DNA of 64,000 bases from Candidatus Acidiferrales bacterium (GTDB lineage Bacteria; Acidobacteriota; Terriglobia; Acidiferrales; UBA7541), in NCBI GenBank assembly GCA_035933545.1, contig DASYYQ010000146.1, forward strand, positions 37,668 to 101,667, written 5' to 3'. The notes beneath the pieces were generated by a model. That model saw only the letters and a list, made by a program, of their open reading frames with translations. It searched no databases and was not told where the DNA came from. Shown one piece after another: positions 1 through 64,000 of this stretch. Both the position numbers and the translations under genes were made by a program. How positions within the stretch are numbered: the stretch's first letter is position 1; each line of letters starts with the position of its first letter.

Positions 1-1
1 A

Positions 2-673
2 GAAGTCGCCGTTGAAGGGCTGCTCGACAACGGCCGCCTGAAAATTCTGGCGATTTTCGACAAGCCCGACCCTCTCGAAGGCCCCTATTTCGAAGAAGCG
101 ATCTACGTCACGCCCTCGCGCCTCTCCGATGAAGAGCAGAAGGCTCTTGCAGATTGCGCGGTACGCTCAATTCGCGCCCTCGGCCTCGCGCATGGCCCGA
201 TTCACGCCGAATTTCGCATCAACGAGGCTGGCCCGTGGCCGCTCGAAATCGCGCCGCGCCCAATTGGCGGATTATGTTCGCGCGCGTTGCGATTCGGGCC
301 GCAGAAAATCTCGCTCGAGGAATTGCTGATTCGCCATGCTCTTCATTTAGGTGGAACAGAAATCGAACGTGAGGCGGAATCGTCTGGCGTAATGATGATT
401 CCCGTTCCGCGCAGCGGCATTTTCGACGGCGTCGACGGATTGCCGGAAGCCGTTCGCGAGCGTTACGTCACAGAAATTCAAATCACCGCGCGCCTGAAAG
501 ATTATGTGGCCGCGTGGCCCCAGGGCGCGAGCTATTTGGGTTTCATCTTCGCGCGCGCTGCGGAACCTGCGCAGGTCGAGTCCGCATTGCGCGAAGCTCA
601 TTCGCGATTGCATTTTACTTTTTCTCCGCGTTTGCCCGTGCAGCATCCCGTCACCGGCAAAATCCCTGCGTAA
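2..673 (+). CDS. ATP-grasp domain protein, C-terminal part (5' end outside window)
   Basis: Frame 2 is open from base 2. The translation reads EVAVEGLLDNGRLKILAIFDKPDPLEGPYFEEAIYVTPSRL...LGLAHGPIHAEFRINEAGPWPLEIAPRPIGG, a typical C-terminal ATP-grasp core. Stop at 671-673. Confidence 0.7.
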   Translation, partial: EVAVEGLLDNGRLKILAIFDKPDPLEGPYFEEAIYVTPSRLSDEEQKALADCAVRSIRALGLAHGPIHAEFRINEAGPWPLEIAPRPIGGLCSRALRFGPQKISLEELLIRHALHLGGTEIEREAESSGVMMIPVPRSGIFDGVDGLPEAVRERYVTEIQITARLKDYVAAWPQGASYLGFIFARAAEPAQVESALREAHSRLHFTFSPRLPVQHPVTGKIPA

Positions 674-754
674 ACGCGGGCCGCGCATCAGAAATCCACG
701 CGCCAAATTGTTTGGAGAATAAGGATCGTAAAGTACGCAGAGAAAGAAACTGAA

Positions 755-1072
755 TCAGCCTTTTGCCTTCTCCGGGACGTATCCCGGCGGCAGTTGCGCG
801 CCCTCGCCGAAGAAAAACTTTTCCATCTGCTCGCCAATGATCGTCTGCGACTGCGGATCCAACGGATTCAGCCGGTACTCATTCATCAGCATCTTGGAAT
901 ACTCGATCCACATCTTCCACGCTTCTTTCGAAACGTTCTCGTAGATCCTCTGCCCCAGCTCACCCTTCCACGGCACGCGCTCGAGGCCGGGCATTTCGCG
1001 CCCGAATTTCACGCATTTCACCATGCGCACGCTCGCAGCTCCCGCCGCAGCCTTGTCTTTCTCGTCCGCCAT
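755..1072 (-). CDS. yggX: Fe(2+)-trafficking / oxidative-damage protection protein YggX
   Basis: 105-aa ORF. VKCVKFGREMPGLERVPWKGELGQRIYENVSKEAWKMWIEYSKMLMNEYRLNP matches the YggX family pattern (E. coli ...[21 protein letters not shown]...MLINEKKLN). Confidence 0.85.
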   Translation of the reverse strand: MADEKDKAAAGAASVRMVKCVKFGREMPGLERVPWKGELGQRIYENVSKEAWKMWIEYSKMLMNEYRLNPLDPQSQTIIGEQMEKFFFGEGAQLPPGYVPEKAKG

Positions 1073-1275
1073 TCATTTCCTCCGCCGCGAACTCAATCTG
1101 CCACTCAACATTCGCAATCCAATATTGAAGATACTGCATCTCCGCGCAATTTCCTAGCCTCGAACACCAGCGCATCGCAAGATTCACCGCGCTTGTGACT
1201 AGCCCTTCGTAGGAGCGGGACTTGCCCCGCCCGCCTTCGTTTGTGCTACAGTCTCACATCAGGGACGTAACGGCG

Positions 1276-3279
1276 ATGCGAACAAGCGCTTGGATTGCCG
1301 CCGCGGTGGGACTCTGCGGATTCTGGATCACGCAGAGATTACCAATTCGGGCAGCCCTCAGTTCTGCGAATCCTCAGACCACGACTAGCGTTAGCGTCGA
1401 AGCAGAAATGAAGGCCGGGGAAGCGGCAGATGCGAAGAAGGATTATGCCACCGCTATGGCTGCTTACCGCAGAGTCATTGAGATGCAGCCGGAAAACATC
1501 GATGCTCATAAACGTTTTGTGATGGCTTCGTGGAGCCAGGCAGAAGTTGAATTCGAGAAGCTCTACGACAACCCGGACTATGAAAAGCTGCGAAAAGGCA
1601 AATTGCACGGCCGAGCGAAGAAAGCCATAGAAGCAGAGTTGAAGAAGGCCAGTGCAGAGAGTAAGGCAGGTGACGACGCGCTGTTGGCAACCTACGACCA
1701 ATGGATCGCCGCCTACCCGAAAATGGCCGTGTTTTATTGGGCCGAAGGCTATGTCCTGCAGATGCTGGAAAAGCCAACCGGAAAGGAAGAGCTATTCCGG
1801 AAGGCGATTTCCCTCGATCCGAAGTTCGCCCCTGCGTACAACTCGATGGCCGGGATCGAATTCGATAAGGGCGACTACGTTAAGCAACGAGAATATCTGC
1901 AACAGGTGATGGAGCTTGACCCCGCGAATGCGGAGGCCGCGCGCGAATTTGCCGAGACATTTCAGTTCACTGACCCCACCGAATTCCGGCAACTTGCGGA
2001 GCGGTACGCTGAACGATTCCCACGCGATAGCGATTGCACTTACCTGTTGTATCAGTTGGAAAACGCCGAACCGCACAATGCTGCGCGCCTAGCCGTTCTT
2101 GAGCGCATGCGACGGAGCTACCTTGATGAACCGGTATCCACTGTAGGCATGGACCAGCCGGACGTCTTCACAGGATGGCTTGAAGACGCGATGATCGATT
2201 TGTTCAACCTCTACGGGCAGAGCAATCCTCAAGAGGCCTTCGACCTCGCGCAGGAGATGCAGAAGCGGACGTGGGCTGACCCGGACTGGAAGAAGGTTGT
2301 GGCGTATCAGCAGAATCTGATGAGGGCGCAACAGTTGATCACTTTAACAAAATACTCAGAGGCCTCAGCACTCTTGCAGCAGCCGTACACGGGCTGGCTC
2401 GTCACGCGTGGGCTCAATCACACGCCCATGGACCTGGCCAAGGCGAAAGCCCTTGCAGGGAATGGCAATATCCAGCAGGCGTTCGACACTTTGGCCGCGG
2501 CATGGATCAAAGCGCCGGATCCGCAACTGAAAGCGGCGTTGCTCAAATGCGGAACAAAGCTGGGAAAAACTTCTGAGCAAGTAGATGATTATGTATGGCA
2601 AAAATGGACCGCAAATGCCAAGAAGATGAAACCTTTTAAGTTGAAGGAGGTACTTAGCGGCAAAAAGATCAAGCTCTCGGATTTTCGCGGCAGAGTAATC
2701 TTGGTCAGTTTCTGGTTCCCTTTATGCGGGCCGTGCCGGGGGGAGATGCCTTACTTTGACGAAGTCGCAAAAAAGTATCAGCCTCAAGGGTTCGTTATTC
2801 TGGCAATCAATGGGATCCCCGTCCAAAATAGCCTCGCGCCAGGCGTCCTGAAAAATTACGACATCATGGGCCTGCAAGTTCCCTCCAACAAATGGGCCAA
2901 GAAGTACGATAACGTCCAGGGTTATCCCACAAATTACCTGCTCGATCCCAAAGGCCGCATCATGGCTCATCCGGACGTACGCAGCGTGGACGCGCTTAAG
3001 ACGCTCGAGAGGCAGATTGATGCGCTCTTAGCACGGGGCCAAGAACAAGTAGTCGCCAACGCACACGCGACTAAGTCGTCGACAGACAACGCCTTTCCGG
3101 CTGCTCTGTCTTTCTACTCCGCCATTCATTTCCTCCGCAACCACCAGCAGGAAATAGCTAAGGAGCGCGCAATCGAGTTACCGAAATATTCTGACCGAAT
3201 TCTTTGTTGGGGTCGGCTCCGAAGCGCGCCAGCACTGCCGCATCGAGTCGCATTTCCGCCACCTGAGCCAGCCAGATAG
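1276..3279 (+). CDS. TPR-repeat protein with C-terminal TlpA/ResA-like thioredoxin-fold domain (CGPC)
   Basis: Long ORF; the ATG at 1276 (MRTSAWIAAAVGLCGFWI, an N-terminal hydrophobic anchor) is preferred over the TTG at 1222. The middle has TPR-like repeats (AYRRVIEMQPENIDAH, FRKAISLDPKFAPAYNSMAGIEF, QQVMELDPANAEA). The C-terminus reads LSDFRGRVILVSFWFPLCGPCRGEMPYFDEVAKKYQPQGFVILAING, a redoxin CxxC motif. Confidence 0.75.
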   Translation: MRTSAWIAAAVGLCGFWITQRLPIRAALSSANPQTTTSVSVEAEMKAGEAADAKKDYATAMAAYRRVIEMQPENIDAHKRFVMASWSQAEVEFEKLYDNPDYEKLRKGKLHGRAKKAIEAELKKASAESKAGDDALLATYDQWIAAYPKMAVFYWAEGYVLQMLEKPTGKEELFRKAISLDPKFAPAYNSMAGIEFDKGDYVKQREYLQQVMELDPANAEAAREFAETFQFTDPTEFRQLAERYAERFPRDSDCTYLLYQLENAEPHNAARLAVLERMRRSYLDEPVSTVGMDQPDVFTGWLEDAMIDLFNLYGQSNPQEAFDLAQEMQKRTWADPDWKKVVAYQQNLMRAQQLITLTKYSEASALLQQPYTGWLVTRGLNHTPMDLAKAKALAGNGNIQQAFDTLAAAWIKAPDPQLKAALLKCGTKLGKTSEQVDDYVWQKWTANAKKMKPFKLKEVLSGKKIKLSDFRGRVILVSFWFPLCGPCRGEMPYFDEVAKKYQPQGFVILAINGIPVQNSLAPGVLKNYDIMGLQVPSNKWAKKYDNVQGYPTNYLLDPKGRIMAHPDVRSVDALKTLERQIDALLARGQEQVVANAHATKSSTDNAFPAALSFYSAIHFLRNHQQEIAKERAIELPKYSDRILCWGRLRSAPALPHRVAFPPPEPAR

Positions 3280-3685
3280 GCTGTCCCCGGCGCCAGCCGA
3301 ACTGTTTTTCCATTCGCGCGAGAATCGGCGCAAAGTTTTCACTGGTAAACATCCATTCGTATCCGCGCGTCCGCGCCATCTCGTACTTCCCGCAGTCGAA
3401 CTGACTCATTTGAAAACGCCAGTAGAACAGCACGAAGTAGTACAGCGGAGGGTGCGCGTTCGTCAGGCTGGCGCGGTAGGCCTCAAGCGCCGAGCCCTGA
3501 TTGACGAGCAGATAATCCAGCGCTTCATCGCCTATAAGATAGGGGCCGCGCGCCACTATTACGCGCACGATGAATCCTGCAACAAGCGCCAGCGTTGCCA
3601 GCAGCCCGATGTGCGATTCGAGCCACGCGTCGGCGCGCTCGCTCAGTCGCAAAATGATTCTGCTGGGAACTGCGCTCTCGGCCAT
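3158..3685 (-). CDS. hypothetical membrane protein with a GT-C/PMT_2-like N-terminal motif (possibly a truncated remnant)
   Basis: 175-aa ORF with one TM segment (IGLLATLALVAGFIVRVIV) followed by ...SLTNAHPPLYYFVLFYW. That is the first-loop motif of ArnT/PMT-like glycosyltransferases, but the remaining TM helices are absent. The 3' end overlaps the convergent CDS 1276..3279 by about 120 nt. Confidence 0.4.
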   Translation of the reverse strand: MAESAVPSRIILRLSERADAWLESHIGLLATLALVAGFIVRVIVARGPYLIGDEALDYLLVNQGSALEAYRASLTNAHPPLYYFVLFYWRFQMSQFDCGKYEMARTRGYEWMFTSENFAPILARMEKQFGWRRGQPIWLAQVAEMRLDAAVLARFGADPNKEFGQNISVTRLRAP

Positions 3686-3761
3686 GCCTACTTAAGATTC
3701 GGCAATAGGTCGAAAAGTTTCTCACCTCCGCCGAAAGGAACAGCATCTTGAAATGCCCCAC

Positions 3762-4940
3762 CTAGTTACTGTTCTTCCGTCCCAGAATTTCCTTCAGCTT
3801 CTCAATCGGCAGCGCTTCAATCACGTGCCCATCGCGCCCTTTCACCGTCGTCGCGCGCAGCAGCGAATTATCAATGGCCTCTTCGGTCGCTTCGCCCGCC
3901 GCCTCGAACAGCGGCGACAGCGACTCCTCCGATAACTCTTTCACCTCGACACTCTCTTGCGCGCCCGCCGCAATTTTCGTCGTCGTCGAAAACGCAATCA
4001 CAAAATCCCCGCTCCCATTGCTCCCCGAAGACCCGCTCCGCGCCAATCCAAAAACCGCCCGCTTCGCCAGCCGGTGCAACTGCCGCGCATCGAGCGGCGC
4101 CTCAGTCGCCACCACCATCATGCAAGAGCCATCCGCCGAATTGCGCGTCTCCCCGCCTGCACTCATCTCTCGCGGTGGCTGCAATTGCCGGTAAACCGGC
4201 ACGCCCGCAATCGTCAAGTTCCCGCCAAAATTCGTTTGCACCAGCACTCCCACTGTGTATCCGCCCGCGCTCGCCGGTAACACTCTGGAACTCGTGCCAA
4301 TTCCGCCCTTCCAGCCAAACGCCACCGTCCCTGTTCCCGCTCCCACCGTTCCTTCTTCCACCGGCCCGCCGCGCGCCGACTCCAGCGCCTTCACCACGTC
4401 CGCCGCTTTCACGTGCCGCCCGCGAATGTCATTCAGCCATCCATCATTCGTCTCGCCCACCACCGGATTGATCGAACGCACTTCTTCATTCCCTGGCAGC
4501 GCCAGCATCCAGTCCGTCACCGCCGCAGCCGCGTCCCAAACGCTCAGCGTGTTCGTCAGCACAATCGGCGTTTCAATCTGCCCCAGCTCATTCACTTGTG
4601 TCGAGCCGGCCAGCTTCCCAAATGCGTTGAATACGTACACCGCTCCCGCCACTTTTTGCTGAAACATATTCCCCGCATGAGGAAAAATCGCCGTCACGCC
4701 GGTGCGCACATTGTCGCCCCGAATAATCGTCACTTGCCCCACGCGCACTCCCGCCACATCGGTAATCGCATCGAGCGGCCCTGGCTCGTAAACGCCGATG
4801 TAGACCCCCAGATCCCGCGCCCTCGGCCGCTCATTTTCCGAGGCATTTGGCGAATTTTGCGCCGCCGCAACTCCAACGGCCAGCACTGCCATCAAATTCA
4901 GAATCGCCGCCTTCGCGAACGTCCCGCTGAGTTTTTTCAT
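3762..4940 (-). CDS. P1/S58 family peptidase (DmpA-type L-aminopeptidase/D-esterase), secreted
   Basis: Start taken at MKKLSGTFAKAAILNLMAVLAVGVAAAQ (signal peptide; ATG at 4940). GVRVGQVT...RTGVTAI, NAFGK, GETNDGWLNDIRG and GAGTGTVAFGWKGGIGTSSRV are DmpA-family signatures. Confidence 0.85.
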   Translation of the reverse strand: MKKLSGTFAKAAILNLMAVLAVGVAAAQNSPNASENERPRARDLGVYIGVYEPGPLDAITDVAGVRVGQVTIIRGDNVRTGVTAIFPHAGNMFQQKVAGAVYVFNAFGKLAGSTQVNELGQIETPIVLTNTLSVWDAAAAVTDWMLALPGNEEVRSINPVVGETNDGWLNDIRGRHVKAADVVKALESARGGPVEEGTVGAGTGTVAFGWKGGIGTSSRVLPASAGGYTVGVLVQTNFGGNLTIAGVPVYRQLQPPREMSAGGETRNSADGSCMMVVATEAPLDARQLHRLAKRAVFGLARSGSSGSNGSGDFVIAFSTTTKIAAGAQESVEVKELSEESLSPLFEAAGEATEEAIDNSLLRATTVKGRDGHVIEALPIEKLKEILGRKNSN

Positions 4941-5142
4941 CTCCCCTCCGTGCCCGATTCTACGCCAACGCGCATCGCCCACAATATTCCACGCGTCTAA
5001 AGACTTGCAGCCGCCGGGCCCCTGCGTTACATTCGCGGTTTCGCGCATCCGCTTTTATTGCAATTGCGCCATCTCTCATGTCAAATTCAATTCGCTCGTC
5101 CAAATCGCTCCACGAAGAAATCAATTCAAAGGAAGGCCAGCC

Positions 5143-7431
5143 ATGATAAAAAAGTTTCATTTTTCGACTCTCGCCGCAATGTTTGTTGTATTTCTCACTT
5201 GCGGCTTTTCGTCCGCCTTCGCGCAATCCAGTTCCGGCAAAGTTTCTGGTTCCATGACGCAGGACATGCGCGAATTCGTCGAAACTCCCGCGATTCCGGG
5301 ATATGAATCCGCGCTCGCCGCAAAAATCAGTGAACGCCTCAGCACCTTTCATCCAAAAACCGACAACCTCGATGACGTCATCGTCACTATCGGCTCCGGC
5401 GGTCCCGTGCGCCTCATCGTCGCACCCATGGACGAGCCCGGCTACGTCGTCAGCAACATCACTTCCGACGGCTATCTCCAGCTTCAACGGCTTCCGCAGT
5501 TCGGCGCTTTGCCGCTTTTCAATGACCTCTATTCCGCGCAGCCAGTCGAACTCCAAACGCCCTCCGGCAAATGGATTCCCGGAGTCGTCGCCGGACTTTC
5601 CATCCATCTCCTCCCCGGCCGCGCCCATCCGCCCGACCCGAACGACATTTCCAACATGTACGTGGACATCGGCGCGACTTCCGCTGCGGACGCGAGCCGC
5701 CTCGGCGCAAAACTGCTCAGCCCGATGGTCATCGATCGCACGCTTTACGACCTCGGTCCCGGCTTCGAAACTTCTCCCGCCATTGGCGACCGTTTCGGCG
5801 ACGTCGCTCTCGTCGAACTTCTTCGCCGCATCGATCCTTCCAAAATTGATGGCACGCTGGTTGTCGCTTTTGTCGCCCAACAATGGGCGGGCGCGCGCGG
5901 CCTTGAGCGCGTTCTTGATGAAGTTCATCCTGACGAGATGGTTTACGTTGGCCGGCTCACCGGCAGCCCGCCAAATCCCGCGGAGCCAACGCTACGCCGC
6001 GCCCCGCGCCGCGAACTTGGCTCCGGCGTCCTCGTCGGCGACCAATCCGCCAGCGACGAATTGTCCGGTTTCGCCGCCACTCTCAAACAGCTCGCGGATA
6101 AAAACAACATTCCGTTCGCCAAAGATTATTCCGCCCCGCTCATTCCGCTCAGCTATCTCGCCCCGCCGCAGATGCCGGAAAAAACTGTTCACATCGGCAT
6201 TCCTATTGCTTGGCCGAATACGCCCGCCGAAATGATCAGCACGAAAGATCTTGCCGATCTGACCAGTTTGCTCGAAGCGTACGTACAAGGCTCCGTCACC
6301 GTCCCGCAACCGGAAGGTGAGCTCATGGGCGTTGTCGGCGTTGTCGGCGGCGTGGTTAGTCGCACGTCGGGCGCACCGCCCACGAACGAGCAAATCCTTT
6401 CGCGCCTCTCGGAGACTTACGGTGTCAGCGACCATGAAGCTGCAGTCCGCGGGATGGTCAAGAGCTTGCTCCCCAAATGGGCCAAGCCCGAAACCGACGA
6501 CGCTGGAAATTTAATCCTGCAACTCGGCACGGCTCCCACTTCCGCCAACGCACCCAGCATGCTTTTCATCGCGCACATGGACGAAATCGGCTACGAAGTG
6601 AAGGAAATCCTCCCCAACGGCCGCCTTGCCGTGGAGACCAAAGGCGGCGGCATGCTCGACTATTATCTCGGACACGCCGCCCTCGTTCACACGGCGCACA
6701 GAGACATTCCTGGGGTGATGGAATTGCCCGACGGCTCGGACGAGCCCGGCTTCAAATGGCCGCGCGGCCGCGCGCTGATGTATCGCGTTGACGTCGGCGC
6801 GCGCTCGCCCGAAGAAGCAGCGCAAATGGGCGTCGCCGTCGGCGATTTTGTGACCATTCCCAAAAGCTATCGCCGCCTCGCCAACGACCGCGCCAATTGC
6901 CGCAGCTTCGACGACCGGGTCGGCGACACTTCGCTCATTTCGGCGGTATGGGCGCTCGGTCCCAATTTCAAAGGCCGCAACGTCACTTTCGTCTGGTCAA
7001 CTGGCGAAGAGCTCGGCCTCGTCGGCGCCGGCAAGCTCGCCGCGCGTCTGGCCGCTGAAGGCAGGGGAAAAGTCCCGCAATACGTTTTCGCCATCGACAC
7101 TTTTGTTAGCTCCGATTCGCCGCTGGAAAATCCGCGCTTCGGCGACGCCAAGCTCGGCGATGGATTTGTCGTTCGTGCCGTAGATAATTCCAACCTCATC
7201 CCGCGCAACCTCGTCGAAAAAGTGGTGCGCATCGCCCGCGCCAACAAGATTCCCGTGCAATATGGAGTCACCGGCGGCGGCAACGACGGCTCGGCGTTTC
7301 TGCGCTACGGCTCGATTGACGTCGCCCTCGGCTGGCCGCTACGTTACTCCCATTCTCCGGGCGAATTGATTAGCCTGCACGACGTGGACGCTTTGGCGCA
7401 CATCGTCGCTGCGCTTTCGCACAGTTGGTAA
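5143..7431 (+). CDS. secreted tandem M42-family (FrvX/TET-like) metallopeptidase with a degenerate N-terminal copy
   Basis: ATG at 5143 is preceded by GGAAGG, and MIKKFHFSTLAAMFVVFLTCGFSSAFAQ is a signal peptide. The C-terminal half has intact M42 motifs: FIAHMDEIGYEV, SFDDRVGD, STGEELGLVGA, FAIDTF, GGGNDGSAF, RYSHSPGE. The N-terminal half is a paralogous copy with these residues replaced. Confidence 0.8.
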   Translation: MIKKFHFSTLAAMFVVFLTCGFSSAFAQSSSGKVSGSMTQDMREFVETPAIPGYESALAAKISERLSTFHPKTDNLDDVIVTIGSGGPVRLIVAPMDEPGYVVSNITSDGYLQLQRLPQFGALPLFNDLYSAQPVELQTPSGKWIPGVVAGLSIHLLPGRAHPPDPNDISNMYVDIGATSAADASRLGAKLLSPMVIDRTLYDLGPGFETSPAIGDRFGDVALVELLRRIDPSKIDGTLVVAFVAQQWAGARGLERVLDEVHPDEMVYVGRLTGSPPNPAEPTLRRAPRRELGSGVLVGDQSASDELSGFAATLKQLADKNNIPFAKDYSAPLIPLSYLAPPQMPEKTVHIGIPIAWPNTPAEMISTKDLADLTSLLEAYVQGSVTVPQPEGELMGVVGVVGGVVSRTSGAPPTNEQILSRLSETYGVSDHEAAVRGMVKSLLPKWAKPETDDAGNLILQLGTAPTSANAPSMLFIAHMDEIGYEVKEILPNGRLAVETKGGGMLDYYLGHAALVHTAHRDIPGVMELPDGSDEPGFKWPRGRALMYRVDVGARSPEEAAQMGVAVGDFVTIPKSYRRLANDRANCRSFDDRVGDTSLISAVWALGPNFKGRNVTFVWSTGEELGLVGAGKLAARLAAEGRGKVPQYVFAIDTFVSSDSPLENPRFGDAKLGDGFVVRAVDNSNLIPRNLVEKVVRIARANKIPVQYGVTGGGNDGSAFLRYGSIDVALGWPLRYSHSPGELISLHDVDALAHIVAALSHSW

Positions 7432-7541
7432 CTCATTCGGTACCGCAGGAGCAACTCGGCGGGTGATGTATCTCTTCTTTCAACCAGGGTCACGGCGCAT
7501 GTTGTCGCCGAACCCTCATCATCGGCGGCCGAGCACTTTGC

Positions 7542-7547
7542 TATAAT
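7542..7547 (+). promoter_or_regulatory. candidate -10 box (TATAAT) for a leaderless dNK transcript
   Basis: A perfect TATAAT ends 9 nt before the ATG at 7557 and there is no Shine-Dalgarno sequence in between. No convincing -35 was seen. Confidence 0.3.
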
Positions 7548-7556
7548 TCTGCGTCC

Positions 7557-8207
7557 ATGCCTGAGCCCAAATTCAAGCCCCCAAAATATTTCGCCATCGA
7601 AGGCCCCATACGCGTCGGCAAATCCACCCTCGCGCGCATCCTCGCCGACCGCCTGCACGCTCGGCGCATCTTCGATTGCGACGACAATCCCTTCCTCACC
7701 GATTTCTACGAGGAAAAAGCTGGCTCTGCCTTCCGCGCCCAAATGTTTTTCCTTATGGAACGCCACCAGCGCCTTCTCGAAGTCGACCGCGACGCTTCTC
7801 CTTCCCCGATTGTTTCCGATTTTCTTTTTGAGAAAGATAAAATCTTCGCCTACGTCAACCTCGACAATGAAGAGCTGAAACTCTACGAACGCTATTACGA
7901 AATGCTCGCATCTTCCCTCGCCGTCCCCGATCTGGTCATCTATCTGCAAGCCAAGCCCGAAGTCCTCAAGCAGCGCATCTCCAAAAAAGGCGCTCGCGAA
8001 GAGTCCAACATCTCCCCGGAATATCTCGAGACCATCGCACAGGCCTATGAGCATTTTTTCTTTCACTACTCCGCGTCCAATCTTCTCGTCGTGGACACTT
8101 CCGACATTGACTTCGTCGAACGGAACGCCGATTTGCAGGAACTCCTCCGCCGCCTCAAACAGCCCGTCAAAGGCACCCAGTACTTTTTGCCCCTAGGCCC
8201 TGAGTAG
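7557..8207 (+). CDS. deoxynucleoside kinase family protein
   Basis: YFAIEGPIRVGKSTLARILADRL is the P-loop. NPFLTDFY...FRAQMFFLMERH...VSDFLFEKDKIFA is typical of dNK/dCK-dGK family proteins. Confidence 0.85.
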   Translation: MPEPKFKPPKYFAIEGPIRVGKSTLARILADRLHARRIFDCDDNPFLTDFYEEKAGSAFRAQMFFLMERHQRLLEVDRDASPSPIVSDFLFEKDKIFAYVNLDNEELKLYERYYEMLASSLAVPDLVIYLQAKPEVLKQRISKKGAREESNISPEYLETIAQAYEHFFFHYSASNLLVVDTSDIDFVERNADLQELLRRLKQPVKGTQYFLPLGPE

Positions 8208-8369
8208 CCCTCAGTACACCAGCAATCCATGGCAATCCGAGCTAGCACAACCTCCGACGCATGTCTTGGCTTCGTGCTAAGAAAAATACATCCATGTTTC
8301 GCGTCGCTGGAGATTCACATCGCCATTTTTTGACCCGGCGCGTCGGATATAATCGGCCGAGGTCGCTTC

Positions 8370-8744
8370 GTGAATTCGCAATTCTACCTTGCTCTGGCCG
8401 ACGCGGTTCTGCTCGCGCATCTGCTGTACATCGCCTGGGTGATTTTCGGCGCGCTCTTCACGCGCGGACGTCCGCTGCTAGGGGCGCTCCACATCGCCAC
8501 AATTATCTGGGGCATTATCACTGAAACCACTCCCGCGCCATGCCCGCTGACCACCGCGGAAAATTGGTCCGAAGCGCGCGCTGGCGTCATGCCCTATCAC
8601 GGGCCATTTCTGCTGCACTATTTGGACGCGACCGTTTACCCCAATGTACCGGCGGCGTTGCTGATCACTGTGGCGGTGATCGTGTGCGCTCTCAATTTAC
8701 TGGTCTACGCGCGGCGCATCAAAAATCATCATTCGCTGGGATGA
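8370..8744 (+). CDS. DUF2784-like small integral membrane protein
   Basis: 124 aa with a GTG start and 3-4 hydrophobic helices. LADAVLLAHLLYIAWVIFG...HIATIIWGI...CPLTTAENW resembles DUF2784 proteins. The stop overlaps a possible ATG of the next ORF. Confidence 0.65.
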   Translation: MNSQFYLALADAVLLAHLLYIAWVIFGALFTRGRPLLGALHIATIIWGIITETTPAPCPLTTAENWSEARAGVMPYHGPFLLHYLDATVYPNVPAALLITVAVIVCALNLLVYARRIKNHHSLG

Positions 8745-8830
8745 ATCTTGCGGAGGTTTCCCTGAAGCTCTGGCGCGTCACGCGCGTTGCCCTCATAATA
8801 TCCGGTGGTTTTCTCTGTCTGGAGGCAGCC

Positions 8831-9181
8831 ATGTCGGACAATATTTCGGATTTCGAAAAATTCCGCGCGGAGATGAACAAAGAAATTCTCGGCTGCGGCC
8901 ATCTGGGGATGAAAAGGTTTTTCGCGCTGGACCATCAGGCATACGAATCGGGGGCGCTGCCCGAAAAAACGAAAGAGCTGCTGGGACTGGTGGCCTCCGC
9001 GGTGCTGCGCTGCGACGATTGCATCACCTATCATTTGTTGCGTTGCGCGGAAGAGGGATGGAAGCGCGATGAAGTGATTGACGCGCTCAACGTCGCGCTA
9101 ATTGTGGGAGGCTCGATCGCCATTCCGCACGTGCGCCGCGCCTTTGCGCGCATGCGCGAAATTCCCGCGCTCAAGCCGTAG
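8831..9181 (+). CDS. carboxymuconolactone decarboxylase (AhpD-like) family protein
   Basis: ATG at 8831 is preceded by GGAGG (8821-8825). PEKTKELLGLVASAVLRCDDCITYHL is the AhpD/CMD CxxC...H core. Confidence 0.8.
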   Translation: MSDNISDFEKFRAEMNKEILGCGHLGMKRFFALDHQAYESGALPEKTKELLGLVASAVLRCDDCITYHLLRCAEEGWKRDEVIDALNVALIVGGSIAIPHVRRAFARMREIPALKP

Positions 9182-9240
9182 ACCGAGACGAACGGCGCGG
9201 ATGTTTTGGGAGCAAACTGGAGCAGCGCATTTCTCGAAGT

Positions 9241-10464
9241 TCAATCGAGAGGGAACGCGTTATCCGTTTCGTCGATGAAAACCACGCCGACGCCGCACCG
9301 GTCTTTTTCGCGGCCAACGTCGCAGTGCATCACCGCCGCGCGCAGCACGATAAGATTCGGACGGTCCGGTGTGCCGCAGTCCACCCGAATATCCATTTGC
9401 GATTGCAGTTGCGGCAAATGCGAAAGCCACAGGTAGCCGCCACGCAAATTCATTTCCTTGAGCACCGCGTACTCCTGGAAGCGCCCGCCCTCTTTGGCCT
9501 GCCCGCTCACCGTGGCGGAAAAATGAACCGTCCGCCGCTGCCCAATGCGCGAAGGCCGCAGTTTGATTTCCGCGCAGCCATCGCGCAACTGCACGGCCAT
9601 CCCATCGGTAGCCGCCCAGGTGTTCGGAAATTCCTGACGCGCCGCGTACAAGTAGCCATCCACGGTGCGGTCGTTCGAATCGGGATCGTGATGAAATAGC
9701 ACTAGGTTTTTTGCGCCGCAATCGCGCGCCAGTTTCACGCTTTCGAGCCAGCTCGAGTGGCCCCAACCTTTTCGCGAAGATGCGAGCTGTTCTGGAGAAC
9801 ATTGCGCGTCGTTGATCAACACATCGGCGCCATCGGCGAGCTGCCGCAAATTGTCGTCGAATTCTGGAACGCCAGGCTCGTTATCCGTTGCGTAAACAAT
9901 TGTGCCCGCGGAAGTTTCGAAGCGGTAACCCAGGCAGCCTTGCGGATGATTGAGCCAGCGCGCCGTAACTTTTGTGCCGTTAATTTCGAATTTATCTCCG
10001 CCGGTAATTTCCGAGAACTGGCGGCCGGAAGGCATCAGCGTCAAGTCCACCGGAAAATACGGACGCGCTAGCTGCGCTTCGAGCACCTGCTTCAAACTTT
10101 CTCGGCCAAGATACTTCGATTGGAAGCTATAAAAATGAAAATCATTTTGCGGTAAATAAAACGGCCGGAAAAACGGGATTCCCTGAATGTGGTCCCAATG
10201 ATAATGGGTGACGAAAATGTGCGCTTGAATGGGGCGGTCGCCTTCGACATTGGCCCACAGGTTGCCCAGCGTTCGCAATCCAGTGCCGCAATCAAGAACG
10301 AAGCGCGTGCCATCCGCCGCAACCAGATCAAGGCAGGGCGTGTTGCCGCCGTAGCGCCACATCCCGCGATCGAGCGTGGGAATGGAGCCGCGCGCCCCCC
10401 AGAAAGATAATTTTGCGCAGTTAGGAAGCATCGAAGGTGATCTCATTGGAGTCCCTTGCTCCAA
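9241..10464 (-). CDS. MBL-fold metallo-hydrolase (FWGxRGS / HxHxDH type) fused to a C-terminal PilZ-like domain
   Basis: N-terminus: KLSFWGARGSIP...GGNTPC...LDCGTG...FVTHYHWDHIQG...NHPQGCLGYR...ATDNEP...HHDP. The C-terminal ~110 aa (RPSRIGQRRTVHFSATV...KEMNLRGGYLWL...VGVVFID) resemble a PilZ beta-barrel. The start may instead be one of the internal Met codons (M7 or M12). Confidence 0.8.
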   Translation of the reverse strand: MEQGTPMRSPSMLPNCAKLSFWGARGSIPTLDRGMWRYGGNTPCLDLVAADGTRFVLDCGTGLRTLGNLWANVEGDRPIQAHIFVTHYHWDHIQGIPFFRPFYLPQNDFHFYSFQSKYLGRESLKQVLEAQLARPYFPVDLTLMPSGRQFSEITGGDKFEINGTKVTARWLNHPQGCLGYRFETSAGTIVYATDNEPGVPEFDDNLRQLADGADVLINDAQCSPEQLASSRKGWGHSSWLESVKLARDCGAKNLVLFHHDPDSNDRTVDGYLYAARQEFPNTWAATDGMAVQLRDGCAEIKLRPSRIGQRRTVHFSATVSGQAKEGGRFQEYAVLKEMNLRGGYLWLSHLPQLQSQMDIRVDCGTPDRPNLIVLRAAVMHCDVGREKDRCGVGVVFIDETDNAFPLD

Positions 10465-10635
10465 TGAATCCCGCCTCAGTGCGGCGAAACGATCACTTCA
10501 ATCGTAGTTTTGCAAAATCGCGAAGTCAAACATGTTGTTCGCAGCGGTGTCGTGGTGGTGAGCGTACGGTGTGCAACGGAAAATACGAAACGAGGCACGG
10601 AAATCCAGTGCGATGAGTTTTTTATTAGGTAGAAT

Positions 10636-11604
10636 TTGCTTATGTATCTCCACTCGCACCGCGTGGGCGAAGGCCATGCGCACAGCCATACCGCGAATTC
10701 GTCCGGCGTCCTGGGCGGCGCGATGCTGGCGACGCTGGCGTTGGTAATTGTCGAGTTCGCCGTGGGCACCCTGGGAAGGTCCATCGCGCTGATCAGTGAT
10801 GGTGTGCATAACCTCACAGACGTACCCACGATTTTGATTTCGTGGATTGCAGCGCGATGGTCGGTTCGGCCGCCTACCCCGGAAAAAACTTACGGCTATC
10901 AGCGCTCCGGCGTGCTGGCCGCGTTTGTAAATGCGATCTTGCTAGTGCTGGTGGCGCTGTACATTCTTTTTGAATCGTACGAGCGGCTGTTGCGGCCAGT
11001 GAAAGTACGCACCGAACTGATGATTGTTGTCGCGGTTTTTGCGCTGATCGTGAACGGCGGCATCACCCTGGGACTGGTGCGCAACCGAAAAGACCTGAAC
11101 CTGCGCAGCATTTTGATTCACAATTTCGGTGATGCACTTTCGAATGTGGCCATCATTGTTGGAGCGCTGGCCATCCGCTGGGCCGGAGTGAATTGGGCGG
11201 ATCCGGCGATCGGCATGGGCATCGGATTGATGGTGCTGTGGAGCGCGATCGGAATTCTGCGTGAGAGCAGCCACATTTTGCTGGAAGGCTTACCGAGGGA
11301 CTTGAGGCTGGAAGATGTGGCGCATGCCGTGCTGGAAGTGCAGAACGTGCAGGAAGTTCACGATATTCACGTCTGGACGATTGGCTTTGAGCTGCAGGCG
11401 CTTTCCTGCCATGTGTGCATTCCGGATATGCACATGGAGCAAAGCGAGAAAATTCTCGCGGCCATCCGACAGCGATTGGCGGACCGTTTTCACATCACGC
11501 ATACGACCATTCAGTTCGAGCGCGCTGGCTTGCCCTCGGAAGCGGGCTACTTCATGCCCGAGCCACTGCCACCAGAAACGAAGCCCCAGAGAAGCAGGAC
11601 ATAG
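10636..11604 (+). CDS. cation diffusion facilitator (CzcD/ZitB-type) divalent-metal efflux transporter
   Basis: His-rich N-terminus (HSHRVGEGHAHSH), LISDGVHNLTDV (TM2 metal site), HNFGDALSNV (TM5 HxxxD), and a C-terminal cytoplasmic domain with VHDIHVW. The true start may be the ATG at 10642. Confidence 0.85.
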   Translation: MLMYLHSHRVGEGHAHSHTANSSGVLGGAMLATLALVIVEFAVGTLGRSIALISDGVHNLTDVPTILISWIAARWSVRPPTPEKTYGYQRSGVLAAFVNAILLVLVALYILFESYERLLRPVKVRTELMIVVAVFALIVNGGITLGLVRNRKDLNLRSILIHNFGDALSNVAIIVGALAIRWAGVNWADPAIGMGIGLMVLWSAIGILRESSHILLEGLPRDLRLEDVAHAVLEVQNVQEVHDIHVWTIGFELQALSCHVCIPDMHMEQSEKILAAIRQRLADRFHITHTTIQFERAGLPSEAGYFMPEPLPPETKPQRSRT

Positions 11605-11616
11605 CCGGCTAGTTCG

Positions 11617-12387
11617 TCATCCGCGCACAACACGCACTGAAACGGCTTCGGCGATGATTAGCCCGATCGCTGCCATGTTTAAAGCCACGAACATGCTGGC
11701 CCACAAATTCCCATTGTGCAAAGAGTGCGCGACGAGCGGGGCATGAAGCATCGCGACCCAGATGAGAAACATTAGCGCCAGCAGAATGCCTGCGAGGCGC
11801 GTCAGCTTGCCGGTTGCGAAACTGAGCGCGGCCGCAACGAAAGCTGTGCCGGTAAAATACGCCAAGAACAAACGCCCTGGCATCCACGCAGGAATCAGCG
11901 AGGCGATGAAGTTGGTACCTATGAAGTGCTGGATACCGAATATGGCCAGCGAAACGGCGACAAGCAACCGTCCAAAGTTTGCCGTGGCGTCGATGGGCTC
12001 GCTCCAAACGCCGGATGATTCCGCAGAAAATGTGGCGCCCAGGACAAAGGCGGCGCCAGCCATGGCCAGCGTTTCAAAGCCGCGCGTGCGAATGTTGCCG
12101 CTGTGCAAATTTGCGAGGATCCTTGCCGCATGAAAAACCAAAAAATCGAGAAGCAGAGCGGCGCCCAGCAAACGCACGGAAAGCGCTGCCTTGAATCCGC
12201 TGACGATGCTTACAGCTGCGATCATTAAGCCCGCCCCAATTAAATAAGCGGGGACGACCCTAGCTACCGTGTAGGGCGGGATGTTCGCCAAGTCAGTGGC
12301 GCGGTGCACAAAAATGAGGTATTGAACGCCGAACGCGCCCATCGAAACCGCGAAGAAATAACGGCCCAAGCGCAGCAGCAAAATCAT
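11617..12387 (-). CDS. polytopic integral membrane protein, family not assigned
   Basis: Start taken at MILLLRLGRYFFAVSMGAFG. There are about 8 hydrophobic segments along the whole ORF. The upstream 57 codons of the track ORF look non-coding. Confidence 0.55.
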   Translation of the reverse strand: MILLLRLGRYFFAVSMGAFGVQYLIFVHRATDLANIPPYTVARVVPAYLIGAGLMIAAVSIVSGFKAALSVRLLGAALLLDFLVFHAARILANLHSGNIRTRGFETLAMAGAAFVLGATFSAESSGVWSEPIDATANFGRLLVAVSLAIFGIQHFIGTNFIASLIPAWMPGRLFLAYFTGTAFVAAALSFATGKLTRLAGILLALMFLIWVAMLHAPLVAHSLHNGNLWASMFVALNMAAIGLIIAEAVSVRVVRG

Positions 12388-12614
12388 CGTGCCGTTCCGC
12401 GCATACACAAAGTCATAACTCCCATGGTGCGGGATTCTACACTTATTGAGGACATGCGAAACGTAAAAACACAGCCGATGTAAGCAAGAGCGCCGTTGAG
12501 CAGTTCGCATTTCGAAGAGGCAGTAATGAATCGCAAAGGCCGGGCAATGCAAATACACCGGGTCGGTGAGGCCCGCGATAAGAAAGAAAAACGCAGAAGA
12601 TTTTTTTACGTACC

Positions 12615-12637
12615 CGCCTCCAATGGCTAGGGAGGCG
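12615..12637 (-). terminator. GC-rich hairpin immediately downstream of CDS 12643..13473
   Basis: CGCCTCC (12615-12621) and GGAGGCG (12631-12637) form a 7-bp stem with a 9-nt loop, 6 nt after the stop codon. There is no U-tract on the minus strand, so function is uncertain. Confidence 0.3.
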
Positions 12638-12642
12638 TAGAG

Positions 12643-13473
12643 TTAGAGTGAAAGTTTCAGCGGGGTGCCGTGCTGCTGATTGAGCTGCTCGGTCGCTGTA
12701 GCGTCAAGATCCGCGACAGGGAACGAGCCGCGCATTCCATCCCCGGTGATGTAAACGATGGAATCGGATTGGCGTGTGAAGGCCACGGCCTTGATTTGCT
12801 TTCCGCTGCGAAGTACCAAAACGAACTCGCCGACGGGCGGCAGCGGCGGCTGTTCGGCTGCAACGGGCGCCGGCGGAGCCGTTCTTTCTGCACTGGGCTG
12901 CGCTTGCGGCGCAGACTGCTGAAGCACAATGATTTGAGGCTGCTGCTGATAGACAGCGGGTTCGGAGTATCCCTCGCCGTAAAACGGAACAAAAGCAGAA
13001 GTTCCAGCGCCCTGCTCGTCGCGCAGCAATTGTTCGGTGATGGCGAGTTCGTGCTGCGTGATCGGATCGATGATTGCGCGCACGCCGAGATCATGATTCA
13101 GCGCGGCAAGATGGGAGTAATCGAATCCGAGGCCGGGAACATTGTTCAACAACTGGCCGAGGTCGAGCGATGCCCCGCCGGCAGCGGTGAAACCGAAAGA
13201 GAAGGGATTTCCGTTTAAGGATACTTCACCAGGCGGCGCGACCTGGTGCGAACTCGTTGTAGTGGCGATGGTTTGCGACACCGGGGTCCCCGGCAAGCGC
13301 ACAATCACCGGCGTCGGGGTTCGCACTGCAGGAGGACGAAACGCAGGACGCGGGGCGGCCATTCGCGCTGCCGGCGAATAGATTCGCACATGGCTGAATT
13401 TACTTTGCGCAGATGCGGTTGTGGAGACCAGGAAGATTACAACCAGAAGCTCAAAACTCGCCCGGCGGATCAT
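12643..13473 (-). CDS. secreted Pro/Gln-rich hypothetical protein
   Basis: 276-aa ORF with a signal peptide (MIRRASFELLVVIFLVSTTASAQ). I recognise no family motif. Coding-like composition is maintained to the end. Confidence 0.6.
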   Translation of the reverse strand: MIRRASFELLVVIFLVSTTASAQSKFSHVRIYSPAARMAAPRPAFRPPAVRTPTPVIVRLPGTPVSQTIATTTSSHQVAPPGEVSLNGNPFSFGFTAAGGASLDLGQLLNNVPGLGFDYSHLAALNHDLGVRAIIDPITQHELAITEQLLRDEQGAGTSAFVPFYGEGYSEPAVYQQQPQIIVLQQSAPQAQPSAERTAPPAPVAAEQPPLPPVGEFVLVLRSGKQIKAVAFTRQSDSIVYITGDGMRGSFPVADLDATATEQLNQQHGTPLKLSL

Positions 13474-13674
13474 TGGAAGCTCCTCGCGTGTTCCCTGCTG
13501 CCTTGCCTGCTTTCTACAGCGGATGATGCGGCCTCAGTGACGCTGGTTGTTTCTATTTTAGCGCATTTGCACCCTGTCGGCGCATTTTTCACTGCTCGCT
13601 TTCTCGGGCGCTGCCTTGCACCTACGGAAAATTGATAAGCACCGAGGCTCGGATTTTTTCGCGCGAACGCCGCT

Positions 13675-13702
13675 TTGACGCAAACACCGGATATGCTATA
13701 AA
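13675..13702 (+). promoter_or_regulatory. sigma70-type promoter (TTGACG-16 nt-TATAAA, with TGc extended -10)
   Basis: TTGACG lies at 13675-13680 and TATAAA at 13697-13702, with a 16-nt spacer. The ATG at 13713 lies 10 nt after the -10 box, implying a leaderless or near-leaderless mRNA. Confidence 0.45.
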
Positions 13703-13712
13703 CATTGGGCCG

Positions 13713-13913
13713 ATGGGAGCGGAAGAACCCGTCAAATTGTCCACTGCCTTGCCGACGGGAGAGGAATGCAGAAGCGTTTCGGAAAATGCAACACACCAGC
13801 CGGCAAATGCTTCGATGTATTGTCCAGTGTGCTTTCGAGCGCTCGAGCAGCTCCGATGTAAATTGATTTGCAAATCATGCGGCTACTATATGTCCTGTTC
13901 GGATTATTACTGA
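13713..13913 (+). CDS. small (66 aa) CxxC...CxxC zinc-ribbon protein
   Basis: MGAEEPVKLSTALPTGEECRSV...MYCPVCFRALEQLRCKLICKSCGYYMSCSDYY. Two CxxC pairs are 12 residues apart, and a good promoter lies directly upstream. Confidence 0.45.
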   Translation: MGAEEPVKLSTALPTGEECRSVSENATHQPANASMYCPVCFRALEQLRCKLICKSCGYYMSCSDYY

Positions 13914-14001
13914 ATTTTGGGGATACAGGCTTCTCGCAGCAGTAGATTTTGCGGAGCGCAATTTCAGGCAGTGAATTCGAATTTGCCAGGAGGCGAATAA
14001 C

Positions 14002-14349
14002 GTGGCATTGAGAATGACGGATCGAGAAGTAAGTGGAGTCACCGTGGTGGATTTGGATGGACGGATTGTGCTGGGCGAGGAAAGCAACTCGTTCCGCGAG
14101 CGAGTGAAGGGGCTGCTCGCCAGCAATCACAAGAAGATTGTGCTGAACATGGCCAATGTAACCTATATCGACAGCGCGGGATTGGGCACGCTGGTGGCGA
14201 CGTTCCATAGCGCGCGCTCGCAGGGCGGCACGCTGAAGCTTTGCAACCTCGGGCAGAAGTTTAGGGAAGTGCTCCAGGTCACTAAGCTCATGACCGTTTT
14301 CGATGTGTACGATAACGAGGCGGCGGCGGTTCAGAGCTTCGCGAAGTAA
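14002..14349 (+). CDS. STAS-domain anti-sigma-factor antagonist (SpoIIAA/RsbV-like)
   Basis: GTG start is preceded by AGGAGG (13989-13994). VTVVDLDGRIVLGEES...KKIVLNMANVTYIDSAGLGTLVATFHSARSQGGTLKLCNL...VLQVTKL is the canonical STAS pattern with the phosphorylatable DSAG serine. Confidence 0.85.
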   Translation: MALRMTDREVSGVTVVDLDGRIVLGEESNSFRERVKGLLASNHKKIVLNMANVTYIDSAGLGTLVATFHSARSQGGTLKLCNLGQKFREVLQVTKLMTVFDVYDNEAAAVQSFAK

Positions 14350-14554
14350 GCCTTTCGTTAAGCGTGACTTGGCTTTGATGTAGAACCCCGTCAAAGTCAA
14401 AATGCCTCTTTATGTTGTGCCAGTACTAGAACGTCCTTGCGCCGAGCTTCTTTTTTTTGTAGCATGAATGGCAGTACCTTCGTCCCCGCGAAGGTGGTCC
14501 GTGAGTATTATTTGGGATTTGGTTCAAGAGCCCGAGTCTCCCGAGCGACGTGAC

Positions 14555-14926
14555 ATGGCAGAGTTCCCGAGCGAGCTGATATCTGAGCGGCGCAGGAGCT
14601 CTCGAGTTAGTCTGTACGTACCTTTGTTTGTTTATGGGTACACCTCAACGCAAGAACCCTTCTATCAGGAAACCAACACGCTGGAAGTGAACGCGAACGG
14701 AGGCCTGCTGCACCTTAACGCTGGCGCGAATGTGCGTCGTGGGCAGAAGCTGCTGGTGCTGAACCGGCTCACCAAAGAAGAGCAGCAGTGCTACGTGGTA
14801 ACACTGGCGAAATGGCCCAAACGGGCAGAGTTGCGAGTGGGAGTCGCGTTTGTAAAACCAGCGCCGGAATTCTGGACGCGTCGCAAAGAAGAACCCGCCC
14901 GGCAAACTTCCGCGGTCTCGCGTTAA
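14555..14926 (+). CDS. stand-alone PilZ-like domain protein
   Basis: SERRRSSRVSLYVPLFV is an RRxxxR motif, and about 25 residues later comes TLEVNANGGLLHL, a variant of (D/N)xSxxG. Size is about 120 aa. The start codon is uncertain (track ORF begins at 14468). Confidence 0.6.
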   Translation: MAEFPSELISERRRSSRVSLYVPLFVYGYTSTQEPFYQETNTLEVNANGGLLHLNAGANVRRGQKLLVLNRLTKEEQQCYVVTLAKWPKRAELRVGVAFVKPAPEFWTRRKEEPARQTSAVSR

Positions 14927-16245
14927 TTTCTTACAAGCGGCAATCGCAAACGAGCCTCGCATCCGTGTCCTGAAGTGACGTTCTCCAGGCTCAAGTTGCC
15001 CCCGTGCGCTTCCGCGATTTGCCGGCTGAGCACCAAGCCGATCCCCGAGCCGCCGGGCTTAGTGGTGAAAAACGGGACGAAGAGATTGGCTACGCTAGGT
15101 ATGCCCGGGCCTTCGTCGCGAACCCACACTTCCAGAAAACTATCCTCGGTGTCCCAGCCTACGTGCACGCCACCGCCCGTTTCGCTGGCCGCATCCACGG
15201 CATTCTTAACAAGGTTGATGAGTACCTGATCCAATTGGTCGGGATCGGCTTGTATAGTGACCTCGGGGCCGGCTTCGACCGGAATGCGCATACGCGGATC
15301 GAGGCTGGCCGCGCGCTGTACCCAAGTCGCGACGGGCATCGGCCGCAACTGCGGAGCTGGAAGCCTCGCAAGGCGCGCGTAGGCGTTCATGAAGCGCGCG
15401 AGCCCGTCGGTGCGATTGGCGATGACCGCGAGGCCACGGCTCATGTCGTCTTCCCAGTCCGCAGGCTTCTGCGGACGCGAGATCATGTCGGAAAGGCTTT
15501 CAGCGACGGATTTGATGGGCGCGAGAGAATTGTTGAGCTCGTGCCCAATCACCCGAATCAACCGCTGCCACGCCAAGCGTTCCTCTTCGCGGAGCGCCTG
15601 GCTCAGATCGGAAACCAAAACGAGCTGATGCGGCTTGCCACCTTCGCGAAAGCTGCCACGATGAATTTCCCAGCGACCCATTTTCCCCGGAAAAGCGATC
15701 TGCGCGACGTGCGGAGTCTCGACGGTGAGACAAAATTCGACGCCAAGCTCTTCCGCGGTGCGGCCGATGGCGCGTTCGGCGGGACGATTGAGGATCCGTT
15801 CGCCAGCGCGGTTGAGCAGGCGCAGGCGATTCGAGGAATCGAACGCGAACACAGCGATATCAATTTCCTCCATCACTTTGCGCAAGAGCGCGGTAGCTTC
15901 TAAGGCACCGAGCCGCTGCAGGCGCAGAGTTTCCCCGAGAGCGTTGACTTCGCGCATCACTTCGCCCAGCGCGTCGGAATGCTCCGCGCCGCGCGCGCGA
16001 ATCGAGAAGTCTCCCTCGTGCAGCGCGGCGAGCATGTTGGAGAGCGTGCGTAACGGAAAAGTGATGCGGTTCTGCGCGCTAAAAGCAAACCCCAGCCACG
16101 CGGCGGCTATGATGATGGTGAGCGTCCAAGCCGTCTTGGCGTCGTGCTGGCCGGTCCACAGGAGAATGATCGCGGTGACAGAACCGAACAGCCCCGCGAG
16201 AAGCGCGCGGATGAGGATGCGGCGTTCGTAAGCGAGAGGCTTCAC
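14923..16245 (-). CDS. sensor histidine kinase (2 TM-HAMP-PAS-HisKA-HATPase; NtrB/AtoS-like)
   Basis: H-box VIGHELNNSLAPIKS, N-box LINLVKNAVDA, G1 VRDEGPGI, G2 TKPGGSGIGL, and two N-terminal TM segments. It overlaps the regulator gene by 4 nt. Confidence 0.85.
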   Translation of the reverse strand: MKPLAYERRILIRALLAGLFGSVTAIILLWTGQHDAKTAWTLTIIIAAAWLGFAFSAQNRITFPLRTLSNMLAALHEGDFSIRARGAEHSDALGEVMREVNALGETLRLQRLGALEATALLRKVMEEIDIAVFAFDSSNRLRLLNRAGERILNRPAERAIGRTAEELGVEFCLTVETPHVAQIAFPGKMGRWEIHRGSFREGGKPHQLVLVSDLSQALREEERLAWQRLIRVIGHELNNSLAPIKSVAESLSDMISRPQKPADWEDDMSRGLAVIANRTDGLARFMNAYARLARLPAPQLRPMPVATWVQRAASLDPRMRIPVEAGPEVTIQADPDQLDQVLINLVKNAVDAASETGGGVHVGWDTEDSFLEVWVRDEGPGIPSVANLFVPFFTTKPGGSGIGLVLSRQIAEAHGGNLSLENVTSGHGCEARLRLPLVRN

Positions 16246-17621
16246 AGCCCGTATTTTTGCAACCGCCTATAGAGCGCGCTGCGACTCAGGCCAAGCGTCT
16301 TGCTGGCATGGCTGACGTTTCCGCCATAACGGCCCATGGCTTTTTGAATCAGCGCCCGCTCGACGTCTTCGAGGCTCATATCTTCGATTCGGGAACTGCC
16401 TTCGCGCACCTGCCGCAATCCCAGGTCGCTGGCCCTCACTTCGGAACCTTCGGCCATCAGCACAGCGCGTTCAACGGAATGATCCAGTTCGCGAACATTG
16501 CCCGGCCAGGGATGCTCGAGCAACAGTTTCATGGCTGTAGACTCGAATCCAGACAAATTTTTGCGATAGCGTTGCGCGGACTGCCGCAGAAAATGCATGG
16601 CCAGCAGCGGAATGTCTTCCTTTCGTTCGCGTAACGGCGGCAGATGAATTTCAATAGTGTTCAAGCGGAAAAGCAAGTCTTCGCGGAAGCGTCCAGCCTC
16701 GACTTCATTTTGCACGTTAGCATTAGTCGCGGAAAGAATGCGCACGTCCACGCGGCGAGTGCTCGAAGAGCCTACCCGTTCGATCTCGCCGGTTTCCAAG
16801 GCACGCAGAAGCTTGGCCTGCAAATTCATAGGTACGTTAGCAATTTCATCGAGGAAAAGCGTGCCGCCATCGGCAAGCTCGAAGCGGCCCACACGGTCGA
16901 CCTTCGCGTCGGTGAACGCGCCCTTCACGTGGCCGAAAAGCTCGCTCTCGAAAACGCCCTCGGGCAATCCGCCGGCATTCACCGTGACCAGTGGTTTCCC
17001 CGAGCGCGAGGAAAGGGCCTGGAGGGTGCGCGCAATCACCTCTTTCCCTGTGCCATGCTCTCCGGTAATCAGCACGTTGGCGTCGGACGGGCCAACGCGC
17101 GAAATCAAGTCCAGCACCGGGCGCATGACCGCTGATTCGGCGATGAGCATCGGACGCCCATCGGCGCGCAGCAAGCGATTCTCCGCTTCCAGTCGGACGC
17201 TCTGACGAATCGCATGGGCCAGTTCGATTTGCGTGCGCAAAATGGCAAGCAGGCGCGCATTTTCCCATGGCTTCTGAATGAAATCCTTCGCGCCGCGCCG
17301 CATCGCTTCAACGGCGAGATTGAGGCTGCCCCACGCAGTCATCACAATCACCGGCAAACTGCCATCGCGCGTGCGAATTTCGGTGAGCAGGTCCAGGCCT
17401 TCTTGTCCTGACGTGGTATCGCGAGCATAATTCAGATCCATCAGGATGGCATCGAACTCCCGCGTGTCCAGCGACGCAAGGAGCGCGCTCGGCGATGCGA
17501 CAGCGTCAATCTCAAACCCTTCGCCCTTGAGCAGCAAGCGCAAAGCCTCGCGCACATCGGGTTGGTCGTCGGCGACGAGAATGCGCCAGCGATGTGAATT
17601 ATTGGAACCGGTTATAGACAT
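16242..17621 (-). CDS. sigma54-dependent response regulator (NtrC family: REC-AAA+-HTH)
   Basis: REC domain (ILVADDQPDV...DAILMDLNY), Walker A GEHGTGKE, the sigma54-contact loop GAFTDA (GAFTGA variant), ESELFGH, RVDVRILSATN, and a C-terminal Fis-type HTH (SHASKTLGLSRSALYRRLQKYG). Confidence 0.9.
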   Translation of the reverse strand: MSITGSNNSHRWRILVADDQPDVREALRLLLKGEGFEIDAVASPSALLASLDTREFDAILMDLNYARDTTSGQEGLDLLTEIRTRDGSLPVIVMTAWGSLNLAVEAMRRGAKDFIQKPWENARLLAILRTQIELAHAIRQSVRLEAENRLLRADGRPMLIAESAVMRPVLDLISRVGPSDANVLITGEHGTGKEVIARTLQALSSRSGKPLVTVNAGGLPEGVFESELFGHVKGAFTDAKVDRVGRFELADGGTLFLDEIANVPMNLQAKLLRALETGEIERVGSSSTRRVDVRILSATNANVQNEVEAGRFREDLLFRLNTIEIHLPPLRERKEDIPLLAMHFLRQSAQRYRKNLSGFESTAMKLLLEHPWPGNVRELDHSVERAVLMAEGSEVRASDLGLRQVREGSSRIEDMSLEDVERALIQKAMGRYGGNVSHASKTLGLSRSALYRRLQKYGL

Positions 17622-17667
17622 TTAGCCCCTTATGAGTGCTGAACATTTATCCTGAGTCATTTGCGAA

Positions 17668-20142
17668 TCATTCATAACGAAGCGCGACCAGCGGGTCTAC
17701 TCGCGCCGCGCGGCGTGCAGGAATATAGCAGGCCAGCAGCGCGACAATGCCAAGCGTCACGGCAACTGCCGTAAGGATGACAGGATCCGCAGGCTTCACG
17801 CCGTAAAGTTGCGATGCCAGGAAACCCGTAGTCGCCAGCGCGCCCGCCACTCCAATTACTACACCGATTCCGGCGAGCGTCATGCCCTGGCGAATCACCA
17901 GGCCAAGCACATCTCCCGGATGCGCGCCCAGCGCCATGCGAATGCCGATTTCATGCGTGCGCTGCACCACAGAATACGCAATGACGCCATAAATTCCCAA
18001 CGCGGCGAGGATCAGCGCCAGGCCGGCGAAAATGCTCATCAGCGTCATCGAAAATCGTTGAAAAGAGAGCGAAGTGGAGAGAATCTGCTCCATGGATTCG
18101 ATGTGGCCAATGGGTATATCCGGGTCTGCGCTGCGGATGGCGTTTTCGACAGCGTGGCTCAGGCTGAGCGGCGGTTGCGCGGTGCGCACCACAAAAGAAA
18201 CAGGGAACCACGACTGAAATCCCTGGATTTCGCCCGGGTCCTGTGCGAGTGGAATGAAGAATGTTGCAGGCGCAGGTTCGCCTAGCTCGGATTTGACGTC
18301 ACCGACGACGCCGACGATTTCTCGCGCGATCGTGGGTCCCCTGAGGCTCTGCCCGATAGGATTGCGATGCGGAAATTTTTCGCGCGCGAATTCCTGATTG
18401 ATGATTACAACCTTTTCCGATTCCGGGGAGTCAGCATTCGAGAAAAACCGCCCTTGAAGCAACGGAATTCCCATCGTGCGAAAATAATCAGGAGTGATAG
18501 TGCGAACATCCGCGGAAATGCCATGCGCTTCGCCCTCTGAAGGAAGCCAGACGAAATTGTTCCCGCCATAATCCAGCGGCAAACCTTCGCCTATAACGGC
18601 GGCGCTTTGAACTCCAGGAACAGACTGAACTTTATTCAGAATTCCCTGATAGAACCTGGCGATATCTGCGGAACGCGCACTTTGCTGGGGCGGGGTGCCG
18701 TTGTCGGGCAAAGGCAGAAATTTTTGGTTGGTGGTCCACGTCTGCACGGTGAGAATGGGATGCGGGTTGAATCCGGGATTGGTGTTCAGCAGATTCGCAA
18801 AGGTATCGATGAGCAACGCAGCGCCGGTAAGCAGAACCAGCGAGAGTGCAATTTCCCCGACAACCAGCGCGCTGCGCGAACGGCCGCGTGCAATGCCTGA
18901 CGTTGCTCGTCCGACGCTCTCCTTCAGCGAATTGTTCAGGTCCACTTTTGACGATTGAAACGCCGGAGCCATGCCGAACAGCACTCCACTCAGCAACGAA
19001 ACGAGTACGGTGAACGCCAGCGCCCAGCGGTCGAGCGAAATCGCGTTGACGCGCGGCAAATCCGCGGGCGCGAGCGCAAGGAGAAGTTTGAGTCCCCAAT
19101 CAGCGAAGAGCAATCCTAACGCTCCGCCGATCACGGCGAGCAGAAGGCTTTCCGTGAGCAACTGCCGGAATAGCCGCGCGCGGCTGGCGCCAAGCGCCGT
19201 GCGAATGGCGATCTCTTTGCCGCGTGCCGCGGCGCGAGACATCAGCAAATTTGCGACGTTGGCGCAGGCAATCAGCAGCACGAATCCGATGGCGCCGAAA
19301 AGAATTAGTAAGGGCGTGCGATAGCCGAATGAAGCCATCGTGCTAAGAGGTTGAGCGCTGAACGAGGCGTGATTCTTCACCAAAAAATTCGAGTGCAGAT
19401 CTTTGGCAAACATTCCTTCGGCAATTTGAAGGTAGCTGTCTGCCTGCGCAAGTGGCACGCCGGGCTTGAGGCGGGCAATCACGATATAGTTCCTTCCGCC
19501 GCCGATGGAATCGTCAACTTGACCGAGTGTTGTCCAGAGCTCGATGGAGGTGTCCGAATTGCCGCGCAAGCTCACGTTCTGGAAGCCGGCCGGCATGACG
19601 CCAACTACGGTGTATGGTGTGCTATCTAACGAAATACTCTTGCCAACGATGTGCGCGTCACTGCCAAACTGCGATTTCCACAAGCCATAGCTAAGTATGG
19701 CCACGTTCGGACCATTGGGGCTATCTTCATCCGGTCTGAATTCGCGGCCCAGGGCTGGCTGCACGCCCATCACGCGGAAATAATCCTGGGAAACGCGCAA
19801 CGCACGCAGGCGCAACGGCTCACTGCCGCCGGAAAGATTGAAACCAACGCCGGTGGTCGCGGCGACGTACGAGAAAGGTTCGCTGTGAGCCTTCCAAAAA
19901 GCAAATTCACGCGCGCCGAATCCCGAATAATCGAGCTGCCCGTTGTAGCTGATGGAGATTTGCGTAATGCGATCGGGGTGAGGATAAGGCAGTGGTCGCA
20001 ATAGGACGCCATAGACCACGCTGAATATCGCGGTGTTCGCGCCGATCCCCAAGGCCAGCGTAAGCACGACTACCGCGGCAAAGCCCGGCTGGCGGGCCAA
20101 GGTGCGAATGCCATAGCGAATGTCCTGCCATAGGTTTTTCAT
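17668..20142 (-). CDS. ADOP-family duplicated MacB/FtsX-like ABC permease (no cognate ATPase nearby)
   Basis: Start MKNLWQDIRYGIRTLARQPGFAAVVVLTLALGIGANTAIFSVV. There are two MacB_PCD/FtsX halves (ACANVANLLMSRAAARGKEIAIRTALGAS... and ...VVQRTHEIGIRMALGA...). It has the family C-terminus [20 protein letters not shown]. Confidence 0.85.
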   Translation of the reverse strand: MKNLWQDIRYGIRTLARQPGFAAVVVLTLALGIGANTAIFSVVYGVLLRPLPYPHPDRITQISISYNGQLDYSGFGAREFAFWKAHSEPFSYVAATTGVGFNLSGGSEPLRLRALRVSQDYFRVMGVQPALGREFRPDEDSPNGPNVAILSYGLWKSQFGSDAHIVGKSISLDSTPYTVVGVMPAGFQNVSLRGNSDTSIELWTTLGQVDDSIGGGRNYIVIARLKPGVPLAQADSYLQIAEGMFAKDLHSNFLVKNHASFSAQPLSTMASFGYRTPLLILFGAIGFVLLIACANVANLLMSRAAARGKEIAIRTALGASRARLFRQLLTESLLLAVIGGALGLLFADWGLKLLLALAPADLPRVNAISLDRWALAFTVLVSLLSGVLFGMAPAFQSSKVDLNNSLKESVGRATSGIARGRSRSALVVGEIALSLVLLTGAALLIDTFANLLNTNPGFNPHPILTVQTWTTNQKFLPLPDNGTPPQQSARSADIARFYQGILNKVQSVPGVQSAAVIGEGLPLDYGGNNFVWLPSEGEAHGISADVRTITPDYFRTMGIPLLQGRFFSNADSPESEKVVIINQEFAREKFPHRNPIGQSLRGPTIAREIVGVVGDVKSELGEPAPATFFIPLAQDPGEIQGFQSWFPVSFVVRTAQPPLSLSHAVENAIRSADPDIPIGHIESMEQILSTSLSFQRFSMTLMSIFAGLALILAALGIYGVIAYSVVQRTHEIGIRMALGAHPGDVLGLVIRQGMTLAGIGVVIGVAGALATTGFLASQLYGVKPADPVILTAVAVTLGIVALLACYIPARRAARVDPLVALRYE

Positions 20143-20171
20143 GGCGGAGTACCCCAAAGAGCATTTATCGG

Positions 20172-20185
20172 GCACGTTGTTTGCC
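20172..20185 (-). promoter_or_regulatory. candidate sigma54 (-24/-12) promoter for permease 17668..20142
   Basis: The minus strand reads cGGCAAAcaacGTGCc, with GG and GC exactly 12 nt apart, about 30 nt upstream of the ATG at 20142. The same bases on the plus strand read GGCACGttgtTTGC, an even better consensus match, so orientation is ambiguous. Confidence 0.4.
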
Positions 20186-20257
20186 GGAACCCAAAATCAG
20201 CAAAGTCCGTATTTTGAGAGATTAGCACAACGGGGAGAGGTTTGTTTGCGAGCGCAG

Positions 20258-20273
20258 TGTCCGAATTCGGACA
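20258..20273. promoter_or_regulatory. perfect 16-bp palindrome TGTCCGAATTCGGACA (candidate enhancer-binding-protein site)
   Basis: Seen directly in the 237-bp gap between the two permease genes. Its centre is about 93 bp upstream (minus-strand sense) of the -12 GC of the putative sigma54 promoter. Confidence 0.4.
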
Positions 20274-20379
20274 GTTGCTTGCCTAGAATGAACAGCCGTC
20301 AGCGCTTGGCGGTGCTCCAAGATACCCTCATCTCAACAAAATTTTCATGGTTCGTTTGTGACGCTGAAGGCGGCATGAT

Positions 20380-22845
20380 TTATTCGTAGCGCAGCGAGTT
20401 GAGTGGATCGACCCGCGTGGCGCGACGCGCGGGGATGTAGCAGGCGGCTAATGCCACAATCGCGAGCACCCCGATAGCGGCGAGCGAAGAGGGAATGTCA
20501 ACTGACTTCACGCCGAAGAGCAATCCTGCGAGAACCGTGGTCAGCGCATAGGATCCGGCGATTCCCAGGAGAATGCCGATCAGCGCCAGCCGGACTCCAT
20601 GGCCAACAATTAATCGAATCACATCGCGCGGCTGCGCACCCAGCGCCATGCGAATGCCGATTTCATGGGTGCGCTGCTGCACTCCGTAGGAAATCACGCC
20701 ATAGATGCCGATGGCGGCGAGCGTCAGGGCCAGCAACGCGAAACAAGTGAGCAGCTTGGCGTCAAGTGCCTCCGTGGAAACCGATTTTGACAGCAATTCA
20801 TCCATGGATTTCATTTCCGTGACAGGCTGATTTTTATCCACGGAAAAGATAGCCTGGCGCGCTGACGGAGCAAGCGAGTCGGGCGGAACGGAGGTGCGCG
20901 CCACGATGCGCATGATGCGCGAGGGAGCTTGCGTGTAGGGCAGATAAAGCAAGGGTGGCGGGCTATCGCCAAATTGGCGATCGCGCACATCGGCAACCAT
21001 GCCCACAATGGTAATCCACCCATCACTGACCGCGGGACGATATGGCGCTGATTTCGATTGCTCAACGTGGGCGCGGATGCGCTGCCCGATGGGATTTTGA
21101 TTCGGCCAATACTTGCTTGCGAGCGCCTGATTGATGATGGCAACACCTTGCGCATTCTCCGTATCTGCGTCGGAGAAATATCTCCCCTTAAGCAGAGCAA
21201 TTTGCATGGTCTTAAAGTACTGCCCGTCAATCACGCGGTAATGGGCGACGAATTCCTCTTTCGGCGGAGGCGCCGGCCGGCCGGCAATATCCAAAGTCGC
21301 GAAATCCGTCCAACCGGTGAGTGGCAAAAAATCAATCGCGCTGGCGAATTTCACCCCAGGAAGAGCGCGCATTTTGGCGATTGCCTGCTGGAAAAAGGCG
21401 CGCGCTTGCGCCATGGCCGGATAATTTGAATCAGGCAGCCAGACCTGGAAAGAGAGAACGTTTTGGGGATTGAATCCCATGTTTGCGTTCAGAAGGCCAT
21501 CGAGGCCGCGAAGCAAAGTGCCCGCGCCGATCAGCAGGATTAGGGACAGCGCAATTTCGGTGACCACCAGCAGGTCGCGCATTACGCGGCTTTGCGTGCC
21601 GCCGGTGGAGCTGCGGCTGCTCTCCTTCAGCGCCTCATTCAGATCGGCTTTGGACGATTGGAACGCCGGCGCGAGGCCAAAAATAATTCCTGTTAAGACG
21701 GCTATACCGATTGTGAACCAGAGCACCGGCAAATTGATTCCAATCCATCCCGTATGCGGAATTTCACCGGCCGTTCCAGGCGGCGGTGCAATCAGAGGCA
21801 AGAGGCGCAAGGAACCGTAGGCTAGCAGCAGTCCGACCGCGCCGCCCAGCAGTCCGAGCAGCACGCTTTCCGTCAGCATTTGACGTACTAGCCGAAAGCG
21901 CCGCGCGCCCAGCGCGGAACGGATAGCCACTTCGCGCTGCCGGCCAGCGGAGCGGGAAAGCGTCAGATTTGCTACATTGGCGCAGGCGATAAGCAGCACC
22001 AAACCCACCGCCGCCAGAAGTACAAGCAAAGGGTCACCAATTCCGCGATTGAAGTCTTCATGCATCGAAACGACGTTCGTACCAGTCCCCTCATTTGTAT
22101 CGGGATATTCCATGGAGAGCCGATGAGAGATAGCGCTCATATCGGCGTTGGCATGCGCGATGGTCTCGCCATTTTTCAGGCGCGCGAATACGATGAGCGA
22201 AGGATTGTCGCGGCGAATTTCGCTGGGTGCAAAAGAAAGCGGCATCCACAAATCGAGCGATGGGCCGGATCCCCACAATGTGAAACCTGCGGGCAGTACG
22301 CCCACGACCGTATACATTTTGCCGTCAATAGTGACGCTGCGATTGATGATGTTCGGATTGGCGCCAAAATGGCGCACCCAGATTCCATGGCTCAGAATCA
22401 CAACTTGATCGTGGCCGGGTTGCTCTTCATCGGGGCGAAAACTGCGGCCCAGCGCTGGCTTGACGCCAAGCATTGAGAAGAAATCCGGCGAAACGTGCAC
22501 ACCCCAGAGCTGCTCCGCTTCGCCCGCGCCGGTGAGAGTAAAAAACCAGACTTGGTACGCGGCGATGCTCTGAAAAACCTGATTTTGCGAGCGCCAATCG
22601 AGGAAATCGGCAGGCGGCGACGTGCCGCGCATAATTTTACGATTCGCGTCCGTTTCCCATACGAGCACCAGTTGCTGAGGATTTGGAAATGGCAAAGGGC
22701 GCAGGACGACGGCGTCGACGATGCTGAATATAGCGGTGTTGGCGCCTATGCCCAGCGCCAAAGTGAGTATGGCCACCAGCGTGAATCCCGGGCTTCTGCG
22801 CAGCATTCGCCCGCCATACTGCAAATCCTGCCAGAGTTTTCCCAT
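20380..22845 (-). CDS. ADOP-family duplicated MacB/FtsX-like ABC permease (paralog)
   Basis: MGKLWQDLQYGGRMLRRSPGFTLVAILTLALGIGANTAIFSIVDAV, two FtsX halves (REVAIRSALGAR..., QRTHEIGIRMALGAQ...), and the C-terminus [20 protein letters not shown]. Confidence 0.85.
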   Translation of the reverse strand: MGKLWQDLQYGGRMLRRSPGFTLVAILTLALGIGANTAIFSIVDAVVLRPLPFPNPQQLVLVWETDANRKIMRGTSPPADFLDWRSQNQVFQSIAAYQVWFFTLTGAGEAEQLWGVHVSPDFFSMLGVKPALGRSFRPDEEQPGHDQVVILSHGIWVRHFGANPNIINRSVTIDGKMYTVVGVLPAGFTLWGSGPSLDLWMPLSFAPSEIRRDNPSLIVFARLKNGETIAHANADMSAISHRLSMEYPDTNEGTGTNVVSMHEDFNRGIGDPLLVLLAAVGLVLLIACANVANLTLSRSAGRQREVAIRSALGARRFRLVRQMLTESVLLGLLGGAVGLLLAYGSLRLLPLIAPPPGTAGEIPHTGWIGINLPVLWFTIGIAVLTGIIFGLAPAFQSSKADLNEALKESSRSSTGGTQSRVMRDLLVVTEIALSLILLIGAGTLLRGLDGLLNANMGFNPQNVLSFQVWLPDSNYPAMAQARAFFQQAIAKMRALPGVKFASAIDFLPLTGWTDFATLDIAGRPAPPPKEEFVAHYRVIDGQYFKTMQIALLKGRYFSDADTENAQGVAIINQALASKYWPNQNPIGQRIRAHVEQSKSAPYRPAVSDGWITIVGMVADVRDRQFGDSPPPLLYLPYTQAPSRIMRIVARTSVPPDSLAPSARQAIFSVDKNQPVTEMKSMDELLSKSVSTEALDAKLLTCFALLALTLAAIGIYGVISYGVQQRTHEIGIRMALGAQPRDVIRLIVGHGVRLALIGILLGIAGSYALTTVLAGLLFGVKSVDIPSSLAAIGVLAIVALAACYIPARRATRVDPLNSLRYE

Positions 22846-23061
22846 ATGCCGTCGTCGTAGCCGCCGGGGAGTGCGCCTAGTATTCCTGCAGGAGCGGCGT
22901 GCCTCTTGTTATACATCATTGTCTTTACCGTTTCACTATTCATCTTACAGAGAAATCGAGGCTGGGCTCGCTGGCCGCTTGGCCAGGCGAAAGGAGACGA
23001 CGGACGGTTAATAGTTGAAAAGTCGAAAGTAAAATGGCTACTTCTAACTCTCAACTTTCGA

Positions 23062-23232
23062 CTATTCGTACCTCAGGCCACCATGGGATCCACGTTCATC
23101 GCGCGCCGCGCGGGGATATAGCACGCCAGCAGCCCCACACCCACCAGGACAATCGCGGCCATCGTAAACGTCAGCGGATCGATTGCGCATACGCCATAAA
23201 GGATCACAATGTTCGTGGCCGCCACCGCCCGG
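23062..23232 (-). pseudogene. C-terminal relic (~55 codons) of a third ADOP permease, frameshifted at the last five codons
   Basis: The minus-strand translation is ...[43 protein letters not shown] followed by TGA. One frame over, the next bases read (c)TG AGG TAC GAA TAG, which is LRYE-stop and recreates the family terminus VDPxVALRYE. The relic abuts the etfA stop codon at 23233. Confidence 0.7.
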
Positions 23233-24222
23233 CTAGACACTGGCGCTTTTTTCGACGGCTTCGGTGAGCGCGGGAACAATCTCGAAGAGGTCGCCGACGA
23301 CGCCATAATCGGCGATTTCAAAAATGGGCGCGTTTTGATCTTTGTTGATAGCCACGATGCAGCGCGAGCCTTTCATGCCGACGACGTGTTGGATCGCGCC
23401 ACTGATGCCCAACGCCAGATAAAGCTTAGGCGAAACGGTTTGGCCAGAGCTGCCGATTTGGCGATCCATGGGCAGCCAGCCTTCGTCACAAATGGGGCGC
23501 GACGCGGAGAGCTCTGCGCCGAGCGCCTTGGCGAGTTTTTCCGCGAGCGGAATATTTTCCGGAGCCTTAATGCCGCGGCCGATGGAAACCAGAATCGGCG
23601 CTTGCGTCAGATCTACGGCTTGCTTTGCTTCGCGGAAGAGTTCCAGCGGCTTGGTGCGAATCTGTTCAGCCTTTAAGTCAAAGCCTGCTGGTTTTACGGG
23701 CGCTTTGCCGCCCTGGTTTTTCGCGGCCATATCCGCGCGAAAGGCGCCGGCCTGGAACGATGCGATCCACGGCGCATCGCCCTGAAAAACCACGTCGGCG
23801 GCGGTGCGTCCTTGAAACATTTGCCGCACAAAAATCAGCTTGCCATTTTCGTAGCGATAGCCGACGCAATCGCCAATCATTCCCTTGTTCATCGACGCTG
23901 CGAGCTTTGGCGCGAAGTCGCGCACCTGATAGGTATGCGGCAGAATCACCAAATCGGGTTTGGCCTGCTCGATCACTTGCTTGAGTGCGATGGAATACCC
24001 GTCAGGCGTGTATTTTTCGAGCAGCGCGTTCTCTGCCAAAATTACTTCTTCCAATTGATAGCCCGCGAGTTCGTCGGCGAGCGGCGCCACGCCTTGGCCA
24101 ATGACCAACCCTGTTACAGACGCTTTTGCCTGCCCGGCGATTTGCTGTGCGGCCGCCAAAGCCTCAAAGCTCACTTTATTCCACTTTGCTTCGCGCTGCT
24201 CGGTAATCAGTAGAATTTTCAT
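23233..24222 (-). CDS. etfA: electron transfer flavoprotein subunit alpha
   Basis: 329 aa. The C-terminal FAD-binding signature is [10 protein letters not shown]...[55 protein letters not shown]. Confidence 0.9.
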
Positions 24223-24237
24223 TTTGTTTCGCCGAGG

Positions 24238-25008
24238 CTAAAGCACTCGCGCCTCGTGCTGCAATTTTTCCACCAGCTTGGTGGCGATTTCTTTTGGTGA
24301 GCCGGTGATGAATTCGGTTTTTTTCGTTTTCTGCGGAACGTAAATCCGCTCCACTTTTTGTGTTGGCGAAGATTGCACGCCCAGCGACTCGCGCGGCACA
24401 CTGGCAATTTCTTTTTTCTTTGCGGCCATGATGCCCTTGAGCGTCGCATAGCGCGGCTTGTTGATGCCGGACTGAATGGTCAGCACGGCAGGTAAAGGCA
24501 ATTCCACCCACTGGAACCACCCCGCTTCAAGCTCGCGCTTCAGGCGCAGATGATCGCCCTGCAATTCGATGGACATGATGATCGTGGCGTGCGGCCGGCC
24601 CAGCAATTCTGCGAGCAGCACTCCGGTTTGGCCGAAGCCGTGGTCCTCGCTCTGCAAGCCGGTCAAAATCAGATCGAAATTTTCCTTTTGAATTGCGGCA
24701 GCGAGGGACCGCGCCGAAGTGAGAGGATCGAGGCCGTGAAATTTGTCGTCCACCACGTGAATGCCGCGCTCCGCGCCCTTGGCCAGCGCTTCTTTGATGG
24801 TTTGCTTGGCGCGCTCTGGACCCATCGAAATGGCCACCACTTCTCCGCCGTGTTTTTCCTTGAGGCGCAGGGCCTCTTCGAGCGCGAAGCTGTCAGGCTC
24901 GTTCGTTTCAAAGCTGATATCCGTCTCGCGAATCCACGACCCGCTCGAGTCAATGACCAGCGGTGCATCTTTCGCCGGAACCTGCTTCACGCAAACGCCA
25001 ATTTTCAA
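24238..25008 (-). CDS. etfB: electron transfer flavoprotein subunit beta
   Basis: MKIGVCVKQVPAKDAPL...NEPDSFALEEALRLKE...GGEVVAISMGP...DLILTGLQSEDHGFGQTG is canonical EtfB. It lies immediately upstream of etfA. Confidence 0.9.
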   Translation of the reverse strand: MKIGVCVKQVPAKDAPLVIDSSGSWIRETDISFETNEPDSFALEEALRLKEKHGGEVVAISMGPERAKQTIKEALAKGAERGIHVVDDKFHGLDPLTSARSLAAAIQKENFDLILTGLQSEDHGFGQTGVLLAELLGRPHATIIMSIELQGDHLRLKRELEAGWFQWVELPLPAVLTIQSGINKPRYATLKGIMAAKKKEIASVPRESLGVQSSPTQKVERIYVPQKTKKTEFITGSPKEIATKLVEKLQHEARVL

Positions 25009-25063
25009 CGACAGCCTCCCGTAAAAGTTCCGTCGCAGACTTGCGCCGCAGAATCAGAACCGC

Positions 25064-26308
25064 TCAGCGGCCATCCCAAAGCTTGAAAACCAGAGATGCG
25101 TTTGTGCCGCCAAAGCCGAATGAATTCGAGAGCGCGTACTGAACGTTCGTTTTGCGCGCCTGATTCGGAATGTAATCGAGGTCGCACGCCGGATCAGGAT
25201 TTTCGTAGTTGATGGTCGGCGGTAACACCTGATCGCGCAGCGCCAGAACGCAAATGCCTGCTTCGAGGCCGCCCGCGCCACCCAACACGTGCCCGGTCAT
25301 CGATTTCGTGGAGCTGACTGGAATATCTTTTGCGGCGTCGCCGAAAGTGCGCTTAATCGCCAGCGTCTCAAGCGCGTCACCGATGGGCGTCGAAGTGCCG
25401 TGTGCGTTTACGTAGCCGACCTGTTCCGGGGCGACTCCCGCGTCATGGAGCGACGCGCGCATTACGCGATAGGCGCCGTCGCCGTCTTCGGACGGCTGGG
25501 TCATGTGGTACGCGTCCGCGGACATCCCGTAGCCGACAATTTCCGCCAGGATTTTTGCGCCGCGGCGCTGCGCATGCTCGAGCGATTCCAGAATGAGCAT
25601 GCCCGAGCCTTCGCCCATCACAAATCCGTCGCGTTGCGCGTCGAATGGACGGCTGGCTCGCATCGGCTCGTCGTTGCGCGTGGAAAGAGCTTTCATTGCC
25701 GCAAAGCCGCCGATGCCCATGGGCGTAATCGCCGCTTCCGAGCCTCCCGCAAGCATCACTTCCGCGTCGCAACGCTGGATAATCTTGAACGCATCGCCAA
25801 TAGCATGCGCCGAAGCCGAACACGCTGTCGCCGTCGCGGAATTCGGCCCTTTCGCGCCCAGTCGAATGGAAACTTGGCCGGCCGCGAGGTTGATAATCGC
25901 GGAAGGAATGAAGAAGGGAGAGATTTTGCCGGGACCACCGTGAATCAGCTTGCTGTGCTCACGCTCGATGACGTCAAATCCGCCGATGCCGGAAGCAATG
26001 TAAACGCCAGTTGCGTCCGCATTTTCATCGGTGATTCGCAGGCCGGCCATTTTTACGGCAAAGTCGGTTGCGGCGATGGCCAGGTGAATAAAGCGGGCCA
26101 TCTTTTTTACTTCTTTTTTCTCGATCCATTGAAAAGGATCGAACCCCTTCACTTCGCCGGCGAATGTGCAGTCAAATCCGGTGACATCAAATTGGGTAAT
26201 CGGCGCAATGCCGCTCTTGGCGGCAACGAGATTTTTCCACGCTTCCTCGGTGCCAATGCCGCAGGCGCAGACGAGTCCGACTCCAGTAACGACAACTCGG
26301 CGTTTCAA
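25064..26308 (-). CDS. fabF: beta-ketoacyl-ACP synthase II
   Basis: MKRRVVVTGVGLV...; the active-site Cys is in ATACSASAHAIGDA; the His motifs are YVNAHGTSTPIGD and KSMTGHVLGGAG; the C-terminus is NSFGFGGTNASLVF. Confidence 0.9.
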   Translation of the reverse strand: MKRRVVVTGVGLVCACGIGTEEAWKNLVAAKSGIAPITQFDVTGFDCTFAGEVKGFDPFQWIEKKEVKKMARFIHLAIAATDFAVKMAGLRITDENADATGVYIASGIGGFDVIEREHSKLIHGGPGKISPFFIPSAIINLAAGQVSIRLGAKGPNSATATACSASAHAIGDAFKIIQRCDAEVMLAGGSEAAITPMGIGGFAAMKALSTRNDEPMRASRPFDAQRDGFVMGEGSGMLILESLEHAQRRGAKILAEIVGYGMSADAYHMTQPSEDGDGAYRVMRASLHDAGVAPEQVGYVNAHGTSTPIGDALETLAIKRTFGDAAKDIPVSSTKSMTGHVLGGAGGLEAGICVLALRDQVLPPTINYENPDPACDLDYIPNQARKTNVQYALSNSFGFGGTNASLVFKLWDGR

Positions 26309-26346
26309 TCGGGAACTTTTCTCCTCGGGAAAGCCCAGATCTGGAA

Positions 26347-26592
26347 CTACTTCTTCCCTTGGGCGTGCTTATCGATGTAGGCGATGGCGTCCTTCACCGT
26401 GGCGATCTTTTCCGCGTCCTCATCGGGGATTTCGATGCCGAACGCCTCTTCGAAGGCCATCACCAGTTCGACGATGTCGAGCGAGTCCGCGCCCAGATCG
26501 TCCACAAACGAAGCCGTCGGCGTCACCTCGCCTTCGTCCACACCGAGTTGTTCGACGATAATCTGCTTCACGCGTTCTTCAACGCTGGCCAT
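26347..26592 (-). CDS. acpP: acyl carrier protein
   Basis: 81 aa with the phosphopantetheine site in [23 protein letters not shown] (DSL motif). It lies directly upstream of fabF. Confidence 0.9.
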
Positions 26593-26741
26593 GCTCTTCC
26601 TTCCTCCGCTTTCGACGTTCGATTTTTAGTGCGATTCTCCGGCGGCTTCTCCGGTTGCTGAACCTGTTCATTCTAAGCGGCGCTTCAAATCAGGTCAACA
26701 ACCGTTCGTTGAAAAGGGGCCTCTGCGCTGAACCAGGCGTT

Positions 26742-27497
26742 TCATTCAAGTTGTGCTGCGGTCAGGAGCATGGGTTCACCTTCGGTAATGACAATGGTGT
26801 GTTCGTAATGCGCGGACAGGCCGCCGTCCGCTGTTTTCACCGTCCAACCATCACCACTGTCTATTGGCTGGCCCGAGCCCACGGCAATAATCGGCTCAAC
26901 CGTGAGCACCATTCCTGCGGTCAGGCGCCTGCGCGCGTGAGGATCATCGAAATTTGGCACGCTGGGCTCTTCATGAATGGTACGGCCGATGCCGTGGCCG
27001 CCCAGTTCGCGAATCACGTTGAAGCCGTTTTGGCGCACTTCCTGCTCGACGGCGCGGCCGATTTCGTTGACGCGGTGACTCGCGCGCGCAAACTGCATCG
27101 CCTTGCGAAACGCGCTCTCCGCGCAGCTCATCAATCGCCGCGCTTCATCGGACACCGGCTCGACCGGCACGGTGATTGCCGCGTCGGCCATATAACCGTT
27201 TTTTTCGAAGGTCACATCCAGCTTTACCAAATCGCCCGCGCACAGTTTGCGCGCATTCGAAGGAATGCCATGCACAGCTTCGTCGTTCAGGCTGATTAAA
27301 ACGTCGCCGGGAAATCCATAGACGATTCGCGGCGCCGAGCGCGCGCCATTCTCGCGCATAATTTTTCCGCCAATTTGCGCTAGTTCGCCGGTGGTCGCGC
27401 CGGCGCGCACCTTTGCGGACATTGCTTGAAGCGCAAGGCGCACAATGCGGCCTACCTCTTTAAGCGCCAGCAGCTCTTTGTAACTTTTAATCGACAC
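26742..27497 (-). CDS. map: type I methionyl aminopeptidase
   Basis: Metal ligands occur in the expected contexts: VHGIP, GDLVKLDV, ADAAITV, GHGIGRTIHEEP, LTVEP, EHTIVIT. Confidence 0.9.
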   Translation of the reverse strand: MSIKSYKELLALKEVGRIVRLALQAMSAKVRAGATTGELAQIGGKIMRENGARSAPRIVYGFPGDVLISLNDEAVHGIPSNARKLCAGDLVKLDVTFEKNGYMADAAITVPVEPVSDEARRLMSCAESAFRKAMQFARASHRVNEIGRAVEQEVRQNGFNVIRELGGHGIGRTIHEEPSVPNFDDPHARRRLTAGMVLTVEPIIAVGSGQPIDSGDGWTVKTADGGLSAHYEHTIVITEGEPMLLTAAQLE

Positions 27498-27643
27498 CGT
27501 CTCTGCGCTCGCGACTTTTGCTTGGGCGAAAAATAAATTGCCACGTGATGGCCCACTCGGACGCTCAAAGATGCTCTTCGCGCAACGGCAGCCTTCCAGG
27601 AGCGCAGAACCATTCTACAGCATTGCTTTTCGATCTGCTGTGA

Positions 27644-27835
27644 CTAGATAGTCTTCACGCCGGCTCTGCGAAGAATGGCCATCATCGGACACCAATTGGT
27701 GAAGGCCGATTGGAACAGGTTGAGCCCGACGAACGCTGTAAAGAGGTACCAATACGGGCTGACCCAGTATCCCAAGGCTAACGAAATCACGACAAAGGCG
27801 CCAGCGATGAGTCTGAGATAACGTTCTAGCGTCAT
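27644..27835 (-). CDS. DUF2892 (YgaP C-terminal-like) small membrane protein
   Basis: ATG at 27835 is preceded by [31 protein letters not shown]...[32 protein letters not shown] is the DUF2892 pattern with its conserved Cys. The longer track ORF would overlap the RND gene. Confidence 0.65.
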
Positions 27836-27851
27836 GATGTTGCCTCCTATT

Positions 27852-30800
27852 TCAATCTGCGGTGGAATGGCGATTTCCGCCGGCTGCTGCAATACGTGCG
27901 GCGGCGCCGCGTTCACTCAGGTAATAAAGAACAGGAATGGCCATTTGCGAGAGTGCGGTGGCAGCCACTGCTCCCGCCATCAGTGAAATCGCCAAGCCTT
28001 GAAAAATCGGGTCGGACAGAATCACGCTCGCGCCAACGACCACCGCGGCGGCAGTGAGCAGGATGGGCCGGAAGCGCACTGCGCCAGCGTCTACGACCGC
28101 TTCCTCGAGCGACATTCCATTCGCGCGGCGCAGTTCGATGAAGTCAACCAGAATAATCGAGTTTCGGACAATGATCCCGGCGCCGGCAATAAAGCCGATC
28201 ATGGAAGTTGCCGTGAAGAACGCGCCCAACATTGCATGCGCGGGCAAGATGCCGACAAGAGTCAATGGAATCGGAGCCATGATTACGAAGGGTGTTTTGA
28301 ACGAGCGGAACCATCCCACCACCAGCACGTAAATGAGCACCAGGACTGCGGCGAACGCCAGGCCGAGGTCGCGGAAAACTTCCACGGTGATCTGCCACTC
28401 GCCATCCCATTTCATGGTATAGCGATCGGTGCGCTCTGGAAGCATGGTGCCGAAATACTGCTTCAAATCATAGCCGCCCGGCGTTTGGATTTTGCCGATG
28501 GCGTCGCGCATTTTGAGAATAGCGTAGACGGGACTTTCGATCTGTCCGGCCACGTCGCCGGTCACGTAAACGACGGGACGCAAGTTTTTGCGATAAATGC
28601 TCTGGTCGATTGTGACCGCGCGAACGTCGGTGACTTCGCGAAGGGAAACTTCACCGCCGGAGGGGGTGGGCAGTTTCAGATTTTCGAGGCCTTCGATGCT
28701 GGAGCGATCTGCGCGCGCCAGACGCACTTCGATAGGCACATCTTCGCGGGCAGCGGGGTCGTGCAGAAGGCCGGCTGAAGCTCCGCTCAGCGCGATCTGG
28801 AGGGTGCGCGTGACGTCTGCCGCAGAAATGCCGTGGAGCGCAGCCTTGTCGAGATCAACCTTCAGATCAAATTTCTTCTGTGGATCTTCTACGTACCAGT
28901 CAACGTCCACGACGCCGGGCGTCTGCTGAAATATCGTTTTGATTTTCGCGGCGATTTCGGTCTGAGTTTTGTAGTCCGGTCCGTAGACTTCGGCGACGAG
29001 AGTTGCGAGCACAGGCGGCCCAGGAGGAACTTCGGCTACTTTGATGCGTGCGCCAAAGCAAGCGGCGATTTTGTCCAACTCTGGGCGCAATCTGCGAGCG
29101 ATGTCGTGACTCTGCGCTTTGCGATCGTGACGGGAAAGCAGGTTGACCTGGATATCGCCCTGGTTGGGCTGGCTGCGAAGAAAATAATGCCTGACCAACC
29201 CGTTGAAGTTGTAAGGCCCAGAAGTGCCGGCGTAGATTTCGTAATTGACGACCTCCGGCTGCGCGCCAATGTAATTTCCCAATGCCTGCTCCACGCGGGC
29301 CGTTTGCTCGAGCGTGGTTCCGTCCGGCATGTCGATGATCACCTGGAACTCGCTCTTGTTGTCGAAGGGCAACATTTTGACCTGCACCCACTTCAGCGGG
29401 AACAATGCGACAGCCGCAAGCAGCAGCACCACGACTGTGGAAAGGAAAGCCCATCTTCGCGACGCCTTCTGAATTAGCGGGACCATCAGGCGGCGATAAA
29501 GGCGCGTGGTCCAGCCCTCTGACTCGTGCGCGGGCTTCGGAGTTCCGGCATGATGGCCGAGCAGGCGTAAAGCAGCCCAGGGCGATACCACAAAGGCGAC
29601 GATCAGCGAGAAAACCATAGCCGCAGAGGCGCCTACCGGTATGGGGCGCATATACGGACCCATCAGGCCTCGCACAAAAGCCATTGGCAGGATGGCTGCA
29701 ATCACCGCGAACGTGGCCAGAATCGTGGGGTTGCCAACTTCGTCCACGGCCTCGACGGCAACATCTGCCAAAGGACGGCCGCGGTTCTCCGGCAGCCGAA
29801 AGTGCCGCACGATATTCTCGATGACCACGATGGCGTCGTCCACCAGGATGCCGATGGAAAAAATCAATGCGAACAGAGTTACTCGGTTCAGCGTGTAGCC
29901 GTAGAGACAGAAAATGGCGAGCGTCAGCGCGAGTGTCACGGGGATGGCCAGAAGCACAACGCCCGATTCGCGCCAGCCCAGCGCGAAGGCGATCAATAAA
30001 GTGACCGAAAGCGTAGCAATGAGCAGATGCTCCAGCAATTCGTCGGATTTGTCCTTGGCGGTGGCGCCGTAATCTCGCGTCACGGTGACGTGCAAGTCGT
30101 TTGGCAGCATGTTGCCGCGAAGGGAGTCGACTTTCTTGAGAACATTTTCAGCGATGACCGTGGCGTTCGACCCTTTGCGCTTAGCCAAAGTGATGGTCAC
30201 GGCGGGATAATCCGGATTCACGCTGTTGCCACTCGCGCCCTTGGCTCTTGCGAACATCACGTAATTCTTAGGTTCCCCGGGGCCGTCAACGATCTTCTCA
30301 GCCACGTCCCGCAGGTAGATAGGCCGGCCAGCGTGCACTCCGACGACGACTTGCTGTAAATCTTCGGCGCTCTTGAAAAAATTGCCAGCTTCTACCTGGA
30401 ATTCCTGATTATTGCGGGCGAAGCTGCCGGCTTGGGCGCGGGTGTCAGAAGCACCGAGCTGCGCGACAACGGCGCCGGGCGTGAGCCCATAGGCGGCGAG
30501 CCGCTCGATATCCAGCACGACACGCAGCTCGCGCGGCTGGCCGCCGATGATGGTGGTCTCAGAAACGTCGCGGAGCTGTTTCAGCGAACGGTCAAGCTCG
30601 TCGGCAATTTGCCGCAATTGGTAGGCGTCGTAATTCTTACCCCAGAGCGTGAGCGCGAGAATGGGCACATCATCAATCGACCGGACCTTGATGAGAGGTC
30701 GCGAGACGCCCTGGGGTATGCGGTCGAAGTTCGAATAGAGCTTGTTGTAGGTTTTGACGATGGCGTCATCCTGATTGGTGCCGACATAAAAGCGAACGAT

Positions 30801-31124
30801 GAGCATGCTCAGGCCGGGGTGGCTGATGGAATAGACGTACTCGACGCCCGGTATTTCGCGAATCAATTTTTCCATGGGCACCGTGGCGCGCTGCTCCACT
30901 TCTTGGGCTGACGCGCCGGGCATTTGGACAAACACGTCCAGCATGGGAACAACGATTTGCGGCTCTTCTTCGCGCGGCGTCTGCAAAATGCTGAAAAAAC
31001 CCAAAAGAAGAGCGCCGACGATGAGCAGAGGTGTCAGCTTCGAATCGATGAAGCTGTGCGCGATGCGGCCAGCCAGGCGCAGGACGCGGCGCGAATTGGA
31101 TGTAGTGCTGGCGGAGTTGCTCAT
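27852..31124 (-). CDS. RND-superfamily efflux transporter, inner-membrane permease subunit
   Basis: 1090 aa with 12-TM architecture and two large periplasmic loops. Typical segments include [33 protein letters not shown] and [15 protein letters not shown]. It overlaps the adaptor gene by 4 nt. Confidence 0.9.
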
Positions 31125-32254
31125 GGCTGCGCTGCGATTCGTTTTCCGCCGAGTTCACGGCCGCCGGGTGCGGCCACAAATTCTTCGCCGGTTTGCAAAC
31201 CGGAGAGAACTTCGACCGCTTGTCCCTCGGTTTGGCCCAACGTGACGTAACGCAATTCGGCAATCTGATTGGCTCCGAGCACGTAAATTCCTTGAAGATT
31301 GCCGCGCCCAATTATCGAGGTTCGCGGAATCAGCAACGCCTCGCGCTCACCCCGCAGGAAATTCGCACGCCCAAAGAGGCCGGAGCGGAGCTGCGAGTCG
31401 GCCGGCAATTCGATTTTCACCAGGAAGCTGCGACTGGCCGGATCGGCGGCGGGAACAATCTGAACAACTTTGCCGGCGAGCGCCGGATTTTCAAGCGCGC
31501 CGATAGTCACCGGAACGGTTTGTCCAATGCGGGCGAGGCGAATATCGCTCTCGTCGACGCTCACTTCCAGGCGATAACTTCGCGTGTCTTCCATTGCGAA
31601 GAGAGGCATGCCCGGAGAGGCCAGCGTGCCCGCATCAGCCATTTTTTGCGTCAGGATACCGGAAAAGGGCGCGCGAATGATTGCGTAGCCAAGCGCAGTG
31701 CGAGCCTGCGCCGATGCGGCGTTCGCTTGCGACTGCTGCTCCTGCGCGATGGCGCGTTGCGCCTGCGCCGATTGATAGCGGGCGTTGATTTGGTCGAATT
31801 CCTGCGGGCTGACGGACTTTTTTTTGTACAATTGCTGGTAACGCTTCAGCGTCGCCGCAGCCAGCGCAAGCTCCGAGTCTGCGGCAGTGACTCCGCTCTG
31901 TGCGGCGCTTACGGCAGCTTCGGCCTGCTGCATGGCGGCGCGCGGCTGAGCATCGTCTAGGACGGCGAGGATTTGGCCGCGTTTCACGAGATCGCCTTCA
32001 TGCGCGCGGATTTCGACGATGTTGCCCATCATTTGGCTGGAAATTTGGCTGGTCTGATCGGACTGCACAGTTCCTACAACTCGCAACCAGTCGGGAACGC
32101 GCGTGTCTTGCGCGACAGTCACTGAAACGTTGCTCACCGTTTCGAGCGGAGCCGCCTTTGCGCCGCGCTCGCTGCTGCAGCCTGCCAGTACGGTGCTCAA
32201 TACGGCCAGCAATATGCAGAGCAAGATAGTGTTTGCGTAAGTTTTGCGATTCAT
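31121..32254 (-). CDS. RND efflux periplasmic adaptor (membrane fusion protein), lipoprotein
   Basis: Lipobox LAGCSS, an alpha-hairpin coiled coil ([12 protein letters not shown]...[10 protein letters not shown]), and barrel-sandwich/beta-barrel segments ([18 protein letters not shown]). Confidence 0.85.
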
Positions 32255-33720
32255 GGCGTCACCATGGGAGATTGAGGATTCAACGTACCGGTGGCCAGCT
32301 GCAGATTGGCGTAGCTGGTTTGATAGCGATAAATGGCATCATAATAATCTGACTGGCTGCGCCGCGCAGCTTCTTCAGCAGCGAGCAGATCGCTGATCGT
32401 CGAAAGGCCGGAGTCGTAGCGGTTCTGATTGATACGCAGGCTTTCCTGCGATTCGGCGATTGCGGCGCGAGCGACTTCGAGCTGCCGCTGGGCTGCGTCC
32501 ATTTGATAGTACGCTCTCCGCACTTCCAGCCGAACGGCGTCGCTGGCCATATCCTTCGCGGCGACGACTTTGTCTTGCATGGCGCGCTCATGGGCAAGCT
32601 GCGCTCGTTTTGCTCCGCCCTGGAAAAGGTCGAATTGCACTTCGATTCCAGCGAGCCAGTTATTTCCGCCTCCGCCAGCGAGAAACGTTGGGTTATCAGC
32701 TTCCCAGTCTCCGAAGGCGCTGACGCGCGGGCCGAAGGACGACTTCGCGATGAGCACGCTTTGATGTTGCGCTGACTCTTCGGAACGAATTTGCTTCAAG
32801 TCCGGGCGAGTCTCGAGCGCCTGTTTCTCGGCCTGTTCCATGGAAACCACAGGCAGAGTTTTCTCGACAAGCGTGCCCATTACGTCAAATTCGGTTTGTG
32901 CGGGCAGTCCCATCGAGACGTTCAACTGCGCCTGCGCCAGCGCGAGGTCGTTCTGAGCGCCAATGAGTTCTTGTCGTCTTGACGCGAGCCGCACCTGCGC
33001 GCTCAGCAAATCGGATTTCACGACGATGCCGCTTTCATAACGATTCTTGCTTTGCTCGAGAATGGCCTGCGCTGTTTTCAATGCTTGCTCGGCGATATCG
33101 AGTTGTTTTTCACCGAGCAGCACAGAGTAGTAGGAATCGATGACCTGGAAAACGATTTGCTGGTTGGTGTGCTCGAGCTGATTCCCGGCTGCGTCTTTTG
33201 CCCGCTGGGCGCGAACAACGCCGCGCCAGCTCGCCAGCGAATCGAACAAATTCCACGTTCCGCCGAATTGCGTCGCGAAATTGCCGATGGGAAGCGGCGT
33301 GTTCAGGCTGTTCAGCGCGAAATCCGCAGCGGCGAATCGCTGCTGCCGCAATCGGCTGCCGAAGACGTATACCGGATCGTTGCCGCGCGTAGCAGTTTCA
33401 GAAAAAGTGGCGTGTGGCAAAAGAAAAGACCGTGCTTCGCTCACATCCGCGGCGGCGGCGCTGGTGTCCGCGAGCGCTGCTTTGCGCTGAGGATTTTTCT
33501 CCAGCGCAATTTTGACGGCTTGTCCGAGAGAAAGCGGAGCCGGCTGCTGCGTTGCTTGCGCGGAGAGCAATTCAGGAACGGACAGCACAACCGCGAAAAT
33601 CATCAACGCGTACCCGGCAAATCGAAATGCGCCATTGATTCGTGAAAGAAGCTTTGACAATCCGCTCTTCATTTTTGTGGGTTGTTGTAGTCCGCGCATT
33701 TTCATAAGAAGCTCATCCAT
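32251..33720 (-). CDS. TolC-family outer-membrane efflux protein
   Basis: Signal sequence plus two repeats of the TolC helical/beta pattern (LSLGQAVKIALEKNP..., ...YESGIVVKSDLLSAQV..., ...RYDSGLSTISDLLAAE...). It overlaps the adaptor gene by 4 nt. The start is uncertain, since several in-frame Met codons are available. Confidence 0.8.
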   Translation of the reverse strand: MDELLMKMRGLQQPTKMKSGLSKLLSRINGAFRFAGYALMIFAVVLSVPELLSAQATQQPAPLSLGQAVKIALEKNPQRKAALADTSAAAADVSEARSFLLPHATFSETATRGNDPVYVFGSRLRQQRFAAADFALNSLNTPLPIGNFATQFGGTWNLFDSLASWRGVVRAQRAKDAAGNQLEHTNQQIVFQVIDSYYSVLLGEKQLDIAEQALKTAQAILEQSKNRYESGIVVKSDLLSAQVRLASRRQELIGAQNDLALAQAQLNVSMGLPAQTEFDVMGTLVEKTLPVVSMEQAEKQALETRPDLKQIRSEESAQHQSVLIAKSSFGPRVSAFGDWEADNPTFLAGGGGNNWLAGIEVQFDLFQGGAKRAQLAHERAMQDKVVAAKDMASDAVRLEVRRAYYQMDAAQRQLEVARAAIAESQESLRINQNRYDSGLSTISDLLAAEEAARRSQSDYYDAIYRYQTSYANLQLATGTLNPQSPMVTP

Positions 33721-34177
33721 TCACGGTTGCCGTCGTTGGAGCAAGCCACGCCGTTTTCTCTTCGACAATCTCGTAGGTCGTCTCCAGACGCGCCGTGTGC
33801 TTGACCATCGCGGATACCGAGCAGTATTTCTCGTCGGAAAGGCATATGGCCTGTTCGATTGCGCGGGAATCTATTTCGACCCCGGTGACCACATGGTGGA
33901 TGCGCACCGCCGTGAAAACCTGTGGCGGGCGCTCGGCTTGATCGGCTTCGACGCGCACCTCGTAGCCGGTGACCTTTTGGTGATACTTCTGGCGAAGAAT
34001 GGTGATGACGTCGAAAGCAGTGCATCCTGCCAGCGCTGCGGCCATTAGTTCAATTGGCTTTGGGCCGGTGCCTCCGGCGGCATCGTCGAGAATCAGGCAG
34101 TGCTCGCTTCCGGCTGTTGCGACGAACTGCCGCTCCACTCTTAGCGGTTGAGTTAGCAAAACTTTGGCTGTGACCAT
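33713..34177 (-). CDS. OsmC/Ohr-family peroxiredoxin-like protein
   Basis: ATG at 34177 has GGAGA upstream. GPKPIELMAAALAGCTAFDV and ...EKYCSVSAMV are the two conserved Cys contexts of the OsmC family. The 3' end overlaps the TolC-like ORF by 8 nt. Confidence 0.8.
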   Translation of the reverse strand: MVTAKVLLTQPLRVERQFVATAGSEHCLILDDAAGGTGPKPIELMAAALAGCTAFDVITILRQKYHQKVTGYEVRVEADQAERPPQVFTAVRIHHVVTGVEIDSRAIEQAICLSDEKYCSVSAMVKHTARLETTYEIVEEKTAWLAPTTATVNG

Positions 34178-34362
34178 TTGCGTTTCTCCGCGATGAATCG
34201 AGTTCACGCGAATAAATGCAAAGGAAGGAGTTTTGTTACAGGGAATCCGCAAATTCTTTTTCACGCCTCACTTTTTGGAAACGGATTCGGTGGGCGGGTG
34301 GCGTCCAGATTTTTATCGGTTTTCGTGTTTCGTCGCGCCGCGACGTTCCCGGTTTGCGATTG

Positions 34363-34452
34363 TCAGGTTGGCACGCCGAGCCGTGGAAGCACCCACTTGA
34401 GCAAAATGAAATACGCCAGAAGCGCGATTAAAAATTCCAGAATGTTGGTCAT
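34363..34452 (-). CDS. 29-aa hydrophobic micro-ORF, translationally coupled (ATGA) to the USP gene
   Basis: MTNILEFLIALLAYFILLKWVLPRLGVPT. Its ATG overlaps the TGA of CDS 34449..35330. It has a single TM helix. This is not in the ORF track because it is shorter than 60 aa. Confidence 0.3.
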   Translation of the reverse strand: MTNILEFLIALLAYFILLKWVLPRLGVPT

Positions 34453-35330
34453 TTCGCACCTGTACTTGTCTCTGGAACTACCAGGACGGCCGAATCCGCG
34501 TGCCGCACCACACGTTCTGTGGTGCTGCCCAGCATGGTGAATTCGAACAGTCGCTGATGCAGCGCGCCGAGCGTGATCAAATCAACCGCGTGCTCGCGTG
34601 CAGCTAGCAGGACCTGCTCGGCGGCATTGCCGTGGCGGACTACCTCCACCAAATCACAGCGGCTTCGTACTTCTGAAGGCACCCATTGGCAGAGTTGCTC
34701 TCCCGTTGACTTAAGATTAGCGTTTTCACCCTCAACAGCGTGCATGATCACGAGCTGCGCCCCGAAAGAATGCGCTATCTCAGCAGACACTCGCAGACAT
34801 CCGCGCGCGGCGTCGGTAAAGTTGATTGGGCACAGAATCCGGGAGATTTTCGGCGTCATTTGCTCCGCTTCACGGGCTCTCACAACGAGCGTTGGCGTCA
34901 ACGATGCGCGCACCACATTTTCTGCCACGGAACCCAAACGCAGGCGAGTGATGCCGCTCCGCCCGTGGCTGCCCATAACGATCAGGTCCAGTTTTCGAGA
35001 TGCGGCATGTTCCAATATTTTTTCGATGGGATGCCCTTCCAAAACTGCAATTTCCGGGTCGAGTTTTGAGCCCAGCGCTTCCCGGACCAGCTTCGCGAGT
35101 CTATCGGCCAGCACGGCGCGCTGTTGCTGGACCGTTCCTTCCAATTCCGCCACCTGCGACGGCAGAAAGTATGGCGGGTATTCGAACCATGCTGCATGCA
35201 AAAGCTCCAGTTTTGCGTGGTAGACCTCCGCAAACATGCCCGCCCAGTTCAGCACCGTTCGCGATGCCGCGCTCAGGTCCAGCGGGCATAAGATCATTTT
35301 CGGTACGAACCCTCCTCGTGCCTCTGGCAT
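34449..35330 (-). CDS. tandem-domain universal stress protein (UspA family)
   Basis: Two Usp repeats: ILCPLDLS...DLIVMGSHGRSGITRLRLGSVAENVVR...PTLVV, and ILCPINFT...DLITLGALHQRLFEFTMLGSTTERVVR...AVLVV. GAGGTG lies 5 nt upstream of the ATG at 35330. Confidence 0.8.
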   Translation of the reverse strand: MPEARGGFVPKMILCPLDLSAASRTVLNWAGMFAEVYHAKLELLHAAWFEYPPYFLPSQVAELEGTVQQQRAVLADRLAKLVREALGSKLDPEIAVLEGHPIEKILEHAASRKLDLIVMGSHGRSGITRLRLGSVAENVVRASLTPTLVVRAREAEQMTPKISRILCPINFTDAARGCLRVSAEIAHSFGAQLVIMHAVEGENANLKSTGEQLCQWVPSEVRSRCDLVEVVRHGNAAEQVLLAAREHAVDLITLGALHQRLFEFTMLGSTTERVVRHADSAVLVVPETSTGAK

Positions 35331-35448
35331 TTGTGCACCTCGGCAGGCCCAGTGCTTCGGGCCACACGAATGAATGCAGACGCGCGGAATCTGTTACAGA
35401 AAAATGAGGAAACCTGTGTGTGCAGAGGCGACAACCCCTAAGTAGAAG

Positions 35449-36354
35449 TTACCCCGTTTGATTCGGGCTGGAGATATTTGCCAGAGCATCGTGGTACTCG
35501 GAGAGCAGTTCGCGTCTGAGCTTGGCGGCGACGCGTGCATCGGGAGGCTCATTTGGCGCCGTCCGGCATTGCTGAATCGTTCGTTCCAAACTGGACAGAA
35601 ACGCCTTGCAAGGTTCACAGCCCTGCATGTGCTTTTCCAATTCTTCACAGAGCGAATCGTCGAGCTCATCGTCCAGATAGTTGGAAATTTCGGCGAACAT
35701 TTGCTTGCAGCGTCGCTCGCGCGGCATTGTGGTAGAGGCATTTTGCGGTGCGCGCTGCGGCGTCGCCTGCTGAACGCTATGCACCTCCTGCTTCGCTAGT
35801 TCCTTTCGCACGAACAGCCGCGCCCGGTGCAGCCGCACGCGAATGGTTCCGAGCCGAAGCCCGGTGATTTCAGCCACCTCCGCATCGGACAGCTCTTCCA
35901 TATCATGCAGCACCAGAACCAGTCGGTAATTTGATGGCAGTTTTTGTACCGCTACACGAAGCCGCTTCGCATTTTCGCGGCGCAACAGGCTGTCCTCTGG
36001 GGTCGCAGAGGCTTTTCCCGAAAAGCCTTGCAATTCCTTGCGATCGGGCATCAATTCTTCGAGGGAGAGATTTTCCTTGGGGGCAAATTTGCTCTTGCGG
36101 CGGCTCATCAGGCAGCGGTTCTTGGCCACTTTGTAGAGCCAGACCACGAGCGCTTTGGGGCTGTCGAACTTCGGTAGATTAGGAACCGATTTGACCAGTA
36201 CGTCCTGCATGGTATCTTCGGCGTCTTGCCGCTGGCCGCAGACCTTCAGGCTGAACGAAAAGACGGTGTTTTGCAGCAGCGCAAGCGCTTCGTCCAGCGA
36301 TTTCGTGTCCTTGCGGTGCACCAGTTCGATGGCACGCTCAATCTCGGGTCGCAC
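35449..36354 (-). CDS. ECF sigma factor fused to a C-terminal zinc anti-sigma (ZAS, zf-HC2) domain
   Basis: Sigma2 region: [13 protein letters not shown]...[13 protein letters not shown]. Sigma4 region: [48 protein letters not shown]. After a ~30-aa linker comes [39 protein letters not shown], which is C...HxxxCxxC. No TM segment follows. GTG start. Confidence 0.8.
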
Positions 36355-36551
36355 CGCTCAAATGTAGCATGTCTGCCCGCCCCTGGGCATGGCAGGTTCG
36401 CCACTCCACGCGCTGGGCGTTCCTTCTCGTACCGGACCGCAATCCTTTTGGTAAGGGACCGATTGTGGCCGCCATAAGACGCGGCTTTTCCGCGAAACGA
36501 ATCTCTGGTAACATTCCAACCATCGTTTCCAGCGACTTATTGGAGCTAAGA

Positions 36552-36743
36552 ATGGCACTGATTTGCGAAATCTGCGGTAAGAAGCCCAGTTATGGCAACA
36601 TTGTGAGTCACGCGAATAACTTGCGGCGGCGCCGGTGGAATCCGAATTTGCGGCGAGTGAAAACTGTTGTTGGAGGCGTGCGTAAGCACATTCGCGCGTG
36701 TACCGCTTGCATCCGCGCAGGACGCGTACGGAAGGCCGCCTAA
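36552..36743 (+). CDS. rpmB: 50S ribosomal protein L28
   Basis: [37 protein letters not shown]..., 63 aa, with GGAG upstream. This is the canonical L28 sequence. Confidence 0.9.
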
Positions 36744-36785
36744 ACCATCCTCAGAAAATATCCTCACAGTCGAAGGAGTTTTCCC

Positions 36786-37853
36786 TTGCCGAAAAAGAGG
36801 CTGATTCTTGCGGCCGTAGTAGTGTGCGCAGCGCTGACCTCGTGCCGAAATCAACAGGCGCCCAGCAAAAATACCTGGGCGGTTGTTAACGGCGTGGCCA
36901 TTGATCGCGCAGAGGTGGAGAAATATTACCGCAGCCGGCAGCAATCGCAGGGCACGCCGCCGAATGGCGACCTGTCGCATGACGAAGCTCTTTCCATGAA
37001 ACTCAGCATTCTGGATCAGCTGATTAACAACGAAATTCTCTTCCAGCGCGCCAAGGCGATGAATCTAGTGGCATCAGATGCAGAAGTCGAAAGCCGCTTC
37101 GCGCAATCCAAGAGCTCTTTTACCGAGGACGAATTTCAGAAGAAACTGCAGGAAAGCGGGCTGACAGTCGATGATCTGAAGAATGAAATTCGTCGCGAAC
37201 TCTCGATTCAGAAAGTCCTTAATCGTGACGTGGTGACCAAGATTAAGGTGACGGATGCGGATGTCGCCTCCTTCTACCAAAAGAATCAGGCGCAATTCAA
37301 TGTGGCCGAGCCGCAATTTCACGTGGCGCAGATCGTCGTGACTCCTGGTCCGGATCCCGGAATCCACAATCGTAAAAATGACGATGCGACTACTCTCGAG
37401 CAGGCCAAGAAAAAAGTTGAAATGCTGGAATCGCGCCTAGCCGCCGGGGCTGATTTCGCGCAACTGGCCATGGACTACTCCGAGGACGCCAACGGAACGA
37501 ATGGCGGGGATCTCGGCTTCATCCCAGAATCGTCGTTGAGCCAGACGGAACCTGCGCTAAAGAACGCGGTGTTGGCGCTGCAGCCGGGACAAGTGAGCAA
37601 GCCGATACTTCTGAAGGATGGCTATCACATCATCAAGCTGATTGCCAAGGAGCAGGCCGGCCAGCGACAGCTTTCGGATCCGCAGGTGCAACAGTCCATC
37701 CGTCAGACTCTGCAGAATCGGCGCGAGCAACTGCTTCGCGCTGCCTATTTGAGCATGGCGCGGGACCAGGCGCACGTTGTCAACTATCTGGCGAAAGAGA
37801 TCGTCGAATCAGCCGGACAACTGCCCGCCGATGAGAGCGCGCATAATCCATAG
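36786..37853 (+). CDS. SurA/PrsA-like peptidyl-prolyl isomerase lipoprotein (parvulin type)
   Basis: TTG start lies 9 nt after AAGGAG. Lipobox AALTSC, a SurA_N-like region (ILDQLINNEILFQRAK), and a PpiC domain (HVAQIVV...FAQLAMDYSED...GGDLGFIPES...VSKPILLKDGYHIIKL). Confidence 0.8.
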   Translation: MPKKRLILAAVVVCAALTSCRNQQAPSKNTWAVVNGVAIDRAEVEKYYRSRQQSQGTPPNGDLSHDEALSMKLSILDQLINNEILFQRAKAMNLVASDAEVESRFAQSKSSFTEDEFQKKLQESGLTVDDLKNEIRRELSIQKVLNRDVVTKIKVTDADVASFYQKNQAQFNVAEPQFHVAQIVVTPGPDPGIHNRKNDDATTLEQAKKKVEMLESRLAAGADFAQLAMDYSEDANGTNGGDLGFIPESSLSQTEPALKNAVLALQPGQVSKPILLKDGYHIIKLIAKEQAGQRQLSDPQVQQSIRQTLQNRREQLLRAAYLSMARDQAHVVNYLAKEIVESAGQLPADESAHNP

Positions 37854-37879
37854 AAACCTGCGGAGAGTGACATCCTAAT

Positions 37880-38377
37880 TCACGCGATTACCGCCAAGAC
37901 TTCTCCGGCATTCACGGGCTGACTTTCAGCAACGGCTACTCTTTCGACGATTCCTTCTTTCGGCGATTTGATTTCGTTTTGCATCTTCATGGCCTCGATG
38001 ATCAACAGGCCCTGGCCTCGTTCAACTTTGTCGCCATTTTTCACCAGGAGTCGCACTATTTTGCCCGGCATTGGGGCGGTGATATTTTGCCGGCCCTGTG
38101 CGCCAACTGATCCGCTTCCGCTGCGCCGCCACTGACGCGGATCTTCGTATTCCACAAGATACTCATGACCATCGATAGCGATGCGTATCCCGCTCTGCGC
38201 AGGCGCAACGCGCACTTCGAAAACCGTTCCTCCGAGCAGAACGGAAAAAACGCCCGATTCCAGCTCTACGATGTCTGCCGCCACTCCCTGTCCATCGAGG
38301 CTGAATTCTTTTCGCGATGTGGCGCGTTTGATTTTTACATTTCGCACGCGGCTGTTAATTTTCAGCTGAAGATTCAT
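37880..38377 (-). CDS. biotin carboxyl carrier protein (biotinyl/lipoyl domain)
   Basis: ITAPMPGKIVRLLVKNGDKVERGQGLLIIEAMKMQNEIKSPKEGIV contains the EAMKM biotinylation motif. Its ATG overlaps the stop of the biotin carboxylase gene (ATGA). Confidence 0.8.
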   Translation of the reverse strand: MNLQLKINSRVRNVKIKRATSRKEFSLDGQGVAADIVELESGVFSVLLGGTVFEVRVAPAQSGIRIAIDGHEYLVEYEDPRQWRRSGSGSVGAQGRQNITAPMPGKIVRLLVKNGDKVERGQGLLIIEAMKMQNEIKSPKEGIVERVAVAESQPVNAGEVLAVIA

Positions 38378-39915
38378 CGTTGATCCAGAGGTTCGGAAAC
38401 CTGCTCGCGACGCGATTGAGTTTTCCATCGCGAGGTTCGTTCTGACGGAATCGCGGGCGCATTCTCGGGCTGACTCCTCTGCGCAAACCAGAATCCCGCT
38501 GCGAGTGCTGCCGCATCTTCGAGCAGCATTTCGCGGGCGTGCTGTGATTTGCTTGCAACGAGAGCCGCTGTGGGCTCGGCCAGGAACTCGTCAAGCCATT
38601 TAGTATGAATTTCGCCGCGCAAAAATTCGGGCGCTGACAAAATCCTGCGAAACAGGCTCACATTCGTTCGGATTCCCGTCGCGTAGTATTCGTTCAACGC
38701 GCGGTTCATGCGAGCGATGGCCTCGTCGCGATTGGCTCCCCAGACGATGACTTTGTCCAGCATCGGGTCGTAATCCAGGGGCACAGTCCAGCCCTCATAT
38801 ACGCCATCGTCCACGCGAATGCCCGGCCCGGACGGCACGCGGCGCTTTAGTATTTTTCCCGGCGAAGGATAGAAATTATTATCGGGATCCTCGGCATAGA
38901 TGCGGCACTCTATAGCATGGCCGCGCAATTCTATATTCTCCTGCGCAAATGGGAGCGCATTACCGCATGCGACATGAATTTGCAACTTTACCAGGTCGAG
39001 GGTCGTGACCATTTCTGTTACGGGATGCTCGACCTGCAAACGCGTATTCATTTCGAGGAAATAGAAGTTCCGGCCAGCGTCAACGAGAAATTCCATCGTC
39101 CCGGCGTTAGCATAATCTCCAGCGCGAGCGAGCTTAATGGCAGCTTCTCCCATAGCGCGGCGCAATTCGGGTGTGGCAATGAGCGACGGGGCCTCTTCGA
39201 TAACTTTTTGATAGCGCCGCTGCACAGAACACTCGCGTTCACCAAGATAGACGACATGGCCGTGGTGATCACCGAGCACCTGAATCTCTACATGACGCGG
39301 GCGAATCAAGAATTTCTCGAGGTACAACCTGCCGTCCCCGAATGCATTCGTTGCTTCCGAAGACGCCTCGCGCCACGCCGTCGGAAGTTCTTGCGCACTC
39401 TCAACCAGGCGCATTCCCTTGCCGCCGCCCCCCGCAACTGCCTTCAAGACAACCGGAAAGCCGATTTCGCCCGCAATTTTGGCTGCATTTTGTGCGCTCT
39501 CGATTGGATCAATTGTGCCCGGCACTGTAGGAACGCCTATTTTCTTCGCGAGCTGCCGCGCGGCGGTCTTTGATCCCAACTGCTCCATAGCCCCGGCTGA
39601 AGGGCCGATAAAGGTGATGCCTTCGCGCGCACAGGCGCGAGGAAGATCGGGGTTTTCGGCGAGGAAGCCATAGCCCGGGTGGACAGCGTCGCACTGAGCG
39701 GATTTTGCAACTTTCAAGATTTTGTCGATGACTAAATAGCTCTCTCGCGAAGGCGCAGGGCCGATTCGGTACGCTTCATCCGCAAGTCGCACATGAAGAG
39801 AAGTGCGGTCCGCATCGCTGAAAACGGCCGCGGAGCGAATGCCCATCTCGCGGCAGGCGCGCGCGATGCGAACTGTAATCTCTCCGCGATTTGCGATCAG
39901 TATTTTCTTGAACAT
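38374..39915 (-). CDS. acetyl/propionyl-CoA carboxylase, biotin carboxylase subunit
   Basis: MFKKILIANRGEITVRIARACREMGI..., GGGGKGMR, and EMNTRLQVEHPVTE are canonical BC motifs. About 60 extra C-terminal residues are present. Confidence 0.9.
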   Translation of the reverse strand: MFKKILIANRGEITVRIARACREMGIRSAAVFSDADRTSLHVRLADEAYRIGPAPSRESYLVIDKILKVAKSAQCDAVHPGYGFLAENPDLPRACAREGITFIGPSAGAMEQLGSKTAARQLAKKIGVPTVPGTIDPIESAQNAAKIAGEIGFPVVLKAVAGGGGKGMRLVESAQELPTAWREASSEATNAFGDGRLYLEKFLIRPRHVEIQVLGDHHGHVVYLGERECSVQRRYQKVIEEAPSLIATPELRRAMGEAAIKLARAGDYANAGTMEFLVDAGRNFYFLEMNTRLQVEHPVTEMVTTLDLVKLQIHVACGNALPFAQENIELRGHAIECRIYAEDPDNNFYPSPGKILKRRVPSGPGIRVDDGVYEGWTVPLDYDPMLDKVIVWGANRDEAIARMNRALNEYYATGIRTNVSLFRRILSAPEFLRGEIHTKWLDEFLAEPTAALVASKSQHAREMLLEDAAALAAGFWFAQRSQPENAPAIPSERTSRWKTQSRREQVSEPLDQR

Positions 39916-39962
39916 ATCTGCTCAATGGTTGCGAAACAACGGCAAGAATTCTAGCACGGCGT

Positions 39963-41531
39963 TTACAGAGGTATGTTTCCGTGTTTTTTTCGAGGATTGG
40001 TATCGCGTTTATTGTCAAGCGAGCGCAAGGCTGTAATCAGTCTCGAGCGCGTCTCCGCCGGCACGATGATCGCATCAATGTAGCCGCGCTCGGCGGCAAC
40101 ATAGGGATTGGCAAAACGTTCGCGAAACTCCGCGATTTTCTCCGCGCGCAATACGGCGCGATCCGATTCCGCGGCGCGTTCGATTTCGCGCCTGTAAACA
40201 ATGTTCACAGCTCCCTCCGGCCCCATCACCGCGATCTCCGCGCTCGGCCACGCGAAATTGAAGTCCGTGCGAATGTGTTTTGACGACATCACGCAGTAAG
40301 CGCCGCCATAGGCCTTTCGTGTGATCACCGTGATTTTGGGAACCGTCGCCTCCGCATAAGCAAAGAGCAGTTTCGCACCGTGCCTAATGATTCCGCCATA
40401 TTCCTGTTGCGTGCCAGGCAGAAAACCTGGGACGTCTTCAAACGTGATCAGCGGGATGTTGAACGCATCGCAGAAACGCACAAATCGCGCCCCTTTTACC
40501 GACGCATTGATGTCCAGAACGCCGGCAAGGAATGCCGGCTGGTTTGCGACGATGCCCACCGGAGATCCCGCGAGCCGCGCGAAACCCACAACCAGGTTCG
40601 TCGCGAAATGCTCATGCACTTCGAAGAAATACCTATCATCAACTACTGCGTGGATCACGTCTTTGACGTTGTACGGAACCATCGGATCTTCCGGAACGAT
40701 GGAATTCAGCGACAACTCGGCGCGGTCGACAGGGTCATCGGTAGCGCGGCGCGGCGGATCATCGAGATTATTGGACGGCAAGAAACCGAGTAGCTCACGA
40801 ATCATGGCAAGGCAGTCCTGGTCATCCCGCGCAATAAAATGAGCGACGCCGCTTTTCGCGTTATGCGTCATGGCGCCGCCGAGTTCGTGCTTGGTGACTT
40901 CCTCGTGCGTCACTGTTTTAATCACATCGGGTCCCGTGACGAACATGTACGACGATTTCTCGGTCATGAAGATAAAATCCGTGATCGCCGGCGAATAAAC
41001 CGCGCCGCCCGCGCATGGCCCCATGATGGCGCTGATTTGCGGCACGACGCCGCTGGCCAGCGTATTCAGCAAAAAAATATCCGCGTAGCCCGCCAGCGAC
41101 ATTACTCCCTCTTGAATACGCGCCCCGCCGGAATCGTTCAGTCCAATTACCGGAGCGCCATTGCTCATCGCCAGCTTCATGATTTTTTCGATTTTTCCGG
41201 CATTTGTTTCGGAGAGCGAGCCGCCAAACACAGTGAAGTCCTGCGCGAAAACGTAGACCAAGCGTCCATCGATGCGGCCGAAACCGGAAACGAAGCCATC
41301 GCCGGAGGGCCGCTGCTCAGACATTCCAAAATCTACGCAACGGTGTTTAACGAACTTGTCCAACTCCTCAAATGTGCCCTCGTCGAGAAGTAGCGCGATT
41401 CTCTCTCGTGCATTCAGCTTGCCTTCTTTGTGCTGGCGTTCGCGCCGCTCTGCGCCTCCGCCCGCTTCCGCCTCTTGACTGCGGAGCTTGAATTCATCAA
41501 TCCGATCGTGCTTCGGCGTTTTTGCGGCCAT
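39963..41531 (-). CDS. acyl-CoA carboxylase carboxyltransferase subunit (PccB / methylmalonyl-CoA carboxyltransferase 12S type)
   Basis: [42 protein letters not shown], and [13 protein letters not shown]; the second half has [18 protein letters not shown] and [11 protein letters not shown]. Confidence 0.9.
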
Positions 41532-41635
41532 GTCTGGAGCGCTAGCGTGCCACAGCGAGGCGCATCCGGCAAGCGAAGGAGCGAACTATCTTGAATCGTG
41601 AAGGGAGTTCCACGCTATGAGCGCAAATCGAGTTG

Positions 41636-42043
41636 TCAGCGCAGCGCGGACCAATCATCCGCGATTAGGATGGAATTGCTTGGATTAGCAGGATCATATC
41701 TCACGCCCACCGGCTGGCCGGCCACCACGCGTTCCAGGCATGCTTGCTCCTCGAATCCCGTGATGTCCTGAGCTGCTTCGTAGGTGACTCCGGAAATCGA
41801 GTAGGTGTAGAGCAGCATTTTGTGATTGGGCAATTTCGTTAAATCCGCGCGGCCGCGCTTTCCGAAGAGACCTGTTTGGCCCGATGGCGCTTCGCCGACA
41901 GGTCTTTCGACAATTTCCAAAACCTGTCCATCGACGATACGGCCAACGCGATGTAGGTACGCGCGCCGCTCGCGCTCCGTTTCCAATGAATTCTTGGCCC
42001 GGCCGAACAGTCGCACAAAAGCGAAAGCGCCAAAGACAATCAC
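41636..42043 (-). CDS. DUF3592-like protein
   Basis: 135 aa with a GTG start directly after an in-frame stop. It has a short N-terminal hydrophobic segment, then ...GRIVDGQV...YTYSISGVTYEAAQD...GQPVGVRYDPANPSNSIL, which resembles DUF3592. Confidence 0.5.
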   Translation of the reverse strand: MIVFGAFAFVRLFGRAKNSLETERERRAYLHRVGRIVDGQVLEIVERPVGEAPSGQTGLFGKRGRADLTKLPNHKMLLYTYSISGVTYEAAQDITGFEEQACLERVVAGQPVGVRYDPANPSNSILIADDWSALR

Positions 42044-42225
42044 GAGCTACTCCAGGGATCTGATTTTGTTGCGGCGCACGCGGCTCTACTATTTCTCTCA
42101 CGCAATAGGAGAACCACTGTCACGCTTTTCTGAAAGATTATACCTGTGAGAAGGGCTCGCAAGTGGGCGAAGGAGCAGCCATCTATCGCAAGAGATATCC
42201 CCCTCCTCAGCTAAAAAGGCTGAAT

Positions 42226-43032
42226 CTATGCGGGCTTGACTACCGGATTGCGCAGGGTGCCGATGCCGGTCACCATGATTTCGACAATGTCCCCAGCGGA
42301 AAGAGGGCCAATGCCGGCGGGCGTGCCAGTGGCGATTACGTCTCCCGTTTCGAGAGTCATCATCTGCGAAATCCAGCGAACCAGAAATTCAACCGGGAAA
42401 ATCATTTCTGTGAACTTCGCCGACTGACGCCGCTCCCTGTTGACAAACGTCTCGACACGCGCATGATTCAAATCCAGTTCTGTTTCAATCCACGGGCCGA
42501 ACGGGCAGAACGTGTCGAAACCTTTCGCGCGCGTGAACTGCACGTCCCTTTTTTGCAGGTCGCGGGCGGTGACGTCGTTCAAGCACGTGTATCCAAGAAC
42601 GTACGGTTGCACGTCTTCGGCGGCTCCTAATCGGCGGCATTGTTTTCCAATCACGATGGCCAACTCGCCTTCGTAATCGACGCGGTCCGAATGAGGCGTC
42701 AGCACAATTGGCTCTTCGGGAGCGATAATCGCGGAGGGCGGCTTCAGGAAAATCAGCGGCTCCTTGGGAACGGCGTTCCCGAGTTCAGCGGCGTGCTCCG
42801 CATAATTGCGTCCAACGCAAACGATCTTGCTGGGTGCACTGGGAGCGAGAAGCTTAATTTCTGAAAGTTGCCAACTTTGGCCTGTTCGTTCTGGCGATCG
42901 AAACGGATCCGGCAGTTCAACGACGCGATCATCCTCGATGATTCCGTACCGTGCCGCACCGGAATTTATGTCGGCGGACTGACCATGGGAGGCTTCAATT
43001 GCGGCCTTGGGATGGAAACGGCAAATTTTCAT
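42226..43032 (-). CDS. fumarylacetoacetate hydrolase (FAH) family protein
   Basis: KIVCVGRNYAEHAAELG...PLIFLKPPSAI...DYEGELAIVIGK...GYTCLNDVTARDLQ...KGFDTFCPFGPW...GDVIATGTPAGIG are FAH-family signatures. Confidence 0.85.
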   Translation of the reverse strand: MKICRFHPKAAIEASHGQSADINSGAARYGIIEDDRVVELPDPFRSPERTGQSWQLSEIKLLAPSAPSKIVCVGRNYAEHAAELGNAVPKEPLIFLKPPSAIIAPEEPIVLTPHSDRVDYEGELAIVIGKQCRRLGAAEDVQPYVLGYTCLNDVTARDLQKRDVQFTRAKGFDTFCPFGPWIETELDLNHARVETFVNRERRQSAKFTEMIFPVEFLVRWISQMMTLETGDVIATGTPAGIGPLSAGDIVEIMVTGIGTLRNPVVKPA

Positions 43033-44276
43033 TTACGTCCTCGAATCAATGAAGTTCTTGCGGTGAACCGCACAGTTCGCGTTGTTATTTTCGACGATGG
43101 CACCTTGACCCGAACCGGAGCACTGAGCGCGCTTTCGTTTCCAGCGCGGCCTATGGCTGTGATCCGGTAAAAATACTCCACTCCCGGCATGACGGAGGTA
43201 TCCCGGAAAACAGGTACGAGCACGGGAGCAGTATTCGCGCGTGTGCCTGTCTCGCTCTCTTTATTGCTTCGATAAACATTGTAGCCCGCTAAATCTGTGT
43301 CAGGACTAATCTCCCAGGAAAGCTCAACGGATGGCGCAGCAGCTCCACGGGCAGGAACCACGGTGGCAACCACATTTTTCGGAGCAGCAGGACGATGATT
43401 GGCAGCCAGCTTTACTTCGATTACGTTGGAATCTTGCGACTCAACGGAACCCGCCACGTATTTCGTGATGCTACGAACTTTGTACCTGTAACTCCGCCCC
43501 GCTTCAACTTTTGTGTCGCTATAGGATGGCTCTGGTGACTCTCCGAGCAACGCGAATCCCGCACTTGCTGCAGCCGGGGTCGCAGGCGCTGCTAACGGCT
43601 CTGTGGACGTGCTCGCGGAATTAACGTCAGGAAGTTCCGCCCGATAAACCTGATAGCGAATAGAAACCGGCTCAGAAACGCCACTTGGCACAATCGCCGG
43701 CGCGCTCCAGGAGAGCTCCACGGTGTCATTCGCGATTTGCGCGCGCAGATCATGAATTGGCTGCGGCGCAGGCAGGATCGGGATTTGAATCGCATTCGAC
43801 GGTTCAGATTCGCTTCTGGCGACTCGCGTGCGGACTTCGTATACGGCCTCATCTTTGCCGGCGTGCGCGGTCAAATCCTGCGGCGTGAGCATATCAGGGA
43901 AATCAATCTGTCCCGCTTGGAGGTATTGGTCAACCATCTGCGGAGGAATTGTAGTGATTAGTCGCAGTTTCTCCCGATGCCGCGACTTCGCTCCTGAGAC
44001 GCTTTCAAATACGCGGTAGATCTCGATCTTAAGATTCGTGCTGAGCGCGCCGCCTTTGACCGTCTCCGTCGGCAGGGCGAACGACAGGACAATTGACGCG
44101 CCCGCTTGTTTCGCGGAAAGATTCGTGATGACGCGCGGTTTGGTCGTCTCGCGCGTGACTGGGACGCCCGGAGCGGCACATCCAAAAAGCAGCATGCTTT
44201 CAAGCACAATCAGCAGACTCAAAAAATGAAGGCTGCGCGCCCTCGCAAAATTGGGCTCTTGCCGAGTGAGCGCCAT
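43029..44276 (-). CDS. lipoprotein with fibronectin-type-III-like repeats, function unknown
   Basis: Lipobox LLFGCAAP. Repeated beta-rich units end in Y(R/K)V patterns (YEVRTRV, YQVYRAE, YRYKVRSI, YNVYRSN, YFYRITAI). It overlaps the FAH gene by 4 nt. Confidence 0.6.
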   Translation of the reverse strand: MALTRQEPNFARARSLHFLSLLIVLESMLLFGCAAPGVPVTRETTKPRVITNLSAKQAGASIVLSFALPTETVKGGALSTNLKIEIYRVFESVSGAKSRHREKLRLITTIPPQMVDQYLQAGQIDFPDMLTPQDLTAHAGKDEAVYEVRTRVARSESEPSNAIQIPILPAPQPIHDLRAQIANDTVELSWSAPAIVPSGVSEPVSIRYQVYRAELPDVNSASTSTEPLAAPATPAAASAGFALLGESPEPSYSDTKVEAGRSYRYKVRSITKYVAGSVESQDSNVIEVKLAANHRPAAPKNVVATVVPARGAAAPSVELSWEISPDTDLAGYNVYRSNKESETGTRANTAPVLVPVFRDTSVMPGVEYFYRITAIGRAGNESALSAPVRVKVPSSKITTRTVRFTARTSLIRGRK

Positions 44277-44293
44277 TATCTGCGGTCACTCAC

Positions 44294-45739
44294 CTAGAGG
44301 ATGTAACGGCTGAGGTCCTGATCCTTCACAACGTCCGCAAGCTGTTTCTGCACGTAGGCAGCGTCAATTTTGACGCTACGCTTTTTCATCTCCGGCGCTT
44401 CGAAAGAAATCTCCTCCAGCACTTTTTCGAGAATCGTATGCAAACGCCGCGCGCCTATATTTTCCGTTTGCTCGTTCACCAGCGCTGCGAATCGTGCGAT
44501 AGACGCCACAGCATCTTCGCTGAAACTTATCTTCAGGCCCTCGGTATCCAGCAAAGCGATGGATTGCTTGATGAGCGCGTTCTTGGGCTCGGTCAAAATA
44601 CGCACGAAATCAGCTTCGCTGAGGGAGCTAAGCTCCACGCGGATCGGAAAACGCCCCTGAAGTTCAGGAATCAAGTCAGAAGGCTTGGTGGTATGAAACG
44701 CCCCGGCCGCGATGAACAACACGTGGTCTGTGCGCACCATGCCGTAACGCGTGTTTACCGTTGTCCCCTCGACGATTGGCAGGATGTCGCGCTGTACTCC
44801 TTCGCGCGAAACGTCCGGGCCATGCCCCGATTCCCGCCCCGCAATTTTGTCGACTTCGTCGATGAACAGAATCCCCATTTGCTCCACGCGGTCAACCGCG
44901 ATGCGCGTTACCTGCTCCATGTCCAGCAATTTGCTTTCTTCTTCTTGAATCAGGTAGTCGTATGCCTCCGCCACCATCATTTTGCGTTTCTTCTTCTGTT
45001 GGCCAAAAATGCCGGAGAGCATGTCCTTGACGTTGATGTCCATTTCTTCGACGCCCTGGCTGGACACGATTTCAAAGGCCGGCGTCATCCGTTCACGGAC
45101 TTCCACTTCGACCATACGCTGGTCGAGTTTTCCTTCGCGCAACTGCGCGCGCAGTTTTTCCCGCGTGCGCTGCGCCACTTCGCGAACCTGCGCTTCCGAA
45201 CCTGGGCTGGTGCTGTCGATCGAAGTTGGCGTCGGCGAAGTCGGCAGCAGCAAATCCAGCAGGCGTTCTTCCGCCGCTTGCTCGGCGCGCTCCGCCACTT
45301 CATCCAGCTTCTCTTCGCGCACCATATCGATAGCCACTTCTACCAGGTCTCGCACCATGGATTCGACGTCGCGGCCCACGTAGCCAACTTCCGTGTACTT
45401 GGAAGCCTCTACCTTCACGAACGGACAGCCGGCAAGCCGCGCCAGCCGTCGGGCAATTTCCGTTTTTCCCACGCCCGTCGGGCCAATCATCAAAATGTTT
45501 TTTGGCAACACATCTTCCGCCATTTCCGGCTGCAATTTTTGCCGGCGAACTCGGTTGCGCAACGCCACTGCGACCGCGCGTTTCGCGGCGTTCTGGCCCA
45601 CAATGTATTTGTCCAGCTCCAGGACAATTTCTCGCGGAGTCAATTCATCGAACGACGGAAGCGCCTCTGGTTCCGCCGGCGGATGCTCTCCGTTGAGGTA
45701 AATCACCATATTCTTTTCATCCTTGCCCTTTTCGCCCAC
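44294..45739 (-). CDS. hslU: ATP-dependent protease ATPase subunit HslU
   Basis: [31 protein letters not shown], Walker [26 protein letters not shown], and the C-terminus ...DQDLSRYIL. The start may be the internal Met 30 nt downstream. Confidence 0.9.
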
Positions 45740-45751
45740 TGATTCTCACCT

Positions 45752-46303
45752 CTAGAGTTCCTCAATTACGAACGTCGCATTTGTATAGATGCAGATTTCG
45801 CTGGCGATGCGCATCGCCTCCTGCGCAATATCTTTGCAGCTCAGCTTCGTGTGTTTCGCCAGCGCGCGCGCCGCCGAGAGAGCATATGGGCCGCCTGAAC
45901 CGATGGCGCAAATGCCGTCGTCTGGCTCGATCACATCGCCATTTCCGGACAGCAGAAACGTCGATTTGCTATCCGCCACGATGAGCAAAGCTTCGAGGTG
46001 CCGCAGCGAACGATCTGTTCGCCATTCCTTGGAAAGCTCTACGGCTGCGCGCGCCAAATTGCCGTGGAATTCCTGCAGCTTGTTCTCGAAGCGCGTGAAA
46101 AGCGAAAGCGCATCGGCGGTGCTGCCGGCAAAACCGGCTAGGATCTTGTCGCTGAAAAGCCGGCGAATTTTCTTGGCGTTGTGCTTTACCACGCCTTCGC
46201 CGAGCGTCACCTGCCCGTCGCCGGCCATTACCACATGTCCGTCTTTGCGCACGCACAAAACTGTAGTGCTGCGTATACGCTGCTTCTTCTGCGTCGTTTG
46301 CAT
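45752..46303 (-). CDS. hslV: ATP-dependent protease peptidase subunit HslV
   Basis: Start at [33 protein letters not shown] (catalytic Thr context). [13 protein letters not shown] and [14 protein letters not shown] are also present. The upstream 74 codons of the track ORF are not HslV-like. Confidence 0.9.
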
Positions 46304-46398
46304 CCAGTGATTATAACCCGTCGCGGCTTCGGGACAAAAAGCAGCGCCAGCAACGAACTGGCATCGGCAATGGCTGTGAGTGCTTTTGTGGAGCGAGT

Positions 46399-47709
46399 TC
46401 AAGCGCGCATGCCGGCGTCCAGCGCGTCGTAAAACAGGTCGAGCTCGGTTGGTTGGGTGAAAATATTCGTCGAGACGCGCATGTTCATCGCGCCGCATAC
46501 AACGCGAATATTTCGCGCGGCGCATTCATCCGCAACTTTCTTCAACCCTCCCGTGGTCGTGCCGGCCGGAAGCGGCGGATTCGGTTCGATGCTAACCAGT
46601 GCGTTGAAAAACTGGTCGGCGCTGGCATTCGTGGTTTTCAGGTTCGAATATTTCAAGCAGCGGTCGCGCACTTGCGTCGCCAACTCATGCTGCCGCTTGT
46701 AGATGCGATTGGGGCCCACTTGATTGAAGAAATCGATTGCCGCATGAAGGCCAACCATGATGGACAAGTTCGAAGTGCCGATCCACGAAAACCGGTAAGC
46801 CTGCAGGTCATAGTTGTTCCAATTCGCGGTCACTGTATGCGGCCATAAATCCTTCAAATGCTCCTTGCGAATATAAAGAAAGCCTGTGCCTTTCGGCGCC
46901 ATTAGCCATTTATGCGGACTCGAACCGTAGAAATCGCAGCCCATATCGTGCAGGTTCAGGGGAATTTGCCCGATGGCATGCGCCCCGTCCACTGCCGACA
47001 ACACGCCATGCCGTCGCGCAACCGCGCAAATTTCCTTAGCGGGCAGGATCACTCCAGTGGCCGTTGTGATGTGGCTGAAAAAGATCATCCGCGTTTTTGG
47101 TGTCATCGCGCGCTCGAAAAGCTCCACAATTTCTTCCGTCGAGCGCGGAGGTTTCGGCAGCGCAACTTTGTTAATCTTTATTCCGTAACGCGCAGCTTTC
47201 ACATCCCACGGACAATAGCCTCCCGGATGCTCCTGGTCGGTCATGAGCACCTCTTCGCCCGGCTTCATATCGATTCCGTTGGCGATGACATTGTTCGCCT
47301 CCGTTGCATTTCGTAGGAGGGCTATTTCATCAGGGTTGGCATTCACGAAAGCCGCCAGTGCAGCAACCGTTTTCTGCAGGTGCTCATTTTCGTCATAGCC
47401 GAACCAAGGATAGGCAGGCTCGCGGAATTCTTCGCATTCCAGAATGTGCTCAATCATCGCGCGCAGGACCGGCAGCGGCGTGCAGCCCACCGAACCGCAG
47501 TTCAGGTTCACGTGGTCCGCGGCCAGCAACCATTGCCTCCGCATTTCTGCCCAATATCGCGCTGGATCTGACGCAAAAAGATCCGATGCAGGCATGGGCG
47601 GTTTCTCGATTGTGATTTGCCCGATGGCCTGCGCCGCCCTGGAAAGCGGAATGCCCAGCAGGGCGGCAGCGATTGCGGAACGCTGAATGAATTCGCGGCG
47701 ATGAAGCAT
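46399..47709 (-). CDS. class-V aminotransferase-fold PLP enzyme with twin-arginine (Tat) signal
   Basis: [28 protein letters not shown] is a Tat-like signal. The body resembles cysteine desulfurase / isopenicillin-N-epimerase-like enzymes ([48 protein letters not shown] with the PLP lysine). Confidence 0.8.
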
Positions 47710-47781
47710 GGGTACACCCCTTTCATTAGCACTTTCCGCGGAGTGTATCAGAAAACGACTGTAGGAGGCACGGCTTAGCGG

Positions 47782-48672
47782 TTATGATCCTGACTTATCC
47801 TTGTCCTTGGCGACTTCCTCTTTGTCCTTCTTGCTTTTCTTTTCCTTCTTGCTCTTTTTTCCGACTTTGGCCCAACGATCTTCGAGGGAATCTTTCGTGA
47901 AAAGCGCATCCGATAAACCAGTGTTGAACTTGCATCCATTCGGATCGTAAAACACTTGAAAAACTTTCATTCCGTTGCGAATGCGCGTCTGCTGGAAATA
48001 CATCGTGACGCCATCGACGGTGTGGAAATCCGAATAGTAATCCACTTCCTCGGTGCGCATATGCGTCACCGGATCGCGCATCGCAACTTCCTTGCGAATC
48101 GGCAAATGCGTCAGCTTCGCAATGGCAATGCGGATTTGATGCCCCTGGGGATCGTCGATTTCCACCCAATCGGCTTCTTTCAAGTCGACAACGTCCGGTC
48201 CAATGTAGCGAAAAATCATTCCCGGTTCATTCAGGCGAAAACGCAAGATATAATCTAAATCCAGCTGCAACTCTTGCTGATTGTCCTTGATTTCACTCGC
48301 AGGTTCCGGGCTCACTCCGCCGCGATCAAGCGTCCAACCTTGGTTTCCGTTCGAAATTTGAATGATATTGCGCTTCTTCGAAAATTCCGTGCGGTCCTTG
48401 TCCGGCAACTTAACAAAGTCCCAAAAACTCTCGTAACTGCTCAACGCTCCCGAATGCCCGAAAGTCCCGAGCATTCCCTTGCATGTGGAATCCTTGACGT
48501 TTAAGTAAGCGCTCCCTCCGAGCGCCTGAATCATTTCCTGCAAAAGAGCCTTGGCCCTGGCGGCGCTCTGCGCCGGCAGCAGCACCTGGCCATCCTGCGC
48601 GCGCGCCGGCACGCTTGCGGCAATCAGGATCGCCGCTGCCATGCTGACAATGGAGGCCCAGCGATACCTCAA
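47782..48672 (-). CDS. secreted hypothetical protein with Lys-rich C-terminal tail
   Basis: Preferred start is the TTG at 48672, which overlaps the stop of the SDR gene (TTGA). This gives MRYRWASIVSMAAAILIAASVPARAQ as a signal peptide. The tail is KKSKKEKKSKKDKEEVAKDKDKSGS. I recognise no family, and the start is uncertain. Confidence 0.5.
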   Translation of the reverse strand: MRYRWASIVSMAAAILIAASVPARAQDGQVLLPAQSAARAKALLQEMIQALGGSAYLNVKDSTCKGMLGTFGHSGALSSYESFWDFVKLPDKDRTEFSKKRNIIQISNGNQGWTLDRGGVSPEPASEIKDNQQELQLDLDYILRFRLNEPGMIFRYIGPDVVDLKEADWVEIDDPQGHQIRIAIAKLTHLPIRKEVAMRDPVTHMRTEEVDYYSDFHTVDGVTMYFQQTRIRNGMKVFQVFYDPNGCKFNTGLSDALFTKDSLEDRWAKVGKKSKKEKKSKKDKEEVAKDKDKSGS

Positions 48673-49433
48673 CCGCACAGGACCGCGCCTCCATTCACAT
48701 TCAAAACTTCGCCGGTGATGAAACTGGCCAGATCCGATGCCAGGAACAGAATCGCTGAGGCGATTTCTTCGGCCGTGCCCACTCGGCCCAGCGGTATCGC
48801 GCTCGTTGCGAACTTCAATCCTGCCTTCGTCTTTAGAACAGGCTGCGACATTTCCGTATCCACCCAGCCAGGCGCCACGCAATTTACCAACACATTGTGC
48901 CGCGCGAGCTCTGTGGATAATCCCTTCACAAAACTAATAATCGCGCCTTTCGATGCGCCATAATGCGTATGCATGGCCTCGCCGCGCTGGCCCGCTGTCG
49001 AGCTCACCGCGACAATTCGTCCCGCCTTTTGCGCAATCATCTGCGGCACAGCATAATGAATCATCGAGTAGACGCTTTTCAAATTCACGCTCATCATTTC
49101 GTCCCATTGCCGCTCGGACATGTCTTCTATTGCAATATCCTTAACATTCCAGATGCCCGCATTCGCCACTAGGATGTCCAGGTGGCCCAAACGGTCTCGC
49201 GCGAATTCCACAAGCGCTTTCGCGTCAGCTGCGCGGCCAAGGTCCGCTCTGTACGATTCGATCCGCGTCCCATGCCTGCGTGACTCCTGCGCCACCTGTT
49301 CAGCAGCCGCGCGATTGCGGTGATAATTAAAAACAACGTCGGCACCCGCTTGCGCGAAAAGGTGCACGGCAGCGGCTCCAATGCCCCGCGAGCCTCCAGT
49401 GATCAGCGCAGATTTTCCCGCGAGTGAAATCAT
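48669..49433 (-). CDS. SDR-family oxidoreductase (FabG-like)
   Basis: MISLAGKSALITGGSRGIGAAA is the TGxxxGIG motif. NAG and the catalytic YGASKGA (YxxxK) are present. The upstream 61 codons of the track ORF are discarded. Confidence 0.85.
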   Translation of the reverse strand: MISLAGKSALITGGSRGIGAAAVHLFAQAGADVVFNYHRNRAAAEQVAQESRRHGTRIESYRADLGRAADAKALVEFARDRLGHLDILVANAGIWNVKDIAIEDMSERQWDEMMSVNLKSVYSMIHYAVPQMIAQKAGRIVAVSSTAGQRGEAMHTHYGASKGAIISFVKGLSTELARHNVLVNCVAPGWVDTEMSQPVLKTKAGLKFATSAIPLGRVGTAEEIASAILFLASDLASFITGEVLNVNGGAVLCG

Positions 49434-49486
49434 AGCGCTCCCCAGCGATTCCAGTACCGGCCGCCAAACTTTGCGCCTAATTCTCT

Positions 49487-50260
49487 TTAAGCGCGAACTG
49501 CGCTGCGCCGCGCAGCAGCAATCAGCCCTCGAAATAATTCCTGGGCGAACGCGTCGCCGGCCGTCCGTTCCGGATGCCATTGCACGCCCACAATCCAGTT
49601 TGCGTCGCCAATCCACTCCACTGCTTCGATAATTCCGTCCCTCGCGCGCGCCACAACCCGCAAATTCCGCGCCGGCTCGCGGATGGCTTGATGATGTGAG
49701 CTGTTGACGTTTGTTTCCATCTTCTCCACAGCCGTTGCTATTTTGCTCTCTGGTTCTATCGTCACATCGTGAAATGGCTCAGGGACGCCGCGCTCGCGCC
49801 CTTCCCACGCATGTGTAATGCTCGCTGGCACTTCGCTGGCGATGTCTTGTGTCAGCGAGCCTCCAAGGTAGACGTTCAAAATCTGCACGCCGTAACAGAT
49901 AGCCAGGACTGGTTTGCCTTCGGCGAAGCAGTGGCTCAACAGCGCTAGATCCGTCGCCTCGCGCGCCCGGTCCGCCTCCGCTGTTTTTGGGTGCAGTGCC
50001 GCGCCATAACGCGCCGGATCCACGTCCGCCGGACTGCCCGGCAGTACGATCGCATCGAGCCCTCGGGCCAGCTTCTTCAACTCAGGCGATGCTAAACCCA
50101 GCGAAATCTCAACCGCGGTGCCACCAGCATTCTCAACCGCGCGCACGTACTTCTCGTACTTTTCCCGAACGCCGCTAACTTCTTCTTTATGCGTCCGGTA
50201 CGGGATACCAACCCGCATTCGTTGCGCAGGCTTGCCCGATGAACTCTCCGATGGAGGCAT
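49487..50260 (-). CDS. class-I glutamine amidotransferase / peptidase C26 (gamma-glutamyl-GABA hydrolase-like)
   Basis: GKPVLAICYGVQILN contains the nucleophile Cys. NSSHHQA and GVQWHPE (His-Glu) are typical of the PuuD/C26 family. Confidence 0.8.
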   Translation of the reverse strand: MPPSESSSGKPAQRMRVGIPYRTHKEEVSGVREKYEKYVRAVENAGGTAVEISLGLASPELKKLARGLDAIVLPGSPADVDPARYGAALHPKTAEADRAREATDLALLSHCFAEGKPVLAICYGVQILNVYLGGSLTQDIASEVPASITHAWEGRERGVPEPFHDVTIEPESKIATAVEKMETNVNSSHHQAIREPARNLRVVARARDGIIEAVEWIGDANWIVGVQWHPERTAGDAFAQELFRGLIAAARRSAVRA

Positions 50261-50319
50261 AGAATTTCAATCCTACCATTGCTGTTCATACCCGGCAATA
50301 AGCGCAATCGAACAGCCAT

Positions 50320-51072
50320 TTACCATTGAATGGATCTGGCAAACTCGCGAACCGCCTCCGAAAACACCTCCGGTTGATCGATGTTGGAGATATGGAACGC
50401 CTTGGGAATCACCTTCAGCCGCCCGTTTTTCGCCGCCGCAAGGAATTTCTTCTCATGCAGACGGAAGCCAAGGTCCCTGGCTCCATTTAACAGCAAAACC
50501 GGCCCGGGAAACGCTGCCAGCCGGGGAACGAATTTCTGGCGCATCACTTCGCGAATCCCGGCAGCGCCTCCGCGCATAAAAAATCCCGGAGCGATCAGTG
50601 GTTGCGCCCGCCGTTCGCCGTAAGCCAGTAGGAAGGCCTTGCGGCTCACCCAGTTGAGCCAGGGCTCCGGCAATTTATCCATCAATGCGGAGAGAACCGC
50701 ATAGGGAAATGCATACCAGCCTTGAGGCTCAACCGACGCGCTCGCAATCACCAGCCCAGCCGCTTTTTGCGGGTATTTTGCGCCGAATTCCATAGCGATA
50801 TAGCCGCCGAGCGAAAGCCCAACCACCAGCGCGCGTCCGTTCGCCGTCTCGTCTATCACCGCAGCCAATTCGTCAGCGCAACGTTCCACGTGGAACATTT
50901 CGCCCTTCAGGCAGCCGTGGCCGGCCAGGTCCGCCGCTATCACGCGGAATTCATCGGCCAGCCGCTCCATCTGCGGCTGCCACATTCGGCGGGTGACTCG
51001 CATCCCGTGCAAGAACACGATTGGATGCGCATTCAGCGGCCCAGCCACGTCGTAGCTCTCCACGCGTGCCAT
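50320..51072 (-). CDS. alpha/beta-fold hydrolase
   Basis: PIVFLHGM is followed by the nucleophile elbow VVGLSLGGYIA (GxSxG), and there is a C-terminal His context (KAFHISNIDQPE). Confidence 0.75.
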   Translation of the reverse strand: MARVESYDVAGPLNAHPIVFLHGMRVTRRMWQPQMERLADEFRVIAADLAGHGCLKGEMFHVERCADELAAVIDETANGRALVVGLSLGGYIAMEFGAKYPQKAAGLVIASASVEPQGWYAFPYAVLSALMDKLPEPWLNWVSRKAFLLAYGERRAQPLIAPGFFMRGGAAGIREVMRQKFVPRLAAFPGPVLLLNGARDLGFRLHEKKFLAAAKNGRLKVIPKAFHISNIDQPEVFSEAVREFARSIQW

Positions 51073-51275
51073 CAGTATATGGAGATTCTATCTGGTGCCG
51101 CTCCGCTACACGACGGCAAACGACGATACGCGACAACACTTGACGGATTGCTCCCCCGTACCTCGGGTCAGGGTTGCTCCTTCCGCGTCCACACCAAAAC
51201 CCGCGCTTAATTCCACGCTGTTTCCGGCGTACGATTCCGATACACATTCTTTTTGTGAATCAGGAGGGATTGTTC

Positions 51276-52115
51276 ATGCGCGTCGCAGAACCGAAGATGT
51301 CACGCGTGGCCGTGGCGGGAAACGTGGGAGCCGCCGCGCCCAAAGCAGATGACTTCAAATTCATCCGCTTCCGCATTGAGGGTGAAGTCGCGCGGCTAAC
51401 TCTCGACCGTCCCGAGCACAACATGCTGAACGAGCGCATGCTCGCCGAACTTGCTGCCGGAATCGATTCTCTCGAGGGGCGCGGCGACGTCAAGCTGATC
51501 ATCCTGGATTCGGCCGGACAATCTTTTTGCGGCGGCATCGAATTGGGCGAATACACCCCGCGGCGCGCCTTTCAGGTGCTGGATGCGTTCCAGCGCGCCT
51601 TCATTGCCATGCTCGACACCGCCAAACCTTTGCTTGTGGTCGTCAACGGTCCTGCGTTCGGAGGCGGCTCGGAACTTGCGGCGCTGGGAGATTTGGTGGT
51701 GGCAACGCCGCGCGCGAAATTCGCGCAGCCAGAAATCAAGCTCGGCGTTTTCCCCCCGTTGGCCGCGGCGATTTTGCCGTTCATTGTCGGCCCCAAGCGT
51801 GCTCTCGAGCTTGTGCTCACGGGCGAAGTGATCAGCGCCGAAGGAGCCCGCAATTTGGGTTTGGTCAATCGCGTGGTGACCGAAGACAAACTCGAAGCCA
51901 CGGTGAAAGAGATGAGCGAGCAAGTGACCGCGCACTCTGGACCTGTCCTCACCATGGCCAAAAAAGCGATCTTGGGCTCCATGGGGCTTTCCTTGCGCGA
52001 AGGCGTCCGCCAATCCATGGCCGTCTTTTTGAACGAGCTTTCTTCGCTCGAGGATTCCAGCGAAGGCTTGCGCGCCATCGCCGAAAAGCGCTCGCCCAAA
52101 TGGAAAAATCGCTGA
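51276..52115 (+). CDS. enoyl-CoA hydratase/isomerase (crotonase) family protein
   Basis: ATG at 51276 lies after AGGAGGG. LTLDRPEHNMLN, FCGGIELGE, VVNGPAFGGGSELAALGDLVVA, and a C-terminal EGLRAIAEKRSPKW. Confidence 0.8.
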   Translation: MRVAEPKMSRVAVAGNVGAAAPKADDFKFIRFRIEGEVARLTLDRPEHNMLNERMLAELAAGIDSLEGRGDVKLIILDSAGQSFCGGIELGEYTPRRAFQVLDAFQRAFIAMLDTAKPLLVVVNGPAFGGGSELAALGDLVVATPRAKFAQPEIKLGVFPPLAAAILPFIVGPKRALELVLTGEVISAEGARNLGLVNRVVTEDKLEATVKEMSEQVTAHSGPVLTMAKKAILGSMGLSLREGVRQSMAVFLNELSSLEDSSEGLRAIAEKRSPKWKNR

Positions 52116-52258
52116 GAAAACGCGGTGCAGAACGTTGTCGCAGGCGTGCGGCCGTGTCCATGCGGGATTTGACTCGAAGCGGCGTTGCGCATAGACTCGC
52201 ATTCGTTCTTTCGACAGTTCACTGGACTGTCGTCAGGGCAACGTAAAATTGAACCGGC

Positions 52259-52542
52259 TCGCGGGGCAGACCCTTCGGAGAGTCCACTGGACTATCCTCA
52301 GGGCAAAAAGGAAGGCCGTGAAAATCGGCCACGGTCCCGCCACTGTGATCGGCAGGCGCTGCTCAAACATGGCAGCAGCGCGAAATAGCTCGCAAAGGAT
52401 TTTGCTGCGCGCGAATCAAGAAGTGCGCCGCAAACATAAACCGAGCGCCGAAAGTCAGGAACTTGCGCGAGTCGCGTGACGCAGCTCTCTTCGCGAGAAA
52501 GAGTGCCGCGAGTCGCCCCATGATTTCTCGTGGGGCTTTTTT
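52259..52542 (+). promoter_or_regulatory. cobalamin riboswitch with intrinsic terminator (leader of the B12-uptake operon)
   Basis: The core is AGGGCAAAAAGGAAGGCCGTGAAAATCGGCCACGGTCCCGCCACTGTGA (52300-52348). The B12-box-like segment AAGTCAGGAACTTGC lies at 52451-52465. Candidate P1 pairs CTCGCG (52259-52264) with CGCGAG (52466-52471). A terminator hairpin lies at 52515-52542. Confidence 0.8.
52515..52542 (+). terminator. rho-independent terminator (riboswitch expression platform)
   Basis: GCCCCA (52515-52520) and TGGGGC (52531-52536) form a 6-bp stem with a 10-nt loop, followed by TTTTTT (52537-52542), 14 nt before the ATG at 52556. Confidence 0.6.
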
Positions 52543-52555
52543 ATTGCGCAAGGAA

Positions 52556-53683
52556 ATGCGCCGAATAAAACATCATGCGGTGAGCGTAGCAATTGTGGCG
52601 CTGATTTGCAGTGCGTTCAGTTTTGCGAATGTGCGCGCGCAAGGCCAATTAGCGGTGGCGCAAAAAACTGGAACAGAAAAGGCTATCGGAATGCTAGCGG
52701 CGAAGCGCACCGTGATTGATGAGTCGGGGCGAAAGGTTGAGGTGCCCGCAAACGTGCGGCGCATCGTCACCCTTGCTCCCAACCTCGCCGAGATTGTGTA
52801 CGCGCTCGGCGTGCAAGACCGGCTCGTAGGCGTCTCCAATTTCACCGATTATCCTGTCGCAGCAAGAGCGAAGCCGAGCATCGGCATGCCTGTGAATCCC
52901 AGCCTCGAAGCTATCGTCGGGGCGCACCCCGACGTTGTGCTGGCCACTGCCGTCAACACCTGGGAAACGGTCAACTCGCTGGCGCGCCTGGGGATTGCCG
53001 TCTACACCACGGATCCACACACGGTCGCCGGCATGTTGCGCTCCATCACTGATATTGGCGAAGTGATTGGCGCACGTGAACAGGCGCAAACACTCGTCCA
53101 AAAATTACAAGTGCGTCTGAATGTCCTGCAAGCAAAACTGAAGAATTCTTCGCCTGTGCCCGCGCTTTTTGTTGTCTGGGATCATCCATTGATTTCCGTT
53201 GGAGAAAGCACTTTCATCACTGACGCATTGCGCTTGGCTGGTGCGAGATCCGTCATTCGCACCAAACAAGACTGGCCGCAGGTGAGCATGGAAGAAATCG
53301 TGAAGCTCAATCCCGAATATATTATCTATGCAGACAGTCATATGGGAGCGGGCTCCGGCGGCGATTCCGCGAAACTCGCAAATGTTCCGTCTGCCATCGC
53401 CAAGCATCTGAACCAACTGCGCGCCGATTCAAATTGGCGCGACCTTTCCGCCGTCCGCGAGGGCCACATTGCCGTGGTCAGCGATGAAATCGACGTGCCG
53501 GCGCCGGGACTCATCGACGTCATCGAGCAGTTGACGCAAGAATTGCATCCGCACCTTTTTCAGAAAGAAAACCAATCGTCGCTCAATAATTTCCGGAATT
53601 CCCGGCAAAAGCGGCGCAATACGCCCGCGTTTACCTGTGCCCGCCAAAACATTTCTCCGGGGGCGACGCCTTGCGCTCGCTAA
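52556..53683 (+). CDS. periplasmic substrate-binding protein, BtuF/FhuD (Peripla_BP_2) type
   Basis: Signal peptide MRRIKHHAVSVAIVALICSAFSFANVRAQ. RIVTLAPNLAEIVYALG...LVGVSNFTDYP...PSLEAIVGAHPDVVLA...PEYIIY is the typical BtuF-like layout. It sits behind a cobalamin riboswitch. Confidence 0.8.
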   Translation: MRRIKHHAVSVAIVALICSAFSFANVRAQGQLAVAQKTGTEKAIGMLAAKRTVIDESGRKVEVPANVRRIVTLAPNLAEIVYALGVQDRLVGVSNFTDYPVAARAKPSIGMPVNPSLEAIVGAHPDVVLATAVNTWETVNSLARLGIAVYTTDPHTVAGMLRSITDIGEVIGAREQAQTLVQKLQVRLNVLQAKLKNSSPVPALFVVWDHPLISVGESTFITDALRLAGARSVIRTKQDWPQVSMEEIVKLNPEYIIYADSHMGAGSGGDSAKLANVPSAIAKHLNQLRADSNWRDLSAVREGHIAVVSDEIDVPAPGLIDVIEQLTQELHPHLFQKENQSSLNNFRNSRQKRRNTPAFTCARQNISPGATPCAR

Positions 53684-54687
53684 CGCCGCGGCGCATTGCA
53701 TGGATTTGCGCCGCCCTTGCCGGAATCCTGTTCGTCGTTGTGGTGTTTTCGCTGAAAGTGGGCGCCTATCCCATCGACGTCGGCGACGCAGTAATGACCC
53801 TGGCGCGCGGCGCCGTCGGACATTGGAATGCCATCCCCTCGTCTGACAGGTTAGTGGTTTTTGGTTTGCGCCTGCCGCGCATTGCCCTGGGAATTTTAGT
53901 CGGCGCTGCATTATCCGTGTCCGGCGCATCTTTCCAGGCTCTGCTGCGCAACCCGCTGGCGGATCCGTACGTGCTAGGCGTCTCCAGCGGCGCAGCGCTT
54001 GGCGCGATTTTTTCGCTGGCGTGGTTTCCGCGCGAGCCCTGGACCATGCAGGCCTTGGCATTCGTAGGTGCGCTCGTAACCATCGCCGCCGTTTACTTTC
54101 TGGGGCGGCGCGGTGGCCAACTCGACAGCACCACTTTGTTACTCGCGGGAATTGTGGCCGCATCTTTTCTTTCAGCAATTATTATGTTTCTGATGACCAC
54201 GCTCAGCGGGCGCGACCTGCGCGGAATGGCTTTTTGGCTGATGGGTGATCTTGCCACCGCGCCGGCGGTTCGTCTGGGATTCTTGTTTTTGGTGTTGCTT
54301 CTGACCATTGGCGCCATTTACACCACCGCGTCCGATCTAAATCTAATTTTGACCGGCGAGCAGGAGGCGCGTCATCTCGGCGTGAATGTCCCGCGCGTGA
54401 AGCTGGTAGTGTACGTGGGCGCATCGTTGCTGACGGGTCTCGCCGTATCCGTGAGCGGCGCCATCGGCTACGTTGGACTGCTGATTCCCCACGTGATTCG
54501 CATGATTTTCGGCTCCGATTATCGCCTGCTGATTCCTGCATCAGCGCTCGGCGGCGCCATTGCCGTAACGCTCGCCGACACGCTCGCGCGCACCATTGTT
54601 GCTCCCACGGAACTGCCTGTTGGCGCAATGACCGCGGCGATTGGCGCGCCCGTTTTCATCTATCTTCTGAAGCGGAGACTCGCTTGA
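53671..54687 (+). CDS. FecCD-family ABC permease (BtuC-like)
   Basis: About 10 TM segments. RLPRIALGILVGAALSVSGASFQALLRNPLADPYVLGVSSGAALGA and GAIGYVGLLIPHVIRMIFGSDYRLLIP are FecCD signatures. TTG start overlaps the previous gene. Confidence 0.85.
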   Translation: MRSLTPRRIAWICAALAGILFVVVVFSLKVGAYPIDVGDAVMTLARGAVGHWNAIPSSDRLVVFGLRLPRIALGILVGAALSVSGASFQALLRNPLADPYVLGVSSGAALGAIFSLAWFPREPWTMQALAFVGALVTIAAVYFLGRRGGQLDSTTLLLAGIVAASFLSAIIMFLMTTLSGRDLRGMAFWLMGDLATAPAVRLGFLFLVLLLTIGAIYTTASDLNLILTGEQEARHLGVNVPRVKLVVYVGASLLTGLAVSVSGAIGYVGLLIPHVIRMIFGSDYRLLIPASALGGAIAVTLADTLARTIVAPTELPVGAMTAAIGAPVFIYLLKRRLA

Positions 54688-55580
54688 GCATTTCGCAAAT
54701 GACAACCATGAATTCGAGCGCGGGCACTCTGGCAGGCTGGATGGAACATCCGGTGCGCCTGGTGGTCGAGCAAGCGCAATATGCGTATTTGGCTGCCGCT
54801 CCAACGGCCCCAAAATTTACGCTGGGCCCTGTAAGCTTCACAGCGCGTCAGCGCGAGATCGTCGGAATTCTCGGGCCCAACGCCAGCGGAAAATCCACTC
54901 TCCTACAAATGGTGGCGGGAGAATTCAACGCACTCTCTGGCCGCGTCGAACTCGATGGAAAATCTCTCTGTGCCCTTTCGCTGCGCGAACGCGCCCAGCG
55001 CGTCGCCATTGTGCATCAGGAAAGCAATCTGCTTTTTCCGCTGAGCGTCTGGGAGTACGTGCTGCAAGGAAGGTATCCTTATGGCCGCCGATTGCGCTTC
55101 GAGAATGAAGCGGATCACCTGATGGCGCAAAATGCTCTCGAACAGACCGGCGCGGAAGCTCTGGCCGAGCGCCGCATGGACCAGCTCTCCGGCGGCGAAC
55201 GGCAGCGCGTCGTGCTAGCGCGCGCTCTCGCGCAACAGCCGCAGCTTTTGCTCCTTGATGAGCCAACCCGCCATTTGGATATTGGCGGAAAAGTGGAACT
55301 GATGCGGCGTTTGCGCCGCCTCACTGAGCAGAATCGCTACACGGCTGTCGTCGTCACCCACGAATTGAATCTCGCCGCGCAGTTTTTCGATTTCATTGTG
55401 CTGCTGCACGGCGGCAAATGCGTCGCGGCGGGCAAACCCGACGAAGTCTACCGCGCGGAATTGCTCGAGCAGGTTTTCAGCACGTCGCTGCAAGTCGAAA
55501 GTAGCGCCAACGGCCGCCCGCGCGTCATTTTGCAAGGCGCCGCCGCGGATGGGGATTTGTCAGAAGCAAAAAGCGAATAG
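54684..55580 (+). CDS. ABC transporter ATP-binding protein (BtuD/FecE-like)
   Basis: Walker A GPNASGKST, signature LSGGERQRV, Walker B LLLLDEPTRHLD, H-loop VVVTHELN. The N-terminal ~45 aa are non-canonical and the start is uncertain. Confidence 0.85.
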   Translation: MSISQMTTMNSSAGTLAGWMEHPVRLVVEQAQYAYLAAAPTAPKFTLGPVSFTARQREIVGILGPNASGKSTLLQMVAGEFNALSGRVELDGKSLCALSLRERAQRVAIVHQESNLLFPLSVWEYVLQGRYPYGRRLRFENEADHLMAQNALEQTGAEALAERRMDQLSGGERQRVVLARALAQQPQLLLLDEPTRHLDIGGKVELMRRLRRLTEQNRYTAVVVTHELNLAAQFFDFIVLLHGGKCVAAGKPDEVYRAELLEQVFSTSLQVESSANGRPRVILQGAAADGDLSEAKSE

Positions 55581-55680
55581 CAAACCAAGTTTGGGTTTGA
55601 GCAGGTGCAGTCAATTGAAGCACCGGCGGAGATCGGCTAGCTGAAAAGCGAATCGGCATCCCCTGGAAAAATTCACCACG

Positions 55681-55849
55681 AAACTCCGTGCACGGGAAGG
55701 CGGTGCAAAGCCGCCGCCGCTGCGCGACTGTAAGGCGGAAAAAATCGGGCGCACGTCACTGCGCCGGACGCTTCGTCGAAAGACGCGGCGCCGTTGCGGG
55801 AAGGCCGCGCCAGAAAGAATGCCGCCAAGCCAGGAGACCGGCGGAGTTT
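55681..55849 (+). promoter_or_regulatory. second cobalamin riboswitch (leader of the TonB-dependent receptor)
   Basis: P1 pairs AAACTCCG (55681-55688) with CGGAGTTT (55842-55849). The core is CACGGGAAGGCGGTGCAAAGCCGCCGCCGCTGCGCGACTGTAAGG. The B12 box AAGCCAGGAGACCGGCGG lies at 55827-55844. Confidence 0.85.
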
Positions 55850-55954
55850 CTATCCCGAAGTCGCAAGCTGCGGCGCGGAAGTTCCCGCGCGAAACGCCGC
55901 TTCGCCTTCGGGACAACCTTCACACTCCCGCGCGAGAGGGAGACGGAGGAAACC

Positions 55955-58162
55955 ATGAGACTCTGCGTACAGCAGTTCCTGCGATTCAGTTTTCTTGCAG
56001 TTGCCTTTCTCGGTTTCTCCGCAACCAGCCACGCACAATCGAGCGCTACGCTTTTTGGCCGCGTAACCGACCGCAGCGGCGCGGCTATCGCCAGCGCGAC
56101 AATGATCGCCGAGCCGCTGTCCGCCACACACGCAGCAGAAATTCGCGCGCAGAGCGGTGCGCATGGCGAATATTCGATCATGCTTGGGCCTGGGAAATAC
56201 CGCATCCGCGTCAGCGCATCGCAAATGGCAAATGCGGAAGAGGAGTTCACCTTCAGCGCGGGCCAGCGCCGCGAATGGAACGTGCGCATGGAACTTGCGC
56301 CGCTCTCGTCACAAGTCGTAGTATCCGCAGAAGCAGAGCCCGCGCCGGCGAACACGGTCGCGTCTCCTGTGACCGTCCTTGCGCAACAGCAGATCGACCA
56401 GCGCCAGGTCATTTGGCTCGCCCCGCTCCTCGCCTCCACATCGGGCGCAAATATCGCGCGTCTCGGCCCTATGGGCGGCATCACTTCCTTTTTTCTTGAT
56501 GGCGGTAATTCCGATTTCACCAAAGTGCTCGTCGACGGTACTCCCATAAACGAGCCCGGCGGCGACATCGATCTTTCGAATCTCGATGTGGCCAACATCG
56601 ACAAAATCGAAATCGTGCATGGCGCTTCCAGCGCGCTTTTCGGCTCCGACGCCATGGACGGCGTCGTCCAAATCTTTACTCACCGTGGAACCACGCAAAA
56701 GCCGGCGTTGACGCTTCTCGCCGAAGGCGGAACGTTCAATGCGCAACGCGAACAAGCCGATTTGAGCGGCGTCATTGGCCACTTCGATTATGCGCCGGCA
56801 GTTTCTTATTACGACAGCAACGGTCAGGGCCCCAACGACCGCTTCCGCGACACCACGCTTTCCGGAAATTTTGGCTGGAAATTCAACAGCACAAATCAGC
56901 TCCGCCTTTCCGTCCGCAGCGCCGCAAGCGACGCCGGCCAGCCCGGCCAAACGTTGCTCCTGCCACCGAATCTCGGCCAGTCCTCCGATTTGCACGATTT
57001 CACTGCGAATTTGAGCTGGGATTTTTCTGCTGGCGCGCATTGGCAGGATCATCTCGCAGGCACCGAATCCTATTTCCGCGGCTTCATCATCGATATTCCG
57101 GTATTCACGGAGATTAACCAGTTCAATCGCGCCGGTTTCGAGGAGCAATCCACATATTTATTCGGCCCGGGCGCTGTTTCTCTCGGCTACAACTTCGAGG
57201 TCGAGAATGGATCCTCGGCCGGCCCGCACGAACGCAGAAACAATCAGGGTGGCTACATCGAAACGCATTACACATTTGGCCGCCGCCTAACCGCCGTTGC
57301 TGGCGCCCGCGCCGAAGCGAACGCTAGTTTCGGTACGCGCGTTGTCCCGCGAATCGGGCTCGCCTATCTTGCGCGATTCGGTCGCGGTTTCTGGGGCGAA
57401 ACGCGCCTGCGCTCTTCCTACGGCTTGGGCATCAAGGAGCCAACCTTCACGCAATCCTTCGAGGCCGATCCCTGTTTTCCGGGCAATCCAAATTTGAAGC
57501 CGGAGCGCAGCAACACCTTCAACGCCGGCATCGATCAGACTCTTGCGCAAGAGCGGGTGAAATTCTCGGCAACGTTTTTCCGCAACGAATTCCGCGACGT
57601 TGTCAGCTTCGCATCATGTTTTCCCGGCTCACCGTGCGGCTTTCCCGTTCCTCCAGGATGTCCTGCGGCAGAACTGAACGCCGACGGCTACGGAACATTT
57701 TTTAATACGGATGCGGCGCGAGCCTTTGGCGCAAGCGCGCAAATTGAAGCGCAGCCGCTTCCCTGGCTCAACATTATTGGAAATTACACTTACGACGATA
57801 CGCGCGTCCTGAAAGCGCCGAATTTTTTCGATCCTACGCAGGCCCCAGGAAATCGCCTGTTTCTTCGGCCTTTGCATTCCGCGAATTTGATTTTGAATGC
57901 CGCCTTCCGCCACATGGATTGGAATTTGGCCGGATATTTCGTAGGCCGCGAAACAGACAGCGATTTTCTTGGATTCGGATTCATCAGCAATCCCAGCCAC
58001 TTTCGCCTCGACTTGGGGACGCAATTCTCGCTGACGCACGGATTTGTCGTCCTCGCGCGCGCGCAAAATCTGCTCGACCATAGATATTCAGACGCCGTCG
58101 GCTATCCCGCTCTCGGCCTGAATTATTTGGCAGGCGTGAAATACGCCTGGGGCGGAAAGTAG
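55955..58162 (+). CDS. TonB-dependent outer-membrane receptor (BtuB-like function inferred), with CarboxypepD_reg-like N-terminal domain
   Basis: ATG at 55955 lies after GGAGG. Signal peptide MRLCVQQFLRFSFLAVAFLGFSATSHAQ. FGRVTDRSGAAIASATM is the CarboxypepD_reg-like segment. Plug motifs are IARLGPMGGITSFFLDGGNSDFTKVLVDGTPINEPGG and IEIVHGASSALFGSDAMDGVVQI. The terminal barrel strand is ...GLNYLAGVKYAWGGK. The first 89 codons of the track ORF cover the riboswitch and are discarded. Confidence 0.85.
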   Translation: MRLCVQQFLRFSFLAVAFLGFSATSHAQSSATLFGRVTDRSGAAIASATMIAEPLSATHAAEIRAQSGAHGEYSIMLGPGKYRIRVSASQMANAEEEFTFSAGQRREWNVRMELAPLSSQVVVSAEAEPAPANTVASPVTVLAQQQIDQRQVIWLAPLLASTSGANIARLGPMGGITSFFLDGGNSDFTKVLVDGTPINEPGGDIDLSNLDVANIDKIEIVHGASSALFGSDAMDGVVQIFTHRGTTQKPALTLLAEGGTFNAQREQADLSGVIGHFDYAPAVSYYDSNGQGPNDRFRDTTLSGNFGWKFNSTNQLRLSVRSAASDAGQPGQTLLLPPNLGQSSDLHDFTANLSWDFSAGAHWQDHLAGTESYFRGFIIDIPVFTEINQFNRAGFEEQSTYLFGPGAVSLGYNFEVENGSSAGPHERRNNQGGYIETHYTFGRRLTAVAGARAEANASFGTRVVPRIGLAYLARFGRGFWGETRLRSSYGLGIKEPTFTQSFEADPCFPGNPNLKPERSNTFNAGIDQTLAQERVKFSATFFRNEFRDVVSFASCFPGSPCGFPVPPGCPAAELNADGYGTFFNTDAARAFGASAQIEAQPLPWLNIIGNYTYDDTRVLKAPNFFDPTQAPGNRLFLRPLHSANLILNAAFRHMDWNLAGYFVGRETDSDFLGFGFISNPSHFRLDLGTQFSLTHGFVVLARAQNLLDHRYSDAVGYPALGLNYLAGVKYAWGGK

Positions 58163-58268
58163 TCCGAGTTCGCGTTCGACGAGACAAATTGGCTCCTCAG
58201 TCATATGCTGGGCAACGCTGCCGCGCGAGCCGACAGCTGCGTGCGGGATGTTATAATTCGAGGATTCG

Positions 58269-59783
58269 ATGAGCGCGACGAACTCAAGAACGACAACGGC
58301 AAACGCGGAAGGCACGTCGCGCGTCTCCGCCGAACTGCGTTCCCGCTACGAATGCGTCGCCGGCCTCGAAGTACACGTGCAACTCGCGACGGCCACGAAA
58401 GCGTTTTGTGCGTGCTCCACGCGATTCGGCGATCCGCCAAATACAAATGTCTGCCCCGTTTGCTTGGGCTTGCCGGGTGCATTACCTGTGCTCAATGGGC
58501 GCGCCCTTGAGCTGGCGACGAAGGCCGCGCTAGCGCTGCATTGCGATGTGCAGCAGCGTTCGCGGTTCGCGCGCAAAAATTATTTTTATCCCGATTTGCC
58601 GAAGGGCTATCAAATTTCGCAATATGAGCTGCCGCTTGCTACGGGAGGCTGGCTCGAAATCGAAATCAGCGGCGCCAAAAAGCGCATCGGCATTACCCGC
58701 CTGCACATGGAAGAGGACGCAGCGAAAAATTTACACGAAGGCTTCACCGACGCTGCCGAATACAGCCATATTGATTTCAACCGCTGCGGTGTGCCGCTCA
58801 TCGAAATCGTCAGCGAGCCCGACATTCGTTCGCCGGAAGAAGCCTACGCATATTTGACCACTTTGAAACAGGCGCTCGAATATACCCAGGTTAGCGATTG
58901 CAATATGGAATCAGGCTCGCTCCGCTGCGACGCTAACGTCAGCGTGCGTCTACACGGCTCCGATAAGTTTGGAACGAAAGTTGAAGTAAAGAATCTGAAT
59001 TCGTTCCGTTATTTGACTCATGCATTCGAGTACGAAATTGACCGTCAGATCGGCGTTCTCGAATCGGGCGGAAGCGTCTCTCAAGAAACGCGCCTGTGGG
59101 ACGTCGCAACGGACCGCACGGAGCCGATGCGCTCTAAGGAATTTGCGCATGATTATCGCTATTTCCCCGAGCCCGATTTGCTGCCGGTGGAAATCACCGA
59201 GGCGCGAAAGCGCACCATTCTTGGTGACATGCCGGAGCTTTCCGATGCCAAGCGTGCCCGCTTTTTGGCCGAATACGGACTCAGTGCTTACGACGCAGGG
59301 GTGCTAACCGCAACCACAGCGCTTGCGGATTATTTCGAATCAGCTGTTCGGGCTGGTGCGTCGCCGAAAACCGCGGCCAACTGGATTCAAACAGAATTGT
59401 TGCGCCGTTTAAATGACGCTAACAAAGGTATTTCACACTCGCCGGTTCAGCCCGAAGAGCTCGCGGATTTGTTGCGGCGCGTCGAGAGCGGCGAAATCAC
59501 CGGAGCCATCGGCAAGCGCGTCTTTGCCAAAATGTTCGGAACCGGAAAATCAGCGGGCGAAATTATCACCACAGAAGGCCTTTCGCCCATCAGCGATACG
59601 GCCGCCGTGGAGAAGGTCTGCCGTGAGGTCATTGCGAAAAATGCTGACAATGTGGCGAAGTATCGCGCAGGCAACGAAGGAGTATTCAAATTTTTCGTAG
59701 GCCAGGTGATGAAAGAAACCAGGGGCCGCGCCAATCCGCAAGCGGTGAATGAAATTCTGGCTAGATTGTTGCAGCAGACATAG
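58269..59783 (+). CDS. gatB: Asp-tRNA(Asn)/Glu-tRNA(Gln) amidotransferase subunit B
   Basis: [13 protein letters not shown]...TKAFCAC...[21 protein letters not shown]...[19 protein letters not shown]...EEDAAKN is canonical GatB. A C-terminal YqeY-like tail is present. Confidence 0.9.
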
Positions 59784-59796
59784 AGGTGAGGACCAA

Positions 59797-60267
59797 ATGA
59801 GCGAGCTACTCAAGGTCGGCGAACGAGCGCCGGACTTCAAATTGAAAGCTGACGATGGAAGAGACATTGCCCTCAAGGATTTTCGCGGTAAAAATGTTGT
59901 GCTGTATTTCTTTCCGAAGGCTATGACCCCTGGTTGAACCAACGAAGCGTCCGAGTTTCGCGACGCGAAGAAGAAGTTCGACAAGCTGAACACTGTGATT
60001 CTGGGGTGCAGCGCGGATTCCGTCGAGCGCCAGGCAAAATTCAAAGAGAAATACAATTTAAATTTCGCACTGCTCTCCGATCCGAAATTCGAGGTGATCG
60101 AAGCCTACGGCGCGCGCAGAATGAAAAGTTTCCTGGGAAAATCTTTTCTCGGAATCGTGCGCATGTCTTATTGGATTAGTCCTGAGGGTAAAATTCAGTA
60201 CGTGTGGGATAAAGCGCCGTCGAAAGGCCACGCCGCCGAAGTGCTCGAAGAAATCAGCCGGAGTTGA
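59797..60267 (+). CDS. bcp: Bcp/PrxQ-type peroxiredoxin with in-frame TGA (putative selenocysteine) at codon 47
   Basis: ATG at 59797 lies after GAGGTGAGG. Track ORFs 59749..59937 and 59995..60267 are in the same frame and are separated only by the TGA at 59935-59937. The joined product is [46 protein letters not shown][TGA]TNEASEFRD...[11 protein letters not shown]...NFALLSDP.... This aligns with E. coli Bcp ...VLVYFYPKAMTPGCTVQAC..., placing the TGA on the peroxidatic Cys. Confidence 0.65.
59947..59966 (+). other. candidate bacterial SECIS hairpin downstream of the in-frame UGA
   Basis: GCGUC-CGA-[GUU]-UCG-(C)-GACGC forms 8 bp with one bulged C and a 3-nt apical loop containing GU. The loop G lies 17 nt after the UGA. 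This was found by manual pairing only. Confidence 0.4.
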
Positions 60268-60294
60268 AAGCCGCATCGAGCGTCAAACGCGGTT

Positions 60295-60864
60295 TTATTT
60301 CACCTGAACCGGCGCTTTCAGCCGGAAGCTCAACACCGTATTCGACGGGTAATAAACGTCGGCTATTCCCTGCGATGAGATTGAATCTGCGTTCTCATTT
60401 CCAGCCGCAGCGCCTCCCGAAGCAGCAGTTCTTCTGTCCGTGGCTTTTGCTTTTACTGGCGTTCCAGTCGCGCCGGCGACGCCCGCGTTTGTTGGGGTGT
60501 CGTTCTCCGGCTGTGGCGGCTCGCCGGCATAGTGGGCCGAAACTGGATAGGCGCGTCCTCCTACGGTGATTGCGTCGAGACGCAGGACGAGCACGGCCGG
60601 CTTGGACGAATCGCCTCCGGGCTGCGCTTTAGCGACGTAAACCGCGGCTGGCGCGCCTTTCGGAAGCAAAACGTCTCCGTCCACCACCACGTCTTTAGCC
60701 ACGCTGGCTTTCACACGTTGATTGTGTTTCGCGTTCTTCGAACTAATGGCTTGATCAAGAATAATCATGATATCCGTATTTGGCGGAATGGTTTGCGCAA
60801 ACACCGGAGCTGAAAACAAGAGTGCGCAAGAGAAAATCACTAGCGAGGAAGGAAGGATTCGCAT
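60295..60864 (-). CDS. secreted hypothetical protein
   Basis: Start at MRILPSSLVIFSCALLFSAPVFAQ (signal peptide). The body is beta-rich with a low-complexity Gly/Ala/Thr linker. I recognise no family. Confidence 0.5.
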   Translation of the reverse strand: MRILPSSLVIFSCALLFSAPVFAQTIPPNTDIMIILDQAISSKNAKHNQRVKASVAKDVVVDGDVLLPKGAPAAVYVAKAQPGGDSSKPAVLVLRLDAITVGGRAYPVSAHYAGEPPQPENDTPTNAGVAGATGTPVKAKATDRRTAASGGAAAGNENADSISSQGIADVYYPSNTVLSFRLKAPVQVK

Positions 60865-60921
60865 CGCGGTAGGTCTCCTAGCAAAACGGGCGGCAAAAAC
60901 AATCATACAAGAAGCGAGCTA

Positions 60922-61791
60922 TCAAAGAGATACAGAGAACTCCTGACGCCCATCGATAAACAGATTATCAATCAGCCGGGTGGACCCGACATGCGCGGCA
61001 ACGAGCAGGAGGCAGGGGGCGCGGACAAAATCGAGCGGATCGAAGGAATCTTCGCTCACGAGCGCGGCATAGTCCAATTTGGCGAGCGGCTCGGCATTGA
61101 TGACCGCGTGAACGGCCTTCAGAATTTCCGCCGCAGCACGCGAGCCGGAAGCGATTCCGCGGCGCGCGGCGTCCAGTGAACGGTAGAGCGCGGTTGCGGC
61201 GCGGCGCTCGGCCGGATTGAGATATGCGTTGCGCGATGACATGGCCAGGCCGTCCGCTTCACGCACAATCGGGCAAACAACGACTTCCGCATCGAGATTC
61301 AGATCGCAGACCATCTGGCGAATGATGCGTGCTTGCTGCGCGTCTTTGCGCCCGAAATAAGCGAAATTCGGGCGAACGATTTCGAAAAGCTTAAGGACGA
61401 CGGTGCATACGCCTTGAAAATGGCCGGGGCGAATGCGGCCTTCGAATTTGTCGCTCAGGCCTTCCACGCGAATGGACGTGCGAAATCCAGGCGGATAAAC
61501 TTCGGCGGCTTCAGGAGCGAAAACGTAATCCACGCCAAGCGATTCGAGCAGTGCGCAGTCATGCTCAAAATTGCGCGGATATTTCTCAAGGTCTTCGCCG
61601 GGGCCGAACTGCGTGGGATTCACGAAAATCGAAACAATCACCGGCGAGCATTGCTGTTTTGCGGCGCGCACGAGAGAGAGATGGCCTTCGTGCAAAGCGC
61701 CCATGGTGGGAACGAAGCCAATGATGCGCTGCGAAAATGCGGCGAAACGCGAAACGTGGTTCATCCAATCGACGCTGCGAATGATTTCCAT
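60922..61791 (-). CDS. panC: pantoate--beta-alanine ligase
   Basis: GFVPTMGALHEGHLSLVR...VSIFVNPTQFGP.EDL..YPR...PGHFQGV.TVV.KLF..V.P..AYFG.KDAQQ are canonical PanC motifs. Confidence 0.9.
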   Translation of the reverse strand: MEIIRSVDWMNHVSRFAAFSQRIIGFVPTMGALHEGHLSLVRAAKQQCSPVIVSIFVNPTQFGPGEDLEKYPRNFEHDCALLESLGVDYVFAPEAAEVYPPGFRTSIRVEGLSDKFEGRIRPGHFQGVCTVVLKLFEIVRPNFAYFGRKDAQQARIIRQMVCDLNLDAEVVVCPIVREADGLAMSSRNAYLNPAERRAATALYRSLDAARRGIASGSRAAAEILKAVHAVINAEPLAKLDYAALVSEDSFDPLDFVRAPCLLLVAAHVGSTRLIDNLFIDGRQEFSVSL

Positions 61792-61806
61792 GTGGCGTTT
61801 TGATTT

Positions 61807-62310
61807 TCAGTTGTGCGGCTTGCCAACTTGCTCTCGAAAGAAGGCGATGAGATCCGTGGTCAACGGCGTGGCGCCAAGCTGACGAAGCATGCTAGTGATT
61901 TGTCCGCGATGATACGTCCCGTGATTGACCAAATGCTGCAGCATTTGCCACATGGGATTCGAAAACGCGTTGCCTTTGGTGTTCTTGTATTCGACGACGC
62001 GATCGAGATCTGCACCTGATAATGTTTGAATGAAAGCGTCCAAATCTGCTTCGATTTTTTGCCAGCGAGCGCGAATGGATGCGAGGTCAGCAAAATCGCC
62101 TCTAGGAAAGCCGGGCGAGCGGTCGAGCCAGCGTTCGAGCCACAGCCATTCGGCTAACATGATATGAACTAGCGTGTCCTGCACAGACGCAAAACTGGAA
62201 TGAAGGTTTTCGGTGAATTGCGCGGGAGAAAGCGGCGCGCACGCGTCGAGAACGCGATGATTGGCCCAGGAATTGTAGGAGTAAAGAGTGCGAACGTTGT
62301 CGAGAGTCAT
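61807..62310 (-). CDS. DinB-family (four-helix-bundle, metal-dependent) protein
   Basis: MTLDNVRTLYSYNSWANHRVLDA...VQDTLVHIMLAEWLW...LQHLVNHGTYHRGQITSMLRQLG shows the DinB His triad contexts. The upstream part of the track ORF is Arg-rich and discarded. Confidence 0.8.
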   Translation of the reverse strand: MTLDNVRTLYSYNSWANHRVLDACAPLSPAQFTENLHSSFASVQDTLVHIMLAEWLWLERWLDRSPGFPRGDFADLASIRARWQKIEADLDAFIQTLSGADLDRVVEYKNTKGNAFSNPMWQMLQHLVNHGTYHRGQITSMLRQLGATPLTTDLIAFFREQVGKPHN

Positions 62311-62324
62311 GGCAATTCCATGTG

Positions 62325-63248
62325 CTAGCGCGACTTCATTCTCGCCGCTTCGAGCATCTCCTTTGGCGAATGAAACGATTCCGCGTCGGATGGAAAGCGG
62401 CCGGCATGAACGTCGTCGCAAAATTCGCGAGCTGCGCGCGAAATTTCTGCACTTACATTCGCGTATTGGCGCGCGAACTTCGGAGCGCCGCCGAGAGTCA
62501 AGCCGATCAGGTCGTGAAGAACGAGCACTTGGCCGTCGCATTCCGACCCGGCGCCGATGCCGATGCTAGGAATGCGCAATTCGCGCGTGATGCGCGCTGC
62601 GAGTTCGTGCGGAACGGATTCCAGCACCACGGAAAATGCGCCCGCGGCTTCCACGGCGCGAGCGTCGCGCACCAAACGTTCCGCGGTTTCGGTGGTTTTT
62701 CCCTGTACGCGGAATCCGCCGAACTCGAGAACCGATTGCGGCGTGAGCCCGATGTGCGCCATCACCGGAATTTCCGATTCGACCAGGCGAGCGATCAGTT
62801 CGAGACGCTTTTCGCCGCCTTCGATCTTCACTGCTTCAGCGCCGCCTTCTTTCACCAGGCGAATCGCGTGGCGAAGAGTTTCTTCGGCGGAAATGTGGAA
62901 TGTGCCGAAGGGCATGTCGGCCACAAGAAGGGCGCGGCGCGTGCCGCGGCGAACGGCGCGCACATGATGGAGCATTTCTTCGGCGGTGACAGGCAAAGTG
63001 TTTTCGTAGCCGAGAACCACCATGCCGAGGGAATCGCCGACGAGCAGAATGTCCACGCCGGCTTCATCGAGCAACCGCGCCGTAGGATAGTCATAGGCGG
63101 TGAGGCAAGTGATTTTCTGCTGCTTGGTCTCAGAATTTTGCGAATGCGAAACGCTCGAACCGGCGACAGGGCTTTTGCGACGAAGAATGTCAGGCACGGT
63201 AACTTTCCCGTTGCCCGCACTTTTGTCTGCAGGGGGAACAACGCTCAT
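62325..63248 (-). CDS. panB: 3-methyl-2-oxobutanoate hydroxymethyltransferase
   Basis: ATG at 63248 lies after GGAGGTCAA. KITCLTAYDYPTARLLDEAGVDILLVGDSLGMVVLGYENTLPVT...ADMPFG...AVKIEGG...MAHIGLTPQS are canonical PanB motifs. About 45 aa of N-terminal extension are present. Confidence 0.9.
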   Translation of the reverse strand: MSVVPPADKSAGNGKVTVPDILRRKSPVAGSSVSHSQNSETKQQKITCLTAYDYPTARLLDEAGVDILLVGDSLGMVVLGYENTLPVTAEEMLHHVRAVRRGTRRALLVADMPFGTFHISAEETLRHAIRLVKEGGAEAVKIEGGEKRLELIARLVESEIPVMAHIGLTPQSVLEFGGFRVQGKTTETAERLVRDARAVEAAGAFSVVLESVPHELAARITRELRIPSIGIGAGSECDGQVLVLHDLIGLTLGGAPKFARQYANVSAEISRAAREFCDDVHAGRFPSDAESFHSPKEMLEAARMKSR

Positions 63249-63393
63249 GTTGACCTCCGGTGCCGCCCCTGAAATCGGGTGCAGCCCATCAACAGCACGA
63301 TTATAGCAGAAAAGGCCGTTGCCGGGCACGGGCCTGTGGGTGGGCAATTTTGGGGTGTCCGAAAATGGACATTGCAGTGAAAAAATGACGAAA

Positions 63394-63474
63394 AAACTCG
63401 ATTAGAAATTTCTTGGTCGCTGATTTTGCGAGACTTAAGGGAAGTTCCAATTTACCATAGAAACTCGATTAGAA
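63394..63474. repeat. two copies of a 14-bp direct repeat AAACTCGATTAGAA in the panB upstream region
   Basis: Perfect copies lie at 63394-63407 and 63461-63474, 67 bp apart start to start. Confidence 0.5.
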
Positions 63475-63579
63475 TTGCGGATGCGAAGATAAGGCGAAGG
63501 CTGTTGACGGGTGAGACGTCAATCATACCTTGCACTAGGCGCAGCGCTCGGGAAGTCCGATCGAGTTTTGCAAGGGCAA

Positions 63580-63971
63580 AAGCAGATCCTTCGACTTTGC
63601 GAAAGGCCGCTCAGGATGACGCCCAAAGGTACAAGCAGACGCATCGGGACTCCCTCGGGATGACAACCAAAAGGCGAAAGCCGCAGAGTCTCCGAGACGC
63701 GAGACTCTGCGCTGCAGGGGCTGCGGCTGCGCGCTACCCTCGATGCGTCAGGGTAAAGGCGCGCGGCGAGCAGCGCCGCTACGAGGCCTACGTTTGGGCG
63801 ACCGGTGTAGGGATTTCGGGTTTGCGGGCTTGGGGTTCGACGACGGGGTTCAGCCGCGTTGTCCCGTTGAATATGCGTTACCTTGCGTGATCCAGCGCAA
63901 GCTCGCGCGGGTGAAACAGCGAGATCGAAGATCTGTCTCCAGATTCTTTTTGGCACGGCTGAAGCCGTGCC
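63580..63971. repeat. cluster of REP-like intergenic repeats and GC-rich hairpins
   Basis: CTCAGGATGACGCCCAAAGG (63610-63629) and CTCGGGATGACAACCAAAAGG (63654-63674) are direct repeats. One hairpin is GAGTCTC-N8-GAGACTC (63686-63707). Another is GGCACGGC-TGAA-GCCGTGCC (63952-63971), followed by CTTACAAAA. Only Arg-rich, low-complexity ORFs occur on both strands. Confidence 0.45.
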
Positions 63972-64000
63972 CTTACAAAAACTGCGGCAGGTCTAGGTAA

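Follow-up and report, generated by a model that had tools for sequence, protein, structure and literature searches.

A soluble ECF sigma factor fused to an RsrA-like anti-sigma domain: a candidate thiol-oxidation switch for an osmC and efflux operon in Terriglobia

One gene in a 64,000-nucleotide stretch of a Candidatus Acidiferrales genome (the window; positions 37,668 to 101,667 of contig DASYYQ010000146.1, assembly GCA_035933545.1) encodes an ECF sigma factor that carries a zinc-binding anti-sigma (ZAS) domain on the same polypeptide. This sigma-ZAS protein is most likely a self-contained oxidative-stress switch for the adjacent peroxidase/efflux operon. The specific form of that reading which we favor, a one-polypeptide sigma/anti-sigma switch that is released by thiol oxidation and then drives osmC and the efflux genes, appears probable, if well short of certain.

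The sigma-ZAS gene (35449..36354, minus strand, stop codon included) is a single uninterrupted frame of 301 amino acids with a GTG start, in which Sigma70_r2 and Sigma70_r4_2 are followed by a variable linker of ~25 residues and by zf-HC2. Sigma region 2 (residues 28-89; 36088..36273, minus strand) matches Pfam PF04542 Sigma70_r2 with an E value of 1.3e-10, and sigma region 4 (residues 131-183; 35806..35964, minus strand) matches PF08281 Sigma70_r4_2 over residues 131-180 (E 1.9e-13) and also PF04545. The NCBIfam model for sigma70-ECF, TIGR02937, gives 81 bits (cut-off 42.9). With regions 2 and 4 above their cut-offs and no Pfam match to sigma regions 1.1 or 3 (r1 or r3), the protein falls among the ECF (group IV) sigma-70 factors, and structures of ECF sigma factors match its fold domain by domain. 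The flexible linker (about residues 190-213; 35716..35787, minus strand) differs among homologues in both sequence and length through in-frame indels. It leads into the ZAS anti-sigma domain (residues 214-295; 35470..35715, minus strand), which is delimited by the zf-HC2 match, by sequence matches to the PDB and by predicted helices. The zf-HC2 match covers residues 216-249 (E 2.5e-7, 31.1 bits as compared to a gathering cut-off of 22.2) and is the sole Pfam match in the extension, where no SnoaL_2 or TPR domain of the ECF41/ECF42 type was found. The original prediction of sigma2, sigma4 and ZAS regions in one polypeptide lacking a membrane anchor is borne out: three HMMs pass their curated cut-offs, no transmembrane segment is present in the 301 residues (the highest 19-residue Kyte-Doolittle mean is 0.96), and the C-terminal end is soluble, with ~50 soluble residues between the HxxxCxxC motif and the C-terminus.

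The cysteines of the protein lie at positions 39, 81, 216, 236, 246, 249 and 263, and HMQGCEPC spans residues 242-249. Within the ZAS domain, the zinc-ligand set C216-x25-H242-x3-C246-x2-C249, with C236 inside it, occupies 35608..35709 on the minus strand. A complete Cys/His zinc-binding set had been claimed at first reading, and all four ligands are indeed there, in a CHCC arrangement. The spacing of x23 and x6 given at that time was a miscount, the actual order being RRC216-x19-C236-x5-H242-x3-C246-x2-C249. As is characteristic of ZAS domains, the H-x3-C-x2-C motif is thus accompanied by a fourth Cys/His ligand ~25 residues upstream. Homologues of 43-76% identity all keep H242, C246 and C249, and conservation of C216 and C236 among them is 90% or higher. 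The sigma region 2 cysteines C39 and C81 are likewise invariant (78 homologues, 43-76% identity), and their role is unaccounted for in the cis-switch model.

The ligands of RsrA are Cys11, His37, Cys41 and Cys44 (PMC4960319), a spacing identical to that of C216, H242, C246 and C249. RsrA is also the best PDB sequence match of the C-terminal domain, aligned over RsrA residues 9-85. RsrA (5frf) and RsiW (5wuq) head the PDB sequence matches of the ZAS domain, a family profile search matches SigW (E 6e-29), RsiW (E 6e-5) and RsrA, and stand-alone ZAS proteins of 85-100 residues are 35-45% identical to the fused domain. It is the N-terminal Cys ligand that makes a ZAS domain oxidation-responsive, and oxidation-induced release needs CHCC, not HHCC; RsiW and ChrR, both of the HHCC type, are no sensors of disulfide stress (PMC4960319). 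In the fused protein the N-terminal ligand is Cys and not His, C216 matching the position of RsrA Cys11. RsrA Cys31 and Cys61/62 we take to be placed similarly to C236 and C263. Several observations weigh against a redox switch, namely that not every ZAS domain senses redox, that the sigma part is nearest to SigW-like factors, not to the SigR/SigH group, and that the conserved neighborhood has no thioredoxin genes.

A first AlphaFold run, for which the alignment was shallow (59-90% identity), gave a poor model with a pLDDT of 58.7; a second run used a more diverse alignment, and the domain figures given here come from it. Sigma region 4 is predicted with a pLDDT above 90, and linker residues 199-211 fall below 50. 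The ZAS domain is modeled as helices 214-227, 233-245, 247-265 and 273-295 (pLDDT 63-92), with only moderate confidence for helices I and II. These four helices parallel helices I-IV of RsrA (PMC4960319), giving the domain a four-helix anti-sigma fold in the AlphaFold model. While the individual domains are confident, the model as a whole (pTM 0.35) shows no confident interdomain packing. A Foldseek search of the PDB returned ECF sigma chains only; the sigma part of the model superposed on anti-sigma-bound or holoenzyme sigma factors only at 12-18 Å rmsd, and the modeled arrangement of the domains differs from the bound state. Of the proposal that this is an auto-inhibited sigma factor, the anti-sigma identity of the domain stands, through homology and through the split pairs described below, but AlphaFold gave no confident docking in cis. 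Because the model shows no such docking, we infer both cis-inhibition and release by thiol oxidation rather than reading them from the structure.

More than 6000 database proteins match the sigma-ZAS protein, the top 120 of which are all 298-330 residues long and have the same three domains. Relatives occur in at least 487 species-representative genomes, almost all of them Terriglobia, the best 80 being full-length. Fused forms are found in Terriglobales and Acidoferrales, and a split form is found in Bryobacterales, where 9-10 genomes contain an ECF sigma gene together with an overlapping gene for a 90-residue soluble ZAS protein. Overlapping sigma and ZAS genes of this kind are the classical sigma/anti-sigma layout. 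The split sigma factors are 36-41% identical to residues 1-190 of the fused protein, and the 90-residue ZAS proteins have the same CHCC ligand spacing, with the extra cysteines present in eight. A divergent tolC lies beside the split pair in nine of ten cases, and an OsmC gene adjoins the pair at one locus (L084). By homology, the overlapping pair in Bryobacterales makes the fused domain a bona fide anti-sigma partner, and sequence comparison strongly supports its assignment as an anti-sigma module. The same homology to split sigma/ZAS gene pairs is the ground for suggesting that the ZAS domain folds back onto its own sigma domains. With the divergent fused homologue P0303 as its starting point, a search extended to Solibacteraceae, further Acidobacteriota and Desulfobacteraceae, though not to Anaeromyxobacter.

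At first reading it was noted that no separate anti-sigma gene follows the sigma gene and that the next gene encodes a universal stress protein (USP). The former holds, and the latter is true in the window, where the next gene encodes a tandem USP (34449..35330, minus strand; Pfam Usp E 1e-46; likely start M12 at 35297), but the conserved partner is osmC with the RND pump. Only two of 80 related loci have a USP gene directly downstream of the sigma gene, and any USP match at all is seen in four; USP genes also occur at L149 and L221. Placed between the sigma gene and osmC, the USP gene is an insertion specific to its lineage. The conserved first gene downstream, syntenic in 75 of the 80 loci, encodes an OsmC-family protein and putative peroxidase (33713..34177, minus strand; Pfam OsmC E 5e-18; likely ATG at 34177), which matches the NCBIfam model PRK10738 at E 7e-28 and 97 bits, under the 138-bit cut-off. 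It is followed by the tolC-MFP-RND efflux genes (27852..33720, minus strand; Pfam OEP, HlyD_D23 and ACR_tran; NCBIfam), which encode a tolC-like OMP (32251-33720; OEP), a membrane-fusion protein (31121-32254; HlyD_D23) and an RND permease (27852-31124; ACR_tran), all on the minus strand. The reading frames of these three genes overlap each other and osmC, and synteny of TolC with the sigma gene is kept in 71 of the 80 loci. The RND pump reaches 448 bits with the multidrug model and 291 bits with the heavy-metal (HME) model, both far below cut-off; these scores do not support a heavy-metal role, which may nonetheless apply. No thioredoxin genes were found in the conserved neighborhood of the sigma-ZAS gene across the 80 loci.

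Two kinds of promoter element accompany these genes. An extended -10-like element, TGCTACATT (36361..36369, minus strand), lies 6 nt upstream of the GTG start, and in 70 of the 80 loci (71 carry the motif) the pattern TGnTAnAnT precedes the start codon by 6-7 nt, the flanks not being conserved. This position suggests a leaderless, constitutive transcript of the sigma gene, for which TGCTACATT would serve as a housekeeping-type promoter. At none of the 80 loci do the 400 nt that precede the sigma gene contain an ECF-type motif, and no autoregulatory promoter was found. In the window, TGTAAC-N16-CATTYAT occurs in two exact copies past the end of the gene. Copy 1, TGTAACA-N13-TGCATTCAT (35370..35398, minus strand), lies between the sigma stop codon and the USP gene, and copy 2, TGTAACA-N13-TGCATTTAT (34212..34240, minus strand), lies upstream of osmC. 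Both have 0 mismatches, as compared to a chance expectation of 0.48 per window even when 3 mismatches are allowed. An AAC-containing -35 element and a spacer of 14-17 nt are hallmarks of ECF promoters (PMC5758882).

Always on the sigma strand and downstream of the gene, the TGTAAC-N16-CATTYAT motif is exact at 61 of the 80 loci and fits a relaxed pattern at 73; by either PWM or relaxed pattern, it lies directly past the sigma stop codon at 73-77. It is duplicated wherever extra genes have been inserted, as seen in the window and at L015, L024, L032, L051 and L061. When all genomes were scanned, ~65 among the 120 matches listed were directly upstream of osmC, and nearly all of those ~65 adjoin a sigma-ZAS gene; the other listed matches come mostly from other phyla, in genomes of low GC content that lack a related gene close by. 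Besides the core genes, USP and a Tat-dependent molybdopterin oxidoreductase are candidate members of the regulon. A PWM scan gave no match to the TGTAAC motif at the split loci, where another version of the promoter may be in use.

In the mechanism we propose, transcription of the sigma-ZAS gene would be constitutive, driven by an extended -10 promoter of housekeeping type, and would probably yield a leaderless mRNA. The RsrA-like four-helix ZAS domain would hold zinc through C216, H242, C246 and C249 and, by way of the flexible ~25-residue linker, fold back over its own sigma2 and sigma4 regions, blocking the binding of core RNA polymerase. Peroxides or electrophiles would then oxidize or alkylate the CHCC thiols, most likely with formation of a C216-C246 or C216-C249 disulfide, so that zinc would be expelled and the anti-sigma domain would collapse as in RsrA. 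The freed sigma domains would bind core RNA polymerase and presumably recognize and fire the downstream TGTAAC-N16-CATTYAT promoter, turning on osmC and tolC-MFP-RND and, through the additional copy of the motif present here, the tandem USP gene as well. Re-reduction would reset the switch, which has no autoregulatory promoter. That thiol oxidation or loss of zinc triggers release is plausible given both the precedent of the N-terminal Cys in RsrA and a target operon that starts with an OsmC-family protein. A more ambitious version, in which the protein is a reversible, partner-free thiol-switch sigma factor that needs neither proteolysis nor autoregulation, acts as a core stress sensor across Terriglobia and has C39 and C81 relaying to the ZAS cysteines, is offered only tentatively and may well prove wrong.

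A different account of release, which we consider unlikely, keeps inhibition by the ZAS domain in cis and makes activation irreversible. A protease of Clp/Lon type would cut the linker or degrade the ZAS domain and so free a sigma factor of ~190 residues, a route that has been put forward for fused anti-sigma extensions at large; oxidation may or may not trigger the unfolding. Proteolysis is the predicted route of activation, in place of reversible oxidation, for fused ECF270 members, which are classed under 'proteolysis' together with ECF48/52/53 (PMC8999054). The linker is both disordered and variable, and the variable C-terminal tail (residues 296-301 and beyond) could be a degron. However, the neighborhood contains no conserved protease gene, and the protein has neither a transmembrane segment nor any site-1/site-2 protease logic. 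Plain degradation would not need the CHCC site and the extra RsrA-like cysteines that are conserved here, and the lack of autoregulation suits a reversible, stoichiometric switch.

Another explanation, to which we give slightly less credence again, is that the ZAS domain is a zinc-stabilized structural module with an inhibitory or modulatory role and that its signal is something other than thiol oxidation. The signal might be too much or too little metal, the binding of a small molecule or electrophile, or contact with a partner protein, and the domain could even be required for activity, as with the extensions of ECF41/ECF42. Such a module would find company in the HHCC proteins RsiW and ChrR, which act without disulfide-stress sensing (PMC4960319), yet the ligand set here is CHCC, not HHCC, at the exact spacing of RsrA. 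The sigma part is SigW-like, and an RND pump whose substrate class is uncertain dominates the target operon, but the first regulated gene is that of the OsmC-family protein and putative peroxidase. Positive roles are possible for C-terminal extensions (PMC7826278; PMC8999054). Against this explanation, the split orthologues show that the domain corresponds to a separable anti-sigma protein.

The notion that separate sigma and anti-sigma genes were merged by a frameshift or missed stop, or that the ZAS domain is made from an internal start, keeps only a sliver of probability and is effectively refuted: although split versions exist in a sister order and Met209 lies just before the ZAS domain in the window protein and its closest relatives, the same uninterrupted ORF recurs in hundreds of independent assemblies and thousands of metagenome proteins, and every difference in linker length among the aligned homologues is in frame. 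No stop or frameshift interrupts the linker. As to M209 as an internal start for a separate ZAS protein, this position is mostly Q, A or S in homologues, and no Shine-Dalgarno sequence precedes it.

Terriglobia (Acidobacteriota) are among the most abundant soil bacteria, and to our knowledge almost nothing has been established experimentally about stress signaling in Acidobacteriota. The family described here is a compact regulator, with a predicted CHCC sensor, a TGTAAC-N16-CATTYAT output promoter and a putative core regulon of osmC and RND genes, and its naturally split and fused versions permit comparison. If the sigma factor has repeatedly fused with, and separated from, a free anti-sigma factor of RsrA type, the family would amount to a natural experiment on inhibition in cis versus in trans. 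If the cis thiol switch is real, this would be the first characterized soluble sigma/anti-sigma fusion, and a single gene could give synthetic biology an orthogonal transcription switch that responds to redox state; otherwise the protein simply joins the catalogued ECF sigma factors that have C-terminal extensions.

Among known systems, RsrA-SigR of Streptomyces coelicolor and RshA-SigH likewise have a soluble four-helix ZAS domain with CHCC ligands at identical spacing. The likeness to RsrA extends to additional conserved cysteines, C236 lying 20 residues past the first ligand and C263 past the motif, and thiol oxidation is the expected trigger in common (PMC4960319). RsrA and RshA are separate proteins with ECF12 partners, whereas the window ZAS domain is covalently fused to its sigma factor, which is itself unlike ECF12 (TIGR02947, 63 bits versus a cut-off of 252). 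SigR and SigH autoregulate and control thioredoxin genes; the window family has neither autoregulation nor nearby thioredoxin genes, and its TGTAAC-N16-CATTYAT motif differs from the SigR-type promoter. The closest solved sigma factor by sequence profile is SigW of Bacillus subtilis, in complex SigW-RsiW (PDB 5wuq), and the SigW promoter TGAAAC...CGTA, with its AAC-containing -35 element, resembles the window motif (PMC5758882). RsiW, however, is encoded apart from its sigma factor, is anchored in the membrane, has HHCC ligands and is broken down by regulated proteolysis, in contrast to the soluble, fused, CHCC domain of the window protein.

By the literature, the nearest groups are ECF270 and ECF48/52/53. 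ECF270 comprises sigma factors with soluble ZAS-domain regulators, includes an Acidobacteria example and has some members with a regulatory extension (PMC8999054). Both forms fit this description, the split one of Bryobacterales and the fused one of Terriglobales and Acidoferrales, a likeness judged by the group description; reference members of ECF270 are ODS58609.1 and WP_011419852.1. We know of no ECF270 member that has been experimentally studied. ECF48, ECF52 and ECF53 of Actinobacteria, such as SCO4117, also have a C-terminally fused, ZAS-like zinc finger (PMC8999054; PMC5826349). Their extensions go on to one to two or more transmembrane helices and extracytoplasmic domains of up to 400 residues, and their release is expected by regulated intramembrane proteolysis; the window protein, unlike these, has no transmembrane helix after the zinc finger and comes from an acidobacteriotal host. 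As to the earlier remark that direct fusions to a full ZAS domain are poorly characterized experimentally, ZAS extensions of this fused kind are already catalogued in ECF48/52/53 and in some members of ECF270 (PMC8999054). ECF41 (SigJ) and ECF238 (CorE) resemble the window protein in having a cytoplasmic C-terminal sensing module and no separate anti-sigma factor. For ECF41, Wecke et al. reportedly found in 2012 that the main target is the neighboring gene and that there is no autoregulation. The Cys-rich extension of CorE responds to metal and redox state (PMC7826278). Unlike the window ZAS domain, the extensions of ECF41 and CorE, a SnoaL_2 domain or a Cys-rich tail of ~20 residues, are not complete anti-sigma domains with homology to free-standing anti-sigma factors.

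The open reading frame at 35449-36354 (minus strand) is uninterrupted, begins with GTG and encodes 301 amino acids. Pfam matches above the curated cut-offs were obtained on this strand for Sigma70_r2 (aa 28-89, window 36088-36273), Sigma70_r4_2 and r4 (aa 131-183) and zf-HC2 (aa 216-249; 31.1 bits versus a cut-off of 22.2), bearing out the original prediction of sigma2, sigma4 and a ZAS anti-sigma domain in one polypeptide. The protein also passed the cut-off of the NCBIfam ECF superfamily model; the closest named NCBIfam models are SigW-like, all far under their equivalog cut-offs. Cysteines are found at positions 39, 81, 216, 236, 246, 249 and 263, and the HMQGCEPC motif begins at residue 242, so the zinc set reads C216-x25-H242-x3-C246-x2-C249. 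The x23 and x6 spacings first assigned to this region were a miscount, the actual arrangement being C216-x19-C236-x5-H242. As predicted, the protein has no membrane anchor, the highest mean hydropathy over 19 residues being 0.96.

Searching 5.8 billion proteins with the fused protein gave more than 6000 matches, the best 120 of which are 298-330 aa long, share the same three domains and are 74-99% identical. Two more searches seeded with distant members gave the same three-domain picture down to ∼45% identity. Relatives are encoded in 487 species-representative genomes, nearly all of them Terriglobia metagenome-assembled genomes (Acidoferrales/Acidiferrales, Terriglobales and Acidobacteriaceae), and the matches in the best 80 of these are full-length, with one cut by a contig end. 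The linker (∼aa 190-213) is variable in sequence among homologues, and its indels are in-frame. The fusion is real and conserved, which excludes the frameshift or missed stop in the linker that had been raised as a concern. A separate ZAS protein initiated internally at M209 was also rejected, since M209 is not conserved among homologues. In alignments of the fused homologues, H242, C246 and C249 are invariant, and conservation is at least 90% for C216 and C236. Within sigma2, C39 and C81 are invariant across the fused family, an equivalent of C39 is retained in split Bryobacterales sigma factors, and the two residues may constitute an extra redox site in region 2.

When the C-terminal domain alone was searched by sequence against solved structures, the top match was RsrA (5frf), aligned over RsrA residues 9-85, followed by RsiW. 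The spacing of RsrA Cys11, His37, Cys41 and Cys44 is that of C216, H242, C246 and C249. C236 and C263 are additional conserved cysteines of the fused family, and comparable positions in RsrA (31 and 61/62) hold non-ligand cysteines. With a family profile, the sigma part matched SigW (E 6e-29) and the extension matched RsiW and RsrA (E ∼6e-5). A second AlphaFold model, built from a 78-sequence alignment (mean pLDDT 81), predicts four helices in the ZAS part (214-227, 233-245, 247-265 and 273-295), matching the helix I-IV layout of RsrA (PMC4960319). Its comparison with bound or holoenzyme sigma conformations gave an rmsd of 12-18 Å, at a model pTM of only 0.35. Oxidation-induced release needs a CHCC site, with Cys as the N-terminal ligand, and HHCC proteins, RsiW and ChrR among them, do not respond to disulfide stress (PMC4960319); the set in the fused protein is CHCC, not HHCC.

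An exhaustive search with aa 200-301 yielded 1035 relatives, some of them fused proteins of ∼300 aa and many of them stand-alone proteins of 85-100 aa (35-45% identity), several of which share the Cys/His pattern. Three of the relatives (P0301, P0364 and P0365) resemble membrane anti-sigma proteins with multiple ZAS domains: three or four HxxxCxxC repeats stand in tandem ahead of a hydrophobic segment. One stand-alone ZAS protein was traced to genomes of Bryobacterales and Solibacteraceae. In split loci from 9-10 independent assemblies, an ECF sigma gene (∼207 aa; 36-41% identity with residues 1-190 of the fused protein) is followed by a 90-aa ZAS gene in another frame, with an overlap of 17-23 nt. 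This is a classical sigma/anti-sigma operon, and by homology the fused domain would inhibit its own sigma domains. A divergent tolC-like gene lies upstream of the split sigma in nine of ten loci, and an OsmC gene adjoins in one (L084). In L083 and L085-L087 the region between tolC and the sigma gene contains GTGACA...TGTCAC inverted repeats, ∼80-150 nt ahead of sigma, which may serve as the operator of a different regulator. Because fused forms also occur in Solibacteraceae, other Acidobacteriota and Desulfobacteraceae, and because one Bryobacterales locus (L090; 2376-3220, plus strand) apparently has sigma and ZAS in one frame among nine relatives with two overlapping genes (L081-L089), more than one fusion or fission event is indicated.

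The conserved gene order, on one strand, is sigma, osmC (75/80 loci) and a tolC-like outer membrane protein (71/80), and in the window the operon goes on to genes for a membrane-fusion protein and for an RND permease, the reading frames overlapping. A USP gene does come next in the window, as originally described, but this is not the conserved arrangement, being found in only 2/80 related loci. The mechanical calls for OsmC (33713-34264, minus, 183 aa) and USP (34449-35330, minus, 293 aa) are over-extended 5' into the promoter/leader; translation more probably begins at 34177 for OsmC (MVTAKV), with GGAG 9 nt before it, and at 35297 for USP (MILCPLD), preceded by GAGGAGGG. A small hydrophobic ORF of 29 aa (MTNILEFLIALLAYFILLKWVLPRLGVPT; 34363-34452, minus) has no Pfam match, and the overlap of its ATG with the USP stop codon (ATGA) suggests translational coupling.

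Immediately 3' of the sigma stop codon, after a T-rich stretch, lies an element of 29 nt, TGTAACA-N13-TGCATTYAT (equivalent to TGTAAC-N16-CATTYAT), which is exact in 61/80 loci, present in 73-77/80 with a PWM or relaxed pattern, and on the sigma-gene strand in every case. The window contains two exact copies on the minus strand, before USP (35370-35398) and before osmC (34212-34240), where the number expected by chance is 0.48 even with 3 mismatches allowed. Five further loci in which inserted genes separate sigma from osmC also have two copies. A weak match in the window, TGCAACAATCTAGCCAGAATTTCATTCAC (59745-59773, minus), has three mismatches and is probably due to chance. A GC-rich hairpin (GGCCC-loop-GGGCC; 35345-35365, minus) follows just after the -10, which places it in the 5' leader of the next gene, and is conserved 3' of the motif in L023, L025, L037 and L070. 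A scan of 185,579 genomes found at least 120 motif loci; ∼65 of the 120 listed are directly upstream of osmC, nearly all beside a sigma-ZAS gene, and most of the others, which come from low-GC genomes of other phyla without a related gene nearby, look like chance matches. The motif also recurs exactly, on the plus strand, at a few other places in Acidoferrales and other Acidobacteriota, where the gene 40-62 nt further on encodes a Tat-signal molybdopterin oxidoreductase (L142 6546-6574; L195 7546-7574) or a tandem USP (L235 7293-7321); these genes are possible additional regulon members. ECF promoters are characterized by an AAC-containing -35, a group-specific -10 and a 14-17 nt spacer, and the SigW promoter is TGAAAC...CGTA (PMC5758882). 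We infer that the fused sigma factor recognizes this element as its own promoter.

In none of the 80 loci did the 400 nt preceding the sigma gene contain a copy. A TGnTAnAnT element (consensus CGTGCTACAGTT) with non-conserved flanks is present in 71/80, and in 70 of these 6-7 nt separate it from the start codon; the window copy is TGCTACATT (36361-36369, minus), and split loci have similar TACnAT elements. The element resembles a housekeeping promoter of the extended -10 type, from which the mRNA would be leaderless. The presence of this element and the lack of an upstream ECF promoter suggest constitutive synthesis and purely post-translational control, which fits a one-component sensor.

With moderate confidence, we regard cis-inhibition with oxidative release as the best explanation. 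The flexible linker would let the zinc-loaded ZAS domain fold back over sigma2 and sigma4; once the CHCC site is oxidized or alkylated, zinc would be expelled and the domain would collapse, as in RsrA; and the freed sigma domains would engage core RNA polymerase and fire the promoter upstream of osmC. The predicted output is an OsmC-family protein (a putative peroxidase) and an RND efflux system, plus USP in the window genome. The fused protein could alternatively be activated by proteolysis, as predicted for fused ECF270 members (PMC8999054), or the extension could have a non-redox or positive role. An assembly artefact is effectively excluded.

The fused family, though uncharacterized, occurs ubiquitously in one of the major soil phyla and can now be assigned a concrete predicted promoter and regulon. 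Fused ZAS-like domains have been described in ECF48/52/53 (PMC8999054), but those proteins have transmembrane helices and the present one has none. ECF270 sigma factors are described as regulated by soluble ZAS proteins, one example coming from Acidobacteria, and as fused in some members, none of the group having been studied (PMC8999054); the family here matches that description in both its fused and its split form. By analogy, the protein would work like RsrA-SigR, yet it falls outside that pair, because its domain is fused, its sigma is not ECF12-like, autoregulation is lacking and the regulon is different.

Follow-up and report, generated by a model that had tools for sequence, protein, structure and literature searches.

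Directly downstream from gatB, in the 64-kb stretch of DNA that was analyzed and is here called the window, lies a bcp gene whose reading frame contains a TGA codon followed closely by a candidate RNA hairpin. The features of this locus are as follows.

58269-59783, + strand: gatB, ending with the stop codon TAG at 59781-59783; bcp starts 13 nt downstream.
59783-59791, + strand: Shine-Dalgarno-like GAGGTGAGG of putative function, read from the sequence; it shares its first base with the last base of the gatB TAG and ends 5 nt before the ATG.
59797-60267, + strand: predicted complete coding sequence of a 156-residue peroxiredoxin of the Bcp/PrxQ type in which Sec occupies residue 47, assigned from profiles, alignments, orthologs, and dN/dS.
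Pro40, Thr44, Sec47, and Arg122, encoded on the + strand: predicted catalytic set of the bcp product, from alignment with homologs.
59935-59937, + strand: in-frame UGA, predicted to be read as Sec (the peroxidatic residue), from alignment to the peroxidatic Cys and from TGA in relatives.
59947-59966, + strand: SECIS-type hairpin within the coding sequence, assigned from its fold energy, frozen synonymous sites, and the same loop in divergent clades.
60265-60267, + strand: true stop TGA of bcp, from the sequence and from a post-Sec length of 107-118 codons in 74 of 74 TGA-bearing genome orthologs.

Translation from the ATG at 59797 to the TGA that ends at 60267 gives one + strand frame of 156 codons with a single internal TGA at 59935-59937. 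This codon is preceded by 46 codons and followed by 109, and the frame then closes with the stop TGA at 60265-60267, having met no other stop or frameshift. The C-terminal end of the joined translation reads EEISRS. In the ORF list, the same frame appears as two separate entries, at 59749..59937 (62 aa) and 59995..60267 (90 aa). The initial annotation had described two ORFs in one frame that are interrupted by this TGA alone, with about 110 codons after it that are free of stops and frameshifts, and both the ORF list and the translation bear this out. A scan of positions 59600-60500 found no promoter-like or terminator-like sites.

The joined protein, in which Cys was substituted for the TGA, was used for profile searches. 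It matched positions 1-124 of the 124 in the Pfam AhpC-TSA model (PF00578; E = 5.3e-38), and the matching segment, residues 7-136, spans the TGA. The NCBIfam equivalog model for Bcp, a thioredoxin-dependent thiol peroxidase (NF006960), was matched from 3 to 153 of its 156 positions, and the score of 157.2 bits exceeded the cut-off of 140. The PrxU, AhpC, Tpx, and Prx-SUH models, which represent other Prx subfamilies, gave scores far under their cut-offs. The PrxU model (NF040737) yielded 44.8 bits against a cut-off of 270, which places the protein outside that subfamily, and the Prx-SUH model (NF045827) yielded 20.3 bits against a cut-off of 298. The nearest solved structures are those of Bcp proteins (5enu, 3drn, 5iph, and 3gkk), with E-values down to 1.8e-27.

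In these solved Bcp structures, the residue that aligns with the TGA is the Cys of YFYPKDNTPGCT. The same column is Cys in all 16 of the closest full-length database homologs, which come from Acidobacteriota and are 64-71% identical to the window protein in the alignment. Pro40, Thr44, Gly46, and Arg122 are invariant across the window protein and these homologs. The claim in the initial annotation that the TGA replaces the peroxidatic Cys is therefore well founded: as judged by alignment, the catalytic site is complete except that a stop codon stands precisely where the peroxidatic residue belongs. When 5.8 billion proteins were searched, Cys forms alone were returned, at no more than 73% identity.

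Atypical 2-Cys Bcp proteins of the E. coli type carry a resolving Cys five residues after the peroxidatic one. The window protein has Ser at +5 (TNEAS), and the initial annotation was correct that this resolving Cys is missing. Because 1-Cys Bcp proteins exist, its absence does not exclude membership in the Bcp/PrxQ group. Cys is found at +5 in 42 of 120 metagenome relatives, among the matches listed. The window protein also has Cys71 (in GCSADS), which is present in 88% of Sec orthologs and is Ala or Gly in 12%.

Several other genes and RNA elements were observed in the window. The + strand gene at 1222-3279 encodes a 685-residue protein with N-terminal TPR repeats and a C-terminal AhpC/TSA (redoxin) domain, and it would be the second thiol-peroxidase-like gene of the window. 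At 8522-9181 (+ strand) there is a CMD/AhpD-like gene with a CxxC motif (RCDDC); in the same frame, ahead of the listed ORF, a TGA stands at 8522. This TGA was considered as a Sec codon and rejected, the upstream frame being Arg-rich nonsense; translation of the gene probably begins at the Met of MSDNISDFEKF. Open frames joined by TGA were also listed blindly in a search for other selenoproteins, and this list was set aside as too noisy in DNA of 57% GC. Finally, two cobalamin riboswitches (Rfam RF00174) are located on the + strand at 52282-52466 and 55669-55860, with scores of 41.3 and 74.3 bits. A Peripla_BP_2/FecCD/ABC_tran operon (52463-55580) follows the first of them, and a gene for a TonB-dependent receptor (55688-58162) follows the second. 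Together, from their domain content and order, these elements look like a B12 uptake system.

Orthologs of bcp were sought among GTDB representatives, at one genome per species, by using only the 109 residues after the TGA as the query. The search returned 80 loci with 67-96% amino acid identity, nearly all from MAGs of Ca. Acidiferrales, Terriglobia, and unclassified Acidobacteriota. One locus is without the upstream part of the gene, leaving 79 that were scored at the peroxidatic column. Of these 79 loci, 66 have gatB directly upstream of bcp, and 77 have a downstream panC in the opposite orientation. Because the gatB-bcp-panC locus is common to most of them, these genome relatives are orthologs.

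Among these closest scorable species-representative genomes, 74 of 79 have TGA at the peroxidatic column, and the remaining five have TGC. The TGA carriers include contig DATGHO010000001.1, whose Bcp is 96% identical, and the large contigs CAWESU010000001.1 (3.35 Mb) and CAVTRV010000002.1 (3.73 Mb). A comparison of Cys and TGA at this column was one of the checks that the initial annotation had proposed for its own reading, and the outcome favors that reading. Metagenomes were searched with a degenerate DNA pattern for F-[FY]-P-K-x-x-T-x-G-TGA-x-x-E-[AG], and this TGA-containing pattern recovered at least 120 contigs with TGA at the peroxidatic column. Among the matches listed, the Bcp-like genes are diverse, with 29-76% identity to the window in the region surrounding the active site.

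The hairpin at 59947-59966 consists of the 5' arm GCGUCCGA (59947-59954), a GUU loop (59955-59957), and the 3' arm UCG-C-GACGC (59958-59966), from which C59961 is bulged. The spacing between the UGA and the loop is 17 nt. In the bSECIS consensus, a small apical loop with G in its first two positions, often followed there by G or U, is located 16-37 nt from the UGA (PMC13188914). Both the GUU loop and the 17-nt spacing of the window hairpin fit this description, and the conserved downstream hairpin that the initial annotation had proposed to look for is thus present. The hairpin has a fold energy of -10.2 kcal/mol (z = -2.09). The whole 66-nt segment after the UGA folds no better than shuffled sequences (z = -0.20), and it is the local hairpin alone that stands out in folding.

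Codon usage in this region is unusually constrained. In a set of 74 sequences (73 genomes and the window), third-position entropy is zero at codons +4 to +6 and at codon +9 (GCG UCC GAG, and GAC), and only one variant sequence each is found at codons +3 (GAA) and +7 (UUU). The third base of codon +8, which is exactly the bulged nucleotide, does vary (C in 46 sequences and T in 28), as does the base just past the stem. Outside this region, third-position entropy amounts to 0.8-1.8 bits at codons whose residues are invariant (Pro-7, Lys-6, Ala-5, Thr-3, Gly+23, and Asp+27).

A broader collection of 175 distinct Sec-Bcp sequences, drawn from genomes and metagenomes, shows the same preference for a hairpin at this site. 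A stem of at least 6 bp that closes a 3-nt loop at nt 21-23 occurs in 73% of these sequences, compared with 0-10% for any other register. The mean stem length is 6.25 bp, versus 2.19 bp when synonymous codons are randomized, and the loop is GUU in 151 of the 175. Divergent clades preserve this geometry with other stems, including GGUUGCGG-GUU-CCGCGACC, GGUUCCGG-GUU-CCGGGACC, GCUCUUGA-GUU-UCAAGAGU, and CCCGCGA-GUU-UCGCGGG. On the basis of the frozen synonymous sites, the register-specific stems, and the variation of stems among clades, the hairpin RNA itself is under selection.

When pairs were counted in a fixed register across 57 heterogeneous sequences, the signal was modest, with 67.5% of cells paired compared with 63.1% after shuffling. 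Double changes numbered 31, against 13 in shuffled data, and none of 500 shuffles reached this value; slid controls were lower in the percentage paired. The modest strength of the fixed-register signal arises because clades differ in the position of the bulge and in register, and because some use a second type of hairpin; the tests with flexible register and with synonymous randomization told more. The second type belongs to Sec-Bcp genes from the …UT[IV]EG[QK]xLRDEF… clade (L013, L032, L051, L084, L106, L107, L109, L115, and L121), where it occupies nt 13-40 past the UGA. It has a stem like GGAACUC/GAGUUCC and a 6-nt loop, CGGGAU or CGUGAU, that begins 21 nt after the UGA.

Genes with Cys at the peroxidatic column fall into two groups with respect to the hairpin. 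Cys paralogs and a separate Cys clade (L206 and L209) do not have the GUU hairpin, and their stems are 0-5 bp. Three TGC forms that are nested in the Sec clade retain the full hairpin of 8 bp; their Cys codons are at locus positions 3060 (L131), 5995 (L161), and 5995 (L181). Their placement and intact hairpins suggest recent replacement of Sec by Cys.

A Cys-type Bcp paralog is also found in tandem, directly upstream of the Sec-type gene, in loci L020, L176, L179, L180, L186, L193, L194, L200, and L201. This tandem paralog (…PKANTPG-C-IHEANGFRN…) occurs in a subclade of Acidobacteriota, on the same strand, with some 580 nt separating it from the Sec codon that follows (in L176 it is near 5424). 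The tandem copy is without the GUU hairpin and has a stem of 3 bp.

Sec decoding requires its own genes, and these were looked for in the window and in related loci. ARAGORN and Rfam found no tRNA-Sec in the 64-kb window, and Pfam scans found no SelA, SelB, or SelD among 50 window ORFs. Likewise, no tRNA-Sec, SelA, SelB, or SelD was found by ARAGORN and tblastn in 1.6 Mb of fetched related loci. The tblastn probes were SelA and SelB of Solibacter (supplement, PMC1794560) and an approximate sequence of E. coli SelD. The supplement of a 2006 survey lists SelA, SelB, and two FdhA proteins containing Sec for Solibacter usitatus, and the survey itself counted 4 selenoproteins in 3 families for all Acidobacteria (PMC1794560). 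Homologs of Solibacter SelA proved to be very numerous in soil Acidobacteriota data when databases were searched, and none of the SelA proteins from that search was linked to a genome carrying this bcp. From the Solibacter genes and the soil SelA homologs, it can be concluded that Acidobacteriota, at the level of the lineage, decode Sec. TGA is not reassigned in this genome: as an ordinary stop codon it is used more often than any other in the window, where it ends 19 of 42 Pfam-supported ORFs.

These results bear most directly on the possibility that the UGA is read through without Sec-tRNA(Sec). The hairpin might stimulate decoding by a near-cognate Trp, Cys, or Arg tRNA, or tRNA(Sec) might be charged with Cys under selenium shortage. 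As a general matter, hairpins can promote read-through of stop codons, and the lack of Sec machinery in the window and in the 1.6 Mb of related loci is in keeping with such a process. However, catalysis at the position of the TGA needs a nucleophile of the Cys or Sec type, and the column holds only TGA (74) and TGC (5) in the 79 orthologs. Furthermore, the hairpin has the specific features of a bSECIS, namely a small loop that starts with G-U and lies 17 nt from the UGA, and Prx is already a catalogued selenoprotein family. We consider read-through by these other routes to be very unlikely.

The part of the gene that follows the TGA has remained intact in relatives. All 74 of the TGA-bearing genome orthologs have 107-118 open codons after this position. 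Over 100 codons after the TGA, dN/dS relative to the window nowhere exceeds 0.189 and has its median at 0.105, with dS values of about 0.3-1.7. Thus, this part of the gene is under purifying selection. Similarly, the metagenome matches listed include 105 contigs in which the 3' part is complete, and in 104 of these the frame runs on past the TGA for at least 90 codons. The sole premature stop among the matches listed is located 46 codons after Sec in L043 (contig Ga0137360_10145487, with the TGA at strand position 51), and it may represent a real pseudogene or an assembly error.

A change of one base is sufficient to convert a Cys codon (TGC or TGT) to TGA, and one could propose that the gene was inactivated in this manner and is now dead or dying. 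Such a proposal agrees with the fact that gene callers see two fragments and that all full-length homologs in protein databases have Cys. We nevertheless judge it to be highly improbable, as did the initial annotation when it argued that this is not a decaying pseudogene. TGA has been kept at the same locus in 74 species-level genomes with no further stop or frameshift, dN/dS after this codon is about 0.1, and the synonymous sites of the hairpin are frozen. The orthologs are also not assembly copies of one sequence, given that dS ranges from 0.3 to 1.7.

The 46-aa fragment that ends at the TGA was found on 11 contigs from independent soil samples. Public gene calls on those contigs divide bcp into 46-aa and 90-aa 'genes', which is the kind of split that the initial annotation had foreseen for automated annotation. 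Identity to the window is 509/511 and 510/511 in two longer contigs, which thus represent the same species; identity of this degree excludes a read error, not a fixed pseudogene. Exact-sequence look-ups of the 90-aa fragment and of GatB gave no match because related strains differ by single residues. Among Logan contigs (L003-L009), 7 of 9 places with the 46-aa fragment end 21-24 nt after the TGA, inside the SECIS block. This block is nucleotide-identical across species, and the breaks are therefore probably assembly-graph branch points created by a stretch of about 27 nt that species have in common.

Taken at face value, the public gene calls would correspond to two products: an N-terminal peptide of 46 residues and a 90-residue protein whose translation is re-initiated at GTG 59995. 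Yet neither piece is a complete Prx fold, and the Pfam model covers residues 7-136 across the TGA. Moreover, the 19 codons that extend from the TGA to this GTG are the most conserved part of the gene in both protein and nucleotide sequence, and production of two separate polypeptides is accordingly very doubtful. Least probable of all is a sequencing or assembly error for TGC or TGT, which is favored by prior probability alone and is opposed by the identical TGA on 11 independently assembled contigs from different samples, as well as by TGA in 74 other genomes and in at least 120 metagenome contigs.

We are left with a reading that we hold to be very probable, in which the locus is a single functional Bcp/PrxQ gene that uses SECIS and SelB to place a peroxidatic Sec at the UGA, and that yields a 1-Sec peroxidase. 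The integrity of the gene, the Sec/Cys column, purifying selection, the constrained RNA hairpin, and orthology are direct observations; from these we infer decoding by SelB and tRNA-Sec in this organism, the peroxidase activity, and the recycling route. The central proposal of the initial annotation, that this gene is read through as Sec, is thereby supported by comparative sequence evidence.

If this reading is correct, the hairpin at 59947-59966 would act in translation as a bacterial SECIS. It would be bound by SelB-GTP-Sec-tRNA(Sec), and Sec would be delivered to the UGA at 59935-59937. The ribosome would then continue to the stop codon at 60265 to produce an enzyme of 156 residues. Activated by Pro40, Thr44, and Arg122, the selenolate at residue 47 would reduce hydroperoxides and be converted to a selenenic acid. 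Because Ser is present at +5 and the only other conserved Cys, Cys71, gives way to Ala or Gly in some Sec orthologs, the window enzyme most likely functions as a 1-Sec peroxidase, with direct recycling by an external thiol reductant such as thioredoxin, glutaredoxin, or a similar molecule.

A broader proposal is that Sec is the default form of Bcp in an order-level soil lineage composed of Ca. Acidiferrales and neighboring Terriglobia, where the 1-Sec enzyme, with no resolving Cys, would be fixed at the gatB-bcp-panC locus and systematically absent from protein databases. We regard the chances of this broader proposal as evenly balanced. If true, soils would harbor a large unannotated component of the selenoproteome, and selenium supply would constrain peroxide defense in one of the most abundant soil phyla. 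The split gene calls and the Cys-only protein matches mean that surveys of peroxide defense or selenium use in soil Acidobacteriota miss this gene when they are based on predicted proteins.

The main value of the finding lies in the correction of annotations and in a marker for selenium use by soil Acidobacteriota. The SECIS block GAAGCGUCCGAGUUUCGYGAC, together with the recurring GUU loop 17 nt past the UGA, would provide a simple and specific marker for gene finding. Biologically, nothing here is categorically new, since Sec in place of Cys in Prx is a textbook example. What may go beyond published work is the near-fixed Sec form at gatB-panC across Ca. Acidiferrales and related Terriglobia, which is unseen in protein databases. 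We found no discussion of the Acidiferrales/Terriglobia clade or of the fixed gatB-panC position in the selenoproteome literature that was compared.

Sec-containing Prx proteins with a TxxU motif (COG1225, PF00578) have been catalogued as a bacterial selenoprotein family since 2004-2005 (Kryukov/Zhang/Gladyshev surveys). In the Sargasso Sea set, where 43 of its genes were counted under COG1225, this Prx (TxxU) family ranked second in abundance. It was represented in the genomes of 2006 by 12 genes and five inferred Cys-to-Sec events (PMC1794560), had grown by 2016 to 91 genes in 78 organisms, and is listed in a 2026 review (PMC13188914). We found no dedicated paper on selenocysteine in PrxQ or the bacterioferritin comigratory protein, the family being catalogued as 'Prx (TxxU)'. 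Like members of this family, the window gene encodes an AhpC/TSA fold whose PxxxTxxU site carries Sec where the widespread Cys homologs have the peroxidatic Cys, and a SECIS hairpin follows closely behind its UGA. COG1225 is the COG of Bcp. Judged by motif and profile, the window gene is a Bcp-type member of the TxxU group.

Other selenoproteins with a related fold are more distant. PrxU of Eubacterium acidaminophilum is an experimentally supported precedent for a Sec-containing Prx (Sohling et al. 2001, cited in PMC13188914). PrxU (NF040737) likewise has Sec at the peroxidatic position, but it belongs to a different Prx subfamily from the window protein. The UxxC Prx-like oxidoreductases and Prx-SUH (CxxU, NF045827) are also thioredoxin-fold selenoproteins that match PF00578, although their UxxC and CxxU redox motifs differ from the TxxU of the window protein. 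Membership in the UxxC 'Prx-like' family was considered for the window gene and rejected on the basis of its TxxU motif.

Cys-type Bcp/PrxQ proteins (E. coli Bcp, NF006960) share with the window protein its length, the ...PK..TPG[C/U]T... block, and the conserved Arg. The window gene differs by having Sec in place of the peroxidatic Cys and an RNA hairpin inside its coding sequence, and its product is distinguished from the atypical 2-Cys Bcp of the E. coli type by the absence of a resolving Cys at +5. The hairpin itself is most readily compared with the SECIS elements of the E. coli fdhF/fdnG type. Both are located within a coding sequence about 10 nt past the UGA, and both have a small G-U loop and one bulged base. 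In contrast to the E. coli elements, the window hairpin has an unrelated stem sequence, a 3-nt GUU loop, and a bulge on the 3' arm, and it constitutes a putative site for SelB.
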